DNA of 64,000 nt from Octopus sinensis. Lineage: Eukaryota. Positions 1 through 64,000 of this stretch are shown piece by piece (position 1 is the stretch's first letter; every line of letters begins with the position of its first letter). The stretch is taken from NCBI RefSeq assembly GCF_006345805.1, contig NC_043017.1, forward strand, positions 4,216,001 to 4,280,000. The letters are read 5' to 3'. A program made the translations under genes and the position numbers. The notes under the pieces are model-generated. The model searched no databases. It was not told where the DNA came from and worked only from the letters and a program-made list of their open reading frames with translations.

Positions 1-78
1 GCTCTGGCAATGATCACGCTCTCGGGTGGTGCTCTTAGCACTCCACTAGCATGGATGCCAGTCATCAAATTTGATTTA
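1..78 (-). mobile_element. 5' part of an RTE 3'UTR-derived repeat (family C) running off the window edge
   Basis: Reverse complement matches 37021-37100 (aaatcaaattcgatgactggtatc...gctagtgg), which leads into the ggcacgtaaaa motif of family C. Confidence 0.55.
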
Positions 79-339
79 TTCTTGTTTAAGAATATTGAAT
101 TTGTACTCTGCAAAAGTATAGAGTAACCCATCAGATTAATGTAAAATTATTTTCATTATAACTGAATATAAAAACAAACCTTAACATATTCTATTTTGTA
201 GCAATGTCATATATATAGCCTAATATAAAAAAATGGAATATTTACTTTCATAGTTTTTGTAATACTTTCGTATTAACTGCACAGTGATGGTATTCATCAG
301 TTCTGAGAGTACATTTCTCAACTATGAACCCATCTGTTA

Positions 340-536
340 AACATTAGCACGCTGGGCGAAATGCGTAGCCGTATTTCGTCTGTCGTTACGTTCCGAGGTC
401 GACTTTGCCTTTCATCCTTTCGGGGTTGATAAATTAAGTACCAGTTACACACTGGGGTCGATGTAATCGACTTAATCCCTTTGTCTGTCCTTGTTTGTCC
501 CCTCTGTGTTTAGCCCCTTGTGGTTAATAAAGAAAT
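340..536 (+). mobile_element. SINE family A copy (5'-truncated, internal deletion)
   Basis: Core aggtcgactttgcctttcatcctttcgggg...aaattaagtaccagtt...ggggtcgatgtaatcgacttaatcc, shared with many other copies; ends in a (TA)n tail. Confidence 0.85.
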
Positions 537-568
537 ATATATATATATATATATATACATATATATAT

Positions 569-604
<36 letters not shown>

Positions 605-608
<4 letters not shown>

Positions 609-1975
609 TCATCATCATCGTTTAACGTCCGCTTTCCATGCTAGCATGGGTTGGATGGTTCAACTGGGGTCTGGCAAGCCCGAAGGCTACACCAGGCCAG
701 TCAGATCTGGCAGTGTTTCTACAGCTGGATGCCCTTCCTAACGCCAACCACTCCGAGAGTGTAGTGGGTGATTTTATGTGCCACCGACACAGGTGCCAGA
801 CGAGGCTGGCAGACGGCCACGCTCGGATGGTGTTTTTTATGTGCCACCGACACAGGTGCCAGACGAGGCTGGCAGACGGCCACGCTCGGATGGTGTTTTT
901 TATGTGCCACCGACACAGGTGCCAGACGAGGCTGGCAGACGGCCACGCTCGGATATGGTGTTTTCGGTGTTTTTCTTATGTGCCACCGACACAGGTGCCA
1001 GACGAGGCTGGCGAACGGCTACGATCGGATGGTGTTTGTTACGTGCCCACGGCACGGAGGCCAGTCAATGCGGTACTGGCTACGGTCCCGTTCGGATGGT
1101 TTTCTTATGTGCCACTGGCACTGGTACCACAGGGATACAATTTCCATTGATGTTCATCTATTTTGATTTGGTTTGACTTGATTCGATTTGCCTCAACAGG
1201 TCTTCACAAGTGTCACAAGCAGGAAGGTATGCACAGGTGGACTGACTACGTCCCAGGTAGGGGCCACGGGTTATGGCTTCACTAGTCTTGCCGGGTCTTC
1301 TCACACACAGCATACTTCCATAGGTCTCGGTCTCTAGTCATTTCCATGGTGAGACCTAACGTTCGAAGGTCGTGCTTCACCACCTCGTGCCAGGTTTTCC
1401 TGGGTCTACCTCTTCCACGGGTTCCCTCAACTGCTAGGGATTGGCACTTTCTCACACACCTATCTTCATCCATTCTCGCCACATGACCATACCAGCGCAA
1501 TCGTCTCTCTTGCACGCAGCAACTGATGCTTCTTAGGTACAACATTTCTCTCAGGGAACTAACGCTCTGTCGAGTAAGTACACTGACATTACACATCCAT
1601 CGGAGCATACTGGCTTCATTCCTCATGAGCTTACGCATGTCCTCAGCAGTCACGGCCCATGTTTCACTGCCATGTAGCATGGCAGTTCGAACACATGCAT
1701 CATACAGTCTGCCCTTTACTCTGAGCGAGAGGTCTTTAGTCACCAGCAGAGGTAAGAGCTCCCTAAACTTTGCCCAGGCTATTCTTATTCTAGCAGTTAC
1801 ACTCTCAGTGCACCCACCCCCACTACTGACTTGGTCACCTAGATAACGGAACCTATCAACTACTTCTAATTTTTCCCCCTGGAAAGTGACAGAAGTTGTT
1901 TTCTGCAGATTTTCGGAGGTCAATGCTCCCGAGCATCTGCCACATATAAAAACTATCTTCCCAGTTAGCCTACCT
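605..1975 (-). mobile_element. 5'-truncated RTE-clade LINE: RT C-terminus (ORF 1282-1923), long 3'UTR with tandem repeats and (GAT)n tail
   Basis: ORF has RTE RT C-terminal motifs (VDRFRYLGDQV, RIRIAWAKFREL, KGRLYDACVRTAMLHGSETW, RRLRWYGHVARM, GRGRPRKTW). It continues without a break into a 3'UTR ending ggacgttaaacgatgatgatg. Both ends abut (TA)n. Confidence 0.9.
776..1135. repeat. 63-bp tandem repeat (about 6 units, first three near-identical) inside the RTE 3'UTR
   Basis: Unit atgtgccaccgacacaggtgccagacgaggctggcagacggccacgctcggatggtgtttttt starts at 776, 839, 902 and 978, with degenerate units at 1041 and 1107. Confidence 0.9.
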
Positions 1976-2001
1976 ATATATATATATATATATATGTATG
2001 T

Positions 2002-2236
2002 AAAGGCGGTGAGCTGGCAGAAACGTTAGCACACTGGGCGAAATGCTTAGCGGTATTGCGTCTGTCGTTGCGTTCTGAGTTCAAATTCCGCCGAGGTCGA
2101 CTTTGCTTTTCATCCTTTCGGGGTCGATAAATTAAGTACCAGATACGCACTGGGGTCGATGTAATCGACTTAATCCGTTTGTCTGTCCTTGTTTGTCCCC
2201 TCTATGTTTAGCCCCTCGTGGGCAATAAAGAAACAA
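2002..2236 (+). mobile_element. SINE family A, full-length
   Basis: tRNA-like head with A box (ggtgagctggcagaa) and B box (gagttcaaattcc), followed by the family A core. Confidence 0.85.
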
Positions 2237-2529
2237 ATATATATAAACAGAATATTTTCTTCATTCAAAAAATATGTATACAAGTATTTAGAAAGAATCT
2301 TTTTATTAAAAACACAATAATGTTCAGCTATCTCTTCAAAGTTGATATCACTCTGGAGTTAAATGAATTGTAATGAAATTATCAGTTGTTTTTTCTTTCC
2401 AGTACACAAACATTTATGGCAACACACAAATTCTTTAAATAAGTAAAATATTCATTACTTAATTGCATTAGAACACAGAAAGACTGCTATATATACCAAG
2501 AGCAAAAAAAACTCTAATATGGTTATTTG

Positions 2530-2703
2530 GTGCATAAAAGCACGTCATACCTATCGCCAGCAGCAAACAATCACCACTATTTCAGCTGCCTGGACTACCA
2601 AATCATGTTTCGGCCTCATATCACCTTTTCAGTCGTAGTCTGAATGGCAGAAGTAGCAGTGATTCTCTGCTGCTGGCAATAGCTAAGATGTGCTTTTATG
2701 CAC
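2530..2703. repeat. Imperfect fold-back/MITE-like hairpin downstream of the ZNF stop codon
   Basis: Left arm tgcataaaagcacgtcatacctatcgccagcagca pairs with right arm tgctgctggcaatagctaagatgtgcttttatgca; weaker pairing continues inward. Confidence 0.7.
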
Positions 2704-2971
2704 ATCAGAGGTTATATTAATACTACCTCTGTTGCTCTAATTGTTGTTTAAATATCTTGAATGAATACAAACACATGAAGTAAAGTGATTCCAAATAGAG
2801 CATCATTTACCACAGTGGTATGCTTCCTTTCTTGTATAAATGTATTTATGAGTAGTTAATATGTCAGTGAAAGAATGATTTTAACACAAATACAAGTGGT
2901 ATGAATTATGTATGAATGTGTTTGCGTATAGTTAAATCTCTCCTTTTTAAGACAATCATTTGCCATAGATA

Positions 2972-4654
2972 TCAGTGATACAGTTTTTCTCTTGAATGAG
3001 TGTTTTTGTGTGCAGACAAATGATGATGTCGTGAGAAAGATTTATCACAGATGTCACAATGATATGGCTTCTCACCTGTGTGAATGCGTTTGTGAGTAGT
3101 TAAGTGACTAGAGACAGCAAATTGCTTTCCACATGTATCACAGTGATATGGCTTCTCACCTGTGTGAGTACGATTGTGCTTGCTTAAGTTACCACTTATA
3201 GAGAATGATTTACCACAGACATCACAGTTGAATGGTTTCTCTCCTGTATGAACAAGTCTGTGAACAACAGAACCAGATTTTTGAGAAAACGATTTACCAC
3301 AGATATCACACTGATATGGTTTCTCTCCTGTATGAACACGTTTGTGTTTAGTTAAACATGCATTTCGATAGAACGATTTACCACAGATATCACAACCATA
3401 TCGTTTCTCTCTTGTATGAACACGTTTGTGAGAAATTAAGTGAGCAGTTACAGAGAAAGATTTACCACAGACATCACAGCAACAGGGGGCTTCTTCTGCA
3501 TGGATAAGTAAATGGTTTCTTAACTTATTACTTAAAGAGAATGTTTTACCACAGATATCACAGTGATATGGCTTCTCTCCTATGTGAATACGTTTGTGTC
3601 TAGTTAAGGTACTACTTACAGCAAATGATTTACCACAGATATCACAGTTGAATGGTTTTTCTCCTGTATGAAAGCGTTTGTGAATAGTTAAGGCACTACT
3701 TGCAGAAAAAGATTTACCACAGATATCACAGTGATATGGCTTTTCTCCTGTATGAATGCGTTTGTGTGTTGTTAAATGACCAGTTTCAGAGAATGATTTA
3801 CCACAGATATCACAGTGATATGGCTTCTCTCCTGTATGAATGCGTTTGTGTGTTGTTAAGGCACTATTTACAGAAAAAGATTTACCACAGATATCACAGT
3901 TAAATGGCTTTTCTCCTGTATGAAAGCGTTTGTGAGTAGTTAAGGCACTACGTGCATAAAAAGATTTACCACAGATATCACAGTGACATGGTCTTTTGCC
4001 TGTGTGAATACGCTTGTGTACAGTTAAGCTGCCTGGATCGGAAAATGATCTGCCACAGATATCACACTGGAATGGTTTCTCTCCTGTATGTATACGTTTA
4101 TGGTTAATTAAGTTAGTTCCCCAAGAAAATGATTCACCACAGATATCACATTGATATGGCTTCTCTCCTGTATGAATACGTTTGTGAATACCTAAATATC
4201 CATTTCTAGAGAATGATTTACCACAAATATCACATTGATATGGCTTCTCTCCTGTGTGAGTACGTTTGTGAACAGTTAAATATGCATTTCGAGAGAATGA
4301 TTCACCACAGATATCACATTGATATGGTCTCTCTCCTGTATGAATACGTTTATGATAAGTTAACGTACTATTATGAGAGAATGATTTACCACAAATATCA
4401 CATTGATATGGCTTCTCTCCTGTATGAATACGTTTGTGACTAGTTAAATCTGCATTTCGAGAGAATGATTTACCACAGATATCACATTGATATGTTCTTT
4501 CTCCCACACGAATACATTTGTGAATAGATACGACACTTTTATGGGATGTTTTGTATGATGTCTTTCCTATTTTTTGCAGTATTTCATCATGAAAATCACT
4601 CGTTTCAGGTTCTATTTTATTCTGAACATTGTTGTCACAGAATTCATTTTCCAT
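2972..4654 (-). CDS. C2H2 zinc-finger protein, 18 tandem fingers, 560 aa from the first ATG, single coding exon
   Basis: 18 repeats of C-x2-C-x12-H-x3-H, mostly with TGEKP linkers. The ORF track start at 4675 is TTG; the first ATG (MENEF) is at 4654. No KRAB/SCAN/BTB domain is visible. Confidence 0.93.
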
Positions 4655-4997
4655 ATTTTTCCTTCTCTCCCCCAAAATAGGGATATATTTCTTGTTTTCT
4701 TTTTTATATTATACTCCAAACAATTATTCCTTCCGCTATATGCTGAAAACTACTTTGTAAATTTGTCCAAGATTAATTTGAAAGAAGAGCCAAGTAGCAC
4801 ATGCCGCAGTCGGTTGAGTCGAGGAATTCTGCAGTTAATCTAAGTTCACAGGAAATACTCGTAATTGTACAAATGAATTTATATAAACATGGGTATATTT
4901 GTTCTGTACGATAGCATTCTTCAGTATCTAAAGCAGCGTAAATATTATTGAGACATCTGAATTGCTAAAACTTTTAAATGCGAATGTCAGCTGATGT

Positions 4998-5976
4998 TCT
5001 GAAATGACAGGAGAAACAGTATAAGATATACAGAATACTTGAATCAATTGTGGGAATTTCATTACATTTTTATATTGATAAAGTGTACCTTTTTAATTTG
5101 TCATCAAAATTATACCAGATAACTATGCATATTTCCAGACCTTCATAAAATTAAATTACAGAATTATAGGCGCAGGAGTGGCTGTGTGGTAAGTAGCTTG
5201 TTTACCAACCACATGGTTCCGGGTTCAGTCCCACAGCGTGGCACCTTGGGCAAGTGTCTTCTACTATAGCCTCGGGCCGACCAAAGCCTTGTGAGTGGAT
5301 TTGGTAGACGGAAACTGAAAGAAGCCCGTCGTATATATGTATATGTGTGTGTGCGTGTATGTTTGTGTTTGTCTACCAAATCCACTCACAAGGCTTTGGT
5401 CGGCCCGAGGCTATAGTAGAAGACACTTGCCTAAGGTGCCACGCTGTAGGACTGAACCCGGAACCATGTGGTTGGTAAACAACCTACTTACCACACAGCC
5501 ACTCCTGCGTATATATATACATCTTCAGAAATGTAAATAAACCCACGTGGTTTATAAGTTACTAATATCGAAAGATCGCCAAAGAGAATATAACAAAATA
5601 ACGATCTTGTAAAGGTTGGCTCCTGTGAGATTTTGATTTTAGCCAAGATAACATAAAGTGTCTTCTATTAAAAGTTATAAGATTAAGAAGCCAATATCAA
5701 AAGAAAGTATTTAGCAAAGTAAATCGATAGAGACTGCATTGTACTATAGTGTCAAGATCTCACTTATTTTACATTTAAAATAGCTCCAATTCACTTTTAA
5801 GTCGTAGAACAAAATACTAAAAACATCTCAACTTTTCAGTTTCTAAACAAAGGAAATAGAAATCTTTTTCCAAGTGTTACATTTTTTCCACTCTGCAATA
5901 AATACCGTGGTTCGATTATTTAATTATTTACACACAACATTATCACAGCCTTAAAGTAAATTTCCATCAACTTACC
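4998..5976 (-). other. Putative 5'UTR intron of the ZNF gene (4999-5975)
   Basis: Minus-strand donor taacg|GTAAGT at 5975 and pyrimidine-rich acceptor tttctcctgtcatttcAG at 4999; motif-based only. Confidence 0.45.
5167..5510. mobile_element. Inverted pair of SINE family B copies (plus 5167-5370, minus 5371-5510)
   Basis: ggcgcaggagtggctgtgtggtaag...ggatttggtagac followed by its reverse complement; about 140-bp arms with 3 mismatches. Confidence 0.9.
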
Positions 5977-6102
5977 GTTATCAGATAAAAAGCAACGAAC
6001 AAGTGCTCGACAGGAACAAGATTGACATTAATTAATTAATTAGTTTTAAGGTGCGCTAATTATTTCCCTTTATTTGACTTCTTTTTTCCACGGAGTTCTG
6101 AT

Positions 6103-6489
6103 CCTATCACTTTCTTTTTTTTTTTTTACTTGTTTCAGTCATTTGACTGTGGCCATGCTGGAGCACCGCCTTTAGTCGAGCAAATCGACCCCGGGACTTA
6201 TTCTTTGTAAGCCCAGTACTTATTCTATCGGTCTCTTTTGCCGAACCACTAAGTGACGGGGACATAAACACACCAGCATCGGTTGTCAAGCAATGCTAGG
6301 GGGACAAACACATACACATATATACGACGGGCTTCTTTCAGTTTCCGTCTACCAAATTCACTCAGAAGGCTTTGGTCGGCCCGAGGCTATAGTAGAAGAC
6401 ACTTGCCCAAGGTGCCGCGCAGTGGGACTGAACCAGGAACCATGTGGTTAGTAAACAAGCTACTTACCACACAGCCACTCCTGCGTCTT
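6103..6489 (-). mobile_element. SINE family B, full-length
   Basis: Reverse complement of the 62551-62945 copy; tRNA-like head (gtggctgtgtggt; ggttcagtccc) and accttgggcaagt segment reminiscent of CORE SINEs. Confidence 0.85.
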
Positions 6490-6580
6490 AATTTCTTAGT
6501 ATTTTTGGTAATTTCAACAATTTCCTCCGATTCAATATCTTTCCATTGTGTCAGATTACGATGTGTGTGAAAAGCAATGG

Positions 6581-6857
6581 GATCTTTTCGTTTTGACCGG
6601 CAGATTTTTTTAATAATTTCGGTTAAACTAAAGCCTCTCCCCCACTCTCCTTTCGCGTGTGCGCATTTTTTAAATATTCGTTTAGAGGAAGTTGTTTTAC
6701 ACATATTACACACATTTTTTTTTTGTTTCTTTGAGTGGGTTTAACCATAATTTCTTAGTAACTAAACACTTTAAAACTTCGTACACTGGTAGAATATGTT
6801 TATGAAACATCTTTTTCTCTTGGCTTTCTTGAGAAAATTCTGTAGTTTGTAAGCTCC
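6581..6857 (+). repeat. Dispersed repeat, probable DNA-transposon end (also at 21271-21415 and 49345-49395)
   Basis: Shared gatcttttcg..tgaccggcagattt and aaacatctttttctcttggct.tcttgagaaaattctgtagtttgtaagct. Confidence 0.6.
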
Positions 6858-7142
6858 CACCCCCACCATGAATTTGTTGTACTCTTGTACAATAGCTAGT
6901 GATCTTTTTTTCTTTTTTTGTCGTGTCTCTCAGCCTGGTCCACTGGCTCAAGTCCATTATACAAGGACAGACTATCGACACATCTGTTGTCAAACTAACA
7001 CAGCAATGACGTTCCAAAGAGCCATGCCCAAGTTGCTTCAGATCTTTCTCTGATTTCAGTTGACATTCTTTCAGACTGCTGGCCTGGAATGTGCCAGCAA
7101 AAAACATTGGTCTGGCCCTCAGAGCTTTGACAAGAGATTAGA

Positions 7143-7288
7143 GAAAACATTTTTCGGTTTATTTCAACCAGAAAAATGTTCACTTAAAGAGAATAACAAG
7201 CTACATAATGCAAAATTTTTACTTTTCAAAAATTCCAATTTTAAAGGGTCGAAACAAACCCAAGCAACGCCGGGTAATACTGCTAGTT
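7143..7288 (-). mobile_element. Truncated copy of Helitron-like family D
   Basis: Reverse complement of the 5' part of 20126-20525. Confidence 0.6.
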
Positions 7289-8009
7289 AAAGTAATTGCT
7301 TGATACAGTACATTTTTGGCATACTGGTACTACCATAGATTTCCATCTTAAACAATGACAATATCATCCTCTGTCTCAAATAGGTCACAGCACAAAGTAA
7401 AATAATACTATTTTCTTTGATACCATCTAAATTTGAAAAAGTATACTGCAGTATATATTTCAAACTTAGTAGTATTTACTTTGAGTATACTGTACTCAAA
7501 AAGTTGTTTGTTTTCAGTCTTCCAAAAAAACAAGCCTGGCCAGGGGGAAATATTACTTTGTCTGGAAACAGATAAGGGCATCTGGCCATACAATAATCTA
7601 CCACAAACTCCGTGTGGCCCATGTAAGCATAGCAAAATAGACGTTAACATAACATCCAGGGTACACTTCAATCACTCCTTACCACCCATGTAAAGTGCGA
7701 GGGACCCATGAATCTTCTCCCCCAAAATAAACCTGTACTTGTGCCTCCCATCATACGTTCACTTCTCAGCAACTCACAAAAAACAACTTTTCTCTTTTCC
7801 CTCACAACTGAGGGGGCTCTTTAGTCTTTATAGGGTGACCTCCCTGGTGTTGGGGTCACAAATTAAGTACCAGCTGCATTCTGTAAAAAGCCAAGACCAT
7901 GGAGAAGGACATGGACCTCCAACATGTTGGATTCTGTGAAAACGCCCAAACTATGCCAGCAAGGAAAGTAAGAGTGATGATGATTATGATCTGTTAATGC
8001 ATATGTAGC

Positions 8010-8272
8010 TGTGATCCCTGTGCCGGTGGCATGTAAAAAGCACCATCCGAACGTGGCTGATGCCAGTGCCGCTGTGACTGGCTTCCGTGCTGGTGGCACG
8101 TGAAAAGTACCCACTACACTCATGGAGAGGTTGGCGTTAGGAAGGACATCCAGCTGTAGAAACACTGCCAGATCAGACTGGAGCCTGGTTCAGCCCCTGG
8201 CTTCCCAGATCCCGGTCGAACCGTCCAACCCGTACTAGCATGGAAAACAGTCATTAAACAATGATGATGATG
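8010..8272 (+). mobile_element. Family C copy (RTE 3'UTR end)
   Basis: ggttggcgttaggaaggacatccagctgtagaaacactgccagatcagactgg...(gat)n. Confidence 0.8.
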
Positions 8273-8689
8273 TACCACATGTGGTATATACAGGACAAGC
8301 AAATGGTTAATATTTTTAATATTCTGGAAAAGTTGTTTCTGTTAGTTTTCCTAAATTTTGCATGTAAAATGAAGAACAATCATCAACGTCAATAAAAAAG
8401 CAATTAACTCAAATTATTTCAAAAACATATTTTTATTATTCAATAAAACATAATTTTTAATCAGTCTTTCAAAATTAGACGCAGGGTCAGAAATTTCAGG
8501 GAAAGGATCAGTCAATTACATTGACTTTATTGATCCCAGAAGGCCAAAAGGCAAAGTTGACCTCGGTCGGGAGTTAAACTTAAAGTATCAAACCATAATT
8601 AAATGCTACAATGCATTTATGCTTGACACCAACCCTGTCAACCCACATTTTTAGACTGGTCCTTTATTTTGTTGAATCCTAAAGGATGA

Positions 8690-8959
<270 letters not shown>

Positions 8960-9479
8960 TGAGTGACAGAAGAGCAGTTCCCCCAATAAATAAAGAATTT
9001 GCCAATGCTGGGTGAAGCAGAGGGGCTTGGGGGTGATGGCAATGATTCCTAAGCTACACCACCCATTCACCTTCCCCTTAGTCACGAGGAAATCATGCCA
9101 TAAGGGATGAAATTAGACAAATTGCATCGATATTCTTTGAAGGGATATGAAACATCCTTGAATATAGGTGCACTGAGAAAGCTGCTGAAACTGGAGCACA
9201 TAAAGTAATTGTCATTGGCTTATCTGAAGAAATAACTGATCTTCAGGCATTTGCTGGAAACACGAGATTCCAAAGAAAAGACAATGGAATACATGAAATT
9301 TAAACCAGAATATAACATGTGTATCTTATGGCATATGAGGACTCCCTTTAACATAACTATAGTGGTTATCCCATTATCAAATAAATCAAGAGTATATTTC
9401 CTCCCTCCTGGAAACATGTTACAGAGAATATGAGTATTCTGATAAAGTGCTTTTCCAAAATGATCACAATGGTATGAAG

Positions 9480-9870
9480 AGTTTGTTAGCTCACTGTTAT
9501 ATCTACTTTGCTGTATGAATACATCAATGGATATACAAGATATTTTCTTGGCAAAGAATGACCTTTGGTATCGATATGGTTACTCTTTTGTATAAATATA
9601 TACACGTATAGTGAAGTGACTTGTTCATAACATAGCTTTTATGTTTGTTTGTTAAGTCACTATTTCAAGAGAATGATTTACCACAGATATCACAGCAATA
9701 TGGTTGCTCTCTCGTTATAGATAAAGTAATACAATTACTTCTTTCAGATAATGATTTACCACAGATATCACAGCAATATGATCCTTTTCCAATATGAATC
9801 AACTTGTATGTTAAGACACTCCCAGCAGAGAATCGTTTACCACAGATATTGAAGTAAATGTTATAACACA
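9480..9870 (-). pseudogene. Degenerate C2H2 zinc-finger array
   Basis: Repeated CDICGKSL/FS motifs (tgatttaccacagatatcacagc on plus) with lost His residues, stops and frameshifts. Confidence 0.75.
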
Positions 9871-12779
9871 CAATTCTTGAACAAAATTAACACTCTCAAG
9901 TCCACCAATATGTATAATGACAAGGAATCTTCCAAAAATATTTGAGTAGCAATGAAACACTTTTACAACAGTGTCAAAGCTACAGACGAAGAATTATCAT
10001 ACTGTACTGCTGTATATAACAAAAAAGTCAGCAGTGAAGGTGGTTGAAACCAGTAACCCAGCCATAGCTACCACTGTGGAATTATTTGGTATTATAATTT
10101 ACCAAATCACACTCCACAATTATAAAGAAAAGAAAAACATGACTTTGTGTTAGATATTGCCAGCCAAAATTATAGCAAAATCTTTTATACATTCATGGTG
10201 AAGTTGGAGACCTGGCAAAAAAACTTGTGCTTTCCCCTGTTAACTGTGGTACAACCAAGTTTTTTGAGGCATTGCTTGTATTAAAACTAGATACAAGCTA
10301 TTAGCACTGATAGACCAGCCACTGAGGCAGTCATAAAAACTTGCTGAAGAAAACAATGGGTTAAAAGGTTCCAGAAGAAAACACAGCAAGAGGGTTTACA
10401 TCAGGTAGCCAATGGACATGGAGAAAATAAACAAGTGTTGTATTACAAGCTGTAAACTTTTGAAGACTGTTAAAATAATTTTGAAAAGAACTGTTGAACC
10501 AGTTATTTTACACAATTATGACCCAAACAGTCCCTCAGGAAGTACAAGTCAGCATTATTGCAGACAAGCAAGCAAGCTAAAAGCAGACCAGAAATTAAGT
10601 ATTGTAGGCCAAAATCAATTGCCTGAAAGTACACCTTCAGAACTGCCTTCCACTGTACTTCAATCATGATCCAAGATAAAAGAGGAACCATTTGGTAGGG
10701 CCAAAGGGAAGAGGATTGATCCAACAAATGGACGACAACACCAAGTAGTTCCACATTGTCCATTCCAATCTAGTCTGCATTATGGATCTCATTGTTGCAC
10801 ACCATTGTGAATTTATGGTTTTTAACCAGGCTGAAAACTGCAGCCCAAGTAGCATAAACAAAAAGTGTTCAAGGATGGTGTGAGTACAATAGCAGGAATA
10901 CAGAAACTAGAGACAGACAATGTAGCTCAGCCCATCATGTTCCAATTATTCTGGAAGCTGACATGAAGGCCGAACTACAGAAATGAACTCATGGCAAGCT
11001 AAGAGTATAGATGAACTTCAAAGTTCAGAACTCAGATCTGAAATACGAATTTTATTTTGTAGCAATTATAAAGGATGCCTATCCTTAAGATGCAAGAGTA
11101 TTTTACCCTGAAAAATTATGCCCAGAGTATTGGCATATTCAAGTAACAGAGTTTACTATATCACAAAGGTCCTATAGACAATCCAAATGACTTTGTCTAT
11201 TCTTTAAATTGGATGTATCATCAGTAACGTTTCAGTAAAAACTACAGTGAGCTTTGGTAGGAGTGATGTGTTGCTGACAACAATGTCATAAATTGGAAAA
11301 GCATTGACAGATACAGAAACTCTAACATGTCGTGGTAAAAGCTGAAATAGCTCAAGGACCAGTGTCTTGGAAGAATGACAAAAGGTAACCAATGGACATG
11401 GAGGAAATAACTAAATGTTGTATTACAAGCTGTAAACTGTTGAACCAGTTATTTTACGCAATTACAACCCAAACGGTCCCTCATGAAGTACAACTGACGG
11501 AGGAGTCAGAGCAGCATTTCAACAAAAGCAAAAGGGCAGCCACATGGCTCTGAGGGATGTATAGACATGCTATGCCACAGGAGAGGTTCCACCAATATAC
11601 TTTGAGATATATTCAAGTCACAAACCTATTAGGGAGATAATGCAGAAGCCTTGAATGAGTGTTTGCAAAATATACAGTGGTAATTAAAATATTATGATAT
11701 TAGGGTGTTCTCTAAGCTTGGTTCTAAGCAACACTTATCAGGACATACCAAGCTTAATTGTTTAGGGATGAAGCTCAGTCACAAGTCAGCATCAATACAT
11801 TGGACAAGATGTAGTGTAAACCACATATTACCAGGATTATGGTATACAGATGAGAGAAAATAGATAATCTCAGAAACACTATGTCTGTATATTCTGGTAT
11901 TCTGTACTGGAATAAGATAAGCTGTGGCAGGTGGCAACTTGAGCCATGTGAGCAATGATGAAATTCGATTTACAGTCTGCAGCAGGGTTTGAAAACCTAC
12001 CTAAACGGAGCTAGAGAATGTGCACTGGGTCAATAAAGTCTGTTGAGATTGAGGATCAAGAAGCCTCGAAACATGTCAAATGAGCTCCATGCCTAACAAA
12101 GAGTAACGCTGATGACCCAAGGTATGGAAAATCCTTTCAATGGACTCGTTACAATGGCAAGACAATATTTATGAACTGTCGACCTTTATAGCAACATGAA
12201 AGGTGACAAAGCAAAAAGCAGACAACCAGAGACTCTCATCATTTACACTGACCCTCAATTCCCTTAAGTTATGCATAACTCTTTTGCCACCAAACGACCA
12301 GTTCCTACCACCCCAAGGGGCACTTTGTTACAACCATCATGAGAATGATTAGATGTTGGTGACAGAATTGAAATGACTGTCACAAAGAAATAATTAAGAC
12401 AAAGAATGCATTCTTTGAGACCAGGAAATTGAAATTTGAAGAAATAATGCCTGCAGCCATATGGATTTGCATCATCTAAAAACTTGACACATGAATGTGG
12501 ATTAGCTATGGTTAATTGGCAAAATTAAGTGATATAATGACTGAGTATTTTATTGCTAATCCAGTTAGACTTGGACATATTGTAGAAAGAGACAAATCAG
12601 TCTTTAATGACCGAAAATATGTTATTATTTGCCTCAACAACAGATATTTCAAGGAACTGATAACATAACAAAGAAATGTGTCTTTATTTCTGTAGACCAG
12701 AGACACAAACACATCACTACTTATTTAAGATTTCATGATACAGTGGAACATGACTACATCTAAACCAGCTCTAACGTAA

Positions 12780-13520
12780 TGTCTGCCGTGAACTCGAACC
12801 TTCTTTCCACCAACATTCTCCCTCTCATTTTATTAAAGCAACACAGCCTTTTCAGAGAATCAGTGTTGATCACAAAGGACCTTTGCCTTCTAATTCACAC
12901 AACAAGTATCTTCTTACTGCCATTGATGAATACTCTAGCTTCCCTTGTCCCGACATGAGTGCTTCAACTATCAAAAAATGGTTTTGTAAATTTTTCTCCC
13001 TTTCTGGCATGCCCTCCTACATTCATTTTAACAGGGGGACAAGTTTCATATCTAAAGAACTGAAAGGGTTTTTACATAGCAAGGGAATTGCTACAAGTAG
13101 AACTACAGCATATAACCCCAGGGGAAAGGGTCAGGTTGAACGCCTCAATGTAACCCTGGCTCTGAAGACAAAAGAATCGGCAATCACTCAGTGGGAACTG
13201 GTTCTGCAAAATTCTCTGTACAGTGACCAATGAAATGCCTCGTGAAAGACTTTTCTGATATAACCGTAAATCTACAGCTCTTCCCAGTTGGCTTCTGTCA
13301 CCGGGTCCTGTTCTGATGAGACGAAATGTGAGAACTTCCAAATATGAACCGCCAGAGGATAAAGTGGAGTTACTGGACTCCAATCCACTCTATGCTCATG
13401 TTAAACTGCAGGATGGGAAAGAAACTACAGTGTCTCTAAGTCAGCTGGCTCCACCCAAAGGCAAGGACGCAGCAGACCTTTACGTTCAAAAGCCAGACCC
13501 TATCTCACAGCAGCCCCTGG
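12780..13520 (+). mobile_element. Gypsy/Ty3 integrase relic
   Basis: NVCRELEPSF, then PFQRISVDHKGPLPSNSHNKYLLTAIDEYS...GMPSYIHFNRGTSFIS...TSRTTAYNPRGKGQVERLN (rve core); frameshifts and deletions. Confidence 0.88.
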
Positions 13521-13925
13521 ACTAGCTGCACCTGCTGAAAGACAGGAGTGCCCCTCAAGCAAGGCTTAGTAACACGTGTGAACATTCTCCTTTTGTGGAG
13601 GGAGCTGTCGATCAACACCCAAGACATACGTGCACCACCCGATGAAGCACATGATGTGCAGTCTTCTGTTGACTACAACACCAACCAAAATGAATCTCCT
13701 GGCTCCAATACTAACCCTAACCATTCCACTAGGACACCATTGCCACACTTCCTTTATCAGAACCAGACCTTACAACTTGTGTAATAGAAAATCCTAAACC
13801 CTAAATAGTCCCATTGTTCTGAAGGTTGAGAAACCTTAACACCCTTGAACAAACAACAAAACTGTTTAAACACGTGTTGTGAAATGTTTCTTCTTTTCAT
13901 GTGTGATCCATTCTCTTCCTCATAT

Positions 13926-14150
13926 GAGGGGTGAATGTCATAAACAGCATGATTTGTGTTTGTATCTAAAGATTGTCCTCATAAGATGTTTCACTGCTCA
14001 TCATTAACTCTTGCCATCTTGTCTGTTTTTATTGTAGACCATACTTTGAAGTATGCTGTGTTGACTATTAAATAAAACTTATCATAAGGTCATGCCTGTC
14101 TTTTGTAAATTGTCTTACTTTAGTTGTAAAGAACTTTCCAGTCATTTTAA
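13926..14150 (+). mobile_element. Possible polypurine tract and start of the 3' LTR of the same Gypsy element
   Basis: gaggggtgaa immediately followed by TGTCA at 13936; AATAAA near 14072. Right boundary not resolved. Confidence 0.4.
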
Positions 14151-14313
14151 TAAACTAATTTGATCCACTAAACCAAGTACTGATTTAGTGAAATGCTGAC
14201 CAACTTTGCCTATAATGAAGTAACTATCCCTTGACAATGGCCTGAGATCTGTCAACATTAATGCTTTCCTCTTCCTATGGGCAGCAGGAAAAAATGTTTC
14301 AACTTCATCCATC

Positions 14314-15130
14314 ATGTTTGGTCAAAAATGCAAATGCTTGTCTTTGAAGACAAAGAGAAATGAACAAATCAGGAAAAACATGAGATTGAGGACAGAGGTG
14401 GGTAAGGAATACGGCAGACTCAGTAGTGACCTGACTACAATTTTGAAAACAAGGTTTTATCATGGAAAATGTCGTATCCAAAAAGTTTATGCCAGGTAAC
14501 ACCACCATCTTGATGATACACTGTATATGTGGTTCACCCAACACTGATCTATGAATCTTTCTGGGTTAGATAGGTTGCTTATTAAGAAAAGGAAGAAATC
14601 AAAAGTCTTCGATATGAAAAAATTTCAAGCTGAATATGGACTGGCTTGACCATCTCAAGATAAGGAGAGGAAAATGGCTGAAAACAGTGCAAAGAAGATG
14701 CTTTAGTTTCAAACAGTTTTAATTAACTGTCTCACTTTAGCAAGCAGATGAGACTCATTGACACTGGTACTAAAAAGGGAGAATTTGAACTGATAGGAAG
14801 ATCACCAAAGACCAGCTGATACATCTCTTTGCTGAAAACATAGACAGCAATGCTAAGTTACCACAGCTGGCCTAAGGAATATCTAAGAGCCTGTGGTACT
14901 TCAAGAAAGCCCAAAGGTTGCCTCTGGCCTACAAACACAACAGGAGGCATGATTGGTGTCCACAATCTAATTGATTATGGTTAAGGAATTGGATCAATTG
15001 TTTCAGCATGAAGTACAAAATGTGATGCCCATCGTCAATAATTACATACTCCAAAGACATTGATCACCTTAACCCGATCACGGTTAAAACACTGCTTCTC
15101 AGTACAATAAGCATGTACCAATCATGCAAT
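14314..15130 (+). mobile_element. Tigger/pogo transposase relic
   Basis: KCKCLSLKTK...TEVGKEYG...LTTILK (psq-type HTH), HHLDDTLYMWFTQ (CENP-B-type HTH), a frameshifted F.A..GWLDHLK-like segment and an ADET motif; heavily disrupted. Confidence 0.6.
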
Positions 15131-15619
15131 CAGGGAATTATTAAGACTTAAAAAGAACTACAGAAAGTTTGTTGTTGTTTGAAAGCTAGTTTAGTTTTGA
15201 GATGTACGCCACAATGATGTTTCCAGATGCTGAAAACATCAGTGAAGAGGACAAACTGAATGTCCTTGAGGCATTGTAAATATCAAAAACAGCAAATTCC
15301 ATAGAGAACTGTGTCTATCATGCAGGTTTCGAGAAACCAGAATCAGAGCACAAAGGAGGACAAGACCAGTTGATGACAATGAGGAGGGCAACATTTCCTT
15401 GGGATACAGGATATCATTCCTACTATTTCTACAGTGGCAGACTTCACAAATGTTGATGAAAATGTGAAAACCACTTAACCACAGGAAATAGGGGATCCAA
15501 AGACAAAGCATTTAGTGGACTGAAAAACCATGATCTCATTCTTCTTCTTCTTATTATTATCCATACTGTATAACAAAATAATGATATATGCTCACTGTCT
15601 ATGAATATCTAAAGCTAGT

Positions 15620-15750
15620 TAGCCTATATCTTGCAGAGAACGACTGACCACAGTGATATGGTTTTTCTCCTGTATGAATACATTTGAGAGTAGTTAAGTT
15701 ACCTTTTTAAAAGGATGACTTTCAACAGAATCATACAGGTATGATGTTTT
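15620..15750 (-). pseudogene. C2H2 zinc-finger relic
   Basis: Minus strand reads [23 protein letters not shown] (finger with the DICG segment deleted and His lost). Confidence 0.7.
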
Positions 15751-16235
15751 TACACCTGTATCTTAACCAACTGTGATCTATTCCGAAGCCTGAAAATGTG
15801 GCAAATTCCTTTCGAAAGCTGTCCAAGTTTAACGAGAATGCAAAGAGAGATGTTTTGCAAATAATCTCACCCAGAGCAAATATTGTTTCTGCCAATGTCA
15901 TTAGATATTCTGAAAGAATAGAAAAATAATATAAGACATAGAGGAGAAATAAAAGGTAGAGATTAAACAATGGAAATTTTACATTTCAATACTGATAAAT
16001 TTTTTATTTGAACAACTGAATTTCACGATTTATTAAAATTACACTGTACAACTTTGTGTGAAGTCAATGTATTTGCAGATAATACATAGACTTTCAGACT
16101 GCCCATGTGGTCTCTGGTTCAGAGCATCTTGGACATTTTCTATTTAGCCCCAGGCCAACCAAAGTCTTCTGAGTGGATATGATAGGCAAAAACTGAAAAG
16201 AGCTCATCGTAGATATTTATATCTATCTATCTATC

Positions 16236-16331
<96 letters not shown>

Positions 16332-16782
16332 ATCGCTTTAACATCCCTTTTCCATGCTTATTAAATTCAAATGGAGTTAAGACAGATTTTCTATGACTGG
16401 ATGCCCTTCCTGTTTCCAAGCAAAGCAATATTTACCCATGATTAGGCATTGTCTTTGGAGAATTTTGGAAATGACATTCAGTTACAACAATCACGCAATG
16501 TTAAGACAAGGAGACACAAACAATCTCACATACATATATGATGGGCTTCTTTCAGTTTCCTCAATTCAGGGCTTAGAACTTGTCATGACAGGTGATGGTT
16601 GTAAATAAGCATCATTGTCATGCAAGTGATGTTTTGGTTTCCCGTCTTCCAATGGGAAATATGTCTGGCCTAGGGAATGTTACCTTGCTTGCAAACAGGT
16701 GACTGTTGGTGACAGGAAGAGCATCTGGCCACAGGAAATCTGCTTCAACAACTTCTGCCTGACCCGTACAAAAGGACATTAA

Positions 16783-17003
16783 CCCTTTCGTTACCAACCC
16801 GGCTGAAACCGGCTCTGGCTCTTTTGTACAAATGTCTGGTTTTCAAAAGTTCTGAATTAAAACCTTCCACCAAACCTTAGTTCCAATTTATGTCCCTAAC
16901 ACTAGCTTAATGATAACTAAGTTATTTTACTTAATTCTTTGTTATATTTAACATAATTGGAAGAAACACAGAGCATCTCAAAATAAATTCTGTAATGAAA
17001 GGG
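16783..17003. mobile_element. MITE with TTAA target duplication (piggyBac-like ends)
   Basis: TTAA|ccctttcgttac ... gtaatgaaaggg|TTAA. Confidence 0.75.
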
Positions 17004-17417
17004 TTAAATGATGTTAACTCATTGGCCTATGATGAAAAATATTTCAGCCGTGACCACACCTTTCTTCTTTTAGCCACTGAATATCAAGATTCACCATTAT
17101 CATTGTTTAGGCCCAAGACAGCTCTGACTGAACAAATCTTTGATCAAAGACAGGCTGCTTTCAAGAATGCTACTAATTTTATGACATTTCAAACAAAATG
17201 GAAAATTAAACTGATTAAAAGATGAGTAATATGAGGTGAAAATAAATAACTAACAACAAATACCTCAAATTCCTTTCAGCAAACGTCAGTTGAATTGGAG
17301 GTAAATTGTGATTGGATGTCATGATTAATGTTACTTATGTTCTTCAAGAGAATATCTGAAAAAAAAAAGCACGAAAATAGAAAGAAAATATGACAAAATC
17401 ATGAAGAAATTGTTTAA

Positions 17418-17636
17418 CCCATTAGTGTTCAGATTATTCTATCAAACATAATGCCTATTGATTCCCATTGATTTGAATTAATCATGCATTATCTCATATC
17501 TTCAAGATCTTGATGGTGTAATTACTTAATGTAGAATAACATTGTAGGGTAGGTGTGAGGGCCTGGATCTGGTCAGTTTGAACAGAAAACAGGAAGACAA
17601 TTTTGGCAGGATATGGCCGGTTTAAATACTAAAGGG
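17418..17636. mobile_element. Second TTAA-flanked MITE family (related copy at 63479-63674)
   Basis: TTAA|cccattagtgttc ... aatactaaaggg|TTAA; interior similar to 63479-63674. Confidence 0.7.
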
Positions 17637-17829
17637 TTAAGTGGAATATGAAAAAAAAACGTTTGATAGTTTGGCAATAAATGAATGAAAAATGGTGAAG
17701 TTCCAATATCATTCCTTACATTCCCATTCCTATGCTTGCATTGGTTGGATGGAGCTTTGTCAAAGCAGATTTTCTATGGCTGGATGCCCTTCCTGTCGCC
17801 AACTCTAACCTGTTTCTATTGTATTGTGG

Positions 17830-18545
17830 AATGCCCGCACCACTCGCCATCTCTGCAAAGGATCTAACTACAGACCCTAGCCCAGACGCGACCTACACGT
17901 CTGTTAAAGTGGAAATATTACACCGCAACACCAGGTCTGAGGAGAGCAGATTTAATGAATTAATGGCAGATGAGGAGTTGGGAGACAGGACCCCGTTGCA
18001 GTATTTACATAGACTACTTGAGTTAAGCGGTGGCCCAACTGATGCGTCATTACTACGGAAAATATCTTTTTCCAGATTGCCATCTAACATTCGAACGATT
18101 CTGACCGTGGCTTTTGAACACAACACCGTAGACCAGATTGCCATGATGGCAGATAAAATTTAAGAAATTTCTGGCCAGCCATCGTCGCATGGCATGTGTA
18201 CTGAAGCCCTTTCGACAGCCACAGTTTCATCCTCTTCTCTGTCATGACCATGACGCCACTTCAAACAAACTAGACGTGCTGACACAACGCAGGGATGAGC
18301 TATTCCGGGAAAATGGGCATCATTCGCATAGTTCCGGGCTGTGCTGGTACCATTCCAGATTTGCTGATAAAGCACATGAGTCCATCCAGCCATGCAGTTT
18401 TAAACTTTCAGTAAACTAGGCTCGGAGGAGTTGGGCACGGCACCTTCCTCCTTCTCATGCATTCTTTGTCAGAGATCTGGTGTTGAAGAAATTCTTCATG
18501 GTAGACACCAGTTCTTGTAGCATTTGGCCTCTTCGTCTCACTGCA
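17830..18545 (+). mobile_element. Gypsy gag-protease relic
   Basis: YTSVKVEILHR...EELGDRTPLQYLHRL...RLPSNIRTIL...IAMMADKI (Gypsy gag-like), CWYHSRFADKA...PCSF knuckle, then FFVRD...KFFMVDTS..SIWP (degenerate aspartic-protease DTG motif). Confidence 0.82.
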
Positions 18546-19208
18546 GACAAGCCTGTGTGGACAACTGTGTGAGTGTCGGTGACGGTGGCTGTTAAGAGAA
18601 TGAAAGTCCCTCTCGAACATCAAAGCGTGTGTGGTATATGAAAAGAAAAAAAAATACATAAAATATTTTTACGGATTTTATCGAACACACCATCAAAACA
18701 GCTGGGAAGGCAATGACAGATACCTATATCGAAAGAATGCCAAAAAAAGGCTGAAGAAGAAAAAAGGATTTAAAGTTTACTTACTGATATAATTGTGAAT
18801 TGGACTCATTCACATCCCCAGCAGCAATTCTTTTTTTAACACTTGCTGACGATAATATTTTCGTTTCTTTTCGGTTAAGATATGAATAACATTCCGTCCT
18901 ATTTCTGATATTCACCAGCATTGCCAAGTGCTCCACAATCAAACCTTCCTGTGTCCACTTCCTTTTCTCTTGAAAAATTTACATAATCTGTAAAAAAAAA
19001 CAAATGCGATGAGAAAAATCCTTTTCACTTTCATCTAATTCTCGAATCCTGCCGATTATCACGGATTATTTTTCTCGACACTCGTTTCCTGCCACTATAT
19101 CGAGATTAAAAGATCGCCGCAGACATGGCTGTGTGATTTCGAAGCTAGCTTTGCAACCACGTGTCTTCAGATTCAGTTCCGCTGCATGACACCTCCGGTG
19201 TCTTCTAC

Positions 19209-19399
19209 GGTACTACTTGAGAAGAGTGGACCCGGTGCGCGCATCTGCGCTAGCTAGTCGTGACTAGTCGATCCTACAACGACTGCCTAGCAAAGTAAAT
19301 AAAACACAAAATAAATATTTTTCTTTTACACAAAGTATCGACTAGTCACGACTAGCTAGCGCGGATGCGCGACTATGCGCACTCTTCTCAAGTAGTACC
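19209..19399. mobile_element. CpG-rich palindromic MITE-like element
   Basis: About 60-bp inverted arms ggtactacttgagaagagtg...gctagctagtcgtgactagtcgat around an AT-rich spacer. Confidence 0.7.
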
Positions 19400-20074
19400 C
19401 GAGTTATGAATATATATAAGCATATATTTTGGTATTTTTGTAAATTTTTAAATTCATCTTTTTGTAATCCCATTCGTGTATCTGACCCCACGTCAGATTG
19501 TATTGTTCCCTCTATGTTCGCCCCTAGTGGGTAATAATAAAACAATTGTTTTTGTTATCTCCATTCCACACACACACACACATACTAATGAACAAATCTT
19601 GAGAAGTCGGAAACTTATTTCGATTGATTGCCAAACGTGCTCTTTGAAAGTTTGATATATCACCATCGTCACTTCCGGCTTCTTTTTCAAGGACAATTTA
19701 CTTTCACTACGAAGGAACTGCATGCGGCCAGTCCCCTAACTGAAATAAAAGATATGGTACCAAATTTTAAAATTCGGCGGGTTTAGGATTAGCTACCCCT
19801 TTACATTATGAGGAGGGAAAACGATACCTAATTATATGCCCACTTCCTTGCGTTTTTCAGTATTCGAGTTTCAAACAAGAATTTACGATTCTGAAGGAAT
19901 TTTGACAATAAAAAGATTATCGGAATGTGTTTCTTCGGTGTTTTCCCACATTCTGAAACATTCGCATTTTTTCCTCCCAAAACCAATATTTTTCAAACTT
20001 CTTAACGACGACTTTTCACCGTACCTTACGTTCTTTTACGCTTAGAGTAAAACTCAAGAATAATAATTAAAGTC

Positions 20075-20125
<51 letters not shown>

Positions 20126-20128
<3 letters not shown>

Positions 20129-20525
20129 TAGCAGTGTCGCCCGGCGTTGCTCGGGTTTGTTTCGACCCTTTAGAATTGGAATTTTTGAAAAGTAAAGATT
20201 TTGCATTATCTAGCTTGTTATTCTCTTTAAGTGAACATTTTTCTGGTTGAAATACACCGAAAACTGGCGACACAGCAGTCAAAAAATCGTAAAATATAGG
20301 GATTTTCATAGAAAAAAAGCACCCTTTTTGATGTAAATAATTTTTGGTGTTAACATGGTCTGATTTGAATTTTATCTTCTACGGAAGGAAGAGCAGGCCT
20401 TCTTCTATCATACTCTCAATTTTGGTCAATTTGTGCTGCAGGGTCTCGGAGGAGATAGTGTTAGTTGAAGGCTACCAAACTTGCCATACACAGACTACTT
20501 CAGCTTTATATATATATATATATAC
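20126..20525 (+). mobile_element. Non-autonomous Helitron-like family D (about 400 bp)
   Basis: Starts tactagcagtgtcgcccggcgttgctcggg and ends cagctttatatatat; no TIR or TSD. Termini resemble Lep1-type non-autonomous Helitrons (class assignment is inference). Confidence 0.6.
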
Positions 20526-22107
20526 AAATGAAAGCAAAACGAGCCAAGCTGATCGTAGCCACTGCGTCAAAGTAAATTTTCTTCCGTGGCCTCCTTCCAT
20601 TCTCACAGACCCAACAATGTCCTCACCTCGACACAGGAGGTAAATTTCACATAAATCACGCCTTTTCGTCATAAAAAAAAACATTAACAACCAAAAAAAA
20701 AAGCTATTTACGACTCGATTATTTAATCTAGTCGTCAATACACTCTTTGTAGAATCAGAACACGAAATAAATAATCACCTGTTATGTATATATATATATG
20801 TACAACATTACTTACATGTCAATGGAGTGGGATTGTGAAAAGGTCAAAATGAAACTCAATGTCGTTAGAATTTCATTTTATGACGAATCCCCAGAGGAGA
20901 CAATGGCATAACTTTTGGCGTTAGATCTTTATATGACCCTAACATCTGACTGATTACTATGTATACAAGGATAACATAGCCATAGGAAGCTGGTCAATAG
21001 CACAGCTTCCTGGGTCCTGGTAGGAAATGAAATGAAGAGAGTTGATTGAGAGACACCGGATACACCGGTTAAGTCGTTTCTCATTGGTTAATTGTGTTCA
21101 GGTGGCCTGTGACATAACCTGGTCGTTGTTTAGCCCTAGGTCGAAATACCGGAGGAGTGGCCCATGGTGTGTAATTCAAAGGCTGAAATACTGGAAGTGA
21201 TGCAAAATTTCCATTGACACTTAGAACTCAAATTTTACTCCACAAGTCGTCCATGTGACACCATTTTTCGGATCTTTTCGCTCTGACCGGCAGATTTCTA
21301 AAATAATTTCTTTGTAATTAAACACTTTTAAACTTTGTATACTGATAGAATGTGTTACATAAAACATCTTTTTCTCTTGGCTTCCTTGAGAAAATTCTGT
21401 AGTTTGTAAGCTATTTGTTGTTTAATTCCTTGCATTTCTGCAATTTCAAACAATCAATGACGTCTATTGAGGTGAAAACAATTTCTCCGGAGCCTTGTCA
21501 ACAACAATTACTCTTAGGCATTTACAAAAAATATAGAAACAAATAAATTATTGAACTTTTTTTTAACACAGTGAAGATTTTATGAAGTTGTAAAACTTCG
21601 GTGGGTGTGTAAAAAAAGCGGATTTGTTATGGCGGAACGTGAAGCGTTCACAAAACTGAAACCTGCGAAATTGGAGTGAATTGTACGCCGAGCAGCATTC
21701 CACACTCGCCGACTAAGTGATTCGTTCGTATGGAGTGCAGTGTGGCACCCTGGAGATTGTTGCACACTGCCCAGTCTATTTTTGCATCCCTGTAAATGTC
21801 CTCAACAGATGAAGCCAAGGTGCACCCGATCAGAGCATGAAAGTTGCTGTTCCTCTGCATTTTATTACGGGTGGTCTGCCTAGCAGTAGTGTTTAGGAGG
21901 GTAAATACGGCCATTGATGATGTAGTAGCTATTTCTGCATGCATATGTTGTTTTTTAATATGGGGAAATTGTTTTAAGGACGCTTTTGCAAATTCTCAGC
22001 CCCAGATCACCCTTGATTGAGCAGTCAATACGATCAAAAGCCTTCCAACCGTGACTCTTCAGTCTTTTTAAGGGTACCTAGAAATGCAAATTACACGTCA
22101 TTATTGT

Positions 22108-22270
22108 ATATATTTCTTTACTACTCACAAGGGGATAAACACAGAGAGGGGACAAACAAGAACAGACAAACGGATTAAGTCGATTACATCGACCCCAGTG
22201 CGTAACTGGTACTTAATTTATCGACCCCGAAAGGATGAAAGGCAAAGTCGACCTCGGCGGAATTTGAACA
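22108..22270 (-). mobile_element. SINE family A (5'-truncated)
   Basis: Reverse complement of the family A core. Confidence 0.8.
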
Positions 22271-22576
22271 CGTCATTATTGTATAACTGACGCTGCTTAA
22301 ATTTTTTGAAATGAAACGACAGGTTGACGCACTGCAGTTTGTAGGCGTGACATCCTGACAATATTGTTATGCTATTATTGCCAAAAAAAAAACATAAGTC
22401 ATTTCCAATTAAAGTAATTCTTGTTAATAATTTTTTTTTATGAACGCGAACTTGTCCATGAATATCATAGTCTTTCTTCGTTTAACGCTTGTGATCATTT
22501 AGTAGGCATGTGTAAAAGTATATATGAGAATAAAACTGTAACCAAAGTGATGTCTCAGCATACCAAAATGTATTAA

Positions 22577-22745
22577 CCCTTAAAACACAGGTATAAATAG
22601 CAAGTTTTTTTCATGCGAGACGCAAAAGAAAGAGGAAAAATACAAGATGATAATCAAATAGCTTATAACACAAATGTGGCTTATATGCCACACCCGTCTT
22701 CAGAATTTAGCAGTGTGTCAATAAACCACACCCGGACTTAAAGGG
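22577..22745. mobile_element. TTAA-flanked MITE
   Basis: TTAA|cccttaaa ... ttaaaggg|TTAA. Confidence 0.55.
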
Positions 22746-23781
22746 TTAATATTGCAAAAAACGTGTTTGTCCAACACTTCGATGAAGATTTTCTAAATGA
22801 ACGGGTAAAAATAGGAAATGTTTTTTACTTTTTGTAGAATCTAATTATATTGCCGTTAACAAGCTTCCGGGAGCATACATATTTTGATTTGGTAGTTTTA
22901 GAAACGTGTGGTGCAAATGGAATTGTATATGCATTGAGCAAAAAGGAAAAAAACTAGTAAAAAAGAAATTAATATTTAAAAATCTATTAGCTACTGGGAC
23001 TTACTAAACCAGGGCAGGAGTTAACAATCCCTATAAGAAATTAACGAAGTTCAATCTTTACCTATGTTTAGATGTCCATGTGACATTCTTTGTAATTTTT
23101 AAATTTCTTTATCAGATACTTGTTCTGAATATCTCTCTAGAAACATCGAATTTTTCGGAGGAGAAAATTATAACTGGTTTTCAACTAAATTGTATAATCT
23201 ATTTTAAGAAGATAGGGGCGTGGTTTTAGCGAATCTGGCTGCTATTTCTAGCAGACGAGTGAGTACTGCATTAACAAAGTATTATGTAATTGTAATAATG
23301 TTCTTATGGTGTTTTGTAATAGTTTGCCTACTATGGACGATTTTTTTTATTTTACGGTATACTACAGCCGTCTTCTTTGGCACAAAGAATCTGTATGTTT
23401 AACCTCGGGTCAGTTCTTCAGCAGAGTATGACTAAAAGCATTCTTGTCGTGGCCATCGCATCTTCAGTTACATTTTTTAAACGTGGTAAAATGGTATACC
23501 TCAGACTTCGTCACCCAAGGTGTCCTTCCTTGGTACTCGTGTACTTTTAGGGTCCATGTAAAAATCAGAGAGATAATTAAAACTGTCAGAAGTGGATGAG
23601 AAATTTAGAATTTTTTTTTTTTACGTGATGTCACATCTAGCAGTCATTAAAACGAAGCTGTTGCTTGTTATCTATTATTTTAATTATTTCATTATAAATC
23701 TCAACTTTGATATAAAGTAAATTTCCAAAACATAATATTTGTAATATTGTAACAACTTAAGTGAAAATGCTATATGGTTAT

Positions 23782-24370
23782 TGTAGGGATCTAGCTTGAC
23801 CCTGCCTGAGATTTGAAACCAAATCCACCCGCTTGTTGCTTGTCAAAACGAGCGAGAAATCCTCACCACACCAGATAATTGATGAGGAAACACTCGACCC
23901 CCTACAACCTAAGCTGGTCAAGGAAAGGTCAGTCCCTTTGTTTAGGGTTTCACCAACATTACTGACTATAGTCTATATAACAGAGAGAATTTCTTATCTC
24001 TTCGTCTTTTGAGAGCAACACACTCTTTTCCATCAGCCATGACCAAGAGCAGCAGTTTCCTCGGCCGCAAGAAAGACGATGCCACCTCCATCCTTCCTTT
24101 CTAGTCAGCACCATGCATTCCTTACTCTGTCACTCTCTACTGACAGGCAACCTTTTTCTACACTATCAACTACTAACCAGCGAGTCAACCTTGTTGTCAC
24201 TATCGCTAGAATTGCTTCTGTTTCTTTAACTACCTGTGGGGGCAAACGAATAAACATATGTAAATAATATTTCTTCCTTCTTGGTGTTGATTCTTCGATG
24301 TTTACTGGTTACTCCCACACGAGAACCTTGAAGTGTTACATTTACATGCTACATTCAGTAGTGGGTTACA
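23782..24370 (+). mobile_element. Solo LTR (589 bp) with 4-bp TSD
   Basis: TTAT|TGTA ... TACA|TTAT; internal TATA-like ctatataa near 23972 and AATAAA near 24249. Confidence 0.62.
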
Positions 24371-24577
24371 TTATATCGACCTGATATCACATCTTTCATC
24401 CAGCCCGCTACAGTTGTAAATTGAGAAATAAATGGAGATCAACAGAATAACATGCGTTTAGTTTCAAGTATCATTCAAATGTCTGTGAAATAATTATGAT
24501 GGATTCCTGTCAACAGCACATAAACTGTTAAATATTGGTAAAGATAGCATTGGTTCCAATGATTTAGAGATGTCACA

Positions 24578-24820
24578 TCATCATCGTTTAACGTCTGCTC
24601 TCCATGCTAGCATGGGTTGGACGATTTGACTGAGGACTGGCGAACCAAATGGCTGCACCAGGCTCCAATCTGATCTGGCAGAGTTTCTACAGCTGGATGC
24701 CCTTCCTAACACCAACTGTTCAGATTGGAGCCTGGTGCAGCCATCTGGTTCGCCAGTCCTCAGTCAAATCGTCCAACCCATGCTAGCATGGAAAGCGGAC
24801 GTTAAACGATGATGATGATG
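24578..24820. mobile_element. Inverted pair of family C 3' ends with tails pointing outward
   Basis: About 98-bp arms with 3 mismatches around a roughly 45-nt loop; (cat)n on the left, (gat)n on the right. Confidence 0.88.
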
Positions 24821-24904
24821 AGGATGCTTTGTTCAGGAAGACAGAAGAAGAGGCAGTAATAATATTCAAACTTACATAGTGAGTAGCCTAACAGTTACTC
24901 TTTT

Positions 24905-25277
24905 ACTAGTTTCAGTCATTTGACTGCGGCCATGCTGGAGCACCGCCTTTAATCGAGCAACTCGACCCCGGGACTTATTCTTTGTAAGCCCAGTACTTAT
25001 TCTATCGGTCTCTTTTGCCGAACCGCTAAGTGACGGGGACGTAAACACACCAGCATTGGTTGTCAAGCAATGCTAGGGAGACAAACACAGACACACAAAC
25101 ACACACATATATATATATACATATATACGACGGACTTTTTTCAGTTTCCGTCTACCAAATCCACTCACAAGGCATTGGTCGGCCCGGGGCTATAGCAGAA
25201 GACACTTGCCCAAGATGCCCCGCAGTGGGACTGAACCCGGAACCATGTGGTTGGTAAGCAAGCTACTTACCACACAG
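24905..25277 (-). mobile_element. SINE family B
   Basis: Reverse complement of the family B consensus, nearly full-length. Confidence 0.85.
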
Positions 25278-25469
25278 TAAATTTTCTTAAAGTCAGCAGA
25301 GGAAATGAAAGACAATATTGTTGTTGTTCAGAAGACAAAGAAACACACAAAAGGGAGAGGTGGATAAAAAAAACACAAATTAAATAACAAAAAAGTCAAA
25401 TTATTTCCAAAACATTTTTTATTATTCAATAAAGCATAACAACAACAATGATAATAATAATAATAATGG

Positions 25470-27920
25470 TTTCTTAGGTGGGCACAAAACCTAACATATT
25501 GAAGGGAAGGAACAGTCAATTAAATCAACCCCAAAATTTGATTGGTACTTTATTTTATCAATCCTGGAAGGATAAAAAGCTACATCAACTTTGGTGCGAT
25601 TTGAACCCAGAATGTAAAGGGATGTAAAATACTGCAAAGTACTTTGTACAATACTCTAACAATTCTCCCATCAACACCTTGATATTGGATTCACATTTTG
25701 GCACAAGGCCAGCAATTTCAGGGGAGTGGGTAAGTCAATTACATCGACCCCAGTACTCAACTGGTACTTGTTTTATCGACCCCAAAAGGATGAAAGGTAA
25801 AGTCAACCCCAGCGGAATTTGAACTCAGAACGTAAAGATGGATGAAATACCTTTAAAGAATTGTGTCCAACAGGTTAACGATTCTGCCAGCTTACCACCA
25901 TAATGTTGATAATTGCTTGTAAGGTACAAAGGGAGGGAGTTAATTGATCACACTGACCCCACTGACTGGTACTTTCCTTTGTCAACCCTAGAAGGTTGAA
26001 AAGGTAAAATTGGTTTCAGTGGGATTTGAACTCAGAATGTAAAGAGTCATAACTAAATACCACAAGGCATTTTGTCTAACTCTGACAATTCTGCTTTTGC
26101 CACCTTAATAATCCTTTCTACTATAGGCACAAGGCCTGAAATTTTGGGAGGAAGGAGCTGGTCAGTTCCAATGACCCCAGTGCACAACTGGTACTTATTT
26201 TATCGACCCTGAAAGGATGAAAGGCAAAGTCAACCTTGGTGACATTTGAACTCAGAACGTAAAGAGTCAAAAGAAATGCTGCTAAGCATTTTGTTCATTG
26301 CCCTAACGATGCTGATGCTGTCAGCCCGCTGCCTTAAATGATAATAATAATAATAATAATGATATATGATGATAGGAATGTGTGATAAAAGTCTAAAAAT
26401 TTATTCCAAAAACTTTAGCAAAAGAATTAAAATTTAAAAAAATTTATAGAAAAATGTTTACTGCTGGAATGATATTTACAGACATATTTTAAAATACTTG
26501 TTTACATTTATTTATTTATTCTCTTTGTAAAAATTAAAATTAGGATCAAAACTGGGAGAAACAGGTTCAAATGACACCAGAAATTTGTAGGAATTAATGC
26601 ATGCCACATATTTTCCTTTTTTTTTTTTTTGATTATCTACCAGTATAGGGGTTTCCATACTGAATATTAAGGGTCATCGCTAGAAAACATGACAATCTCC
26701 CTCGCCTATCTATCAAGTGGTCAGTCGTTGTCTTCTGTTTAACTCTGTCAGATAGAGTTGGAGGGAGAACACTGGGGTGGGAAAGGAAGGAAGGTAGGAA
26801 GAAAGGAAAGAAGGAAGGAGTTGAGGTGGTTTTTGACTATTCTTTGTCTTGACATCATCTTGTGCCCTAATTGTTATTGTTGATGATATTAGACCTCAAG
26901 TCAACTCTGGCTGAGCAAATTTATAATCAAAAATGTTCCAGCTTCTCTGTCCTGATTTGAGGGAAATTTAGCTGCTATTTCTTGTTGGTCAAGCAACTCT
27001 GCAGAGGTTCTCCTCATTGGCTTAAATGGCCCAGAGTTTTAATAAAAGGCTATCAGCTAGAACCTTTGTGGTTCCCAATCGTGGTAAGGAAGTGATTAAT
27101 TCTTAATCCTATTCAATGGAAGAAATTTGAACAATATCAATAATAGGTTCTAATTAAGATACAAGGCCAGAAATATTGAAAGTAATTATGCCCAAAGCAC
27201 TAATGATTCTAACAATTAATCGTTCTTTAATAATATTTTTAAAAATTTAGGTACAGAAGTACTTGACTGGTATATTATTAAATTGATCCAGGATTGATGA
27301 AAGCAAAGTTGACCTTAATAGAATTTGAACTCAGACTGTAAACAGCCATTATATTTGCTAATAATAGAAGTTGGAGGGGCTAATGTAAATCTTTAAAGAC
27401 AAGAAAATGTTCACACATACACACACACAAAAAAAAAGAATAGAATTCAAGCTAGTCGAGCTCCAAAATTTGCTGCCACAAGTTTGACAAGACATGTCTA
27501 AATGTAAAATACAAAGTGTAAGAAATATTAGCAAAACTATTTACAGTTATAATTTTTATACAATTATACATTTACAGAGAAATTGTATAGAATAAAATAT
27601 ATATGTGTGTGTGAGTGAGAGAGAGAGAAAGAGAGAGGGTGTATGTGTATATATATACATGTATATATTCATATGTAGATATATGTATATATTTCTTTAC
27701 TACCCACAAGGGGGTTAAACACAGAGGGGACAAACAAGGACAGACAAACAGATTAAGTCGATTACATCGACCCCAGTGCGTAACTGGTACTTAATTTATC
27801 GACCCCCGAAAGGATGAAAGGCAAAGTTGACCTCGGCGGAATTTGAACTCGGAACGTAACGGCAGACGAAATACGGCTATGCATTTCGCCCGGCGTGCTA
27901 ACGTTTCTGCCAACTTGTCG

Positions 27921-27966
<46 letters not shown>

Positions 27967-28780
27967 TCTACATGTAGATATATGTATATGTTAGTGTGTA
28001 CACATAGACACACACACACACACACACACAAATATATATGAACCACGTAAATCCATTAAAGCTTTGACAATACATTTTAATATATTACAATGTGACTGTC
28101 CATTCAGTGTCTAAAATGAGATTCCTACAAATGGAAATTCACAAACTGGATTGGTTTACCAAAAAAATTGCTTTCTGTAAGTGACTGGGATGAGGCCATT
28201 CATGTGTAGGGAGAGGAGACATTAGTCAATTTGAATTGTTTCAAATTCTTATTTTTTATGTTCATTTTTCTTTTTTCCTCAATATATTTCTTGTTGACCT
28301 CTCAAGGATGAAAGGCAGAGTCAACTCTGTCAGGATTTGAAACCAGACGTAAAGAAGAAGTAAAATTAAATACTAAGACATTCAGTTCTAAATTTCCGTC
28401 TTTTCATTACCGTTAGTAATAACAATTGGCACAAAACCAGAAAAATTTAGGGTGGAGGTGGAAGTGCATACGATAATGTCTTGTGTTTAACTTTATCTAA
28501 CCGGGAAAAGGATGAAAGGTGAAGTTACCCCCATAGGAGGGTTCTTATTACTACTTCTACTACTACCACTACAACTACTACTACTATTACGATAATGAAT
28601 TCTGTTCTAGGCACAATGCCAGCAACCTTGAGAGGAAGGGTGGTTCATACTTACACCCCAGCACTTGACTGGTTCTCTATTTTATCTGCCCCTGAGGGAT
28701 GAAAGGATTTGAACACATAACTATTAAGAGCTATAACTAAATATAACTTGGCGTCTTTTCTGATACTCTACCAATTCTGC
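25470..28780 (-). repeat. Cluster of at least 6 degenerate, co-oriented SINE A-related copies plus one young copy (27690-27922)
   Basis: Recurrent cacaaggccagcaattt...gaccccagt..ctggtacttattttatcgaccc..aaggatgaaagg...atttgaactcag near 25480, 25700, 25920, 26130, 27170, 28310 and 28600. Confidence 0.7.
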
Positions 28781-28929
28781 AAAGTCATAATCTTTAATAT
28801 AGTCAAATGAATCAACTCCAGCCTACATTGGCATTTATTTCATCAACCACCAAACAATAAAATATTTAATGTATATATTATATTATATAATAATAATTTC
28901 TATCATTGACAAAGTCCAAGAATTAGCCA

Positions 28930-29175
28930 TATTCTGTTGTGTCTGGGGAGAGTCATTTTTTTTTTGTGCCTTATTATGTAACACACTCACCGGTAAAATT
29001 TCCACGTTTTTCTTATTTTTATTGTCCTAAAAGTGTTAAAACTATTGAAAAGGTTGCAAGACGCAACGAAAATTTTAGGACAATAAAAATAAGAAAAACG
29101 TGGAAATTTTACCGGTGAGTGTGTTACATAATAAGGCACAAAAAGAAAATGACTCTCCCCAGACACAACAGAATA
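28930..29175. mobile_element. Fold-back MITE with about 100-bp near-perfect TIRs
   Basis: tattctgttgtgtctggggagagtcatttt...tcaccggtaaaatttccacgtttttcttatttttattgtcctaaaa and its reverse complement around a roughly 45-bp spacer. Confidence 0.85.
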
Positions 29176-29846
29176 ACCAAGGGAGATAACTAGGTACTGT
29201 GAAGTATTTTGTTGTCCATCGCTCAAATAATCCTACCTCTAACGATGATAAACTGTTTCTTTTACAGGATGAGCTTGGAAATATATTATTATTGTTGTTG
29301 TTGTAGAAGTAGAATCAGTAGACTGTCAGAAAATGCCTTGTGGTTATTTGGTTGTTGTTTTTTAATGTTCTGACTTCATATGCTGTGAAGGACAAGTTTG
29401 TCTTTTGTTCTTCCAGATTCAATAAAATACATCCAGAACCTTCCTACGTTTTATGAGACTATAAAATTTTCACTCCCAGATGCAGACCCAGGCAAGGTTT
29501 CTTTGTTGTAGAAAGACCAGCAGTTGTCCATACATGCAAGTCTCCCTTTCTCTACACCACGAGCCAATTATACAGTTTGGTCAATACGCCATTGTAGAAG
29601 GTGTTACTGTCAGAATGCAAAAAAACTCACAACTACCACAAGGTATCTTGCCTAGCACTCTAACAATTCCACCAACTCCCAACTCTTGATGGTGCCTCAT
29701 TATCAACAGTATAATGATGAAAAACAAAACTGACCACGGTGGGATCTGAACTCAGAATGCAGAGAGGTGGAACAAACAGCACAAGGCAGTCTATCTGACA
29801 TTCAAACCACTCTACCAATTTGTCAACCCTATTATATAAAATAAAA

Positions 29847-30085
29847 TACCTATTTCTTTACTACCTACAAGGGGCTAAACACAGAGAGGACAAACAAGGA
29901 CAGATAAATAGATTAAGTCGATTACATCGACCCCAGTGCGTAACTGGTACTTAATTTATCGACCCCGAAAGGATGAAAGGCAAAGTCGAACCCCAGCGGA
30001 ATTTGAACTCAGAACGTACCGGTAGATGAAATACTGCTAAGCATTTCGCCCGGCGTTCTAACGCTTCTGCCAGCTTGCTGCCTTA
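29847..30085 (-). mobile_element. SINE family A, full-length
   Basis: Reverse complement of 2002-2236. Confidence 0.85.
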
Positions 30086-30194
30086 AATAAAATAAAATAC
30101 CAGTTAAGTACTAAACTCAGTTCAAATTACCACATCTTCCACAACAAAACCTTTACAGCTTTGTGCCTATGTTAGAATCCTTATTATTATTATT

Positions 30195-31680
30195 ATTACT
30201 ATCAGTACTTTCCAACAGTTTCATGCGAGATTCTACTGCATTGCTAGGTGCATCTCTTCCTTTCATATGCATGTGCAGCTTTGTCCTTTTGAAGTAAGGA
30301 ACTGTGTTTGTTACAGTGCATTTTATCTTTTGTTGTGGGGATTGTTTGCTGTTTCAAGTGTTGCTTTCTTGTTATGTCTGTTTGTTGTGTAGAATAAATA
30401 TGTACAAAGTGGGTTCTGATATTTTGTTACATAAACAGCTGTGTTTTGTATATGTTGTGAGAGATTCTGTGTTTTAGTGTTGAGCAGTGACTATGCAAAG
30501 TATGTGCTGAGCAGGTTGTGTTGTTTTATTGGGTGACAATTGTGTAAAATATGAGTGGTATGATTTGCTGCTGAAGACATTTGGGATGTTAATAGTACCG
30601 GGTGTTGACCGTGTGGAGTTTGTTTTGAACATATTATTACAGTACATGATGTTATTATTACTAAAAGTGCTTCAATGCATAATTAAATAGATATAAAAAA
30701 AAAACCCAGATATGTTATAATTGTATGAGATAGGTGGGAGGCAAGATTAAATGAGAGAGGATATATTTGTGATGTGAGATTAACTGGAATTATAATGGTC
30801 AGTTGAAGAGGAGGGGAGCAAGTGAGTGGGTGAATGATGAGTATTGTGTGATGGTAGTTGTGGTGTGGTGTGGTGGCTGTGAGATGGGATTATCCCCATT
30901 TAATTTAATTAATCTTTTGGTGAAAGCTAAGAAGTATGAGAATTTGGTGAGAAGGGAACTAAAAGCAGTCTGAAATAACGAGAAATTAAACAGTCGATTA
31001 ATAAATTAACAGTCGTAGATTTGTTGGGAAATTATTGTATATTAATAATAGATCAACAGATGTGAATTTGTTAATCAACAGAAGTAGATTATTAGATCAA
31101 AAGATGTTGGTTGATTGAGCAACTGTTTGGGGTAATTAGATTAACAGATTTGTATTTATTGAGCAACTGTTGTGATTTAAGATATAAATGGATGTGGATT
31201 TGTTGATCCACATGAGTAGATTAGCAGAGTTGCAGAAAGAAAGGAAAATCTATCAGGACAAAGCCAACAGGGAAGTCTTCGGGCAAAGGGAGGTTTTAAG
31301 ATGAAGGGGTGGTCAATATTGATGTACTAAGGCCAATACTTAGTAAATAAGGAGATGTTAAGGAAACAATAAGGGAATGTAAAAAAATTGATTTAAAATA
31401 AATGTATTTGTGGAATTTAGGGGTCTGTATTGGTGGGATTTTAGGGGACTGCACTGGCACTGTAGGATCTATATTGGTGAAGTTGAATAGTTGCATTTGT
31501 GGAAATTTAGGATACTGTTTTGTTAAAGATTGGAAATATATAGGAAGAGAGTTAAAAAAACTCTATTAATAGAATTTAGAGGGCTGTATTAGTGTAACAT
31601 AAGAGATTGCACTAATGAAGATAAGAGTTTGAAAAGAGAAGTCAAGAAGAATAAAAGTTGAATTTTTAAAAGAGAAATTT
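30195..31680 (-). mobile_element. Possible very decayed Penelope-like element
   Basis: Strand-asymmetric A/C-rich coding-like composition on minus, with a weak GIY-YIG-like remnant near 30600; no intact motif. Confidence 0.3.
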
Positions 31681-31741
31681 TGATCAATTGAGGCATGAGA
31701 ATAAAATACTAAAAAAGAAGAAAAAAAAACTGTTCAAGAGT

Positions 31742-31866
31742 TCAAGAAAGAAAGATGACAAGGGTGTCGTTAAAGATTCCACCTTCCGTATCCATACCGC
31801 CATGGATGAGACAAACTGTGTACGTTTCCCTCGAACTGCACTCCACGTTTTCTACACTTTCACACC
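31742..31866 (-). CDS. RABEPK: RABEPK-like gene, coding exon 3 (terminal; not in the ORF track)
   Basis: Acceptor tttctcttttgtcttttattgtAG; phase-1 frame gives (G)CESVENVECSSRETYTVCLIHGGMDTEGGIFNDTLVIFLS*, matching the RABEPK C-terminus (LCLVFGGMNTEGEIYDDCIV in human, from memory). Confidence 0.88.
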
Positions 31867-31949
31867 CTACAATAAAAGACAAAAGAGAAAACTCAGAGGG
31901 GAGGCATTTTATGAATGTCAATCATTACGGAGTCAAATAAGCAGGAGAT

Positions 31950-32168
31950 ATTAGTTAGTTAGTTAGTTAATTTTTTGGCTCAAAAAGCAAAAAGCAAGGT
32001 CATGTAGGGGGACATGGAGTTATGTACAGGGTGGTGTTCATGTAAAGAGTTCAGGCCACTTGTGGTCAAGGGAGACTTTGAACCGAGCGGTCGTCAGCAT
32101 CCTCACCATCTCGTCCGGCAGCTTATTCCATGGATCTGCAACCTGGACGGAGAAAGCCCCTCTCCTAA
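31950..32168 (-). mobile_element. CR1-type LINE 3' end with (AACT)n tail
   Basis: Minus strand reads RGAFSVQVADPWNKLPDEMVRMLTTARFKVSLDHKW (CR1 C-terminal WN.LP motif). Confidence 0.75.
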
Positions 32169-32242
32169 GATATAGAAGTGCATTAGCACCACAAATTCTC
32201 AACATACACTATGTTGAGCATATATATATATATATATATACT

Positions 32243-32428
32243 GGAGTAAGCACATAAATGTGAAACAAGGTGGAAAAAATAGTATTCGAATACCAGAGGT
32301 AGAGTAATATGCTATATTTAAAAGCAGAAGAAATATAACAAAAGCTGTTACTCAGAGTTTCCTGATGAACAGGAACATGAAACTCTGAGTAACAGCTTTC
32401 GTTATATTTCTACTGCTTTTAAATAAAT
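32243..32428. mobile_element. Head-to-head fold-back of a hammerhead-bearing short repeat (family also at 53790-53960)
   Basis: Arms ...aaagctgttactcagagtttc and gaaactctgagtaacagctttc... joined by ctgatgaacaggaacat. Confidence 0.8.
32362..32403 (+). ncRNA. Minimal hammerhead ribozyme relic (intact CUGAUGA core, decayed stem II, stem I 5' strand lost)
   Basis: CTGATGA-ACA-GGAA-CAT-GAAAC-TCTGAG-TA-ACAGC. Confidence 0.55.
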
Positions 32429-32945
32429 TATATATATATATCAACACACACACACACATGCACACACACATATAAACACACTACACACACACACATGTAA
32501 ATTTAATTAGAGGATGTGTTAACCTCGTGAAGGGATGGTTGTACCCAAGGAAATACTGGTTGAATACTTAGTATTTTGGGGGAATAAAATTCCCTTTAAG
32601 ACAATAGGTATATATAAAGCCTATAGATTATATCCATTTAAAAGAAGAAAAGAAAATGAAGATAAGGAAGTTAATAATTGTTTATTGTTAACGAACTGGT
32701 CGTTGTCACTTCTTACAGCTGTTTCAATTAATACTCGATAAGTTAATTACAAATTTGTACCTTAAATTTACATTTATGTGGCATGAGTATAATTTCATCA
32801 GAGGAAAAAAGATGTACCTTTGGATGTTATATGTGCGTTTAAGAATTCATTGCAGCAGTCAGTTAAAATATCTTTGAAGTGCATTAGCACCACAAATTCT
32901 CAACATATACTGGATCAAAACAGTTTGATCCAAACTGTTTTGATC

Positions 32946-32972
<27 letters not shown>

Positions 32973-32976
<4 letters not shown>

Positions 32977-33173
32977 GAAATATTAAAATTACTAAGTCTC
33001 TCTAAAGAAGATTAGGGCAGTGTTACTGGATATAATAGTTATTAATATATTAATAACTATTAATATCCAGCAGGTGACTGGATATTAATAGTTATTAATT
33101 ATTAATAACTATTAATATCTAGTAACGCTGCCCTAATCTTCTTTAGAGAGACTTGTATTTTAATATTTCTATT
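32973..33173. repeat. Nested palindrome: long outer stem enclosing two AT-rich inner hairpins
   Basis: aatagaaatattaaaa...aagtctctctaaagaagattagggcag and its reverse complement flank two ctggatat(t)aatagttattaat...attaataactattaatatc(c/t)ag units. Confidence 0.85.
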
Positions 33174-33264
33174 ATTGAAAACAAGTGGATGTATTCCACT
33201 GTAACTAGGTAAATAAAATCTTCGAACAGACGGTCAGTAGCGACACCTGCTGGTTCTGACTACG

Positions 33265-33305
33265 CTGCATTGATAAAGGGCAACAACCCTGAAACATGTC
33301 TGCAG
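33265..33305 (+). ncRNA. Minimal hammerhead ribozyme relic, second family
   Basis: CTGCA-TTGATAA-AGGG-caacaa-CCCT-GAAA-CATG-TC-TGCAG. Stems I and II and palindromic stem III (ACATGT) are intact; the core has two transitions from CTGATGA. Confidence 0.6.
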
Positions 33306-34099
33306 ATGTCTGAGCAGCAAGGTGAAGCGGCTGACCTCCCCTGTTCGAAGATTGTAATGGACGCAGGTTCGTGTGTCATATAGCTAGCTAGAGGCGATGG
33401 CCTCTTGGAGCTAATCAGCGACAGCTTTAGTCTTATATTTATAGACTGCCATATTAGTATGGCGATAACTATTAATATATATATATATATATATATATAT
33501 GTATACACACACACACACATCTATAAATATACACATATATACAGAATGCGATAGAATTGTCACCATTTCATATTTTTAATTTTGCGTACATGTATTTACA
33601 CTGCAGTTTCAGTAAGACACACTCTCTCAAGTCAGCACACTGTTCGGTTACTGTTTCTTCTGCCATGTGCATCTCACTCTTGTCACCATTCCCTGTACTT
33701 ATAGGAAAACCAGGAAAGTCTGCCCGGACACAAAATGTCAGTAATGAAATCCCTACTAAGAAAAGCATTTAGACTAGACTTTCCTTCACAAACGAAGCAC
33801 TACATAAAGAAAACTACAGAACACCACATACAATCTGTACACCCGGCCACAGAACAATAGACACACATACAATCCAATAAACACGTCAGGCACCACACCT
33901 ATTGAAATTAAAACCTTCATAAAACACATCATTAAAAATCTCATGAAACGGAACACAAAATGTGTTGTAATAAACAACAAACTGACACTAATGATATACA
34001 CAAAACAACACAATAAAAACAAATTTCTTGCTAATCACAAACTTATAAGCTTACAAACATGCTACTAAAGATCAATGTGATTTGTGTGACTAGAGGTAC

Positions 34100-34219
34100 A
34101 ATTGTAGCTGTGTGGTTAAGAATTTTGTTTCCCAACCGCGTAGTCTCAGGTTCAGTCCCACTGTGTGGCATCTTTGCAGAACAAAACCTTGTGAGTGGAT
34201 TTGGCAGATGCCTGTCATA

Positions 34220-34253
<34 letters not shown>

Positions 34254-34390
34254 CTTTGCCTTTCATCCTTTCGGGGTCGATAAATTAAGTACCAGTTACG
34301 CACTGGTGTCGATGTAATCGATTCAATCCATTTGTCCATCCTTGTTTGTCCCCTCTATGTTTAGCCCCTTGTGGGCAATAAAGAAATATA
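34100..34390 (+). mobile_element. Degenerate SINE B 5' part followed by SINE A 3' part
   Basis: gctgtgtggttaag...ggttcagtcccactgtgtggca, then (GT)n, then ctttgcctttcatcctttcggggtcgataaattaagtacc. Confidence 0.7.
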
Positions 34391-34409
34391 TATATATATA
34401 TAATATATG

Positions 34410-34795
34410 GAGTAGAGGGAGACCCAGCAAGACATGGGAGGAGGTGGTGAAGCATGACCTTCGAACGTTGGGCCTCACAGAGGCAATGACGTAAAGAGCA
34501 CCATTCGAACATGGCCAATGCCAGTTCTGCCTTGAATGGCTTCCATGCTGGTGGCACGTAAAACGCACCATCCGATCGTGGTCGATGTCAGCTCCTCTGG
34601 CCCCTTGTGCCGGTGGCACATAAAAAGCACCCACTACACTCTCGGAGTGGCTGGCGTTAGGAAGGGCATCCAGCTGTAGAAACACTGCCAGATCAGACTG
34701 GAGCCTGGTGCAGCCTTCTGGCTTCCCAAACCCCAGTCGAATCGTCCAACCCATGCTAGCATAGAGAACGGACGTTAAATGACGATGATGATGAG
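34410..34795 (+). mobile_element. RTE LINE 3' end: RT C-terminal fragment joined to family C
   Basis: SRGRPSKTWEEVVKHDLRTLGLTEAMT matches the end of ORF 1282-1923; followed by family C and (gat)n. Confidence 0.82.
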
Positions 34796-35797
34796 AACTG
34801 GGCTATCAGAGCATGTTAAGTTTCTTGATCACAGGCACAACACAGTGCAAGTGCAGAGAGACGTAAACCACTGAACCTTCACCTTTTTATTTTTAGCAAG
34901 TGAAATAAGGTGGAAAGAAGACAACATGATAATGTTGCTGGCCCCGCAAGACTGGTGACATGGATATTATCAGTAGGTTAATTACTGCCAGAAATTAGAG
35001 AAAGAAAGAGGAAGGGTTTCAGAAGCTGGCAGTTCTGGAAAGAACAGATTATGAAACAAAGAACGCAAGAGAAAGTGGAAGAAGATGAAGGAGAGAAGAG
35101 GTTAGGAGCATGTATGCTTTCGTTTCATATTAGTTTTAAATGTCAAGTGTAAACATTTTTATAAGAGGGAGATGAAAGCTTCTTAATTGTAGAATGGCAA
35201 ACCACTTGGAATTGTCTTTTGAATTTTGACAAACACACGCAAGAGAGATGGTGAGAGAGAAAGCATTCATTCAGAAATGGTATTGTGTAGGAAGTACTTG
35301 AAAGAATAAGTATGGCGCTGGGAACTACTATTACTACTACTACTACTACTGTTACTGCTACTTCCACCCTCATTATTTCTGCGAACTGCTTCGCTATTTC
35401 CACATACAACAACGCAACAAGCCTTACTGTTAATGAAGAGACCTCAACGAAGCTAGAAATTGTAGCCAAATCACTCTCAAACCACACCCTACCATTTAAA
35501 AATAAAGGAAGATCATGGGTAAATGTAGACTTAGATACATTATGTCTGAAAGAATAAAAAAACAAAAGGGAAAAACAACCAGATGGTCATGACCGGAATG
35601 TTTTTGATCAAGAGCTTTTTCAATCTGAGCTAACCTTAGCTAACCTTATTGATATCAAACTGCCTATGACCACCCCTGGTCCCATGGAACAGAGTGTTTT
35701 AAAATAATCTAAATTAAAATCCTCTATCAAAATTTCATGTTAATTCATGTTCCAAACTCCAACTTTATAACAACAAAATGATTTTCTTAGATTCTTA

Positions 35798-36195
35798 ATC
35801 TCTCTCTATATAAAGCTGAAGTTGTCTGCGTGTGTGTATGGCAGGTTTGGTAGCCTTCAACTAACACAATCTCCTCCGAGACCCTGCGGCGCAAGTTGAC
35901 CAAAATTGAGAGTATGATAGAAGAAGGCTTGCTCTTCATTCCGTAGAAGAAAATATTCAAATCAGACCATGTTAAGACCAAAAATTATTTACATCAAAAA
36001 GGTGCTTTTTTCAATGAAAATCCCAATTTTTTACGATTTTTTGACTGCTGTGTCGCCATTTTTCGGTGTATTTCAACTAGAAAAATGTTCACTTGAAGAG
36101 AATAACAAGCTACATAATGCGAAATTTTTACTTTTCAAACATTCAATTCTAAAGGATTGAAACAAACTCGAGCAACACCGGGCGATACTGCTAGT
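35798..36195 (-). mobile_element. Helitron-like family D copy
   Basis: Reverse complement of 20126-20525. Confidence 0.65.
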
Positions 36196-36624
36196 TATTA
36201 TGATAAACTAATTGAAATTAAAGCAATGCATTTCAAAATAAATATAGTATTGAAAGGGTTAACCCTTTCAATACAACATCTTAACTGAATTATGGTTGTT
36301 GTTGTTGTTATTTATTCCATAGGTCAGTCACAGTGAGAAGCTTTTCTCTTAATGTTCCATTTTGTTTTATATTTATTGTTCAACCCAAGCAAGCATGGAA
36401 ACTAGACATTAAATGATGATGATGATGATGATGATATTTCAACCACCATAGACATGTTGCTATCATCCATGCATCCTCATTCTTCTGTCATCACCTTCCT
36501 CTATTCACCTTCCCAGCAGTCATATTGCCTCAAGCAAGTTAACACATCATAGAGTAGTGAGGATTCTTTAGTCCTACAGAGTACAAGCAACAATGCCATG
36601 ATAAAATGCACTAAGTACACTTTA

Positions 36625-36860
36625 TCATCATCATCATCATCGTTCGACCGTGGTTGAGACAATGGAATTTACCATGCTACGCCAGACTTCACGGTCCATC
36701 ATGGCATTACGGAGGTCTTGTTGCTGGATGCCTGTATCCCTGGAGATTACATCAGGGTAGGAGAGTGTGTGCCCTCTGGTATTGCGAGTAGATGGCTTCC
36801 AGAGGAGAAGAGTAGAAATTACCTCTTTTTCAGCTCTACAACAATGTCCAGCAAACTGGA
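36625..36860 (-). mobile_element. 3' end of a different RTE LINE family
   Basis: LLLWKPS...RGHTLSYPDVISRDTG...LRNAMMDREVWRSMV followed by a (gat)n tail. Confidence 0.75.
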
Positions 36861-37372
36861 CTCTCTTACCTTTCACAAGGTACACTTTATAAAGGTACAC
36901 TTTATAAAGTAGTCAGCTTTTAAGATTGGCTGGAATTGTCAAATGCTAACACCAAATCAATATAGTAAAGTAAGCCTACAAATTCATAAGAACACACACA
37001 CATACATATATATATATATCAAAATCAAATTCGATGACTGGTATCTGTGCTAGTGGGGTGCAAAGAGCGCCATACGAGTATGATCGTTGACAGAGCGGCT
37101 AATTGGCTTCCGTGTCAGTGGCACGTAAAAGGTGGAAGAAGTGCACCTTCTTGTTCCTGACTTCCTACGCAACCACTGAGCCTGGATGCACATTCATCCA
37201 ACCGTCGATGCTCTCGGTGTCGGGGGCTGACCTGCTTTCTCTTCTGCGGGTCTTATGAATAGCTAAGGACCACGTTTCGGACTTCTCGAAGACCGTTCGC
37301 TCAACAAACAAACAAACAAACAAACAAAGCAGCAACAACACGGACAAATAACAGAAAGGGTAGGGACAATAC

Positions 37373-37561
37373 CATTGGAAGCCTGAAGCTCTTCCTGGGT
37401 GGATTCCTCGTGGTCTTCCGAGGGTTCCAAGTTCTCAACATCTGAACCACTTCTTTGTGATTGTGGCTGATCTAAAGTTATTTCGGTGATGGTCATGGCA
37501 AAGTCGAGACGGGGTCTTGGTGCTGGTGCATCAACGGCAATTCGGGTAGAAATCAGTGAAG
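37373..37561 (-). CDS. RABEPK: RABEPK-like gene, coding exon 2 (189 nt, phase 1-1)
   Basis: Acceptor (T)n-atttctatAG at 37562, donor AATG|GTATTG at 37372; encodes (A)SLISTRIAVDAPAPRPRLDFAMTIT...QASN, similar to RABEPK PPGRLDHSMCII. Confidence 0.85.
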
Positions 37562-37609
37562 CTATAGAAATAAAAAAAAAAAAATTGGAAGGTGGTATAG
37601 GTGTTGTAG

Positions 37610-37876
37610 AGGGTGGTAGTAGTAGTAGTGGTGTGATGATGTGAGCAGTGGTGGTGGTGGTGGTGGTGGTAGTAGTAGTTGTAGTAGTAGTAATAGTAGT
37701 AGTAGTGGTAGTATGGTGGTGGTGTGATGATGTGAGCAGTGGTTGTGGTGGTAGTAGTAGTAGTAGTGTGATGATGTGAGCAGTGGTGGTGGTGGTGGTG
37801 GTAGTAGTAGTTGTAGTAGTAGTAATAGCAGTAGTAGTGGTAGTATGGTGGTGGTGTGATGATGTGAGCAGTGGTT

Positions 37877-37908
<32 letters not shown>

Positions 37909-37929
37909 GTGATGATGTGAGCAGTGGTT

Positions 37930-37961
<32 letters not shown>

Positions 37962-38126
37962 GTGATGATGTGAGCAGTGATGGTAGTAGTAGTAGTAGTG
38001 GTGTGATGATGTGAGCAGTGGTTGTGGTAGTGGTGTTAGTAGTAGTAGTGTGATGATGTGAGCAGTGGTTGTGGTGGTAGTAGTAGTAGTAGTGGTGGTG
38101 TGATGATGTGAGCAGTGGTTGTGATA

Positions 38127-38157
<31 letters not shown>

Positions 38158-38190
38158 GGTGGTGTGATGATGTTATGGTGATTGTGATGG
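37610..38190. repeat. Compound AGT/GGT/GAT minisatellite filling the intron between RABEPK coding exons 1 and 2
   Basis: Nine copies of tgatgatgtgagcagtgg separated by variable (agt)n/(ggt)n tracts. Confidence 0.9.
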
Positions 38191-38202
38191 GCAATCACTC
38201 AC

Positions 38203-39034
38203 CTGTGTCCACTTGGTAAAAATCATTGAGTGCGCCATCTACAGACATCCCTCCAAAAATGTAGATGTTATCACCATTGGCAACAGCCCCGTGAGCAGCA
38301 CGAGCAGAAGGATGTTGACCGGATACCTCCAGCTGTTGCCATGACTCTGTCTCCAGATCCAAAACGTGGAAGTCATCAAAGAACTTGTCCTCGCACAGTC
38401 CTCCATGGATGTAGACTTTCTTGTCGATACTAACTGAGATATGTCCAAGACGAGGTTTTGGCACTGGTCCCTTGATATCCAGCGTGGACCAGGTGGATGT
38501 GGGCACACTGAAGGAGTGCACCTTAGCGTCCAGCACTGGGCTCGTGCCTTGTGCTCCACCACCAAAGACAACAAACTGGTCATCAACAGAGGTGGTAGAG
38601 TGGTGGGTCCTGGGAACTGGTATGTCCCCTTTGGGAGTTAGCGTCAGCCATTTGCTGGCATCGGTATCCAAGTATTGGATGTCATTGAGAGTGTCAGTTT
38701 GGTTTGCTCCACCAAAGATATAGATAGAGCTGGAATTATTCCGGATTGAAAACAATGACTGTTCATAGCGGGGCACGAATCCGGTGAACTCTTTGTAACC
38801 CCATTGCCAAGAGTTCAAGTCTAGAATTGGATTATCAGAGAATGTGTTATCTGGATTGGCACCACCGATTAGATAAAGCTGTCCATTGTTATTAGGTGCC
38901 TCTGAGTTGCTTGGCTTCACCACACAAGCACTATGTCCTACCCTACATTTTGGTGCATCCCCACTAGTCTCAAGCAAGTACCACACAAAAGCAACAGGCT
39001 CACTATTAGTATTGAAATAAGGCAGAATCTCCAT
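38203..39034 (-). CDS. RABEPK: Rab9 effector protein with kelch motifs (p40)-like, coding exon 1 (832 nt)
   Basis: MEILP...WYLLETSGDAPKCRVGHSAC resembles the RABEPK N-terminus; five kelch GG repeats (LIGGANPD, IFGGANQ, VFGGGAQG, IHGGL, IFGGMS); ends at CAG|GTGAGT. The three exons splice in frame to 381 aa. Confidence 0.9.
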
Positions 39035-39163
39035 GCCTCAAAAAGCAGCATATATATAAATGTAGTATATCTATGTAACCCATCCAAAAGTCATTAATCA
39101 ACTTGTCATTCTCAATTCTGTTCCTATCGTATTTCCCCCACCCATCTTATTCTTGCTCGATAC

Positions 39164-39517
39164 CTTAAAGTAAAGCTTGACGATGTGGCAGGTGCTCTCT
39201 GGCTGTCGTGAGCTTTAGAGTATCGTGCATGTCTTCGAAGCTATTTTATCTTGTCTGGTAACAACGTTTCGATCGGTTGTGACACATCCTTTTTTGCCAC
39301 CACTCCACTGTTGCCATAGTGATCCACCTGGATGAAGTTGGATGTTGACGGGAATGGTTTGTTTGAAAACTGGGAATAATTCGACCTCTTTTTCTTCTGG
39401 ATTTGCTGGAAAATTAGCAACGCCGTGTCTTCATAGCGTTGGTGTATATGGAATGTAGACTCCAGGTATGGCACCGGTGGTTTATTCATTTAGTTGCAGG
39501 ATGACAGATCACTAAAC
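39164..39517 (-). other. Putative upstream exon of the RABEPK-like transcript containing an 82-codon ORF (39241-39489)
   Basis: Long polypyrimidine tract plus ttttgtAG acceptor at 39518, AAG|GTATCG donor at 39163, candidate acceptor tttttgAG two bases before the RABEPK ATG. Confidence 0.5.
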
Positions 39518-39616
39518 CTACAAAAGACCAAAAAAAATAAATAAATAATAAATAAATAAAGGGAAAAAAAAATCAATACCAATAATTTCAATAAGATCAA
39601 AGTCAGATGTACATAT

Positions 39617-39834
39617 ATGTATTTCTTTACAACCCACAAGGGGCTAAACAAGGACAGACAAACGGATTAAGTCGATTACATTGACCCCAGTGCGTAACTG
39701 GTACTTAATTTATCGACCCTGAAAGGATGAAAGGCAAAGTCGACCTCGGTGGAATTTGAACTCAGAACGTAACAACAGACGAAATACCGCTAAGCATTTC
39801 ACCTGGTGTGCAAACGTTTCTGCCAGCTTGCCTT
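39617..39834 (-). mobile_element. SINE family A
   Basis: Reverse complement of the family A consensus. Confidence 0.85.
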
Positions 39835-39847
39835 ATATATATATATC

Positions 39848-40122
39848 GTTGCCAGCCTCGCCTGGCCCCCATGCCGGTGGCATATAAAAAGCACCATCTG
39901 TTTGCCAGCCTCGTCTGACACTTGTGCTGGTGGCACATAAAAAGCACCCACTACACTCACGGAGTGGTTGGTGTTAGGAAGGGCATCCAGCCGTAGAAAC
40001 ATTGCCAGATCAGACTGGGCCTGGTGCAGCCTTCTGGCTTCCCAGACCCCAGTCGAACCGTCCAACCCATGCTAGCATGGAAAGTGGACGCTAAACGATG
40101 ATGATGATGATGATGATGATGA
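39848..40122 (+). mobile_element. Family C copy (RTE 3'UTR end)
   Basis: Two ggcacataaaaagcacc units, the gttaggaagggcatccag core and a (gat)n tail. Confidence 0.85.
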
Positions 40123-43100
40123 TATATATATATATATATATATATCATAATTTGATCCATGGGTTGGATGGCTTGACAGGATCTAGTGAGCCACAGGGCT
40201 GCGCTGAGCTCCCGTGTCAGCTTCGGCATGGTTTCTGCAACTGGATACCTTTCCTTATGCCAACCGTATTACAGTATGTACCAGATACTTTTTCATGCCA
40301 CCAGCACTAGTGAGATTGCCAAGTAACTGGCGAGACAGAAAGAGAACAGGGAGAAAGTGGTAGGCAGGAAGACAGCTTTATACCAAGTGTTGAAAGACTA
40401 AAGAATGATAGAGGGACAAGCATAGGTGTCTTGCGAGAGATACAGGGAATACACACATTATATAGGGGTAACTGGAAAGGAGATAAGGATGGTAGTGATA
40501 GAGTTACAAAGGAAATTCTCAAGGTACAGCAAGGTGAGCATAAGAGGGGATATAGATAGTGGGTCAGGGGAAGGGAGTAACAGATGGTTAGAAATTGTGG
40601 GTAGAAGAGGTACAGTTGATAGGATATATCAGCATGGAGGGGGCGTAAGATGAAAGGTAGCTGTGGCACAGGAGGGATAGATCAGACTGTAACGGGCTGA
40701 TGAACAAGGTATAGGAGAGGTGAGGAGGGGGAGATGAAGTAATACATAAGGAAGGCTGCAGTGAGCAGGTAGGGTAGGTGGGGGTTATGGCATATATGAA
40801 AGGGTACTGAGAGTAAAAGCTGATACTTGAGGTACTTGAATAAAATATGGCAGGTATGTCATCATCGTCATCATTTTAATTACAGTAATAAAAATAATGG
40901 TTTCAAATTTTTGCACAAGGCCAGTAATTTCAGGAGAGGGGGGTAAATCGACTGGTACTTATCTTATCGACCCCAAAAGGATGAAAAGCAGAGAATGGGT
41001 TCAAATACTGGTACAAGGAGAGCAATTTTGAGGAGAGAGGGTCAAGTCAATTACATCGACCGCAGTACTTGGACTGATACTTTACTCTTCATCTCTCCAG
41101 GGCCTCACTTACTAGTGGGCACCCTTGGGAGGGGGTGGGGATAAAAAGCAAAGCAGATCTAGGCGAAATCTGAACTCAGAATTCCGAGGTCAATATTGTC
41201 TTTCATGCCTCATACATACATATATAGCAACAAACCACATTAATAACGACTATGCTGAATATGGGAAAGTTTTGCGTTCACAAAAAACCCACCGCGAATA
41301 ACAAGCCTCCCAGACATTCCCGCCGTTTTCAAACAGTTATATCTAATGCGCCCCCTTTTTTTTTTTTCTTCTTTAACATGGATTTGAGAGATTTTGGTTG
41401 CTATTTCCCAATAGTTGTCGTTGCTCGTCCATTTCTTTCTTGATTTAAGGGGAATTTTCGATCGAACGTGTAGAGGTCTTCCTCTGCTGGCTTAAACATC
41501 TCCAAAGAACAATTAAGGCGAAAGTAGCAAGGTTACTGCAGTGTTTATGCGACAATAGAACAACAAACACAGCAACCAAATAAGCCATCAATATCGATGA
41601 AGCAAACAGCTTCCTGTGAGCACAAACACCTAATTAATACAGGTGGCTGTCACGTTTAGCCCAGATCAACACTGATTGAAAGGCTCGATCAAAGACATGC
41701 TAACCACGACCATCCCGTTTCTTTCCTTTTTCCTTTGTACGAATTTATAGAACTACATTATCCAATGTGGCCTTAGACTTTTTTTTTTGTACCTTAGATA
41801 TCAACGCAGGAGTTGATGGAGATATGACTATTCCTAGCGCTCGAGCTAACAAATATTTGGACATTGAAAAGTTAGAGAAATATAACAGAATAGTTTCTAA
41901 CACAACAGCTGAGGAGAGATTGAAATAAAACATAGAAATAACCTAAGAAATAATTGTTTTAGTTTAATACATAAGAAACTGGTTCACAGTCAACGGAAAA
42001 GCTGATTATTAATTAAGCCTACGAAATTCTTGGTTAGTTAATCATTATCCTTAGCACCTAGCTTTAACCCTCAGTCGCAACACGAAACCTCCGAAATTTA
42101 CCTCTCAGTTTACCTACACGAAACAGAAACTGATCCCAATGGTTTGAGGACGAAGTCACTTCCCCGATGAAACCCAAATAAGTCGGTAAAATAAGTGCCA
42201 GGTCGAAAGGACTGTGGTCTATACGATCGATTAAACTGGGTTTAACCTTCAGTTTATTCGCAAGAAACTGAGGAAACTGACCTTCGATATAGATATAGCC
42301 ATTGGAATTTATGGAATTCAATTTTGGTTAAATCGTTATAAGCCAAGGCAACATATTATAAGTCCAAGAGTTTAAAATACCAAAATTGTTTGGAAAAAAA
42401 ATGGATTTCTAAACAAACTGAATATTAAAATGAAAATAAGAGATAAATAAATATAGAAAAGAGCAAAGAAAACTAGTTTAAAACATGCTAAAATCGATGT
42501 ATATTAAATGTAATGCATTTAATAATTTTGGTGTTTTAAATTGATTTTACCAAAGAAAGATTATAACTTTGTGGGAGATAAAAGAAACAGTTCACGATTT
42601 ATCATAGATGAATGAATATAAATGAAATTATCAAGGTTTGATAGTCAATATACATTTATACGTTTATGTATGTAGTAGAAGAGTAGAATCCAAGGAAACA
42701 AGGAATTTACTGATGTGTAGAATTCTAACCATTTGCGCACCATGAATTCCATGAGCGAATAAGTTGCCCAAAATTTGGGTTACGGATGCTTTTAAAATAA
42801 AGAATTTCTGCCTTACCTTATAATTATGGGAACGGTGGTCTTTTAATTGGGTAGCCAGGTGTTCTCGTTATTAGTATTGCAGGTGATGGTTCTGATTATA
42901 TAAACTGAGGCTTCAACCAAGGAAAGTTCTGGCTGATGGTCGCACTAAGATCACAGCGAAGTGAAAAAGAACGAAGGCAGGACGCCTTTAACTAGAAATC
43001 CAAAAATCCGTTAGTTTTGATGTGTTTGTAGTTGCCAGGAGACTGAGTATTAGTGTATCGTGGTAAACAATAGACGGGAGTGAAGACATGTAAAAACAAA

Positions 43101-44340
43101 GAGTGTATAAGGGAGTGGATTAAGATCTGAATAAAAATGTTCTTATTTATTGAAATAAGCGACCAAGCCCATGGGTGGGTATCAATGAAGAATGTGGCCA
43201 ATCAGCTAAATTAATTAAGCCTATGTTACACCAATTCTTGCAGGGTAAGCGACGTTCCGTGAGGTACTTTGTTGTTGTTGTGAGATGATGGAGATGGAGT
43301 CTGTGGTGGAAGCGATGGCGATGTTTAAGTATCTGTTGTTGATACTCTTTTCCTTCGTTCCGTGACAAAACAACTTGTGCTGCCGAACTGTGTTGTTGCG
43401 TTTTACACACTTCCGGCATGAAATTAGTGGCAGCAGCAGCCTGGAAATGGAAAAGCGAAGGAGGGGCACTTGTAACAGGGGTAGTAGCAGCAACTGGTTC
43501 TGATTGCCTCCTCTCTTATGAAGATGAGTCAGTTACAGATGCACATACATAGCAGCGCACACATACACACACATATATAATGGATATGCTTGCTTATTAG
43601 TATATGAGCGTGAAAGTATATCTGTGCCCGTAGCTTACTTTATATGTGCACGCATGCAGATGTGTACATATGAATGTATATCTAAAAAACACGCACATGC
43701 ATACATGTGCCCGCATGCACACACACACACGCATACATACAGAGACTCAGTTATGCGCACAGACACAATTTCACGCTCATACACTAACAAGCAAGCACAC
43801 GCATTAATTTCAGTGATGAAAATAAACACATACATGCACTGTATGTAGGTGGTTACTACGTTTTACCTAAATATGCACGTGATTCATAAAAATTGAAGAA
43901 TAATTCCACAAAACAGTAGTGGAGAATATACACTGACTTGAAGCAACTTAAGTAACGTAATTAGAACTTGTTTTATCAACCTCTGAAAACATGATACACA
44001 TCGCCGACGTTTGAACTCAGAAAGTTGAGACATTAAAATTATTACTACTCGGACCCTTTCCATCATATCATTCAAAGAACGCAAATATAATTAGAAACAT
44101 TTATCGATAGATATATAGATTGACAGATCGATAATAAACAAATACACATAAATAGCTATTTAGAAATTGATAGATGAGTCGACGGAGATATGTAGATAAC
44201 AAAATTGATCGATAGGTAGTGATATAAATCTGGGAAGATACATGCATATATAAACAGGATTATATATACGTGTGTGTAATATAATACACATGAATTCAAC
44301 AGATTTACAAAAAGGGCTCAATGAATAATTATAGGGAATT

Positions 44341-44686
44341 CATCATCATCATCATCATCATCGTTTAACGTCCGCTTTCCATGCTAGCATGGGTTGGACG
44401 GTTCAACTGGGGTCTGGCAAGCCCGAAGGCTGCACCAGGCCAGTCAGATCTGGCAGTGTTTCTACAGCTGGATGCCCTTCCTAACGCCAACCACTCCGAG
44501 AGTGTAGTGGGTGATTTTATGTGCCACCGACACAGGTGCCAGACGAGGCTGGCAGACGGCCACGCTCGGATGGTGTTTTTTATGTGCCACCGACACAGGT
44601 GCCAGACGAGGCTGGCAGACGGCCACGCTCGGATGGTGTTTTTATGTGCCACCGACACAGGTGCCAGACGAGGCTGGCAGACGGCA
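44341..44686 (-). mobile_element. Young 5'-truncated RTE copy, nearly identical to 605-945
   Basis: Two substitutions seen versus 605-945, plus a one-base poly-T length difference; same 63-bp units. Confidence 0.9.
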
Positions 44687-44989
44687 ATTCGAGTTGGCAA
44701 GTTATCTCAAACCAAGAATAAAATAGTAAGGACATTTTGATACTCCACATTTAAACAAAATATGACAGTACTACTTCATAGCTTTATATTTCTCTCCCGT
44801 GACTGAATTTACTTTCCATGCTACTCCACTTCATCAAGAAAGTTGAAGAGTAGGGATCATATACAACTTTGATAGGGCCAGACAATTATATGTGTGTGGT
44901 GGGGAGTGTTTCTCTTACACTTCTAGTTGTTACTCTCTCCTCCAACATCCACAATACTAAGACTATACACTCCATCTCTTCAAGTCCCC

Positions 44990-45255
44990 TTTTCCCAACC
45001 TCTCTTACCTTTTATCACTATGGTCATCATCTCATATACTGTCATCCATCACAAAGAAAACCTCCTGATTCTCCAGCACTTCCTTAACCTCAGTCCACCC
45101 GCTATACCAATGCCTTTATTTTCTTCCCTTTATCTGAATCCCTTCTTGCTTTTATAATTTCTCTTTTATGATTAAGATCTAACAACAGACCACTGGGGTG
45201 GCCATGGGTACAAGAATGGGTCCCAACTATGCCAACCTATTTGTTAGTTGCATTG
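44990..45255 (+). mobile_element. Penelope-like RT relic, N-terminal half
   Basis: FITMVIISYTVIHHKENLLILQHFL (degenerate D..SLYT.IPH motif), then TGVAMGTRMGPNYANLFV. Confidence 0.8.
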
Positions 45256-45479
45256 TCCCATCTTTGACCTATGTCTCCATTACAACTTATTTATTCATTC
45301 TTCCTTATCTTCAACCTCTTCTGTGTGGTGTGTGTGTGTGTTTTGAGGAAGTGCTGTAGGATGGTGTTTGCAAGGTACAAAAGAAAAAAAGGTTTTAATC
45401 AAGTGTACATAGGCATAAACAAAAAAGTAGGAGCTGGAAAGTGTTTTCAAGTGTGTGACTCTGAAATAAAGAATAAAAA

Positions 45480-46572
45480 TTGAATATGAGATTAAAAGTC
45501 TAAAAAAGTTTGAGGTGGTAGAATCTTTAACAGGGTTAGAAATTCAAGAAAATAATGAAGTCCAAGGTCAAGGTAAAATAGCATAAATGCTAAGAAGATA
45601 AAAAGGAGGCAATGCTATGGGAATTATAAAAAGGGAGTAACGAAAGAAAGACGAACAAAAATGGTCTTAATGAGAAGTAAATGGCAAAAGAGTTTAAATG
45701 TGGAAGGGTGTCTATGGGTGCTAAATGGATGTCGAGTTAGCAAAAGTGGCAGATGGGAGGAGGGAGAGAGTTTTCTTGATATAAATTGAACTTCAAAAGG
45801 AACATTGAATAGGTGCAGAGGAAAGAATCCGTTGTATGGAAGATGCAATGTTTAAGTCTAGTGAGGTAGTGAGGGCAGAGGTACTGGAAAGGAAAAAGCA
45901 GAAAAATGATCTAGGAGTGGAACAGGGTGTGATGAAGAAAGAACTATGAATGACGAGCCTGCATAGGAAGCAGAGATGCTTAAAAGCAGGAAGAGGTGGG
46001 TAAGGAAAGAAATGAAAGGTGACCTGGTCAGATTTCGAATGGTGGAAGAGGTAGAGGATGGCATACTGGAGGAGACGGTGGTGGAATGGTAGGCGAAGAG
46101 AAAAAGCATGCATTGTGTAGATGAGGGTGTAGATGAAAGTGTGAAGGCTGAAAGATGTAGGTAGTGGTATGGATGTTGGAGAAAGTGGCTTGAATATAGG
46201 TGTGTGGATAAGTGTATTGAATAACTAGACCAGTCACTCTTCATGAGTCTTAAGATCATGGCTACGGCTGCAGACATGGCAGAGATGGGGAGACTGGGCC
46301 AAGGAGATCGTGTACTTGGTATGGGTGGGGACGGAAGTCAAGGTAGGAGTGGAAGTTAGTGGATTTGAAGAAAATGAAAGTTGAGAGGCTGATGGATGGT
46401 CAATACAGTAAGTAATGCCAAGGAAACAGAGTGAAGTATCAGAGATGGAGCAGGTGAAATGGAGAGAGAGGTGTGTAAGATGCTGATGAAGGAAATGAGG
46501 GAGATGAAAAAGTTTAGCTCTTCAGGGATGAGAGAAGGGGCAACAATATAGTCATCAATGTAACAATCATAT
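45480..46572 (-). mobile_element. Penelope-like RT relic, C-terminal half, opposite orientation
   Basis: Minus strand starts CYIDDYIVAPSLIPEELNFFI, later KSTNFHSYLDF (cf. KPTD.HSYL..SSHP); multiple frameshifts. Confidence 0.72.
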
Positions 46573-46793
46573 AGTTATTATGTCATATGTAAACAAACAT
46601 AATTTTGTTTTTGAAGCACTGAAATGTATTGTAATACAAGTAGAAAGATATATTGTTTCAATGCGTAAGTACTGATAGAACAGTGTATATCGGATATTAT
46701 CCTTACAGAGCAGAAAAATTTGTCAGAAACCAGCCATGATTCTCATGGCTGGTTGCTGACAGATTTTTTTGCTCTGTAAGGGATTTTATCCCA

Positions 46794-47192
46794 TACAAGC
46801 AGTATCGCCTGGCATTGCTCGGGTTTATTTCGACCTTTTAGAATTGGAATTCTTGAAAAGTAAAAATTTTGCATTATGTAGCTTGTTATTCTCTTTAAAT
46901 GAACATTTTTTTGGTTGAAATACACCGAAAAACGGCGACACAGCAGTCAAAAAATCATAAAAAATAGGGATTTTCATAGAAAAAAAGAGCACCTTTTTGA
47001 TGTAAATAATTTTTGGTGTTAACATGGTCCGATTTGAATTTTATCTTCTACGGAATGAAGAGTAAGCCTTCTTCTATCATACTCTCAATTTTTAGTCAAC
47101 TTGCGCCGCAGTGTCTTGGAGGAGATAGTGTTAGTTGAAGGCTACCAAACCTGCCATACACAGACAACTTCAGCTTTATATATATATAGATA
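46794..47192 (+). mobile_element. Helitron-like family D copy
   Basis: Matches 20126-20525; ends cagctttatatatatatagat. Confidence 0.65.
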
Positions 47193-47855
47193 TACTGTTC
47201 TATCAGTACTTAGGCATTGAAAAAATATTTCTTTCTACTTGTAATCATATAATTATATAGCTCTGGGATGGGACCATTGAACTGGGATTCAATCATCATT
47301 TTCATCATCATCATTAGCATCCACTTTTCATGCTGGCATGGATTGGACAGTCTGAGTCACCCCCTCCCCCATTTGGAGCTACAGGTCCCAAAGACTAACT
47401 GCTTATACATGTCATTTGCTTCATTTCTACAACTGGATGTCCTTCTGAATCCCATACATTTTGTAGAGTATACAGAAAATTCTCTCTGATCCAGGCAAGC
47501 ATGGAAAAATGGACATTAATTATAAAAATGTAATGGGATTTTAAGACATCAAATGACTAGGAGGGACCAACTGAGTAACATCGAAATCCCATTATATTTT
47601 TATAATTAAATATTATTAAGAAGTGTGTAAAAATATTGTTAAAATATTTTGTGTATTGCACAAGTATAAGCAATGTATTGCACACAAATTTTAATAACAA
47701 AATGTTTTAGGGGTCCTGATGGGTGGCCATGTGGACCCTGGTTAAGAACCTCTGCTTCAGACCCTTGTGTGATATTCCCATTGGTTCCAGTTTCAACTCT
47801 GATGATCCTGGTTTCAATTTTGATTGGTCCCTTTTAATTGATTGATTGGTCTGAA

Positions 47856-48310
47856 AAGGAGTGGCTGTGTGGTAAGTAGCTTGCTTACCAACCACATGGT
47901 TCCGGGTTCAGTCCCACTGTGTGGTACCTTCAGCAAGTGACTTCTACTATAGCCTTGGGCCAACCAAAGCCTTATGAATGGATTTGGTAGACAGAAACTG
48001 AAACAAGCCCGTCGTATATATGTATATGCATATATATACGTGTATGTTTATTTGTGTGTCTGTGTTTGTCCCCCCCAACATCGCTTGACAACCGATGCTG
48101 GTGTGTTTATGTCCCCGTAACTTAGCAGTTTGGCAAAGAGATCGAAAGAATAAGTACTAAGCTTACAAAGAATAAGTGGTTGGCATTAGGAAGGGAATCC
48201 AGCTGTAGAAACACTGCCAGATCAGACTGGAGCCTGGTGCAGCCTCCTGGTTTCCCAGACTCCAGTTGAACCGTCCAACCCATGCCAGCATGGAAAACGG
48301 ACGTTAAACA

Positions 48311-48345
<35 letters not shown>
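47856..48345 (+). mobile_element. SINE B (47856-48175) fused to a family C 3' end (48176-48345)
   Basis: Family B sequence breaks at gaataag and continues tggttggcattaggaagggaatccagctg...(gat)n. Confidence 0.8.
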
Positions 48346-48477
48346 TTGGGTGCTCCCACATTAAACCATAGTAAAATATCAAGTTTACAAAAGTTTCATG
48401 TCCAGCATAGTCCCTTTACAACTTCTTTTTTCATTAGTACCTTTACAGTCACTTGCTGGTTTCTTTCCACTCATCTC

Positions 48478-48870
48478 ATCATCATCATCATCATCATCAT
48501 CATCGTTTAACGTCCGTTCTCCATGCTGGCATGGGTTGGACGGTTCGACCGGGGATCTGGGAAGCCAGAAGGCTGCACCAGGCTCCGGTCTTATCTGGCA
48601 GTGTTTCTATAGCTGGATGCCCTTCCTAACGCCAACCACTCCGTGAGTGTAGTGGGTGCTTTTTACGTGCCACCCGTACAGGTGCCAGACGGGGCTGGCA
48701 TCGGCCACGGTCGGATTGGTGCATTTTACGTGCCACCTGCACGGAAGCCAGTCGAGGCGGCACTGGCATCGGCCACGATTCAGATAGTGCTTTTTACGTA
48801 TCTCTAGTCCAGGGGTCCTGGCATCTGCCAGGTGCCAGTCATAGGATTGGTTCAATTTCGATTCCGATTT
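48478..48870 (-). mobile_element. Family C copy
   Basis: (cat)n-cgtttaacgtcc... with two tacgtgccacc units. Confidence 0.85.
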
Positions 48871-49073
48871 CACTTGTTTCCATATAATAAAAATGAAATT
48901 CTGTCTGTCTGGGACCCCTGTATCTCAGTTTACATTTGCTTTACATAGACATATTACACCTTTTTTGAATCAGGATGATCTCGGGATTGAAAACCTGCCC
49001 TTCATTTGGTTCTTGAACATTCAGTATTGCTAAGGAATTTAGTGGTTCTGGATCTTTACTTTTTGACCTACAT

Positions 49074-49340
49074 CATCATCATCATCATCATCGTTTAACG
49101 TCCGTTTTCCGCGCTAGCACGGGTTGGACGGTTCGACCGGGGTCTGGGAAGCCAGGGGCTGCACCAGGCTCCAGTCTGAATCTGGCAGAGTTTCTACGGC
49201 TGGATGCCCTTCCTAACGCCAACCACTCCGCGAGTGTAGTGGGTGCTTTTTACGTGCCACCGGCACAGGTGCCAGGGGAGTCTGGCATCGGCCACAATCG
49301 GTTGGTGCTTGTAACGTGCCACCGGCACGGAAGCCAGCCA
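49074..49340 (-). mobile_element. Family C copy
   Basis: (cat)n-cgtttaacgtccg... with two acgtgccaccggcac units. Confidence 0.85.
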
Positions 49341-49744
49341 ATCAGCCAGATTTTTTTATAATTTTTTTGTAACTAAACACTTTCAAACTTCGGACACTTG
49401 TTAAATCCAAGTGGCAGTAATAAGGTGAGAAACCCACACCAAAATGTTAAAACAGTAGAATCCGAAGAAATTAGTGATGTTCTAAGTTAGTAAAAAATAG
49501 TTAATTTATTACTTCAGACACAAAAATGAAAGAAAATGAAAGCAGGAGGGGGTGGGGGTTAAATGAGAGGAAATATTGCTTAATTAGACTTTAAATGAGA
49601 CTTTATAAGTTAAAGAAAATGTTTGCATCTCGAGTTGTACCTTCCACTGTTTGTAAATTGTCATATAATCATTAAGTTTAGTTTGACTGACCGACCATCA
49701 TGTTTATCAGCCCTTTGTATCTTAGTGTGATCGTTGATCCCGGA

Positions 49745-50112
49745 TGATGATGGAAGCACTCCGTCGGTTACGACGATGAGGGTTCCGGTTGATCCGAATC
49801 AACGGAACAGCCTGCTCGTGAAATTAACGTGTAAGTGGCTGAGCACTCCACAGACACGTGCACCCTTAACGTAGTTCTCGGGGGATATTCAGCGCGACAC
49901 AGAGAGTGACAAGGCCGGCCCCTTTGAAATACGGGTACAACAGAAACAGGAAGTAAGAGTGAGAGAAAGTTGTGGTGAAAGAGTACAGCAGGGATCACCA
50001 CCATCCCCTGCCGGAGCCTCGTGGAGCTTTAGGTGTTTTCGCTCAATAAACTCTCACAACGCCCGGTCTGGGAATCGAAACCGCGATCCTATGACCGCGA
50101 GTCCGCTGCCCT
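49745..50112 (-). mobile_element. Third tRNA-derived SINE family
   Basis: Minus-strand head agggcagcggactcgcggtcataggatcgcggtttcgattcccagacc (A and B boxes) followed by about 300 bp of body. Confidence 0.7.
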
Positions 50113-50477
50113 ATGATCCACACATCCAAACACTGTCTCAGTTTAAGTTTCACTTCAGATCTATGAAAAAATACTGTCATGTATTTTCCTCGCTGTAAAT
50201 GTCTAATTAAAGTTATCATCAAAACTTAGATGGGTTGAGTTGGTGCACGTGCAAACCCGGTAAAGGGGCGTTGAAAAGGGAGCAAGATGCGGGGCAAGTA
50301 TTTTGGAAGTATTATGGAAAATCAAGGTCAGTTGAATTGGCGCACATACAAACAAAGGCAAGGTTGGACGGAGAAACGAATGTGTAGGAGTTGAGGTTAA
50401 AAATAAAGTACACATCGCGATTTTAGTTTTTAAAAATTGCCAGAATTTACAAGACTTCTTGAAAGAACAGAATTACT

Positions 50478-50886
50478 GGCGATCTGGCGACCTTTCGTCT
50501 CTAGTAGACCTTTCCGTCGATTTCCGTAAAAAAATTTTTTTTTTTACATATGGGCTTGCGGGAACTTTTGAAGTAATGAGAGCGAAAGAGACTAAGAGAA
50601 AGCGATTGTATGACGAGGGAAGTTCTTTTGAAGTTACCGTGCATGTGAAGCATTGATGTATATGTGTGTGTGTGTTTCATGGGATGTGGGAGACAGACAG
50701 TATGTTGTATAAGTGAAGTGCTTCTGTTAGTGTGTGTGAAGAGACAGAGTAATGTGTGAAAGAGAGAGATAACTGAAATTTTTTACTCGGTGTACGTGTA
50801 TATGTATGTATGCATGTATGTGTGTAAAAACAAAGAAGTTTTTTACGGAAATCGACGGAAAGGTCTACTAGAGACGAAAGATTGCC
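50478..50886. mobile_element. Non-autonomous DNA transposon with about 50-bp TIRs and 8-bp TSD
   Basis: GAATTACT|ggcgatct... ...agattgcc|GAATTACT; perfect 42-bp inverted block ctttcgtctctagtagacctttccgtcgatttccgtaaaaaa. Confidence 0.85.
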
Positions 50887-51261
50887 GAATTACTGTTTGT
50901 TCAGAATTTGTGGTTAAACTTCTCAATTGCTGTACGTGCAACATTCTGCAACCAGTGTTTCCGTAATGCAAATGATGCACGCTCTACATCGTAGAAGCAC
51001 ACAAACTGACACATGCAACTGGATAGACATCTATTTTTTGCTGACGCGGAACATTGTTAATTTCCTTGTACTCTACATTTTAACTATTTGGTGTAGATTT
51101 CTGGCTGAGCTCTAAAAGGCAAGAGAAAAATTTCCCCCACGAAGAATAAAATATAAAAAACCCCAAACTAATTTAATATTTGAATTGTCTATTTGTCTTT
51201 TTGTCTACTTTTATAGATTTATACACGTTTTGAGTTCTATTTCCTATTTGTATTGCTAACC

Positions 51262-51331
<70 letters not shown>

Positions 51332-51351
51332 GTCTGTCTGTCTGTCCGTCC

Positions 51352-51412
<61 letters not shown>

Positions 51413-51465
51413 CCTACATACCTACCTACCAATCTATCTATCTATCTATCTACCTACCTACCTAC

Positions 51466-51526
<61 letters not shown>

Positions 51527-51547
51527 CATCCATCCATCCATCCATCC

Positions 51548-51599
<52 letters not shown>

Positions 51600-51716
51600 C
51601 CTATCTATCTAGAGTGTGAGATATATAAATACAGAGGGAGAGAAAGAAAGAAAAAGAGAGAGCAAGCTGGAGAGAGAGAGCGAGCAAGAAAAAGAAAGAA
51701 AGAAAGAGAGAGAGAA

Positions 51717-51750
<34 letters not shown>

Positions 51751-51760
51751 CGTAATATGC
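51262..51760. repeat. (TATC)n/(TACC)n/(CATC)n and (GA)n microsatellite block
   Basis: Direct inspection. Confidence 0.95.
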
Positions 51761-52204
51761 TATATAAAAATGCGCGTATATAATGTAGTCACGATATATC
51801 AAAATATACACACGTATTTGCAGAAAGGGTTATTATAAATATATTGATAATAACACACATACTTAGTGCATAATCAACACAGTACAAACGAAAGACTCTG
51901 ACTGTCATAGTCACATGAACTACTGTGCACGGCTCACGCACCGATACGCACACATGGGAGCATGCAAAGCTATTACAAGCACCTTGTTGCTCCTACATTG
52001 GTTCCACGCGCGCACACACACACGCACAGGCACACATACGCACACGCGCGCGCACACACACACACGTACATGTAAATTTATATTTATTACATAGTCATGT
52101 ACGAACTCTTTATAATAAAAGACCCAGACGTACATACAACGTAAACTCTTTCACCAAATAGATAAACATATGAACTTGCAAATACTATATATATATGTAT
52201 GTAA

Positions 52205-52343
<139 letters not shown>

Positions 52344-52350
52344 ATATATA

Positions 52351-52440
52351 TATCCACAGCTGTACGTATGTTTAAACTAGTGTGCTGTATATATATATAT
52401 ATACAGCACACTAGTTTAAACATACGTACAGCTGTGGATA
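52351..52440. repeat. Perfect 90-bp palindrome centred on (TA)8, within a larger (TA)n field (52185-52630)
   Basis: tatccacagctgtacgtatgtttaaactagtgtgctg-(ta)8-cagcacactagtttaaacatacgtacagctgtggata. Confidence 0.95.
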
Positions 52441-52466
52441 CATTCATATAACTACACATACATTGT

Positions 52467-52530
<64 letters not shown>

Positions 52531-52602
52531 TCTAAATGTACGCACATTGCACATTCAGTAATAGGAACATGAATAGCTAAACATATACATACATATGTGT
52601 AT

Positions 52603-52634
<32 letters not shown>

Positions 52635-53576
52635 AAGATACACGCGTGCCCCCCCCCCCCCCACACACACACGCACACGCTCATATAATCTGCATTTGAG
52701 AGAGAAACCACAGACACAGTTACTCAAAACAAGTGCCCTCATGTGACAGCCGTACACATACAGGTACAATCACATACACACACATACACGCGCTTGCACG
52801 TACACACGCACAATATTATCACGATCACTTAGACATGCACTGTTCATGAACTACTTAAAACGTGGTCACTCGAGCTGCTAGAAAGAGCAGTCAAATCTCT
52901 CTAATATCACATCCTACTATTTCTAAGACATTAAAAAAAAATGTAGTTAGTCTTAGATGATCTTAAATAGATAGGATGGTCACGGATGGAATTAGGCTTG
53001 CATATCAAGTTTGACTTGGTGTTAAACGGCAACGTGCACATACATTCATTGTATGATACACACATGCGCTCAATGTACACAGCGGTATTTTGAAAGTAGG
53101 AATGCATATACAATTGTATTATCACACACTTACACACGAACGATGTTACTATTACACAATCATATATATACTACACTTTAGTCACGCACAGATACACCAC
53201 AAAAACACCAACATCTGTCTACACCTTATACTATGGTAATACACAACGCACTATCATCATACGCATACACCACAACACGTTGTAACTAACACTCACATGC
53301 TCACCGTAGAAGGTACACTGTATTACATACATACACACACACACACGCACACAAAGAAACAGACTCAGCATCCAACGTAGACATCCACACTCAAGTATTA
53401 TACACAGAAACACACACAATTATATATATTAACACAATCACGAGACCGAGTGCCTCGCTGAAGTTGACTAAATCATTGGCGTCGTCTAGCAAAGAGAATT
53501 CCAGAGATCTGTGAATGGAAGGCACACACACTCGCGCGCGCGCACACACACACACATTATCTATCTATCTATCTAG

Positions 53577-53634
<58 letters not shown>

Positions 53635-53697
53635 GTCTGTCTGTCTATCCATCTCAATACACATACATATATCTCAGTATATATATATATATTTCAA

Positions 53698-53734
<37 letters not shown>

Positions 53735-53805
53735 GGAAATACATACATACATACACACATATATATATACACATATATATATATGTTCTATATAGGTTCT
53801 ATTTT

Positions 53806-53858
53806 AACAAAACTGTCCGACGAACGGGAACGTGAAACTCTGAGTAATAGCTTTTGTT
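53806..53858 (+). ncRNA. Minimal type I hammerhead ribozyme motif (one core change, U4C) in a roughly 170-bp short repeat
   Basis: AACAAAACTGT-CCGACGA-ACG-GGAA-CGT-GAAA-CTC-T-GAG-TA-ATAGCTTTTGTT; stems I, II and III all pair; predicted cleavage after GUA at 53846. Confidence 0.65.
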
Positions 53859-53959
53859 ATATTTCTGCTGCTTTTAAATAAAGCATATTACTCTACCTCT
53901 GGTATTTGAGTACTCTTTTTTTCCCACCTTGTTTCACATATATGTGCTTACTCCGGTAT

Positions 53960-53993
<34 letters not shown>

Positions 53994-56479
53994 TCATGGA
54001 GAGAACGAAGAATAAAAGCTAGACAGGGTGTATGATGCGTGTGCGTGCATATCTGTGTGTGTGCATACGTACAGAGAGGTAGATAGATACATATATAGAT
54101 AGGTAGGTAGATGGATGTAATTTATTCAGTAGAAACAATGCTGGGAGAAGATAGCCTGGTTGTTACGGCAAAGCAACAACGCCTTAAACCTGTGAAGGTG
54201 GGGGTGGGGTAGAATATGTCCCCCCCCCCACTCTCCACCCGTGTCACTCACGTCTCTGTCTGTCTTCCAATGCTTTAGTGTCAGGACTGAAGACATGTAG
54301 TTGTCACTGCTGTTGTTGTTGTTGTTTAACCGCAGCCCAACCCAACCCAACCCAACCCTGATCGTGCGGACCTATGATCAAAGGTGGTAGTACAAACGCA
54401 ACCATCCTGTCTTTTCCCTAAGGGCCACCGAGCCTAACCCAGGAATACATTACCCAACCATTTCTTTATAAGGTTGTAGTGTATGAATGAGTTGAAGGGA
54501 GTCTTGGCTGCTATTTCTAGTAGATAACACGACGATGTCGAGATTCTTATGTCGGTTGAGGTTGTTATTGTTTGTATTATAAAGGAAGGTAAAAGTCGGT
54601 GGTTGACTCTCGTGCGCAGCCCTTCGGACACCCTACATAACTTGGCCTGAGATTTGATCGAACAAAAAGTCAGTCGGTGGTGACGGAAGTAGGGTTATTT
54701 GACACTTTAGCCGTTTCAGGGGTTTTCTATCTCTCTTTCCTTTCTGTCTGTGTGACACTTCCTCCTCACTCTCTTTTCTCACTCCCTCTGTTTCTTTTTC
54801 CCTCACTCTGTCAGTCTTTAACTCACTGTCAGGCTTTTCTTCCCTTCTTCCTCACACTTTTCGCTTTCCCCTTAGCACTTCCTCTGCCTTATACTCACTC
54901 GCTTCTGTACCTCTCTCAGCTTCACACTCCTTCTCTTTGTCTTCACCACTCTCTCTCTCTTTATACTCTCACTCCATCACTTTGTCTGTCCCCCTCTGTC
55001 TGCCCCATTCTCCTCCAATCTCTCTCTCTCTCTCTCACAGTGTGCAACTATTTCTTGAGATAGACAGATAGATAGATAAAGACGGCGAAAGAGTGAGAGA
55101 GAGAGAGAGAAAGAAAGAGCACGTGCACAAGATATACATTTTGACAAACACCTTGCGAAAGGAGTTTACCTCAATCACTACTACTATCATCATCCTCATC
55201 ATCATTACGACGATGATTGAGATGATAACGGCAGAGTGCTTTAGGTTTCCACCCCACTTCATTGTCAAAGAAACACATAAGAATACAGCTTGTTCCATAC
55301 TCCTTCCTTTTCGCTTTCCTTTTTTTCTCTCTTCCGTTCACCTAATTTGCTTCATTCTTTTCACACGGTTCTGCATGAGGAGGGTCCTCTGACGACATTT
55401 CTTTTATTTACCAGGGCCATTTTCAAAACCAGAAATTGCTCCCGATTTCTCCCGTCTCTCTAATATTATTATTAATTATTGTTATTAGTACCGGTCTAAT
55501 AATACTCATCGATCTCGTCGACTTTACCCACCCCTGAAAATTTGTGTATAAGTTTAAAAAGATAAATCCATTGTGTTTCGAACCCTAGTAGCTGATGAAG
55601 AAACCATTATTATTATTATTAGTTTTAGTAGCAGTTATATTAGTACCAGCCAAATACTGTGGTTGATTTGACTACTATGATCTAAAATTGTTGGTCTGTT
55701 GTCGCTGAGCTACAACTTATTAGCATCAGTTAAATACTGAGTTTGGTTTCGTTAATTATAATACTCCCCTTAAAATATCTACAGCTTTGTTAAGACATTA
55801 GTGGGGCGACGGAATCAGCTTGTTCCTCCAACTCAAATTTAGGGATCTTGTGCTTAAAAGTTACAAATCATCGGAAATTAAACTATTCTAGTTTCATTTC
55901 AGAAAATCAAAATAGAATTTTCTTTATTATAAGATTTATTGATTTTTGTTAGTTTTTATTTAATTACTCAAAATATAATTTCTCTTTTTTTTTTTTAGGG
56001 CTAGCTTAACGATTGTAAGAAATAAACACTAACCAAAGACACCAACTAATTAAGGTAAAAGAAAAGAAGCAAGTGAATTACATTAAAAGCAATTTCTTTC
56101 CCTAATATATAATTGCCCATCTTATTTTTTCCTTCTCTCCTTTTTGCACACACGCACATGCACGCGAATGACGGAATCGGTTAATTCCATTATTCTAAAG
56201 TACTATTGTTACTAACTCAGTGTTGAGAGATTTAAATCTTATTTTATTTTCGAAGCAAAGAGAGAAAGAGAGAAATTTATCTCGATTTTATATTTTTTCC
56301 GAAGAAAAGCATTAAAGAGAAAACTAATACCCAACCAATTAAATACCAATCGACTTTTACCTCCCACAAAATTATTATTATTATTATTATTACAACTGAA
56401 ATCTAAACATAAATCGTCATTTAATTTTTTCCTTCCGCGTAGAAAGAAAAAAAAAAATATAGTAAAGAGACGAAGTTGA

Positions 56480-56870
56480 GAATGAAAGGAAGTCTGTTGC
56501 TCCCGCTGTTACGATTTCTGCGGAACTGCGCCCGGTCAGGGAGCGAAATTTCTCCGGTTACGACCGACTCAGTGTTTCATCAATGACCGAATTATTTTTC
56601 TCATATTCCGCTTCCCGGGCCTTAGAAAAAGAGAACGACAGAAAGAGAGAGAGAAGAAGTAGAAGTAGAAAGAATAAGAATCAAATCAGATAATAAAAAG
56701 AAAAAAGAAAGAAAGAAGAAAGTGGTGTAAAAAGATGAAAAAGACAAAAAGATAGAAGAGAAGGAGAGGGAGGGAAAAAGAAGTAGAGAAGGAGGAGGAG
56801 GAGGAGGAGACAAAAGAGAAGGAAGAGGTAGAGAGGGAAAAGCAGGAGAAGGGGAGGCGGTTATTCCAAG
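56480..56870 (+). promoter_or_regulatory. Putative Vav promoter/5'UTR
   Basis: Locally CpG-rich segment (56500-56620), then a purine-rich leader; the ATG sits in CAAGATGGCG, a YY1-like motif. Confidence 0.4.
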
Positions 56871-57083
56871 ATGGCGGGTCAAGAAGATTGGTGTATGTGT
56901 GTCCAGTGGCTTGTCCGCTGTCAGGTTTTACCGAAGGAACACCGGGCCAATTCACCGCAAGCCCAGATTTTCGACTTGGCACAAGCTCTTCGAGACGGAG
57001 TAATAATATGTCACCTGCTAAACCATTTGAATCCAGCTTGTCTGGACTTAAAGGATTTCAGTCAGAGACCTCAGATGTCACAG
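56871..57083 (+). CDS. VAV: Vav guanine-nucleotide exchange factor, coding exon 1 (N-terminal calponin-homology domain, 71 codons)
   Basis: WCMCVQWLVRCQVLPKEHRA...FDLAQALRDGVIICHLLNHL...DLKDFSQRPQMSQ, then CAG|GTTTGT. Vertebrate VAV exon 1 also ends at RPQMSQ in phase 0. Confidence 0.93.
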
Positions 57084-57827
57084 GTTTGTTGCACAATCTC
57101 TCTCTCTTCTCTCTCTGTCTGTCTATGTATATATATACATATATATATAAAGTGTATGTTTTGTCAATGTTTCCTTTGAGGTAATAAATATATATATAAC
57201 CCATAACATCGTTAGATATACATGTATATATTTATATATATATATATACATACACTCACATATGCATGCATAGTGCTCTCACCATTTCTGATTACCCCCC
57301 TCCATCAGTTAACATTGTCATCTCTCTATCTCTTTGACACACCTCTTTAACTCTTCCTCTTTCGATCTTATATACATACATACATATATATATATGTTAT
57401 ATATATATTATATATATATGTGTGTATATAAAGCACTGATCTATGTAATTTCCTGTACATAGCACACCCTAACAAACCGAAGAGACAGTTTTAATTAATA
57501 TGACAGTGCTTGGAAAAAAAATAACAAAAAGTAACACACAACAAAAACAGGTGATAGTGACACTCACCTCTCGAGACTCTTTGATATCAGAAAGGGTGAC
57601 TCGATCGGGTGGCGACCGAGAATCACTGATGTGTGTGTGTGTATTTTGTGTGTGAGTGTGTATAAGAATTCTTTACTCTGGGGTGGCGTGCATCTCCCTT
57701 TAAGTGATGTGACATCACGAATGATGCCATATGAATGGTATTCGCAGTCATAACATATATAATGAACATTGATTTTATTAAAATGCTGCTAATACCTATC
57801 CTAAAATAACAAGTCATTACTAATTAT

Positions 57828-57867
57828 CATATATATATGTGTGTATGTATATATATATATTATATAT

Positions 57868-57915
<48 letters not shown>

Positions 57916-58118
57916 ATATGTATATATATATATGTGTGTGTGTGTATGTATATATATATGTATATATATATGTGTGTGTGTTGTATGTATATATATATAT
58001 GTGTGTGTGTGTATGTATATATATATATGTGTGTGTGTGTATGTATATATATATATATATGTATATATATGTGTGTGTGTGCATGTATAATATATATATA
58101 TATATATGTGTGTGTGTG

Positions 58119-58155
<37 letters not shown>
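57828..58155. repeat. (TA)n/(TG)n compound microsatellite in Vav intron 1
   Basis: Direct inspection. Confidence 0.95.
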
Positions 58156-58158
<3 letters not shown>

Positions 58159-58527
58159 GTTGATGTTTAGCCGCGAGTCAATAACTGATTGACCAGACCT
58201 GTGTGTAATCAAAGGCGTTGCAGTCTGGGCCATTCTGTCTTATTAGGGATATCTACAACTGCATTATCTAATGTGCATTTCCTAGTGGGGTGTGGTTTGA
58301 CGGAGATTGGCTGCTATTTCTAACCGTTCGAGCGACCACGTAGAGGCTTTCACGGTGTTCTTAACGTGTTAATACACACCTTAGAATAAGTAACACACAC
58401 ACGGATGTTCAAACGTCCACTTCATTAATTCCAGGAGATCATCGTCATTGTTTTTGTCTTTCGTTTTGTAATGTTTTCTCCTGTGTCAAATCGAAATAAA
58501 AAGCGACTAGGTCTCTCTCCCCACCTT

Positions 58528-58559
<32 letters not shown>

Positions 58560-60025
58560 GTGTATATATACATGTACATTTATGTTAGTAATTCGATAAT
58601 TTGCAGGTAAACTGCATAATTTCCCTACTGGGATTACCCACACACGCATAAAATATGATTGTATGATGAATTATTTCAAAAGTTGGCGTGCTGTCATCAT
58701 CCTATTTTGCATGCTCTGCCATCCTTTATAAGATAGGATTAGCATGGAACAATATTTGAGAGAATTCGGTGGTTATATTTGTTACTCAACTGTAAACGAT
58801 CTCCTCTTTGAGGCTAAATCTGTCTCACAACAGATCTCTCCATCACTCTCTCTCGCTCATCACATCGTTTGATGACAACCTTCCCTCCATCATCATTTTG
58901 TAGATGTCACCTCCCAGAAGACATTTTCTCTCTCTCTCTCTCTATCTACACACGCACATTATATATGTCATCGCTTTCTATCTGTGTCTCTATCTCTTCA
59001 TCTGTCTTCCTCTGCTTCTCATTGTGTCTGTCTCTGCTTTTCTTTCTTTCTCTCTGACACTATCCGTTTCTCTCTCTCTCCGTTTCTTTAATTCTCTCTG
59101 CATGTCTTGCTACTTCTCTCCCTGGCTCTTGCTCTCTCTCTCTCTTTGCCTTCCACCGTTCTGTCTGTCTCTCTTCTCCTCTCTCTCTCTCTGACCGTTC
59201 TCAGTCTCTCTGCTTCATTCACAAGGCTGCCAGTGCCTGCTACACACAAACCCACCCACTACATCACTTTAAAAGTGTTGCAATGTATTGAGTTTAGGAG
59301 GAAGATTGGCGAGAAAGAAAGAGAGAGAGCGAGCGAGCGTACCAACGCAAGTGCTTGATGCAGTTGTCAACCTGCTAGAGTACCTAGTGTGTGTGTACGT
59401 ACGTGTATCTTGACAAAAAACCTCTGCTTGGTTAAACATTCTGTTGGTCTACTTTAACCAGTGTTGGGTGGTAAAATTCCCTGGGTGTGTCCCAGAGTGG
59501 CTGTATCCAGCGACTGTCGCTTTGGACATATTAATATATAAAATGCGTTGAGTGTTGCTGTGTGGATATGCTAAAATGTTGCTGTGTCGTGTGAGAAATG
59601 TGTTAAATGTTGATATATAGGTGCGTTAATGTGTTTAATGCGGCTGATAATGTAGGCACGATGGAGTGTTAATGTAGACTGGTTTGTGTGCATGTGTGTT
59701 TGGTTGTAAGTGTGGCAGTTGTGAGTACAGCTGTGTTAAATATATGTTCGTGTAGTTGTGTTAGTACAGCTGGTTTGTGTGAGTTGGTGAAGTTGTTGTT
59801 AGTAAGGTGTGCTATTTTCCCCGTGTCTATGTTAATACATGTTTAGTGTGACTGGGGTAATGTGTGTATTTTCAAGGCATATATCGCACGTATTAGTATG
59901 AAGGGGGGAAAATGTCCCTAGTTCTCATATATATATATATATGTGCATATCTATATCGGAATGCATGTACATTTTTGGCTTAATATGTGTATTGATATAT
60001 ACCTGTAAATATATGCATAGATTCA

Positions 60026-60060
<35 letters not shown>

Positions 60061-61371
60061 TTGAAAACCCCACTAGAATGGGAGAAAACGCTAATGATCT
60101 AAGTGATATGATATATATATATAAAATGTAATATACAAATAAATATCTGTAAATATAAACCATCCGATCTTCTGAGTACCTCATTTCTTCTAATATATAT
60201 ATATATTCACACACACACACACATATATATACGTGTCACTGTATGTGGAGATGTGTATATTTACACACACATACACACACACAAAGCTAACTAGCGTGAT
60301 CCCTACAAACATCAGAGGCTGCTTAGAATATGGTACGCATGTCTGATGACCCCCTGCTGTTCCGCATCTCCACAGAAATGTACAGATCCCTAATAACACC
60401 TAATTTGTAAGGTACTTCGACAGTCTTGAGAGACCTCGACGACTTTTATAAACTGAGAATATGCAGGTATCCAATGGAAATTTAGGCTAGGATTTACTTA
60501 GATTTGTACCTACTGCCCATGTACCTACCTACTTCCTCGCATTCTCGGGGCTACTTGGAACTGTACAGGTATTTATTTTAGGAAGGCGGTGGGGAGACTA
60601 CCTGATAAATACACAGCCATATCTCACGCTCCAAAAATACAAACTAGGGTTTTTTTTTAAGGCTACAATTATACCTTCGTCGTATAATGTAAAATAATCT
60701 TGCCTTCCCATGTCTCTCGCCCAATACCGCAAACATTAGGGGACTAATTAGCCAACTCAGTGGTTGTTTGAAAGGTTAGAAATAGAATCAAAATCTCCAT
60801 CAAATCACACTCTACCTCTTTAAACAAAGCAGGATTCATTGTTTTAGGTAAGTCACAGATATGACTGAAGAAAAAAAGGTATTAAAATAAAATAAGACAG
60901 GCAGTTCACAAAAGGAGTGCATTTGCTCCCTTACTGCTAATCTGGGGAGCGACATCAACCTAGAAACTCTGAGCTAAATGTGGTCGCTCAGCGTATTAGA
61001 AATGGCAGTTAAATCTCCCTCATATCGCACACTACTGTCTTAGAAATGAGAGGGAAACATTGTCCACTATAAACAAAAAGACAGGATGTTTTTGATTGCA
61101 GTTCTGCTCGATCTGCCCTGACATACTTCTGCTTGATAAGCCCTGACAACAGCTGTATATAAATACTTATCCTCGTTTTGTATGTGTGTAGGATGGGGGC
61201 ACCTGGTAGTGTGTGTATAGTCAGCCAAACGTCACGGAACTGATTGTACACAAGAAAAAGATTTAGCAATATGGTTTTTTTTTTCTCCTTATTTGTTAGA
61301 GAAGAGATTAACGTTCCACCATGCTCATACTAATGTCTTGTTCCCTCTGTATTTGGGGATTGTGTTAATAG

Positions 61372-61412
<41 letters not shown>

Positions 61413-61545
61413 CTCACTCTCTCTCTCTTTCTCTCTTCTCTCTCTCTCTCCACATTGTCTTTGTGTACTGTGTGTGATTTCTTTAAAGTTCAGCCTGTTG
61501 TCAGTTGATATGATTCTAGGTCAGGAAAATGTCTTTCCTATTTAG

Positions 61546-61587
61546 TCCCTCTGTGTCTAAATAATATTCGTGTGTTTCTTTTAATAG
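61546..61587 (+). other. VAV: Candidate Vav exon 2 (or its relic), out of frame with exon 1 as written
   Basis: After tttcctatttAG, frame +2 reads PLCLNNIRVFLLI versus Vav consensus FLCLKNIRTFL; followed by ATAG|GTACGA. Confidence 0.55.
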
Positions 61588-61603
61588 GTACGAGCACCTC
61601 GCT

Positions 61604-61634
<31 letters not shown>

Positions 61635-62049
61635 GTAGGTATATGTATGTGTAGGTATATTTTTCGTGACAGTATATCAATTTTGTTGTTAGCATTATAG
61701 CCTTACCACCGAAGATGGGCGATTTTGCATTCGCGTGCAACACACTATAATTGTGAGCAAGTAAACATTAAACAATTCTTCTCTAAATTTGAGGAGCCGC
61801 TCATTACTGTCCGAGATGACCTCTGATTAAAGACATTTTGGCCATATCCAGGACCAATACACACACAACTTGTGTGTACAAGTGTATATTTATTGCGTAT
61901 GTGTGTATAACGTATATGTATATATGTAGGTTTGTATATACGTGTGTTTAAGTGTGAATATATATTTATATATGTCTGTATTTATGTGTATGTGCATATA
62001 CGTAGATTTGTTCTTTATTTATTTACTAGGTCTCGAGGAAGGGGAAAGA

Positions 62050-62440
62050 TTGTTATCAGTGTTCCTCTTGAATCTTGAATAAGTTAACATTTATAGAAAA
62101 GATAGGAACAGAAAGGAAATTCCTGAGGGTTGACATTCTAGGGTGGAAGAAATGGGTGAAGTGAGTTGTGTCGGGCCCAGGGAGTCGGACACTAAAGGAG
62201 GAGGTTGAAGAGATACATTTAGGACAAGAGTACTTGAGTTGAGGTGGTATGATGAGCACAGCTACATTTATGGAGTAGAGACCGTTTAAAACAGCAGAAA
62301 AGGCAGTGAAAAGAAACTGCATGCTTGTGGGTCAGTGGCTGGAGATTGTTTGTGTGTGACTTTATGTCAGTCAGATGACTGGCCATTTTCTGGATACAGT
62401 CAAGGACAGGGGCCCATACGATTCTTGCAGGGATCATATT
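62050..62440 (-). mobile_element. CR1/L2-group LINE RT C-terminal relic
   Basis: VLDCIQKMASHL...LQPLTHKHAVS, and SSFSVRLPGPDTTHFTHFFHPRMSTLRNFL (degenerate F.PRT..LWN.LP). Confidence 0.65.
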
Positions 62441-62550
62441 TTGTTGTTAAAAATTGTGTGTAATAAATTGGTTATATTTCTACAATGCACAAAATATATT
62501 TTGACAAATCTTTTATACAATTGCTAATATTTGATATAAAAATATAATAA

Positions 62551-62945
62551 TAGGCGCAGGAGTGGCTGTGTGGTAAGTAGATTGCTTACCAACCACCTGG
62601 TTCTGGGTTCATTCCCACTGCGTGGCACCTTGAGCAAGTGTCTTCTACTATAGCCTTGGGCCAACCAAAGCCTTGTGAGTGGATTTGGTAGACGGAAACT
62701 GAAAGAAGCCCGTCGTATATATATATATATGTATGTGAGTGTATATATGTTTGTGTGTCTACCTTTGTCCCCCCAACATCGCTTGACAACTGATGCTGGT
62801 GTGTTTACGTCCCTGTAACTTAGCGGTTCGGCAAAAGAGACCGATAGAATAAGTACTAGGCATGCAAAGAATAAGTCCTAGGGTCAATTTGCTCGACTAA
62901 AGGCGGTGCTCCAGCATGGCCGCAGTCAAATGACTGAAACAAGTA
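62551..62945 (+). mobile_element. SINE family B, full-length
   Basis: ggcgcaggagtggctgtgtggtaag ... gcggtgctccagcatggccgcagtcaaatgactgaaacaag. Confidence 0.88.
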
Positions 62946-63478
62946 AAAGATAAAAAAAAAGAGTGATAGTAATTTTTAAACATTGAATGGTTATGAGGAT
63001 CCATCCAAGAAAAACTGAAATCAAAGGGGTCCATAGGTAAGAATGGTTGAGAACCCCTGGTCTAGGATGTCTGTTGTGTGCAGCAGCAGCCGTCCAAGAA
63101 TTAGGACCTGGAGATCTCCATTTCCAGCGACTTTGAGGGCCACCTCCCAGTGGTGTCGGGCGTCAATGAAGAGTCTTCTACTACAAGATGACCAAAGTTT
63201 TTTTTTTTCCTAAGGTCTGGGGTCTCCTGCCCCTAAGCCCTAGACCATCACCTAATCACCCTCACCCGTCTTGTTGCTTAACAACAACAACAGCAGCAGC
63301 AGCATTATCCAAGATCTGAGAGCAACGCTCCATTGTGGACTTCACCTGAGTTTTGTAGGATTGAAGTATTCATAGCTCTGAAGAAAAGGGTTTTCCATTG
63401 GGATGTGGTCCTAAATGATGTGCTTTTAACATGAGAGATACTTTATGATTGTGAGATACAAAAATTGGAGCAATTTAA

Positions 63479-63674
63479 CCTTTTAGTATTCTTCTGTCAA
63501 AAGTAATGCTTATTCATTCATATTGTTTTTAATTAATTATGCATTACCTTGTAGCTTGAGATGATGTGATTGTTTATCTTTGGAATGACATTGTAGGGTA
63601 TATCTGATAAGCCGGATCTGAGAATAAAATGAAGGATATTTGGGCTGGGCATGCTCAGTTCAAATGCTATAGGG
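63479..63674. mobile_element. TTAA-flanked MITE (same family as 17418-17636)
   Basis: TTAA|ccttttagtattc ... atgctataggg|TTAA. Confidence 0.65.
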
Positions 63675-64000
63675 TTAAGGGCTCTAGCTGAGTGTTGTTC
63701 ATAATCAGGGGAAGTGTGTGTATGTATGTGTGTAGGGAGTCAGGATACTTTTTTTGTTCTGAGTAGTACTCTAGATTCCTACATATTGAATGAGACAAGA
63801 TTGGCAGTGGACCATTGGAGGTTGTTTTCCAGGTCTCTTGTCGTGGAATCAGTTTGGGTTTGGCATGTGGTGTCTAGATTGCTAACGGATGATGCATGTT
63901 TGGGTAATGTTAGACAGGAATGAGGGCTTGTGTCAGCTGTATAAGCGTGGGAGTCTGTGTGAATATGGTGACATGTCATCCATGTAAAGAAGGAAAGGAA

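What the first reader, a model, noticed from the sequence alone, without database searches (positions are those of the whole stretch)
39164..39517. 82-codon ORF in an apparent 5' exon of RABEPK: candidate uORF microprotein or bicistronic mRNA
Seen: an exon-like block with a strong acceptor and a donor, 127 nt upstream of the RABEPK start exon. All three frames stop shortly after the acceptor, then an ATG opens MNKPPVPYLESTFHIHQRYEDTALLIFQQIQKKKRSNYSQFSNKPFPSTSNFIQVDHYGNSGVVAKKDVSQPIETLLPDKIK. Its composition is exon-like against AT-rich flanks. It cannot extend RABEPK because there is an in-frame TAA just before the donor. The uORF ATG context is weak and the spliced RABEPK ATG context is strong, but several further upstream ATGs would hinder simple leaky scanning. 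I do not recognise the peptide. Inference: an unannotated small protein co-transcribed with RABEPK, or a translational control module.
Basis: partly seen in the sequence, partly recalled or inferred. Interest (0 to 1): 0.7.

Follow-up and report, generated by a model that had tools for sequence, protein, structure and literature searches.

The report
Conserved small-protein gene upstream of RABEPK
The 82-codon reading frame in the leader of the octopus RABEPK gene is a real, strongly conserved small-protein gene from an uncharacterised animal family, and it sits just upstream of RABEPK in molluscs and at least one annelid.

Summary
The ORF (39489..39241, minus strand) and its exon-like block are there as described. 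Its length alone is unremarkable: the window holds 37 ATG ORFs of 82 codons or more. Its conservation is not chance. Against Argonauta, the first 67 codons differ at 6, 4 and 33 first, second and third positions (pN 0.069, pS 0.75). The core evolves two to three times slower than RABEPK itself. A profile search finds about 50 relatives in molluscs, annelids, a sea star and wasps. All named ones are "hypothetical" and none has a Pfam family. They share an N-terminal helix (RYEDT..IF), a YGN motif and, in 45 of 55, a C-terminal CaaX box. In the cephalopod, bivalve, gastropod and annelid loci examined the gene lies 0.2-1 kb upstream of RABEPK on the same strand. Two transcript contigs from another cephalopod-like species carry both ORFs. 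A processed copy (L001) also shows both were on one spliced mRNA and confirms the acceptor at 39517. The 127-nt intron is unconfirmed. In this Octopus a 1-nt frameshift puts the CaaX box out of frame.

The parts
42817..43090 (-). Exon 1, the non-coding leader of the transcription unit. The 5' end is not defined. It ends at the donor AAG|GTAAGG.
   Evidence: It is collinear with bases ~20-317 of the processed copy L001 (68% identity). L001 then jumps, within an ambiguous G, to the first base of exon 2.
39518..42816 (-). Intron 1 (3.3 kb). It carries an interspersed repeat at about 39600-39850.
   Evidence: It is absent from L001 between the exon 1 and exon 2 homology. Copies of the repeat occur elsewhere in the window.
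39164..39517 (-).
   Evidence: The acceptor is tttgtAG|GTTTAG. Homology to L001 starts here. L006 and L007 differ by a 21-nt alternative junction 25 nt before their ATG.
39241..39489 (-). Small-protein cistron: 82 codons plus TAG. The conserved core is codons 1-67 (predicted helix at residues 12-39, RYEDT..IF motif, HYGNSGVVAKK motif).
39289..39295 (-). A AAA AAG run, in the X XXY YYZ phase of the small ORF (codons GCA AAA AAG).
   Evidence: It is present in O. vulgaris and absent from L001, L007 and Argonauta.
39215..39289 (-). The -1 frame relative to the small ORF reads GCVTTDRNVVTRQDKIASKTCTIL*. This is the ancestral C-terminal tail with its CaaX box (CTIL), now out of frame.
   Evidence: The last 27 residues of P0001 match here in a second frame. 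The family CaaX box is shown.
39037..39163 (-). Candidate 127-nt intron (GTatcg...tttttgAG). Its use is not shown.
   Evidence: It has GT..AG ends. It is retained in L001, where the donor reads AT. If retained it adds 5 ATGs, and two of the resulting ORFs run across the RABEPK AUG. The inter-ORF gap is 79 nt if spliced, against 81 nt in the L007 mRNA.
38203..39036 (-). First coding exon of RABEPK (ATG at 39034, codons 1-277, first base of codon 278).
   Evidence: Kelch Pfam hits. 99% identity to O. vulgaris P0002. Boundaries.
37373..37561 (-). RABEPK coding exon 2.
   Evidence: tblastn of P0002 and the splice sites.
31742..31866 (-). RABEPK last coding exon, up to the TGA. The three coding exons sum to 1146 nt, which is 381 codons plus the stop.

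Best explanation
The block is exon 2 of the RABEPK transcription unit, and it carries a complete, functional upstream cistron.

The cistron encodes a small protein, 82 aa here and about 85-105 aa in most relatives. It belongs to an uncharacterised family found in protostomes and an echinoderm. The family has an N-terminal amphipathic helix with the motif RYEDT..IF, a disordered middle ending in a (H/R)YGNxxVV motif, and ancestrally a C-terminal CaaX prenylation box.

In the molluscan and annelid loci examined, this gene sits 0.2-1 kb upstream of RABEPK on the same strand. In cephalopods both ORFs are on one mature mRNA, so the mRNA is dicistronic.

Inferred mechanism: after the extreme 5' end of the leader, the small ORF's AUG is the first one scanning ribosomes meet. 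Its context is conserved and weak (U at -3). Some ribosomes therefore translate the small protein and others scan past. RABEPK has a strong context (G at -3, G at +4). It would be reached by leaky scanning, by reinitiation after the few short out-of-frame ORFs in between, or from an alternatively spliced mRNA.

In Octopus a 1-nt deletion has moved the CaaX box out of frame. The product here is most likely a non-prenylated version that keeps the conserved helix and YGN motif.
For: Shown:
- Coding signature. Window versus Argonauta, codons 1-67: 6, 4 and 33 differences at codon positions 1, 2 and 3 (chi-square p = 1e-8), pN 0.069 against pS 0.75. Window versus L007: dN/dS about 0.05. Window versus O. 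vulgaris: 2 synonymous and 0 non-synonymous changes.
- Constraint relative to RABEPK. The core has dN 0.073 and 0.158, against 0.203 and 0.30 for RABEPK exon A in the same two species pairs.
- Extent of conservation. The nucleotide match to Argonauta covers only 39490..39283, which is the ORF core.
- Family. There are 52 profile hits at E <= 1e-3. Named members come from Pomacea, Littorina, Nucella, Babylonia, Plakobranchus, Sinanodonta, Mactra, Dreissena, Mya, Pinctada, Paralvinella, Ridgeia, Patiria, Microctonus and Ceratosolen, and all are 'hypothetical' or 'uncharacterized'. 45 of 55 end in C-x-x-X.
- Synteny. A Kelch/RABEPK first exon follows on the same strand in Argonauta, L008-L013, L014, Sinanodonta, Pomacea and Paralvinella.
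- Same mRNA. L006 and L007 each hold the 89-aa ORF and an intact 373-aa RABEPK ORF 81 nt apart, and they differ by an alternative 5' junction.
- Processed copy. L001 joins exon 1, exon 2, RABEPK exons A, B and C and the 3' UTR without the large introns.
- Translation layout. The small-ORF AUG is the first AUG apart from one at the very 5' end of the exon-1 homology. Ten of 12 loci have U at -3 and all have A at +4. There is no AATAAA or ATTAAA between the two ORFs.
- Structure. AlphaFold2 predicts a helix at residues 12-39, with block-mean pLDDT 83-90 over residues 11-30, and disorder elsewhere.

Inferred: the way RABEPK is translated, and prenylation of the family.
Against: - There are no RNA or ribosome data from the window's own species. 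Co-transcription here rests on homology and on the processed copy.
- The 127-nt splice is unverified, and the unspliced form would be a poor RABEPK mRNA.
- Reinitiation after an ORF of 82-91 codons is normally inefficient (established knowledge).
- Weak -3 context is also found in the unlinked Patiria and Microctonus genes, so it is not specific to the dicistronic state.
- The Octopus ORF lacks the family's CaaX box. Together with the variable tail, this could mean relaxed constraint or a changed function.
- In annotated genomes the small gene is modelled as a separate gene.
Confidence: 0.78

Rival explanations
1. It is a separate monocistronic gene that merely neighbours RABEPK. The small gene would have its own mRNA end, RABEPK its own promoter, and the shared contigs would reflect read-through.
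For: Genome annotations of Sinanodonta, Pomacea and Paralvinella list the small gene and the Kelch gene as two genes. The family exists unlinked to RABEPK in Patiria and Microctonus. RefSeq gives some molluscan members their own LOC identifiers and several isoforms.
Against: Two independent transcript contigs hold both ORFs only 81 nt apart. The processed copy L001 holds exon 1, the small ORF and the RABEPK exons together. There is no poly(A) signal in the 206-nt interval in the window. The gap to RABEPK is only 0.2-1 kb in every linked locus.
Confidence: 0.1
2. It is a cis-acting conserved-peptide uORF. The peptide would matter only inside the ribosome tunnel, by stalling, to tune RABEPK translation, and would not act as a free protein.
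For: The ORF precedes the main ORF, has a weak AUG context and is conserved in sequence.
Against: Conservation is in the N-terminal 67 residues. The stop-proximal tail is the most variable part and is frameshifted. Relatives are stand-alone genes with no RABEPK downstream. Caenogastropod members are 218-438 aa long. A C-terminal CaaX box is a feature of a released protein. In L001 the small ORF is kept intact while RABEPK has decayed.
Confidence: 0.05
3. In Octopus the upstream copy is a decaying relic. After loss of the CaaX box it would be on the way to becoming a pseudogene, with a retrocopy of the L001 type doing the job.
For: There is a 1-nt frameshift relative to L001 and L007 (59 instead of 60 nt between KK and the Cys codon), which puts CTIL out of frame. 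Argonauta also lacks the aaX residues. L001 keeps a 91-aa ORF ending CTIV while its RABEPK part carries stops, frameshifts and deletions.
Against: Codons 1-67 are still under strong constraint between Octopus and Argonauta, both of which lack the CaaX box (pN 0.069 against pS 0.75). There are no non-synonymous changes against O. vulgaris. The species that L001 comes from is unknown.
Confidence: 0.06
4. It is a chance ORF, or part of a repeat or transposon.
For: 82-codon ORFs are common in this window: 37 are at least that long. Repeats lie close by.
Against: It occurs once in the window. It has no repeat or Pfam match. It is syntenic and in frame in every related locus examined, with a coding substitution pattern.
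Confidence: 0.01

Closest known systems
Vertebrate uORF-encoded microproteins on dicistronic mRNAs (MIEF1 microprotein, ASDURF from ASNSD1, the SLC35A4 upstream protein); from my own knowledge
   Same: A conserved ORF of about 70-100 codons lies in the 5' leader of a protein-coding mRNA. It shows purifying selection on the peptide and was missed by standard annotation.
   Different: There is no sequence relationship. Here the upstream protein also exists as an independent gene in other phyla. The linkage to one particular downstream gene is shared by molluscs and an annelid. The family ancestrally carries a CaaX box.
Anciently conserved two-protein transcription units such as MOCS2A/MOCS2B and SNURF-SNRPN; from my own knowledge
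   Same: Two unrelated proteins come from one mRNA, and the arrangement has been kept over long evolutionary time.
   Different: In MOCS2 the two products are known subunits of one enzyme. Here no functional link between the small protein and RABEPK has been shown. The ORFs do not overlap.
Conserved-peptide regulatory uORFs (for example AMD1/AdoMetDC and fungal arginine attenuator peptides); from my own knowledge
   Same: Upstream position and a conserved peptide sequence.
   Different: Those are short, act in cis and are conserved up to the stop codon. This ORF is long, its tail is the variable part, and relatives occur without the downstream gene.
Small prenylated proteins such as G-protein gamma subunits; from my own knowledge
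   Same: Under about 100 aa, largely helical or disordered, with a C-terminal CaaX box as the likely membrane anchor.
   Different: There is no sequence similarity and no Pfam or PDB match. The Octopus member has lost the box from its reading frame.

Membership tests
Unnamed family of small CaaX proteins (e.g. Sinanodonta KAL3871701.1, Pomacea PVD22097.1, Paralvinella KAK2158524.1, Patiria XP_038046470.1) | Significant profile match over the whole length | tested here: met
   The window ORF was used to seed the profiles. Relatives were recovered at E from 1e-46 to 1e-14 and from 1e-37 to 1e-4. Identity to the window ORF is 22-70%.
Unnamed family of small CaaX proteins | N-terminal helix with the RY(E/x)DT..IF motif | tested here: met
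   QRYEDTALLIFQQ at residues 17-29. The RY.D[TAP] pattern is present in 53 of 55 hits. Residues 12-39 are predicted helical.
Unnamed family of small CaaX proteins | (H/R)YGNxxVV motif about 25 residues before the C-terminus | tested here: met
   HYGNSGVVAKK at residues 57-67. G59 and N60 are nearly invariant.
Unnamed family of small CaaX proteins | C-terminal C-a-a-X box | tested here: not met
   45 of 55 relatives end in CxxX. The window ORF ends ...LLPDKIK. CTIL followed by a stop lies in the -1 frame at 39215..39229. The same holds in O. vulgaris.
Dicistronic mRNA with a protein-coding upstream ORF | Both ORFs lie on one mature mRNA | tested here: inconclusive
   This is met in the related transcript contigs L006 and L007 and in the mRNA that gave rise to the processed copy L001. 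No transcript data exist for the window's own species.
Dicistronic mRNA with a protein-coding upstream ORF | Purifying selection on the upstream peptide | tested here: met
   pN 0.069 against pS 0.75. Codon-position differences are 6, 4 and 33.
Dicistronic mRNA with a protein-coding upstream ORF | Translation of both ORFs | not testable with these tools
   This needs Ribo-seq or proteomics.
Cis-acting conserved-peptide uORF | Conservation concentrated at the stop-proximal end, and dependence on the downstream ORF | tested here: not met
   The tail is variable and frameshifted. Unlinked members occur in Patiria and Microctonus.
Programmed -1 ribosomal frameshift site | Slippery X XXY YYZ heptamer in phase, with an open -1 frame downstream | tested here: met
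   A AAA AAG at 39295..39289 is in phase. The -1 frame is open for 24 codons down to the ancestral stop.
Programmed -1 ribosomal frameshift site | Stable stimulatory RNA structure a few bases downstream | tested here: not met
   The 101 nt downstream fold at -16.3 kcal/mol, z = -0.45 against shuffles.
Programmed -1 ribosomal frameshift site | Heptamer conserved in relatives that need the shift | tested here: inconclusive
   Only O. vulgaris, which is 99% identical here, shares both the heptamer and the frameshift. Argonauta lacks the heptamer and ends with Cys followed by a stop.

The most novel reading that the evidence does not exclude
The small protein and RABEPK form an ancient functional pair kept on one transcription unit since before molluscs and annelids split. 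The ancestrally prenylated microprotein would act as a membrane anchor or adaptor for the Kelch propeller of the Rab9 effector. In octopods a retrocopy of the dicistronic mRNA (L001 type) would have kept only the prenylated small protein, freeing the upstream copy to lose its CaaX box. A still bolder variant is that Octopus restores the CaaX tail in a fraction of products by a -1 shift at A AAA AAG. I put that variant alone at about 0.03.
Probability: 0.2. Interest if true: 0.8.

Novelty: new member of a known kind. Interest (0 to 1): 0.62.

Why it matters
It adds a real protein-coding gene, missing from the octopus protein sets searched here, to a well-known trafficking gene.

It also defines a small-protein family found in protostomes and an echinoderm that has no Pfam entry, no solved structure and no paper in the searched library.

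It gives a clear, testable case of a dicistronic animal mRNA whose gene order is shared by the cephalopods, bivalves, gastropod and annelid examined. Linkage kept that long usually means shared regulation or a shared function. That makes a concrete question testable: does this helix-plus-CaaX protein work with the Rab9 effector RABEPK at membranes?

The processed copy, in which only the small ORF survived, and the loss of the CaaX box in Octopus and Argonauta offer a natural experiment on how the two cistrons can be uncoupled.

Tried and rejected
- Single-sequence search with the 82-aa peptide found only one relative. The alignment profile was needed to reach further.
- An exact look-up of the 82-aa product in public assemblies found nothing.
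- Pfam found nothing for the window ORF, for 9 family members or for 4 long isoforms.
- A PDB profile search found nothing at E <= 1.
- Rfam found nothing in the exon. There were only sub-threshold hits to low-complexity miRNA models, about 550-660 nt upstream of exon 1.
- ARAGORN found no tRNA in the repeat just upstream of exon 2.
- Literature searches on RABEPK with uORF, RABEPK with bicistronic, the motif QRYEDT, and microprotein with CAAX and bicistronic returned nothing relevant.
- I looked for a frameshift-stimulating RNA structure after A AAA AAG and found no excess stability.
- The idea that the long molluscan isoforms are fusions with the Kelch protein was rejected, since they have no Kelch domain.
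I did not attempt it by any other route.
- A fold search was not run, because the model is a single helix plus disorder.
- I could not name the species of L001-L003, L006/L007, L008-L013 or L014. I also could not search octopus genomes for an L001-type copy, because no available collection covers them.

Full report
**Observation.**
It lies in a block 39517..39164 that follows ttttggtcttttgtAG and precedes GTatcg. All three frames are closed within ten codons of the acceptor. GC is 43-44% in the block against about 35% on either side.

A second AG at 39037 is followed by GCATGG. That ATG (39034) opens a 279-codon ORF with strong Kelch-repeat Pfam matches. The ORF is 99% identical to the O. vulgaris 'rab9 effector protein with kelch motifs-like'. 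Together with 37561..37373 and 31866..31742 it gives a 1146-nt CDS, which is 381 codons plus a stop, the length of the O. vulgaris protein.

The window is Octopus DNA. It matches O. vulgaris OX597834.1 at about 95% along most of its length, and synonymous divergence in RABEPK is 0.044.

**Is it more than chance?**
ORF length is not. The window contains 37 ATG-to-stop ORFs of at least 82 codons.

Conservation is. The same ORF is in frame at the same place upstream of RABEPK in three other sources:
- O. vulgaris: 82 aa, with two synonymous and no non-synonymous differences.
- Argonauta hians: 83 aa, at L005 9043-9294.
- Two transcript contigs of another species: 89 aa, in L006 and L007.

Against Argonauta, the first 67 codons differ at 6, 4 and 33 first, second and third positions (chi-square p = 1e-8). 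Synonymous sites are saturated (pS 0.75) while pN is 0.069. Against L007, dN/dS is about 0.05.

The nucleotide match between the window and the Argonauta locus covers only 39490..39283, the ORF core. The leader and spacer do not align.

The core is more constrained than the main ORF on the same transcript. Its dN is 0.073 and 0.158, against 0.203 and 0.30 for RABEPK exon A in the same two comparisons.

**What the protein is.**
The single sequence finds one relative. A four-sequence profile finds eight. A nine-sequence profile run against 1.84 billion cluster representatives finds 52 at E <= 1e-3.

The members whose names I could look up come from:
- gastropods: Pomacea, Littorina, Nucella, Babylonia, Plakobranchus
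- bivalves: Sinanodonta, Mactra, Dreissena, Mya, Pinctada
- annelids: Paralvinella, Ridgeia
- a sea star: Patiria
- parasitoid and fig wasps: Microctonus, Ceratosolen

Every name is 'hypothetical' or 'uncharacterized'. No vertebrate appeared among the 30 hits I could name.

Most members are 83-110 aa. Caenogastropods have 218-438 aa forms with a long Ser/Pro-rich insert. The shared features are:
- an N-terminal segment (E/D)S..(F/I)(H)QRYEDT(A/S)L.IF.Q.QK
- a motif (H/R)YGNxxVV
- a C-terminal QS.(I/V)C-x-x-X, present in 45 of 55 hits, with X = Met in 21

That last feature is the pattern of a CaaX prenylation box. Prenylation itself is an inference from established knowledge of CaaX processing.

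AlphaFold2 with a 33-sequence alignment gives one helix at residues 12-39, with block-mean pLDDT 83-90 over residues 11-30, and no other structure (mean pLDDT 67). There is no Pfam family, no PDB relative and no paper in the searched library.

**Linkage to RABEPK.**
The small gene is followed on the same strand by the first coding exon of a RABEPK orthologue. The match starts at residue 1.

| Locus | Gap from small ORF to RABEPK |
|---|---|
| L008-L013 (unidentified, bivalve-like by sequence) | 242-257 nt |
| Paralvinella | about 340 nt |
| Sinanodonta | about 500 nt |
| L014 (unidentified) | about 570 nt |
| Argonauta | about 700 nt |
| Pomacea | about 1050 nt |

In Plakobranchus the two proteins were recorded on contigs of the same length, 735,397 bases. 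In Patiria and Microctonus no Kelch gene is nearby.

The arrangement is therefore shared by molluscs and at least one annelid, while the family itself is wider.

**One mRNA?**
L006 and L007 come from two different sequencing runs. Each holds the 89-aa ORF and an intact 373-aa RABEPK ORF 81 nt apart. They differ by 21 nt at a junction 25 nt upstream of the small ATG, which is the mark of alternative splicing. L006 starts with Illumina adapter sequence.

A second line of evidence is L001-L003. These contigs match the window in order:
- 43057..42996 and on to the donor at 42817 (exon 1)
- then, within an ambiguous G, directly to 39517
- continuously to 38805
- then 38513..38334, 37504..37424, 31840..31627 and 31420..31366

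The 3.3-kb, 0.6-kb and 5.5-kb introns are absent. This is a processed copy of an mRNA that contained exon 1, exon 2 with the small ORF, and the RABEPK exons.

It confirms the acceptor at 39517 and defines exon 1 as roughly 43090..42817, with the donor AAG|GTAAGG.

L001 retains that stretch and has AT in place of the donor GT. The acceptor tttttgAG has the disfavoured G at -3.

Two points argue for splicing. The inter-ORF distance would be 79 nt, close to the 81 nt of L007. The retained form adds five ATGs, two of which open ORFs that run across the RABEPK start. I leave the intron as plausible but unproven.

There is no AATAAA or ATTAAA between the two ORFs.

**How it probably works (inferred).**
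With exon 1 as leader, the small ORF's AUG is the first AUG apart from one at the very 5' end of the homology. It has U at -3 and A at +4. Ten of twelve loci have U at -3 and all have A at +4. The RABEPK AUG has G at -3 and G at +4 here, and A at -3 and G at +4 in L007.

In the spliced model four ATGs lie between the two starts. All open ORFs of 6-23 codons that end before the RABEPK AUG. L007 has three such ATGs.

This layout fits translation of the small protein by ordinary scanning, with RABEPK reached by leaky scanning and reinitiation after the short ORFs. Skipping of exon 2 is an untested alternative. The weak context is also present in the unlinked genes, so it is not evidence for the mechanism on its own.

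**The tail.**
From the KK after the YGN motif to the Cys codon there are 60 nt in L001 and L007 but 59 nt in the window and in O. vulgaris. The zero frame therefore ends at ...LLPDKIK. The ancestral tail GCVTTDRNVVTRQDKIASKTCTIL-stop sits in the -1 frame at 39289..39215. The last 27 residues of P0001 match it there.

The window ORF is the only one of the 33 aligned members without the Cys box in frame. Argonauta, which was not in that alignment, ends with the aligned Cys followed at once by a stop.

The shift that would restore the tail is exactly a -1 slip on the in-phase run A AAA AAG at 39295..39289. I found no stable structure downstream (z = -0.45). The heptamer is not shared beyond O. 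vulgaris. From my own knowledge, this heptamer works poorly in eukaryotic systems. I therefore treat frameshifting as a low-probability curiosity. I conclude that Octopus most likely makes a non-prenylated 82-aa form whose N-terminal 67 residues remain under strong constraint.

**The processed copy as a natural experiment.**
In L001 the RABEPK part is broken. It has a 2-nt deletion and a stop within the first 20 codons, a roughly 245-nt deletion and further stops. Its dN/dS against the window is about 0.3.

The small ORF in the same copy is intact at 91 codons, ends CTIV, and has dN/dS 0.13 over the core. Core identity is 84%, against 68-75% for the rest of the copy.

This suggests the small ORF stayed functional after the copy was made. 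The numbers are small and the source species is unknown.

**Comparison and novelty.**
In kind this is a protein-coding upstream ORF on a dicistronic animal mRNA, like the MIEF1, ASNSD1 and SLC35A4 upstream proteins. In the antiquity of its linkage it is like MOCS2A/B.

It is not a member of any described protein family. It does not behave like a cis-acting conserved-peptide uORF.

Three things are new:
- the family definition
- its conserved position in front of RABEPK in the molluscs and annelid examined
- its absence from the octopus protein sets in the database searched

**Limits.**
There are no transcript or translation data for the window's species. Several related loci have no species identity. 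There was no means to search octopus genomes for the retrocopy.

Noticed in passing
L001 (also L002, L003), whole contigs; small ORF at L001:346-621: A processed, intron-less copy of the dicistronic mRNA from an unidentified octopod-like sample. The small ORF is intact (91 aa, ends CTIV), while the RABEPK part carries stops, frameshifts and a deletion of about 245 nt.
   Followed up: partly
window 39289-39295 and 39215-39289 (-): An in-phase A AAA AAG run is followed by a -1 frame that encodes the family's lost CaaX tail down to the ancestral stop codon. No stabilising RNA structure was found downstream.
   Followed up: partly
window 37581-38211: A tandem repeat array lies in the intron just after the first RABEPK coding exon, with units spaced about 44 and 132 nt apart. 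It is strongly strand-asymmetric, with GC skew about 0.9 (G-rich on the plus strand).
   Followed up: no
window 39600-39850 (-); similar copies near 2072, 27826 and others: An interspersed repeat lies immediately upstream of exon 2 inside intron 1. ARAGORN finds no tRNA in it. A second repeat family of about 280 nt has at least 8 copies in the window (e.g. 44340-44617, 48481-48762, 49071-49337, 34529-34794, 8017-8272, 585-874). That family also occurs between the small ORF and RABEPK in Argonauta (L005 9338-9490).
   Followed up: partly
window 2972-4654 (-): A 560-aa single-exon ORF contains 18 C2H2 zinc fingers.
   Followed up: no
window 43578-43806: An imperfect inverted repeat (92-nt arms, 73% complementary) lies about 500 nt upstream of exon 1. 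It gives only sub-threshold hits to low-complexity miRNA models (mir-297, mir-466, mir-3149).
   Followed up: no
L017 (Patiria miniata) 10001-10306 and 11079-11687: In the sea star the family member is not next to RABEPK. It lies 770 nt upstream, on the same strand, of a 202-aa ORF with a weak acetyltransferase match. This may be another two-ORF unit.
   Followed up: no
P0100-P0109 (caenogastropod members); P0115, P0130, P0133: Some molluscs have long forms. One type has a Ser/Pro-rich insert of about 130-350 aa between the helix and the YGN motif. Another type, annotated as isoforms of 410-566 aa, shares only the N-terminal part and lacks the CaaX box. None has a Pfam domain.
   Followed up: partly
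L008:9960-10003: In the L008 group a 7-codon mini-ORF (ATGGTGGCGAGAGTTCATCAATGA) ends in a TGA that overlaps the small ORF's ATG (ATGA). Every member examined has A at +4, so ATGA occurs at each start.
   Followed up: no
L006:1-22: The Logan contig starts with Illumina adapter sequence (CAGACGTGTGCTCTTCCGATCT), so its first bases are not biological.
   Followed up: no
window 40098-40230: Microsatellites ((ATG/CAT)n and (TA)n) give runs of Met or His in six-frame ORF lists. They do not code for anything.
   Followed up: no
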